Positions 1-16,512 of a stretch of 16,512 nt of DNA are shown in pieces. Made by a program: the position numbers and the translations under genes. The DNA is from Nannocystales bacterium (GTDB lineage Bacteria; Myxococcota_A; Polyangia; Nannocystales; Nannocystaceae), in contig JBOEGF010000055.1 of assembly GCA_050633305.1 (NCBI GenBank), positions 1-16,512 on the forward strand. Direction: 5' to 3'. The first letter of the stretch is position 1. The number at the start of each line of letters is the position of its first letter. The notes beneath the pieces are model-generated. The model was not told the DNA's origin, did no database searches, and worked only from the letters and a program-made list of their open reading frames with translations.

Positions 1-2
1 CC

Positions 3-212
3 GCCGTCAAAACGAATGCGCCGATCGATGCTCGGTACGAAAAGAAGCCTTCCTCCGACGGCAAGTTCTACTTCGTGCTCAAGGCCGGCAACCACGAAGT
101 CATCGGCACAAGCCAGATGTACACCTCGACGGCCTCCCGCGACGACGGGATCGAAGCCGTCAAGCGCACCGCCCCAAGTGCCCCGACGGCAGACCTTCTC
201 CGCCTCCTCTGA
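3..212 (+). CDS. yegP: YegP/DUF1508 (UPF0339) family protein, 5'-truncated by the window edge
   Basis: Manual translation of frame +3, absent from the ORF track: AVKTNAPIDARYEKKPSSDGKFYFVLKAGNHEVIGTSQMYTSTASRDDGIEAVKRTAPSAPTADLLRLL*. The GKFYFxLKAxNxEVIGTSQMY...GIEAVK pattern is the DUF1508 repeat. TGA at 210-212. Confidence 0.9.
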   Translation, partial: AVKTNAPIDARYEKKPSSDGKFYFVLKAGNHEVIGTSQMYTSTASRDDGIEAVKRTAPSAPTADLLRLL

Positions 213-288
213 AACCATCGATCGAGAAAATCGATCCATTGCCGCCGATGATCGAAATCGATCGCGGGACCTCACACCGGCCGCAATA

Positions 289-319
289 GAGTCACAGAAA
301 ATTCGACAAAGTGTGACTC
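289..319. promoter_or_regulatory. Perfect 8-bp inverted repeat GAGTCACA-N15-TGTGACTC upstream of the recombinase (candidate protein-binding site or hairpin)
   Basis: gagtcaca (289-296), AT-rich spacer gaaaattcgacaaag, tgtgactc (312-319). Function is inferred. Confidence 0.4.
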
Positions 320-385
320 CCTGGCTTTTTGGGACAGGTCTTTTCCCTTTTAACGGGATCCGGTCTCTGGCAGGGTGTTCGGGCG

Positions 386-1327
386 ATGCAGCTCGCGCTC
401 TTCAGAACCCCGCCCGCCGAGCGTCGGCGTAAGCCGGCCTCGGGTCGGGTGGGGGGACCTTCGGTCTCCAAGAGGGGGCTTGAGATTCGGCTGCAGCGGC
501 CATTGGATGCGCCGGCGATCAAGAGCGCGGCGGGGCTGTCGTTCCTAAAGCCGGCACCGCCGAGCCGGGAGAAGGAGGGCAGGGGAGAGGTCGATGCGAA
601 GGCCGTCGACTTCGACCGGAGCATTGAGACCCTCGACCTCAAGCCCGGGTCCGACAAGGTCGTTGGTGAACTCGACGTCGGGGCAGGGGAGGGCGCCTCG
701 GCCGAGCTGGCGCCGCATCCCACTCGCGGTAAGCTGCTGCCGCCCGAGGTGTTCACCGAACGCGAAATCAGGGCGCTCATCGGCGCGTGCTCGACCCGTG
801 GGATCACCGGGCACCGGAACCGGGCGTTGCTCGCGATCCTCTGGCGCACTGGGGTTCGGATCTCCGAGGCGCTCGAGCTGCGGCCCCACGACGTCGACTT
901 CAAGAACGGGACTGTACGGGTGCGGCTTGGGAAGGGGCTCAAGCCTCGGACGACGGTGCTCTCGGATCTCGATGCGTTGCCGTTGGTCCAGCGCTGGCTT
1001 GAAGAGCGCGGGAAGCTAGAGGCCGTGGGTCAGGGCACTCCGCTGCTGTGCACCCTCAAAGGAACGCCCACCGATCCGAGCTACGCTCGGCACCTCCTCC
1101 CCAGACTGGCCAAGCGGGCCGGCTTGGAGCGGCGAGTGCACCCACACGGGTTGCGGCACACGCATGCGGCCGACCTCGCGCTGGCGGGGGTTCCGGTTCT
1201 CGTGATCCAGCAGCAACTTGGTCACAGCTCCCTCGTAGCTACGGCAGAGTACCTACGACGGGTGGGAGTCCGACTCGATGTGGCCGAAGCGATCCGTCCA
1301 AGCGAGAAGTTTCGCGCTAGTCGGTGA
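386..1327 (+). CDS. Tyrosine recombinase/integrase with a XerC/XerD-like catalytic domain
   Basis: All catalytic motifs are present: RNRALLAILWRTGVRISEAL (R), VRLGKG (K), HPHGLRH (HxxR), QLGHSS (H), TAEY (Y). The start is uncertain; the ATG at 386 was chosen. The first ~110 codons are low-complexity with no recognisable core-binding/SAM domain. Confidence 0.92.
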   Translation: MQLALFRTPPAERRRKPASGRVGGPSVSKRGLEIRLQRPLDAPAIKSAAGLSFLKPAPPSREKEGRGEVDAKAVDFDRSIETLDLKPGSDKVVGELDVGAGEGASAELAPHPTRGKLLPPEVFTEREIRALIGACSTRGITGHRNRALLAILWRTGVRISEALELRPHDVDFKNGTVRVRLGKGLKPRTTVLSDLDALPLVQRWLEERGKLEAVGQGTPLLCTLKGTPTDPSYARHLLPRLAKRAGLERRVHPHGLRHTHAADLALAGVPVLVIQQQLGHSSLVATAEYLRRVGVRLDVAEAIRPSEKFRASR

Positions 1328-2252
1328 GGCCCTCGACTGCGCGCTCCAGCGATGCGATCGCATCGTCGCGCTCCTTATCAGGCACACCGGCCTCCCGCGC
1401 GTACACAATCCCGAGCTCCAGCGCGCGACGCTTCCCTGAGACCGTCTTCAAGGCATCGACCTTGTCGAGTATCGCCTGCACCTCGATCTCCAACGCAGCA
1501 CGACGAAGCTCAGCCCGGATGTCTTGAGCTTGTACTTCCGCAAGCGCACGGTCGAGCGCTTTCTTGCGAGAGGTCGGCCCCTTGAGCCCCTCGATCTTCG
1601 TAACCCAACGAAGGAGCACGTCGTACTCCGAACTCGTCGCCACAACATCGGCCGCAGGGCCAGACGCCGATCGACTCGCCGGCGGGTGCACCGGGGCCGG
1701 CGGGGCCACGGGGACCACCAGGGCCGCAACCGCCTCACGGAGCTGGGGAGTCGCGTTGATAATCTTTTTGGCGTTCGCGGAGGCAAATCTGGCCGCGTAC
1801 CGCATCGAGGTGAAGTCCATCATCTTCACGCTGCCATCCCACCCGATGAACTCCACCGCTGGCCCGGCGCAGGCACAGGAGGTCGTTCTTTCGGACTCAG
1901 CACGGCGACCAAGACTGACGGCTCCGATGATAATGAAGACCCCCGAAGCGACCCCCAGAAGACCGGCGATGGGGCTCAGGAGGCAGACGAAGAGTCCACC
2001 GAACAGCATCCAGAAACCGAACTTGCGGGTCGACTGCGCTGACTGGAACGTGGACACGTGCTCAAGGCATGCGGCGCAGTAAGGGACTGAGAAACTCCGG
2101 GTGTGGGTCCTGACAACTTTCACACCGGTCGTGCGCGTGGCGACGGCCTCGAACTCTCCGCCTGCGCTACCCGAGCAGCATGCGCACTCGCTTGGGAACG
2201 AGGCGATCTGGGCCGACAGGTCAACGCGCACATTCACCCCCTCCGCCGACAT
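1317..2252 (-). CDS. Hypothetical membrane protein with Cys pairs (possible Zn ribbon) and two TM helices
   Basis: 311-aa ORF with CACC and CAAC motifs, the hydrophobic stretch FGFWMLFGGLFVCLLSPIAGLLGVASGVFIIIGAVSLG, a Pro/Ala linker and a helical C-terminus. Its 3' end overlaps the recombinase 3' end by 11 bp. Confidence 0.8.
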   Translation of the reverse strand: MSAEGVNVRVDLSAQIASFPSECACCSGSAGGEFEAVATRTTGVKVVRTHTRSFSVPYCAACLEHVSTFQSAQSTRKFGFWMLFGGLFVCLLSPIAGLLGVASGVFIIIGAVSLGRRAESERTTSCACAGPAVEFIGWDGSVKMMDFTSMRYAARFASANAKKIINATPQLREAVAALVVPVAPPAPVHPPASRSASGPAADVVATSSEYDVLLRWVTKIEGLKGPTSRKKALDRALAEVQAQDIRAELRRAALEIEVQAILDKVDALKTVSGKRRALELGIVYAREAGVPDKERDDAIASLERAVEGLTD

Positions 2253-2651
2253 CGGAGTTCACCAACGCAAGAGTCGCCATCGCCCGGGCGGCCAACACCG
2301 AGACGGGGCGATGGCTGGCGCCTTGAGCCGCGACCGAAGGTCCGGCGCTGATGCCCTGAAGCTCGTCGCCCAACCGACCCCTGGTAGGCGAGACTCTGAA
2401 GCCGCGGCGAAACTGAAGAAGCAGTAGTCCGAACACGTGCATCGATGGGACGTTGGCCACGGGAGCGACCGACACGATCAGCTCCGGGCTGCCCCGCCTG
2501 AACATGCCACACACGCTCGTTCATGCTGGTCGAGAAATCTGGACCAGCATCCCTGTCTCAAGATGAGACGCCGGCCCGTCGGCCACGAGCGTCAAGCCGT
2601 GCTTGTGGACCCGGCGAGGCAAGCCTTCCCCGCCTGTGAAACTCTTCGGCG

Positions 2652-3488
2652 GTGCAACTCGCCCAAGCCGCAGCAACCTCAATCACTCTGGCAATGGGGA
2701 GTTGCGCCCTGTTCTCGTCGCCCACCGTATCTCCAGCACCGTCGTACGTGCCATCCCCTCCGCCGCCATCGAGCGCCACGGTGAAGGAGGAAGACCCGCA
2801 CCTATCTCCGCACGTATATCTCGAGTTTCTACGCCACACCATCGGGCTGAAGGTCCAGAGCCACTGCCCCAGCACCAGCGAAGACTGCATCATGGACGTA
2901 ACAACGCTTCTGTTCGTCTACGAGATGAAGCGCTTGGCCTACGAGGACCTCTCGGAAGCCTTCCTCGCGGAAGCTGCTGCCCTCGCCGCGGACGACACCG
3001 CCGCCGCCGGGGACACGCGGAGAGCACAGCGGAGAGCACAGGCGGCGGCGGAGTCCGCGGCAAAGGCTCAGCAAGACGCCGTGAAAGTGTTTGAAGCCGT
3101 CTGGGCCCTCTCAAACAACCTGCCGCCTCCAGACGGCTCCTTCCTGGAGACGTACGACTGCTCTGGGATTCAGCCGAACGATCGTCTTTCCGCCAAAGAT
3201 GCTGAGTATCTACGCGGCCTCTGCATCGAGCTCAATGAGGTTGCACTGCAACGGCTCGCCGAGAGCGAAACGCCTCCCGAGTGCGCACGGGTATCGGGAT
3301 CGGCGGGTGGGAGCCGAACCGTGGCACGCTTCTGCGTCGACCTTCTTTCCGGCTCGATGTCCGCGCCAGGCACCACCCCTTCGGCGACGTGCTGCAAGGT
3401 CTGCGGCCCGACCTCCCAGGCCTGCGGCGACACCTGCATCTCCTTCGGAAAAACTTGTCACACCGCACCAGGCTGCGCGTGCCAGTAG
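2652..3488 (+). CDS. Putative lipoprotein with a C-terminal Cys-rich domain
   Basis: 278-aa ORF with a signal-like N-terminus ending LAMGSC, a Pro/Ser linker, and the C-terminus CCKVCGPTSQACGDTCISFGKTCHTAPGCAC (8 Cys). Confidence 0.75.
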   Translation: MQLAQAAATSITLAMGSCALFSSPTVSPAPSYVPSPPPPSSATVKEEDPHLSPHVYLEFLRHTIGLKVQSHCPSTSEDCIMDVTTLLFVYEMKRLAYEDLSEAFLAEAAALAADDTAAAGDTRRAQRRAQAAAESAAKAQQDAVKVFEAVWALSNNLPPPDGSFLETYDCSGIQPNDRLSAKDAEYLRGLCIELNEVALQRLAESETPPECARVSGSAGGSRTVARFCVDLLSGSMSAPGTTPSATCCKVCGPTSQACGDTCISFGKTCHTAPGCACQ

Positions 3489-3590
3489 CCCCCCGCCCGA
3501 GCATGCCGCCAGGCTCACGATGTCTGCACCGGCTTCGTTGCGCCATCGCCAGCAACTCTCCCAAGGAGTACGATCCGCACACGAAGCGCG

Positions 3591-3938
3591 ATGGCAGACA
3601 GAACAAGAATCGAAGTCTACGAATGGCCCGAAGGCACGGAACGAAGCACCGAGGTCTCAATCGATGTAATCGAGGGAGACCCCGTCGTTCCCATTCCGAC
3701 CACCGGTGACGTCATCCTCCTGCCTGCTCCCACGGCACAGGTACGCAGCCACGAAGTGGACGAGGACGAGTTTTTCATCATGCGCGGCTTGGGGAAGCCG
3801 TACCGCGTGGTTGGCCGCGAGCTAATGTTCAGCCCAAGGTCTTCCTCCACTGAGGACGACACACCGTCGTCATTCAGCCGGGCCTGGATCTTCGTCCGAG
3901 CGATGACAAAAGACGAGTACTGGGGGAGCGAACCGTAG
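3591..3938 (+). CDS. Hypothetical acidic protein (115 aa)
   Basis: ATG-started ORF with protein-like composition that fills the gap between neighbours. No family recognised. Confidence 0.7.
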   Translation: MADRTRIEVYEWPEGTERSTEVSIDVIEGDPVVPIPTTGDVILLPAPTAQVRSHEVDEDEFFIMRGLGKPYRVVGRELMFSPRSSSTEDDTPSSFSRAWIFVRAMTKDEYWGSEP

Positions 3939-4086
3939 CGGGCAGCAGCGCAACACGATCGAGCACGCGGCATGGTCGCAGCACGGGAGTGGCCCCCGAT
4001 TTCACAACTCAGAGGCAAGCCGCCGCCGATCCCCAACTTGCAGGTCGCGAACTCGAGGACCTTCTTCTTGGCCAAGCCATCGAGTC

Positions 4087-4551
4087 CTACTCCACAGCCT
4101 CGATGTGCTGCTTGCCCCGAAGCCTGTCGATCCACCGGAGCACCGCTTCACCCCGGTTGACCGTCTCGACGAGCACGGTGCCGTCCGGCGAGACTTCAAT
4201 GGTGGTCTTGATGCAGCGGCCACGGACGTAGTCCGCGTGCCAGTGAAGCCGACCGCGCGTGAACTCCAGGCCGCGCAGCATGTCTCCGGCCGTCCACTCG
4301 TCGTCGTCCTCGAACCACTTGCCGGAGACACCGCGCGGTCGCCCGTCGTGGAAGCTCAGTACACCGAGCGTGTAGATCAGCCCGAAGCTCACCGATTCCA
4401 CATCGTCCTCGGGGATTCGGAACACCACGCGGACGTGGGTGTCATCATCCCCGACCGTGGGTTCGACCTTCGTCTCGACAACCTCAAGCTCGACCGCGGT
4501 GCCGCTGCGGATCAGCTCGTGCTCGATGCGGCCGTCCTCGTCGGTAGACAT
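4087..4551 (-). CDS. Hypothetical protein (154 aa)
   Basis: ATG-started ORF with GC-rich third positions and a globular-looking sequence (SFHDGRPRG...DYVRGRCIKT). A -10-like TACTCT lies 6 nt upstream of the ATG. Confidence 0.8.
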   Translation of the reverse strand: MSTDEDGRIEHELIRSGTAVELEVVETKVEPTVGDDDTHVRVVFRIPEDDVESVSFGLIYTLGVLSFHDGRPRGVSGKWFEDDDEWTAGDMLRGLEFTRGRLHWHADYVRGRCIKTTIEVSPDGTVLVETVNRGEAVLRWIDRLRGKQHIEAVE

Positions 4552-4591
4552 CGTCGGAGAGTACCGCTGGCGGCTATACGCGGGCTATCAC

Positions 4592-4807
4592 CTGCAGGCC
4601 GAGGGGCAGGGGGCTCCGCTGCTCTGCACCCTCAAGGGGACTCCAACCGACCCCAGCTACGCGCGGCACCTGCTCCCGCGACTGGCCAAACGGGCCGGAC
4701 TGGAGCGGCGCGTGCACCCGCACGAACTGCGGCATACGCATGCGGCCGACCTGGCCCTCGCAGGGGCGCCCATCTTCGCCATCCAGCAGCAACTCGGGCA
4801 CACCTCG
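4592..4807 (+). pseudogene. Internal fragment of a second copy of the tyrosine recombinase
   Basis: 72 codons align ungapped with 1016-1231, with 63/72 aa identical by hand alignment. It keeps HELRH and LGH but has no N-terminal half and no catalytic Tyr. Confidence 0.92.
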
Positions 4808-4887
4808 GGGTGGCGGCCTCCTGGTCGAACGCCTCGGCGAGATCTGCACCAGCAGGGCGGCCACAGCCGCCCTGAACGACGTGCCCC

Positions 4888-5415
4888 TTACTCCTCCGGA
4901 AGAGGTAAGACCTCGGGCTCACAGTCCTCCGTGGGGAACGGTGAGCACGAGCTGTCGAGGCACAAGAAGCCGCACCCGCATTCGGGGTCGGCCTGGCACG
5001 GTGACTGGCACCGGGCTTCTATGAAGCCCGGTGCGCTGCCAGATACGTCGCAAACGTCGTCGCCGACGCACGCTTCTGCCTCCGTGCAGCCGTATGAGCA
5101 ATGCACGCCACCCCACACCATGAATGCCGGCTCCCCACAGCCTTCCGTGATTCGGGGGTCCTCGGGCGCGTCGATGTCGTGGTGGTAGTAGCCCGGCGGC
5201 AGCAGGCATGTTGGCGCGGAGCCGCCGAACCTCGGACGGCAGTGACCGGACTCGCAGTCGCTGTCCGCCCCACACGCCTCGCCCAGTTCCTGGCCGTCCG
5301 CACCGCCGGTCTAAAGACCGGCCGTCTCCACGGACGCCCCTTCGTCTTCATCGTCACCGCACCCTGCCAGGAGAGCGGACGCAAGGAGCAAGCCCAGGGC
5401 GAAGTTTCGGAGCAT
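4888..5415 (-). pseudogene. Cys-rich lipoprotein interrupted by one in-frame TAG
   Basis: Reads MLRNFALGLLLASALLAGCGDDEDEGASVETAGL*TGGADGQELGEACGADSDCESGHC..., with an LAGC lipobox and TAG at 5311-5313. The frame continues into the 4888..5121 ORF of the track. Confidence 0.85.
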
Positions 5416-5770
5416 GCCCAGCACTCTCGGTCACACGGGGTGCGAGGGGCAAGCCACCAGCGGCAGCCAGCCCTCGACCCCAAAACCTTCGAGCCTGACG
5501 ACGAACTCGCCCGGGGGGAGGGGGCCTCCGAGTCGCATTCGCACCCGACGAGAAACCTCGCGAAGAGCTGCAACCTCTCGCCGAGGTCCATGCCCAGGAT
5601 GACCCGCCCGGACTGCGACGACGGCCGTAGCTCTGGGCTGTCAAGCCCAGCGATCACGCGCTTGAGGCGGCCGAAATGATCAGCGACAACTATTTCTGCC
5701 GCAGCACCTGCGGCGGGTTGGGGCTGAACATGACGTCGCGTGGTGCCTTGCGAGGTAAGGTTTCTTCACC

Positions 5771-7036
5771 ATGAAAAAAATTGAGTGCATCGACTTGGAC
5801 CGACTCGGCGGGATGCTGCCGACCATCGCAGAGGTATTCGGGAAAGGACTGAACATCCAAGCCGAGCACTTCAACAAGAATGCACCGTCCGACGATTCCC
5901 CAGCTCAGATCGGCTGGTCGCTTCGCCGGAGCGGCGTGGTCAAACTCCCCCACGTACCCATCCTCGGAGCACTATCGCTGTCCGCGGACGCATCGCCGGT
6001 GTACCGCGGACTGGCGCTCGGGCCGGTTCTTGACCTTGAGCACAATCTGACGAACCTGAAGCGTGCCGGCAAGAAAGTGAGCCGCTACGCCACGATGCTT
6101 CGGAACCCAAACCAGTTCCTCCAACTAGTTGCCGAGACCAGCGTACAGGCCGGGCTGCTCCCTCTTCGTGGCGATCTCGCTCTCCACAACCCCACTGGCG
6201 AGGGCAGCAACAAGGACTACGACGTTCGATTCGAGCTGGACGGCAACCTTCTCCAGAGCGACGTGAAGTGGGTCCAGAACTGGCTGAGCCGAGACGCTGG
6301 CGAAGACGTTCTGAACCAACTGGACGGTCTCCTCGGAAGCGACCTGTCCGACACAATCACCGTCCGATTCCGCGACGGCATCTATCGGGAGGACGACATC
6401 ATCGCCGCCGCCGATGAGATCCTAGACCTCTACGAGGACCTCATTCGAACAGAGACAACCGGCTCCCACACGCGATACCTGAAGCGGTCATTTCCCGATT
6501 CGGTGACGTTCGCGATCACCGGTGAGCGCCACTTGCTGTCGCTGGGGATGACGGTCACCGGGGATGAGACCGATCGGCGAGCGATCGAAGGAAACATCCA
6601 AAAAGCGGCCTCGCAGATCGCGACCGAGTCGGACTCGGCTCTCCGCGCACCTGTCATCGCAACGAACCTCGCCCCACGGTTTCACGAGCACGTACTTCGA
6701 GAGCTCTTGTTTGGCCGCGACGAGTACGTCGCTTCACGGCCCGTTCGAGATATACGAGGATTCCCTGTGGTGCGAGCCGACGAAATCCGCCGGGTTCCGG
6801 GCCTTTTTGGAGACGCTGCCTTACCCGGACTTGAGCACGTCAACGGTGTCTTCTACCTGGGGCAGTGGTACGAGGTCACGAGTGATTCAGAGGTGACTCG
6901 GAAGAGATCCTGCCGGTTCTTCGCGCGCCCAGCTCTGGACGACAAGCTCAGCACTTTCGCGGAAACCGTTAGGAGCCAGCTCGATCAGGACGAGTCGTTC
7001 TCACTTGAAAATGGTCATGGAAAACCGCGAAACTGA
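5771..7036 (+). CDS. Hypothetical protein, possible PD-(D/E)xK restriction-endonuclease-like fold
   Basis: 421-aa ORF with an SD-like GAGG upstream. The segment VAETSV...NKDYDVRFELDGNLLQSDVKW resembles the E..(P)D..(D/E)xK pattern. The gene call is firm; the function is inferred. Confidence 0.7.
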   Translation: MKKIECIDLDRLGGMLPTIAEVFGKGLNIQAEHFNKNAPSDDSPAQIGWSLRRSGVVKLPHVPILGALSLSADASPVYRGLALGPVLDLEHNLTNLKRAGKKVSRYATMLRNPNQFLQLVAETSVQAGLLPLRGDLALHNPTGEGSNKDYDVRFELDGNLLQSDVKWVQNWLSRDAGEDVLNQLDGLLGSDLSDTITVRFRDGIYREDDIIAAADEILDLYEDLIRTETTGSHTRYLKRSFPDSVTFAITGERHLLSLGMTVTGDETDRRAIEGNIQKAASQIATESDSALRAPVIATNLAPRFHEHVLRELLFGRDEYVASRPVRDIRGFPVVRADEIRRVPGLFGDAALPGLEHVNGVFYLGQWYEVTSDSEVTRKRSCRFFARPALDDKLSTFAETVRSQLDQDESFSLENGHGKPRN

Positions 7037-7070
7037 CCAGTCAATCGAGGCGACGCACGTGCTTCCGCTC

Positions 7071-7096
7071 CCCCGCGGCGTTATCCGGCCGCGGGG
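7071..7096. terminator. GC-rich hairpin downstream of the 421-aa gene
   Basis: ccccgcggc-gttatccg-gccgcgggg forms a 9-bp stem about 35 nt after the stop codon. There is no U-tract, so the terminator role is uncertain. Confidence 0.35.
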
Positions 7097-7330
7097 ACAT
7101 CGCCCGGACCTGAACACCCAACTCCGCTGGCCGCCGGCCTCGGACCCGACTTCCGACGCCTCACCGGGGGACCGTTCGGCCACGAGTGGATCGACAGGAC
7201 CAGTCAAGACCACCGGGCTGAGCCCCCCCCCCCGCGACCCAACCCCGAGCCCAGTACACCCCTCTGTCAGGGTAGTTACCGCATGAACCGGGCGGCGGCA
7301 GCTCCGCCGCGGAACGCTGGCACCGACCGG

Positions 7331-7475
7331 ACACCTGAACACCCGCCGTTTCAGGACCTCGGTTTTTGGGCCTATCTTCCGCCCCGAGGCCCCCTACCCA
7401 CCCGTGGCAAAATCGCCGATAACCTAGATCATGTCCAATAAGGACAGGATGTACCTGTAGGACAGAGCGATCGTA
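7331..7475 (+). repeat. dif-containing repeat, copy A (site 7412-7439: ATCGCCGATAA CCTAGA TCATGTCCAAT)
   Basis: Ungapped 145-bp match to 11238-11382 with 14 mismatches by hand count, and a 78-bp match to 10108-10185 with 11 mismatches. Confidence 0.95.
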
Positions 7476-7544
7476 CACCTGCGAGGTCTCCTGCGCAAAC
7501 GCGCGTCAGTTGCACCCGCTTTTCGCTCCGACGCCCCCATGCCC

Positions 7545-8042
7545 CTACTTGCTGGCGTGGCACTGGAGACAGCCAAAACCTCGACCTGTCTCAGCATCGA
7601 ATGGCTTGAGACCCAGCAGCTCGGCCATTTCATGCTCCACCGGCCCGGCCATGAACTGCGCGAGCGCCCGGATTTCCGGGTCTTCCGACTCGAACATGGG
7701 CCCGATCTCTCCGAGCGCGAGCGGGTGCAAGGAGTTCGGCATCTGGAAATTCATGGCCTCCGCATCGTCGCCATGGCACGTGCTGCAGTCTACCGACGAC
7801 GGCAGGTTGCTGGCCGTCGAGCTAGCCTCGGCAAAGATTTCGTTCATCCGCGGCACGACCACCTCCTGCATAAAATCGCCCCGCGTCTCGAAGTCCATCT
7901 GCGCGTACGCAGGCCACTTTCGAGCAGCTTCCGTTCGCGACGCTTCGTCTTGGGGGCTGCCCGTTTGCACTGTCGGTTTCTGGCAAGCTGTGGCCAATAT
8001 CGCGAGTGCTACGGGGAGCACCTTCAGGAGTTGAGCTTTCAT
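7545..8042 (-). CDS. Putative diheme c-type cytochrome lipoprotein
   Basis: Signal peptide ending ILATAC, and two CxxCH motifs (CSTCH, CLQCH). The start overlaps the upstream GST stop (ATGA, 8039-8042). Confidence 0.85.
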   Translation of the reverse strand: MKAQLLKVLPVALAILATACQKPTVQTGSPQDEASRTEAARKWPAYAQMDFETRGDFMQEVVVPRMNEIFAEASSTASNLPSSVDCSTCHGDDAEAMNFQMPNSLHPLALGEIGPMFESEDPEIRALAQFMAGPVEHEMAELLGLKPFDAETGRGFGCLQCHASK

Positions 8043-8998
8043 GGATTCTTCCCTCGAAGAGCACTGAGGTTTGGACCGCTGGTAGCGGTCTGAAATGGGT
8101 TGGGGGGCGTACGCGGAATGATGCGCGGGTTTACCAGGTCCTCAAGCTCTGCGAAATAGTGGCGCTTCGCGTGGCTCAGCCTCACGGTCGAAGCGACCCG
8201 CTCGTCCTCCATCAAGCGCTCCGCGTAGGCCGAGAGTCGCGGGTAGTCCACCAATCGCCGGAGGCTACACTTCAGCGCGTACTGATACACCGCGTCGAAC
8301 CGTGCAAGAGTGGGAAGCAGGAAAACATCAGCCTCGGTGAGATCGCCTCCCATGAGGTAGGGTCCCTCCTCGAGCCTGCTCTCCAACGCGTCGAGCGCTG
8401 CAAACAAGGACTCAATGGCACAATCGTACTCTGACTGCGTCGCCGCAAACCCGGCCGCATACACACCGCTGCCAACGCGGCTGTGAATGAACTGCGTTAG
8501 TTCGTCGATCGCGTCGGCTTGGGCCGCGGGATAGAGATCGACGCCATTTTCTGCCAGGTCGCGGAACCCCCGAACGATCTGGGCGGATTCGATGCTGACC
8601 AACGTCCCGGACGTCCGGTCCCACACTGCCGGAACGGTCACCTTACCCGTGAAGTCAGGAATCCCCTTCGCGTAGACTTCGTGAAGCGCACGCGCGCCGT
8701 GGATCGGATCGTCGTTTGGTGCATCGTCGAAGGGCGCGAACACCCAGCCGTCTGGGCCGCTCCAGTCTGGGTGCAAGAAGCTGACCGTGACAACGGGGCT
8801 CAATCCGTACAGCTTGTAGGCGAGCTGAGTACGGTGGGCGAACGGGCAGGCATATGAGGCGTAGAGGTGGTACCGAGCTTTCGGCGCCGCGCAGGGTGCC
8901 CACGCCCCCCTACCTCGGGTCTCGTTTCTCCGAGCCTGCCTGAGCGCATCGGTATCTTGGACCCCGACCATCCAATTGCCTTGAACTGAGAACTTCAT
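8039..8998 (-). CDS. yqjG: Glutathionyl-hydroquinone reductase-like glutathione S-transferase (omega/Xi class, YqjG/ECM4 family)
   Basis: Motifs RYHLYASYACPFAHRT, FTGKVTVPAVWD, ESAQI, GVYAAGFAATQ and TLARFDAVY..LKC. The start was reassigned to the ATG at 8998, because the track's extension to 9640 is the antisense shadow of LysR. Confidence 0.92.
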   Translation of the reverse strand: MKFSVQGNWMVGVQDTDALRQARRNETRGRGAWAPCAAPKARYHLYASYACPFAHRTQLAYKLYGLSPVVTVSFLHPDWSGPDGWVFAPFDDAPNDDPIHGARALHEVYAKGIPDFTGKVTVPAVWDRTSGTLVSIESAQIVRGFRDLAENGVDLYPAAQADAIDELTQFIHSRVGSGVYAAGFAATQSEYDCAIESLFAALDALESRLEEGPYLMGGDLTEADVFLLPTLARFDAVYQYALKCSLRRLVDYPRLSAYAERLMEDERVASTVRLSHAKRHYFAELEDLVNPRIIPRTPPNPFQTATSGPNLSALRGKNP

Positions 8999-9055
8999 TC
9001 CGTTGCTCTGTGAATAGGCGTTGCGTTCACGCGCGTCGACAAGCAAGATCGCAAC

Positions 9056-10003
9056 ATGCCGTTGCCTGGGCGCAATGATGTCCGTTGGGACGATCTCAAA
9101 CTGTTCCTCGCGCTCACGCGCGCCGAGACCCTCGCAGGCGCGTCCGCTCAACTCGGCATCCACGCATCGACCGTCTTCCGGCGCATCGGTCTTCTCGAGG
9201 AGCTCTTGGGCACTCGGCTTTTTGACCGACTGGCGACCGGACATGCCCTCACCGCGGCTGGCTCTCGGCTCATCGAGTACGCCGAGAGGATCGAGGATGA
9301 GGCGCTCGCAGCGACCAGAGCGTTGGCGGGCGGCGACTTTCGGCTGCGCGGAACCGTACGCCTGGCCACCACCGACACTGTAGCGGTACGCCTGCTGGGC
9401 GCACCGCTGGAACAGTTCCGCAGTGCGCATCCCGAGATCATCGTCGAACTTCTGATCGACAACCGTCCCGTTCACCTCGGTCGTGGCGAGGCCGAACTCG
9501 CCGTGCGGCCCGGCCCCCATCCGGGGCAAGACGATGTCATCGCCACAGAGGCGGCACGCCTCGGCTCCGGATTTTTTGCATCCAAGCGCTACTTGCAGCG
9601 TTGCGGGAAGCCTGCAAGCCGTCGTAGGCTTCAGTGCCACGAGTTCGTCTCGGTCGACTCTTCCCTCAGCTCACTCAGCTACGCGAAGTTTCTCACCGAT
9701 CACTTCCCAGAAGCGTCGATCGTGTATCGAAGCAACACATTGCTCGCGCTCGCCGCGGCTGTCGAGGCGGGAATCGGGATCGGGTTACTGCCCTGTTTTC
9801 TCTTCGCGGGTCGCCAGGACGTGGAGCGCCTGTTCGCCCCGGTGCCGGAGCTGCAAACGCCGCTCTGGCTACTCGTTCACGTGGACCTGCGGCGGACCGC
9901 GCGAGTTCAAGCGCTCAAAGAACACCTTCTGGCGTGGACGACGCGGCACAGCGCGGCCCTGCTGAGCGGCGCCGCCATCCGCCCGGACGACAAGATAAGC
10001 TAG
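9056..10003 (+). CDS. LysR-family transcriptional regulator
   Basis: N-terminal HTH WDDLKLFLALTRAETLAGASAQLGIHASTVFRRIGLLEELLGTRLFDR followed by a substrate-binding domain. Divergent from the GST operon. Confidence 0.96.
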   Translation: MPLPGRNDVRWDDLKLFLALTRAETLAGASAQLGIHASTVFRRIGLLEELLGTRLFDRLATGHALTAAGSRLIEYAERIEDEALAATRALAGGDFRLRGTVRLATTDTVAVRLLGAPLEQFRSAHPEIIVELLIDNRPVHLGRGEAELAVRPGPHPGQDDVIATEAARLGSGFFASKRYLQRCGKPASRRRLQCHEFVSVDSSLSSLSYAKFLTDHFPEASIVYRSNTLLALAAAVEAGIGIGLLPCFLFAGRQDVERLFAPVPELQTPLWLLVHVDLRRTARVQALKEHLLAWTTRHSAALLSGAAIRPDDKIS

Positions 10004-10107
10004 TGCGGTTCATCAACAGTCTCCGTTCGACGAACCACGTCGTGACGGCGTGGCCAAAACCGAGCTATGCCCGCTCGAGCTGAGCGTCGAAGACCCCCGC
10101 ATTTCGC

Positions 10108-10185
10108 GGCCTATCTTCCGCCCCAAGGCCCCCTACACCGCCGTGGCAAAAACGCCGACAATCTAGATTGTGTCCACAAAGGACA
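10108..10185 (+). repeat. dif-containing repeat, copy B (site 10151-10178: AACGCCGACAA TCTAGA TTGTGTCCACA)
   Basis: 67/78 identity to copy A, same orientation, located between the convergent 3' ends of lysR and rpn. Confidence 0.9.
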
Positions 10186-10223
10186 CGTGCCCCATGAAGA
10201 CAGATCACGGGGCAGGGGAGGGC

Positions 10224-10451
10224 TCAGCCCTCGAAGACTTCGTCCACCACCGCAACCGTCGCCGCCCGCACAAGCCAGTCCTGCAGAACCTCAAGCTCGC
10301 TGCACTCTTCGACCCGTCGCCGAACATCCGGCGCCACGACCAGGCCCCGCGCATCGAGAACGGTCAACACTGACGCGGCCGCTCGACGCAGCTCCCCTTG
10401 AGCGGCACCTCGGGCCTCACCTTCGGCAAGAAGCTGTTCTGCGATGGTCAT
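10224..10451 (-). CDS. Putative in-frame intragenic small protein Rpn-S (75 aa antitoxin)
   Basis: Internal ATG at MTIAEQLL, preceded by GCGGAATCCATCACG (weak SD). The position matches the internal start described for Rpn toxin-antitoxin genes. Confidence 0.6.
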   Translation of the reverse strand: MTIAEQLLAEGEARGAAQGELRRAAASVLTVLDARGLVVAPDVRRRVEECSELEVLQDWLVRAATVAVVDEVFEG

Positions 10452-11210
10452 CGTGATGGATTCCGCGGCGGGTGCTCGCTCCTTGAGGATGGCACGAAAC
10501 TCCTCCAGCTGCAGGTCGGACGAGACGCGGACAACGTAGGAGAGCAGAGGGGCCAAAGCGCGCTCTCCGCCCGGCGTCTGGGCCAGCTCCTCGAGCTCGC
10601 CCAGCCAGTCCACGAGCCGCCGAAGGAGCAGGGCGCCATCCCTCGCATCCCGCATCAGCCACAGCGCGAGCCGAGCCTGCTGGGCCACCCCGCGGGCCCT
10701 CAGGTTGGCGTCATCGGTCCGATGAAGGTCGTCGACCGCGTACGAGAAGTCCGGCAGCACGGCATCGGCGAGCGCCCCGAGGTTCGGTGAGAACAGCTCA
10801 GAGAACCGCGTCGCCGCCTTCCAGCCGCCGACGACCTGCGACAGCACCGCGGGAACGATCAGCGGCAGCGGCAATGCCTTGTTCTTGTCGTCGTCCGAGA
10901 ACCGCTCCCAGATGCTGACCATGTAGCTCAACAGCCGCAGCGCCATCTTCGGCTCGGGCGTCGACTGGTGCTCGAACAGCAGGTACACGAGCACGCGCTC
11001 GCCGGAGGCTTGCGCGTTCGCCGAGAACAGCAGGTCGCTGTGCTGGTCCGCCAGTTTCTCGTCGACGTAGCTTCCGGGCTCAAGCTTCAGCGTCGACCAG
11101 TCGATCGCGGAGACGTGCTCGGCTGAGAGCACGTGCTGCAGCTCAGCCGCGGCATTCTCGGGCTGCTGGAACACGCTCTTGAAGAGCGCGTCGTGCGGGG
11201 TCTTCGTCAC
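10224..11210 (-). CDS. Rpn family recombination-promoting nuclease / putative transposase (YhgA-like, PD-(D/E)xK)
   Basis: Motifs PHDALFK, LKLEPGSYVDEKL...SDLLFS, VYLLFEHQS, MALRLLSY, LPLIVPAVL and MTIAEQL...GEARG. The start is placed at the GTG at 11210. Confidence 0.95.
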   Translation of the reverse strand: MTKTPHDALFKSVFQQPENAAAELQHVLSAEHVSAIDWSTLKLEPGSYVDEKLADQHSDLLFSANAQASGERVLVYLLFEHQSTPEPKMALRLLSYMVSIWERFSDDDKNKALPLPLIVPAVLSQVVGGWKAATRFSELFSPNLGALADAVLPDFSYAVDDLHRTDDANLRARGVAQQARLALWLMRDARDGALLLRRLVDWLGELEELAQTPGGERALAPLLSYVVRVSSDLQLEEFRAILKERAPAAESITMTIAEQLLAEGEARGAAQGELRRAAASVLTVLDARGLVVAPDVRRRVEECSELEVLQDWLVRAATVAVVDEVFEG

Positions 11211-11220
11211 GGGCGCCGGG

Positions 11221-11229
11221 ACGATAACA
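11221..11229 (-). promoter_or_regulatory. Candidate extended -10 promoter (TGtTATCGT) for rpn
   Basis: TG-n-TATCGT on the minus strand, 10 nt upstream of the GTG and adjacent to the left end of repeat copy C. Confidence 0.45.
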
Positions 11230-11237
11230 CTCGCCGC

Positions 11238-11382
11238 ACACCTGAACACCCGCCGTTTCGGAACCTCGATTTTCGGGCCTATCTTCCGCCCCGTGGCCCC
11301 CTACCCACCCGTGGCAAAAACGCCGATAATAATGATTATGTCCAATGAGGACAGGATGTACCTGTAGGGCAGTGCGATCGTA
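11238..11382 (+). repeat. dif-containing repeat, copy C (site 11319-11346: AACGCCGATAA TAATGA TTATGTCCAAT)
   Basis: The right arm matches the E. coli dif XerD arm TTATGTTAAAT at 9/11 and the left arm matches GGTGCGCATAA at 6/11. The ATAA-N6-TTAT core is intact. Confidence 0.95.
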
Positions 11383-11514
11383 GCGCAGCAGCGCGTTTTT
11401 TGCAAGCGCCCGCTGCCGAGCTGCCCACAGCAGCCCCCAGGAGCTCAAGCAGCTGCCAGGGCTGGTATCGTCCGACGTTGCCCTGATAAGCCCAATAAGG
11501 GCTGAGACTGGAGT

Positions 11515-12276
11515 TCAGAGCGTGAAGCCGACGCGGTACTGAGACGGTGTCTGCCCCATGAGGTCCCGAAACGCAGACTGGAACGCCGAGAGCGACGCGT
11601 AGCCGACGTCCATCGCGATCTGGGTCACCGAGTGATCGGTGCCTGCGAGCTGCTCGATCGCTCGAAGCACGCGAAGGCGCCGTAGCGCGGCTCGCCAGGT
11701 CATGCCGAGTTCCTGTTCGAATCGTCGGGCCAACGATCGCGACGCCATCCCGATCTCGTCGGCGATGTCGGTAAGCCGAGGATCGTCGGCGAGCCGCGCC
11801 TCGGTGACCGCAAGTGCTCGCCGGACCTCCGCCGATCGCCCGGCGGGCATGTGCGCCGGACTCGGGTGCGCGGCAAGAGCCCACGCAACCTCGGCTAGCG
11901 CGCGAAACATCGCAAGCGCGTAGGCGTTGAGCGGCGCAGCCTCGTCACCCCACTGTGCGCACTCGGTGATGAGTGCCTGAGCGAGCGGTGTCAGGTCGAC
12001 GACCGCGAGGTTCGCGAGTGGCGCCGGGGCGAATGTGGTGCTGAAGAGCACCGAAGCGGTCGTGGCCCGTTGCGGGATCGTGACCTGGATCGGCACTGCC
12101 GCCCGGATGACCGCCGCCCGAGCCGGCGGCAGTGACCAGGTCGTTCCGTCGACCTCCAGCCGCAGCGCTCCGCGGGAGGCGGCAAGTAGATAGTGCCGGT
12201 TGACGCACAACGGCTGCGCCGGCGTTGACTGGAACTCACGGACGAAGCTGAATGCCGGCCGCTGCACACCGCACAC
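11515..12276 (-). CDS. AraC-family transcriptional regulator
   Basis: Cupin-like N-terminus (WSLPPARAAVI) and a C-terminal double HTH (IADEIGMASRSLARRF...SVTQIAMDVGYASLSAFQSAFRDLMGQTPSQYR). Confidence 0.95.
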   Translation of the reverse strand: MCGVQRPAFSFVREFQSTPAQPLCVNRHYLLAASRGALRLEVDGTTWSLPPARAAVIRAAVPIQVTIPQRATTASVLFSTTFAPAPLANLAVVDLTPLAQALITECAQWGDEAAPLNAYALAMFRALAEVAWALAAHPSPAHMPAGRSAEVRRALAVTEARLADDPRLTDIADEIGMASRSLARRFEQELGMTWRAALRRLRVLRAIEQLAGTDHSVTQIAMDVGYASLSAFQSAFRDLMGQTPSQYRVGFTL

Positions 12277-12285
12277 TATCGCCCT

Positions 12286-12600
12286 TCAAGCGACGGTCTC
12301 CACCAACTCGACCAGGAAACGGCGGCTCGACGGCGTCCCGATCATCATCGGACGGAGACGAGCAACCGAACGGGCAAACGACTCCGACGCGAGGTACGCG
12401 TCAAAAGATGGCTGGTCGGCCCACTCGTGGAGCACAGTTATATCGTTGTCGTTTTGCCGGCTCGAGAAGGCCCGGATCGCGAGACAGCCAGGCATTGCGG
12501 CGATCTGAGGCTGTTCACGCTCCAGCTGGGCGATGGCGGCCGGTCGATCCGCGGCGGCCGTCGAAAAGTCTAGGATGGCAATGAAGGAGGGCGTTGTCAT
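12286..12600 (-). CDS. Antibiotic biosynthesis monooxygenase (ABM) / putative quinol monooxygenase family protein
   Basis: 104 aa from the ATG at 12600, with the pattern AMPGCLAIRAF...ITVLHEWADQPSFDAYLASESF. Co-oriented 9 bp upstream of araC. Confidence 0.85.
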   Translation of the reverse strand: MTTPSFIAILDFSTAAADRPAAIAQLEREQPQIAAMPGCLAIRAFSSRQNDNDITVLHEWADQPSFDAYLASESFARSVARLRPMMIGTPSSRRFLVELVETVA

Positions 12601-12639
12601 GCATCCATGGTGCGCCGACCCGGAACGAACGCGCTGCCG

Positions 12640-12672
12640 CCGAACGGACGAAAACACGCTCCGAACGGCCAA
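12640..12672. promoter_or_regulatory. Tandem direct repeat with 21-bp period, candidate AraC operator
   Basis: ccgaacggacgaa (12640) and ccgaacggccaa (12661), 40-72 bp upstream of the ABM start. Direct half-sites about 21 bp apart are typical of AraC-family activators. Confidence 0.6.
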
Positions 12673-12919
12673 CCGAGGGCCCCGTGGATTCGGTGAAAAC
12701 AGCGATGCTCCGAAAGCTCGCCGAGGAACCGCACGACGGACGACGACCTCCGCTATCCCCCGCTCGCCAACCAGGCTACGCAGGCGCTGTCATGCGCGAC
12801 GCCCGGGACGCACCGCCCTTCCACAGTACGTCGCCAACTGGGCGGATGCCCTGGAACGCCTAGCCCGAGCCCCTGGCGGCCGAGACGCCATCATCCGCCC
12901 CCTACACGACATCGCACCC

Positions 12920-13287
12920 AGGGTCGGAACCACATCGGTGTAAAGGTGCAAGAGCGGCGTTGGCGCTCGGGTCCTCGCCCGACGGGGCACCTGCCGTCAT
13001 CCCTGGGCGCTGTTCGGTCTCGAAACCGCCTGGAGCCGAGCTCAGAGCGGTTCTCATGTCCATGAGGGGCATGCTCAAACCTGCCAAAAAGGGGCCCTCT
13101 CCTTGGACCGCTCGCATTCTGGCCGCAGCAGTGCCACTGCGAAGAGAGTCTCGCCTGCCATGATGGGCAGACTCCAGATGACACCGTAGCGCCCCGAGGT
13201 CGGTGCCTCAGGGCCTTTGGACACGAACCGGCTCTTCCAGGACGAGGAGCGTCATCGCCGCTCTCGCACCGATGTGGTTCCGACCCT
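12920..13287. mobile_element. 368-bp element bounded by perfect 21-bp inverted repeats (MITE-like or invertible segment)
   Basis: agggtcggaaccacatcggtg (12920-12940) and its exact reverse complement (13267-13287). The match extends inward by 17/20 after an 8-bp indel. No convincing gene inside and no target-site duplication seen. Confidence 0.6.
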
Positions 13288-13723
13288 AAATCAGAAACAC
13301 CGAATTCGACCAGCAGGAGGGCGTTCCGAGCTTGTTGCGGAACGATGGCCAACCTTCAGTTCCCTTCAAGGGCACCGACGTTTAGCGGGCGTAGCGCCGC
13401 TTAGCGCCGCATCCGGTTCCGTTGTTCCCCATGCCCCCCATCGAGCAACCGCTGCACCTGGGGGTCGAAGCACATCCGTACAGAATGTTGCGCTAAGGAA
13501 TTGTACGCAAAGTTGGCCGTTCCAACCGCGGCTAACCTCTTGAAATCACGGAGCGGTGACAGTTTGAGGACGAGGGCCGACGCCATGATCGCACGCCGCG
13601 ATCCCGGTTAAAAGCCCGCGCGACGTCGACGTGCCCCAGCTTGCCCTCAAGCACCGGCGCTTCGATCACGAGATATCGCAGAAACGTGACCAAGCGGAAG
13701 CCGGAGGCCCCAACCCGACCTCC

Positions 13724-14653
13724 CTAGACCAGGTCGTAGGTCAGGGTGACGCTGGATCCGCCCCGCCGCACAACGAGGGTGAAGCTCGTCGCTCCCTGCA
13801 GGGCCTCCCAGGCATCGAATGCGCCCCCAATCGTGGTGATGTCGTGGCCGTTGAGCGTGACGGGAACATCGCCGGTTCGAATCCCGAGTTCATGGATGAG
13901 CTCTCCTCCGGTCACGGAGGCGAACTCGTAGGAACCGCTCCCATCCGGCTCGATGCGAGCGTCCTCCAGGTAGAGACATCCAGGCTGGGCGATGATCTTG
14001 TCCACGAATCCGGTTGAGACCTGCAACGTCCCACGCACATCGGTGAAGCTGTAGCTTCCATCGATGAACGAGCAGTCACCAGCCGATGGGTAGACCTCGT
14101 AGGCCATCGAGATGGTGCAGTCCTGCAGGCCGTCGCGATCGCCGTAGACGATCGAGGGAAACTGGAATCCGATGCTGGCCGCGTCCGCGTCGAGCGCAGC
14201 GTCCTCGACCTCGCCGTCGTTGCAGTTGTTTGCGAAGCTCGGATCCGGAACGAGGGAAAAGCAGACGTTGCGCGCATCCTGGTAGATATTGCTTCGCAAG
14301 TTGAGCACATCAGAGGGGAGCGAAACGCTTCCATCCATGGGGACAACGTTGCCCACCATGTTTGAGATCAGCCAGTCGTGCGTATCCTGGGCCGTGCACC
14401 AACAGCCCTGTGGGCTGCTGCCGTCGTCGGCGTAGACGATGTCGAACTCGGTTCCGCTGCCGTCGTCGTAGGTCGCGTTGTCAGCTCGAGTGCACCACAG
14501 ATGCCCCTGGACGGGCATAGGACCTTCCGTGTCGCCATCCGTGTCCGGAGGGAATGATCCGCTTGGCTGGGGATCCGCGGGGCCCACTCCTTCCGCGCAC
14601 CCCGCAAGAACCGAAGAGACCAGCACCATCAGACGAATCTTCCTGTTTGTCAT
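13724..14653 (-). CDS. Lipoprotein with a C-terminal PDZ-like (GspC-type) domain
   Basis: Lipobox MTNRKIRLMVLVSSVLAGC, an acidic Cys-containing middle region, and ELGIRTGDVPVTLNGHDI...FTLVVRRGGSSVTLTYDL. Confidence 0.85.
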   Translation of the reverse strand: MTNRKIRLMVLVSSVLAGCAEGVGPADPQPSGSFPPDTDGDTEGPMPVQGHLWCTRADNATYDDGSGTEFDIVYADDGSSPQGCWCTAQDTHDWLISNMVGNVVPMDGSVSLPSDVLNLRSNIYQDARNVCFSLVPDPSFANNCNDGEVEDAALDADAASIGFQFPSIVYGDRDGLQDCTISMAYEVYPSAGDCSFIDGSYSFTDVRGTLQVSTGFVDKIIAQPGCLYLEDARIEPDGSGSYEFASVTGGELIHELGIRTGDVPVTLNGHDITTIGGAFDAWEALQGATSFTLVVRRGGSSVTLTYDLV

Positions 14654-14775
14654 GGTCGCGAGACCAACACGCGGCCACACCGCCTGCAACCCAGAGCGGT
14701 CACATTCCTGGATTTCGCAGCCGCCTCCGCCCCACAGGCTTGACACCCCTCGGACCACAGAGCCATGGTGAAGCG

Positions 14776-15870
14776 ATGCGTCGCATAGGATCAGCCGCCG
14801 TGCTCCTTTGCGTCACAATGGGATGCGCACCTGACATCGGGGTCCAGCTTCCAGATACTGAGCAGGTCTACGCGGGCCCTCAGGTTCGACTGCACTCCAC
14901 GGGCGAGAGCGACGTCTGCACAGGAACGGGGCCCTCGATGGAGGCAATGCTCTCGTTCCTGGGCCGAGAGACCGAACTAGGCGACCTAGACCAACCAATC
15001 GAAGTCTACCTTCTGTCCGAGGAGCAAGTCGCCGAGAGCTGCGGACTCGACATCGACGGCGTCTATGCGTGCGCATTCGTCGAAGAGCCGAACCCTGTCG
15101 TCGTGACGAGCTACCTCCCCACCGAGCACGAGCTTGTCCACTCGTACCTCTCCCTGAAGCAAGAGAAGCCGAAGCGCCGACATGCCTTCCTCGAAGAAGG
15201 CTTCGCATCGGTCTACGGAAGAGACGGCTACCACCCTGAGCCGACCACATCCCTCACAGATGGGCTCTCTTTCGCTCGCTCACTACCACTCGATCAGTAC
15301 CCTCGAGCAGCACACTTCATGAACTTCGTCATCGACGAGTTCGGGCCTGCCGCAACAACCCGTATGCTCCTCGCCTCAGCTGAGGCGAGGGATCTCGACG
15401 CCCTCAACTCGACGTTCGTCGAAACGCTCGGCACTTCAACGGAGGCACTGGTCGAGCTCTACGAGCAGGAGTCCACGTCTTGCTCGAGTGCGGGATGGCA
15501 GCGTGGCTACGACTGCGAGTCCCCTCCCGAAGAGTGGCACTTCTCAGGAACACTCCAGCTCGACATCGGCAATGAGTGCGGCTCTCCAACAGCCCAGGGC
15601 TGGTCGAGCGGCCAGGTCTTCGAGCGGTTCACCCTGGAGTTCCCCGAGGCAGCGACAGTGTCGATGCGATTGGACTCGTCGACCGGAGAGCAACACCCGA
15701 AAGTCCGACTCACGAAGTGTGGCACCTGCGACGACGAGTTCTCGTTTGAGTACGACCTCTCCAGAGGCCCCCTGTTCGGGCTGCAGCTGGAGCCCGGGAC
15801 ATACGTCTTGAGGACGCTCTACTCCAGCGGACAGCCTGAACCTGGCGTCCTAGAGCTTCGCCAGCAGTAG
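14776..15870 (+). CDS. Lipoprotein with an HExxH zinc-metallopeptidase-like motif
   Basis: Lipobox MRRIGSAAVLLCVTMGC, and HELVH followed by FLEEGFA (gluzincin-type third ligand). The start was reassigned to the ATG at 14776. Confidence 0.85.
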   Translation: MRRIGSAAVLLCVTMGCAPDIGVQLPDTEQVYAGPQVRLHSTGESDVCTGTGPSMEAMLSFLGRETELGDLDQPIEVYLLSEEQVAESCGLDIDGVYACAFVEEPNPVVVTSYLPTEHELVHSYLSLKQEKPKRRHAFLEEGFASVYGRDGYHPEPTTSLTDGLSFARSLPLDQYPRAAHFMNFVIDEFGPAATTRMLLASAEARDLDALNSTFVETLGTSTEALVELYEQESTSCSSAGWQRGYDCESPPEEWHFSGTLQLDIGNECGSPTAQGWSSGQVFERFTLEFPEAATVSMRLDSSTGEQHPKVRLTKCGTCDDEFSFEYDLSRGPLFGLQLEPGTYVLRTLYSSGQPEPGVLELRQQ

Positions 15871-15919
15871 CGCCCCGACCAACGCAACCGGATTTTCGAG
15901 CCAGAGTCGCGAGCACCGC

Positions 15920-16510
15920 TCACCATGACCACCCACCATTCGGCGCCGTCCACGACCAGCCATCCTTCTCATCGATGAAGAACCGGGCGTCCTCAGACAG
16001 CACGGGGACGACCTGGTGAAGATGGACGTGGCCGCGCCTGTCCATCACAACCACATGGGTGTCTTGTGCTTGGAGGTCAGGGAGCAGGAACGCCAACAAC
16101 CCCGCACTCTCCGGCACGTCGCACATCTCGAAGTCGGCCGTACATCGGATGACGGCTGGGTCGGTCTCAAAGGCCGGCGCCATCCTCGTAGCCTCCGCGA
16201 GCGCGAGCACCTTCAAGCCATCCCCACTCAGCTCAAACCACGCGTTGCTCTCACGGGCCGCCTTCATCGCCCGCCACAGCGGCGAGCACAGTCGTTTGAT
16301 CAGGTCGTAGGTTCCGCCGGAGAGAGCGGCGGCCCCGACGAAGAGAACAAGATCGAAGCCACCGCCGGCATGCGGAGGCGCCCCAGGGCCGTAGAAACGG
16401 TCCTCGAACAGGGGATCGATCTCGTCGTCGATGATCTTCATGGCCTCGCGAAGCGCATCGACCGCTAGCTGGGCCCCGTCGTCTCCGTCTTGTCGGCGAT
16501 CATGGGGATT
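15920..16510 (-). CDS. Hypothetical protein, probably 5'-truncated by the window edge
   Basis: The 173-aa ORF of the track stays open upstream of the ATG at 16441 all the way to the window end. Confidence 0.7.
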   Translation of the reverse strand, partial: NPHDRRQDGDDGAQLAVDALREAMKIIDDEIDPLFEDRFYGPGAPPHAGGGFDLVLFVGAAALSGGTYDLIKRLCSPLWRAMKAARESNAWFELSGDGLKVLALAEATRMAPAFETDPAVIRCTADFEMCDVPESAGLLAFLLPDLQAQDTHVVVMDRRGHVHLHQVVPVLSEDARFFIDEKDGWSWTAPNGGWSW

Positions 16511-16512
16511 CG

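Follow-up and report, generated by a model that had tools for sequence, protein, structure and literature searches.

Ectopic dif-like sites in direct repeat join the modules of a probable chromosomal-island array in Nannocystaceae

The window analysed here, a stretch of 16,512 nucleotides from a Nannocystales bacterium, is probably part of a chromosomal-island array whose modules, joined by direct ectopic copies of dif, would be swapped by Xer-type recombination at a distance from the terminus. The window is one of several such arrays in this genome and in one myxobacterial genus, most likely of the Nannocystaceae.

Sites and modules of the window

The three sites A, B and C are dif-like, with a XerC and a XerD arm of 11 bp around a 6-bp spacer as in the dif of the host, whose arms they match at 6–8 of 11 positions (C arm) and 7–10 of 11 (D arm). 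They had been described in the initial annotation as 11-6-11 sites of one orientation; their letters and their spacing of 2739 and 1168 bp are as given there, all three lie on the plus strand (Table 1), and a degenerate core pattern matches the window at exactly these places (mean 0.00 in 200 shuffles). The same annotation spoke of a 145-bp repeat. Three copies are real, but there is no uniform unit of that length: A and C align over 149–166 bp at 87–90% identity, whereas the match of B extends over 78–85 bp only and its right flank differs from the other two.

Table 1. Features of the window
Feature	Position	Strand	Evidence or remark
DUF1508 gene, broken off by contig start	1..209	+	Pfam PF07411; common to contigs C70 and C58
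Recombinase leader, candidate left end or control region of array	219..385	+	Homology starts at ~219 in 6/6 aligned copies
Tyrosine recombinase	386..1327	+	PF00589 only; below XerC, XerD and IntI cut-offs
First cargo block, recombinase to site A: ORFans, 421-aa ORF	1317..7036		No internal site
Fragment, second copy of same recombinase	4565..4807	+	81% identity to residues 203-282
Left flank (XerC side) of site A	7310..7411	+	~100 bp, conserved
Site A, dif-like: spacer CCTAGA between C and D arms	7412..7439	+	8/11 and 9/11 identity to arms of genome's dif
Two tandem TGTCC-N5-GGACA palindromes at site A	7432..7464	+	7432-7446 (overlaps D arm), 7450-7464
Lipoprotein, two CxxCH motifs (c-type cytochrome-like), module A-B	7545..8042	-	Motifs at residues 86, 158; no Pfam match
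Glutathione S-transferase (GST) family gene, module A-B	8039..8998	-	PF13410, PF13409
LysR regulator, divergent from GST, module A-B	9056..10003	+	PF00126, PF03466
Shortened left flank of site B	10091..10150	+	Repeat comparison
Site B, dif-like: spacer TCTAGA; D arm of the variant usual in rpn modules	10151..10178	+	6/11 and 7/11 to dif arms
Right flank type R2	10179..10223	+	Only ahead of rpn 3' end, 9/9 R2 sites
rpn (YhgA-like nuclease), sole gene of module B-C	10224..11210	-	PF04754; TIGR01784 above cut-off
Left flank of site C, also rpn upstream region	11217..11318	+	Repeat comparison
Site C, dif-like: spacer TAATGA; not chromosomal dif	11319..11346	+	7/11 and 10/11 to dif arms
Right flank, type R1, carrying two palindromes in tandem	11339..11390	+	Palindromes 11339-11353, 11357-11371
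AraC + ABM block	11347..12675	-	AraC 11515-12276, ABM 12286-12600, by Pfam

The gene content assigned earlier to the two intervals is borne out: A to B holds the cytochrome c-like lipoprotein, GST and LysR only, and B to C holds rpn only. The description of these modules as promoter-carrying is not, with no sigma70-type promoter found within 7100-11600. An internal ATG at codon 254 of rpn could give a small C-terminal product; the concept of an Rpn toxin with an intragenic antitoxin is outlined in PMC10400941. The array cargo includes anti-phage systems and metal-efflux genes.

The chromosomal dif lies elsewhere

A site matrix trained on 11 repeat sites picked out a single site beyond the training set that scored over 21 bits, namely the dif at the skew switch with 27.1, and it gave 0 matches at 20 or above in the reversed-genome control. 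This single-copy chromosomal dif (G000:C4:295980-296007) lies 2.3 kb from the GC-skew maximum on another contig than the window, and its spacer TGTATA recurs in 6 of 7 genus genomes. Single copy, terminus skew switch and conserved spacer thus coincide at the C4 site and not at A, B or C, which contradicts the suggestion that copy C may be the chromosomal dif: matrix scan, skew position and spacer conservation all rule it out. The array is accordingly not a stack of IMEX at dif. The host XerD scores 348 bits (cut-off 330) and the best XerC match 324 (cut-off 335).

Outside the genus, 49 of 65 family genomes have one copy of the pattern CCGATAA-N6-TTATGT, 2 have two copies and 14 have none; within the genus, 6 of 7 genomes have multiple copies. 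Two genomes, G011 and G025, carry extra dif-like motifs as lone sites without array flanks. The D arms of the arrays keep to a TTATGTC variant specific to the genus. Among 54 array sites the inner C arm is within 1 mismatch in 50 and the inner D arm in 45, and these inner arms are the best-conserved columns of the site alignment.

An insertion sequence also targets the sites. The genome carries an IS1202-like element of 1442 bp with TGT...ACA ends, a 430-aa transposase and a 5-bp duplication, and 4/4 copies lie at these repeats. The transposase-proximal end is 5 bp from the C arm in two of the four, one of them with a 5-bp duplication, so both testable copies fit; the other two retain just the opposite end, displaced by 1 and 4 bp from where it would be expected. 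An IS1202-family end at a further locus (L117) is likewise 5 bp from the C arm. The ISAba32/ISAjo2 subgroup is described as inserting with its left end 5-6 bp from the XerC arm and a 5-bp duplication (PMC10132070; 10.1101/2022.12.17.520857), so that the position here matches the published behaviour at real XerCD sites. Length, ends, transposase, duplication and XerC-arm spacing are shared with that subgroup, to which the element may belong.

Modules are shuffled with breakpoints at the core

Neighbouring sites are in direct orientation in 21 of 22 pairs. Since the loci have common ancestry and several share a sample of origin, this and the other counts are not independent. Fifteen of 40 metagenome loci, with GC <0.6 and neither flank, rpn nor recombinase, were left out as probable chance matches. 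The sites bound modules, as the initial annotation had proposed, and differing neighbours between arrays are seen for the rpn module and for the AraC-ABM block. No two of nine sites on the R2 side of rpn share a left context, and no two of 12 sites that have rpn sequence to their left share a right context. A second AraC-ABM copy, on contig C56, is 96% identical over 11396-12675; homology begins at 11316, i.e. at the site, and the left flank of the site at which this copy starts is unrelated. At the right end of the AraC-ABM block there is no site. None of the 6 other genus genomes yielded the cytochrome-GST-LysR module, which is thus at most a candidate mobile unit.

Distance correlations over 44 sites locate the exchange. 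They are 0.44 within the left flank, 0.48 between C arm and left flank and 0.65 between D arm and right flank, and fall to 0.06-0.13 across the core (p 0.22 and 0.08). Flank linkage thus collapses across the core, which places the breakpoints, as read from these alignments, at the core itself. Left flanks are mosaic between loci, and they are 82-92% identical while the adjoining cargo is mostly 94-100%, so that conversion or crossover takes place within the flanks as well. A comparison of loci L118 and L124 resembles homologous exchange in the 5' part of rpn. Coding sequence of rpn lies upstream of 18 of 45 distinct left flanks, often as 5' fragments of varying length, and terminal sites of arrays are degenerate.

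Spacers bounding complete rpn modules share 1-4 of 6 bases (8/8 modules), those of A and B share 5 of 6, and the spacer's 3' end goes with the module on its right. The account of Acinetobacter pdif exchange in PMC13141974 has identical or near-identical spacers as needed.

Empty-site comparison found no clean attachment site for whole islands. No raw-read run contained >0.17 of the words. Two contig joints were considered as excision products or circles, X1 (7446 to 10196, with 27 letters on its shorter side and a depth of 3.9) and X3 ('goes back 1170'), and both were rejected, as either can stem from other repeat copies; no circles or excision junctions were seen in the assembled contigs of 4 runs.

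A tyrosine recombinase linked to the arrays

The initial annotation had pointed to the recombinase at 386-1327, and its tie to the arrays is supported: in 13/13 cases an intact recombinase sharing a contig or locus with sites is co-oriented with them and has a site downstream, on C58 directly after the gene. A DUF1508 gene precedes several copies. An intact close copy occurs in 5 of 7 genus genomes and in 0 of 53 others, one of which has a fragment. The association is not strict: one intact gene (G002:C19) has no site within 33 kb downstream, and one genome (G004) has sites and no intact recombinase.

The protein is predicted to fold as a catalytic domain of about residues 120-295 (pLDDT >90 for 121-290) behind a disordered N-terminal tail of ~110 aa (pLDDT mostly 43-64 for residues 1-110), and the model has no core-binding domain. 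R158, K183, R257, H280 and Y289 are invariant, and change in the catalytic part is biased to third positions. The IntI profile TIGR02249 gives 72 bits (cut-off 265), and a fold search returned general tyrosine recombinases only, with XerA and XerH on top.

A phage or plasmid origin was rejected: no relative was found in viral contigs, nor in plasmids at E 1e-25, and the sole viral match to the site pattern is a lone site at 53% GC. The idea that the leader is a decayed site flank failed at chance level, 176 of 500 shuffles being equally good. LexA control was discarded too, as 0 of 54 site strings and neither tested recombinase leader carries a LexA box; a box resembling the myxobacterial consensus stands upstream of the genome's lexA. 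On balance the recombinase at the array head is most likely a helper or partner that would free the reaction from FtsK, or an island mobiliser.

Mechanism and alternatives

Each module comprises a XerD arm, a right flank of ~45 bp, cargo, a left flank of ~100 bp and a XerC arm. With direct sites and a C end paired with a D end on every module, a single module could loop out or insert without inversion. Host XerC, probably with XerD, would bind and exchange strands at the core. Because neighbouring spacers mismatch and the spacer 3' end moves with the right-hand module, we favour an exchange that XerC opens and that replication or branch migration completes, in the way of IMEX phages, over classical FtsK-driven resolution. 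Homologous recombination in the flanks would be an extra source of shuffling.

Host Xer proteins may not be the catalysts. The array recombinase could itself act in the manner of an integron integrase, alone or paired with a single host Xer subunit, and bind at the TGTCC-N5-GGACA boxes. Its co-orientation with downstream sites, the C58 arrangement, the invariant catalytic residues, the third-position bias and the near-confinement to this genus all speak for such a role, and FimB and FimE are active without a core-binding domain. However, both arms of the host Xer site are preserved in the arrays, the IS1202-type targeting is a sign of XerC occupancy, the leader is no more like the flanks than chance, and the palindrome is enriched genome-wide (154 against 21-37 at other spacings), which fits a host protein. 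We regard this alternative as rather doubtful. Less likely still, the sites might have been left behind by dif-bearing satellites that integrated one after another, the rpn unit being the selfish founder, and present shuffling might be RecA-dependent recombination or deletion across repeats of 150-200 bp. The many rpn fragments ahead of left flanks, mosaic flanks, mismatched spacers, degenerate terminal sites and two recA genes in the genome would suit this, but linkage falls sharply at the core and does not decay with distance, the C56 AraC copy joins at a site without left-flank homology, and the inner arms are the most conserved columns. That one site is the chromosomal dif, with IMEX stacked at the terminus, is very improbable despite the direct repeats and dif-like arms: the dif sits on C4 and copy C is not it, no further array site was found around it in C4:288-302 kb, and related arrays lie beside hemC, at a tRNA-Leu island and beside an oxidoreductase gene cluster.

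Xer-type exchange at ectopic sites, the reading we prefer, would call for a means of activating Xer at a distance from the terminus and across mismatched spacers. Candidates are gathered at one place: the linked recombinase and two conserved flanks. More tentatively, though this is still the less probable outcome, the arrays may be an integron-like capture platform built independently from Xer. A catalytic-only recombinase would switch on or partner host XerC/D at ectopic dif without FtsK, single modules would be inserted and excised one by one, and new modules would arise where foreign DNA takes the place of the 3' portion of an rpn module, possibly via Rpn nuclease cuts. Such replacement would explain the many truncated rpn starts ahead of left flanks, and the arrays would hint at how rpn genes spread. 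With their anti-phage and metal-efflux cargo they are a possible main route of accessory-gene turnover in these myxobacteria.

Comparison with known systems

Integrons consist of an IntI recombinase followed by a co-oriented row of swappable units, with attI and attC sites. The arrays share this layout: a tyrosine recombinase gene, a co-oriented row of units rich in defence genes, and degenerate sites at the far end. In contrast, no significant single-strand fold, either an attC hairpin or a CTX-type attP, was found at the sites (z-scores 0.34 to -1.69 over 6 strands), which are dif-like, and the modules are multi-gene, of mixed orientation and with their own regulators. The recombinase, lacking a core-binding domain in the model and far below the IntI cut-off, reads toward the array.

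The cer and psi resolution sites have a Xer core and a conserved XerC-side region that possibly binds accessory proteins (compare 10.1101/2022.12.17.520857), whereas the sites here are chromosomal and multiple, with a second conserved flank on the XerD side. CTX, VGJ, TLC, GGI and EludIMEX-1, as presented in PMC5357621 and PMC9226527, resemble the arrays in direct dif-like sites flanking integrated DNA and, presumably, in host Xer use; TLC encodes an FtsK-independent activator, XafT. These IMEX are phages or large islands integrated at the chromosomal dif, whereas the arrays lie elsewhere with many modules of 1-3 kb, strands without a significant fold and a recombinase for which no viral relative was found.

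The arrays also resemble the dif modules of Acinetobacter as set out in PMC13141974 and PMC12907356: more than one XerC/D site lies outside the main dif, modules of one to several genes are strung together in linear arrays, spacers vary, the cargo includes toxin-antitoxin and metal-resistance genes, and IS1202-family elements insert 5 bp from XerC. In both, one module recurs among different neighbours, and the breakpoints fall at the sites. In those accounts C and D modules alternate between inverted sites and move in pairs, with near-identical spacers and no encoded recombinase. Here the sites are direct rather than inverted and alternating, each module has one C and one D end and long conserved flanks, spacers differ between neighbours, and the array has a dedicated recombinase at its head. 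Direct-repeat arrays of dif would let modules move singly, something that the inverted system of Acinetobacter does not allow.

The sites and their modules

The draft genome to which the window belongs (11.0 Mb, 66% GC) holds it as one entire contig, C55. Its three 28-bp dif-like sites lie in direct repeat, spaced by 2739 and 1168 bp (Table), and the core pattern occurs three times against a mean of 0.00 in 200 shuffles. The sequences, orientation, spacings and gene contents proposed in the initial annotation all hold, its cytochrome c being a lipoprotein with two CxxCH motifs. The single uniform 145-bp repeat described there does not: copies A and C have 149-166 bp in common, whereas in copy B the shared stretch is just 78-85 bp and the right flank is different.

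Features of the array and of related loci (C, contig of the window's genome unless another genome is named; L, compared locus)
Feature	Location	Description
Array recombinase	386-1327 (+)	tyrosine recombinase
Recombinase leader	219-385	inverted pair AGTCACA/TGTGACT, 15 bp apart, kept in most aligned copies
Recombinase fragment	4565-4807	others scattered in arrays at L006, L014, L039, L107, L112
Site A	7412-7439 (+)
Module A-B		two-CxxCH lipoprotein, GST, divergent LysR
Site B	10151-10178 (+)
R2 flank	10179-10223	type found only before the rpn 3' end
Module B-C	rpn 10224-11210 (-)	rpn as sole gene
Site C	11319-11346 (+)
AraC-ABM block	11347-12675 (-)
MITE-like element	12920-13287	two perfect 21-bp inverted repeats separated by 326 bp; related ends on C63, C24
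Short scars	13296-13579	recur on C78, C50, C70, C66, C36, C17, C62, C4; some copies adjoin other recombinase or transposon genes
Chromosomal dif	C4:295980-296007
Second dif-like sites	L181:2948-2975; L182:1128-1155	two genomes of other genera; mobile-looking neighbours, no array flanks
Site on C68	C68:20900-20927	two XerD-like arms
Short recombinases	L005:14640-15176 (C68); L094; L126; L051	second, catalytic-only clade (about 45% identical) in neighbouring islands
Densest palindrome cluster	C15:84016-104731	nine copies in 21 kb, adjoining two parS-like sites; contig bears an origin-type skew switch
16-mer upstream of lexA	C43:271398-271413 (L191)	resembles the Myxococcus LexA box; 10 full-score matches across the genome
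Heavy-metal efflux clusters	G002:C33:3225-25129 (L044/L045); C63:19112-45000	related, behind dif-like sites in two genomes; one inside a 21.9-kb direct-repeat module
2707-aa protein	L140:6982-15102 (C74)	SpvB/TcdB-like and RHS domains; island contig
IS91/ISCR-like Y2 transposases	L006:7074-7952; L099:992-2365; L011:8843-10207	take the place of rpn ahead of some left flanks; the L099 copy fills the whole module, site to left flank

Distribution of the arrays

The window is one among many arrays. BLASTN with copy C gave 13 matches in the genome (on C55, C56, C63, C66, C70, C9, C13 and C17), a weaker copy on C58, and matches in four of the six other genomes of the genus; the 53 other genomes searched gave none. 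In metagenomes, a pattern scan returned 40 loci (41 stretches). Sites of this kind occur in the 25 of these loci with GC >=0.6, several of which overlap or come from one sample (L093 matches C63 at 99.99% identity), and the 15 lone matches with GC <0.6 were left out. The pooled set comprises 54 distinct site-plus-flank strings. Adjacent sites are direct in 21 of 22 pairs, the sole exception being 57 kb apart. On large contigs the arrays occupy different places flanked by ordinary chromosomal genes, and the chromosome-ward last site or flank is often degenerate.

All four copies in this genome of a 1442-bp ISNCY/IS1202-type element (NF033594, above cut-off) lie at array repeats. In two of them, one with a 5-bp duplication, the end nearer the transposase lies 5 bp from the C (XerC-side) arm, a placement repeated at L117; the other two keep the far end alone, 1 and 4 bp off. 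The same 5-bp rule is stated for the xrs-targeting IS1202 subgroup (PMC10132070; 10.1101/2022.12.17.520857), and the placement is an apparent independent marker of XerC sites.

The chromosomal dif

A weight matrix built on 11 repeat sites found a single non-training site above 21 bits, scoring 27.1, on C4; the reversed genome gave no match at >=20 bits. It lies 2.3 kb away from the maximum of the cumulative GC skew, and no second dif-like site was found in C4:288-302 kb. Of 72 family genomes, 58 contain the motif CCGATAA-N6-TTATGT: among the 65 that are not of the genus it is single in 49, double in two and absent from 14, and within the genus six of seven genomes have extra copies. Six of the seven share the dif spacer TGTATA, and the array sites follow the genus variant of the D (XerD-side) arm, TTATGTC. 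Host XerD scores above its NCBIfam cut-off and the best XerC match slightly under. The array sites are copies of dif, and none of A, B or C is the chromosomal dif, the role once offered to copy C; set against the skew terminus, as had been proposed, the repeat has many array copies and only the C4 dif lies by the skew maximum.

Joint anatomy and shuffling

A conserved left flank of ~100 bp adjoins the C arm, and a right flank of ~45 bp after the D arm consists of a pair of TGTCC-N5-GGACA palindromes at a spacing of 18 bp. The first, which overlaps the D arm, is present in 52/54 strings and the second in 40/54. Site strands fold no better than shuffles, no LexA box was found at array sites, and no sigma70 promoter was found. 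TGTCY-N5-RGACA is 4-7 times commoner in the genome than the same halves at other spacings. Because the palindrome is enriched genome-wide, mostly within genes, it may be a host-protein site, possibly for a nucleoid protein.

Modules are shuffled at the sites. Across the compared arrays, nine R2-side rpn sites each had a different left context, and the right context likewise differed among all 12 sites that have rpn sequence to their left. The AraC-ABM block has a 96% identical copy on C56, with homology from the site onward and an unrelated left flank; its right end is without a site. The cytochrome-GST-LysR module is in none of the six other genus genomes; like the mismatched spacers of rpn modules and the divergence of left flanks described below, this complicates a plain reading of exchange at the sites. 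For the 44 strings whose flanks are intact, pairwise distance correlations were 0.44 within the left flank over a gap of 28 bp, 0.48 between C arm and left flank and 0.65 between D arm and right flank; the core broke this linkage, with values of 0.13 at the same 28-bp gap (p 0.08) and 0.06 for whole halves (p 0.22). The 3' end of the spacer appears to move together with the module on its right, because R2 spacers all end in GA (9/9, versus 21/45 of others).

Candidate catalysts and the rpn module

The direct orientation would allow single modules to leave or enter, and host XerC/D are the probable catalysts. Spacers bounding eight complete rpn modules have only 1-4 of 6 bases in common; because spacers mismatch and the arrays are distant from the terminus, a XerC-first or activator-assisted route would be favoured, such as is described for IMEX (PMC5357621; PMC9226527).

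The array recombinase is the second, less likely candidate for catalyst. Its catalytic residues are invariant across 58 aligned homologues, change is third-position-biased, and all 13 intact copies that share a contig or locus with sites are co-oriented with them, the site 0.6-14.6 kb downstream. A further intact copy is followed by 33 kb devoid of sites, the contigs of three others end too soon for a judgement, and in genome G004 there are sites yet no intact recombinase. The protein falls below the XerC, XerD and IntI cut-offs, and in the model its N-terminal 110 residues appear disordered, with no core-binding domain. About 68 clusters make up the tight clade to which it belongs, nested in a broader family whose members are mostly 200-240 aa long. 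Nannocystaceae records include recombinases 88-91% identical to it, and its own genome has four further long copies, at 75-84% identity, as well as fragments; 5/7 genus genomes and 0/53 others have a close copy that is intact, with one fragment elsewhere. The fragments scattered in arrays suggest repeated insertion and decay. Cargo directly behind the recombinase is often defence-system-like: a TrlF/Ppl-like ATPase, Mza-like genes with Dcm, type I restriction, E1/CapP, or an OLD-type ATPase with a UvrD helicase.

Less probable still is homologous recombination between relic sites as the main agent. Left flanks differ from one another more than the adjoining cargo does, and therefore conversion or homologous exchange also acts, beside the putative XerC/D reaction.

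The region upstream of rpn is also the left flank: rpn coding sequence, often truncated, precedes 18 of 45 distinct left flanks, and an IS91-like transposase leader at least five. Rpn proteins are described as nucleases promoting RecA-independent recombination (PMC5350276) and as anti-phage toxins that contain their own internal antitoxin (PMC10400941). Possibly, the rpn module is a founder that maintains itself and gives rise to other modules.

Comparison with known systems

Acinetobacter dif modules alternate between inverted sites and require matching spacers (PMC13141974), whereas the sites here are direct and rpn-module spacers mismatch. Chromosomal islands of such modules exist but encode no recombinase (PMC12907356), unlike the arrays here with their linked one. 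IMEX use the terminus dif; these arrays are not at the terminus. In the open-access literature we found no account of myxobacterial dif arrays in direct repeat, nor of such arrays being linked to a catalytic-only recombinase. Integrons have the layout in common with the arrays, but site and enzyme differ. The arrays are a real, undescribed variant of putatively Xer-based gene modules, laid out in the manner of an integron.
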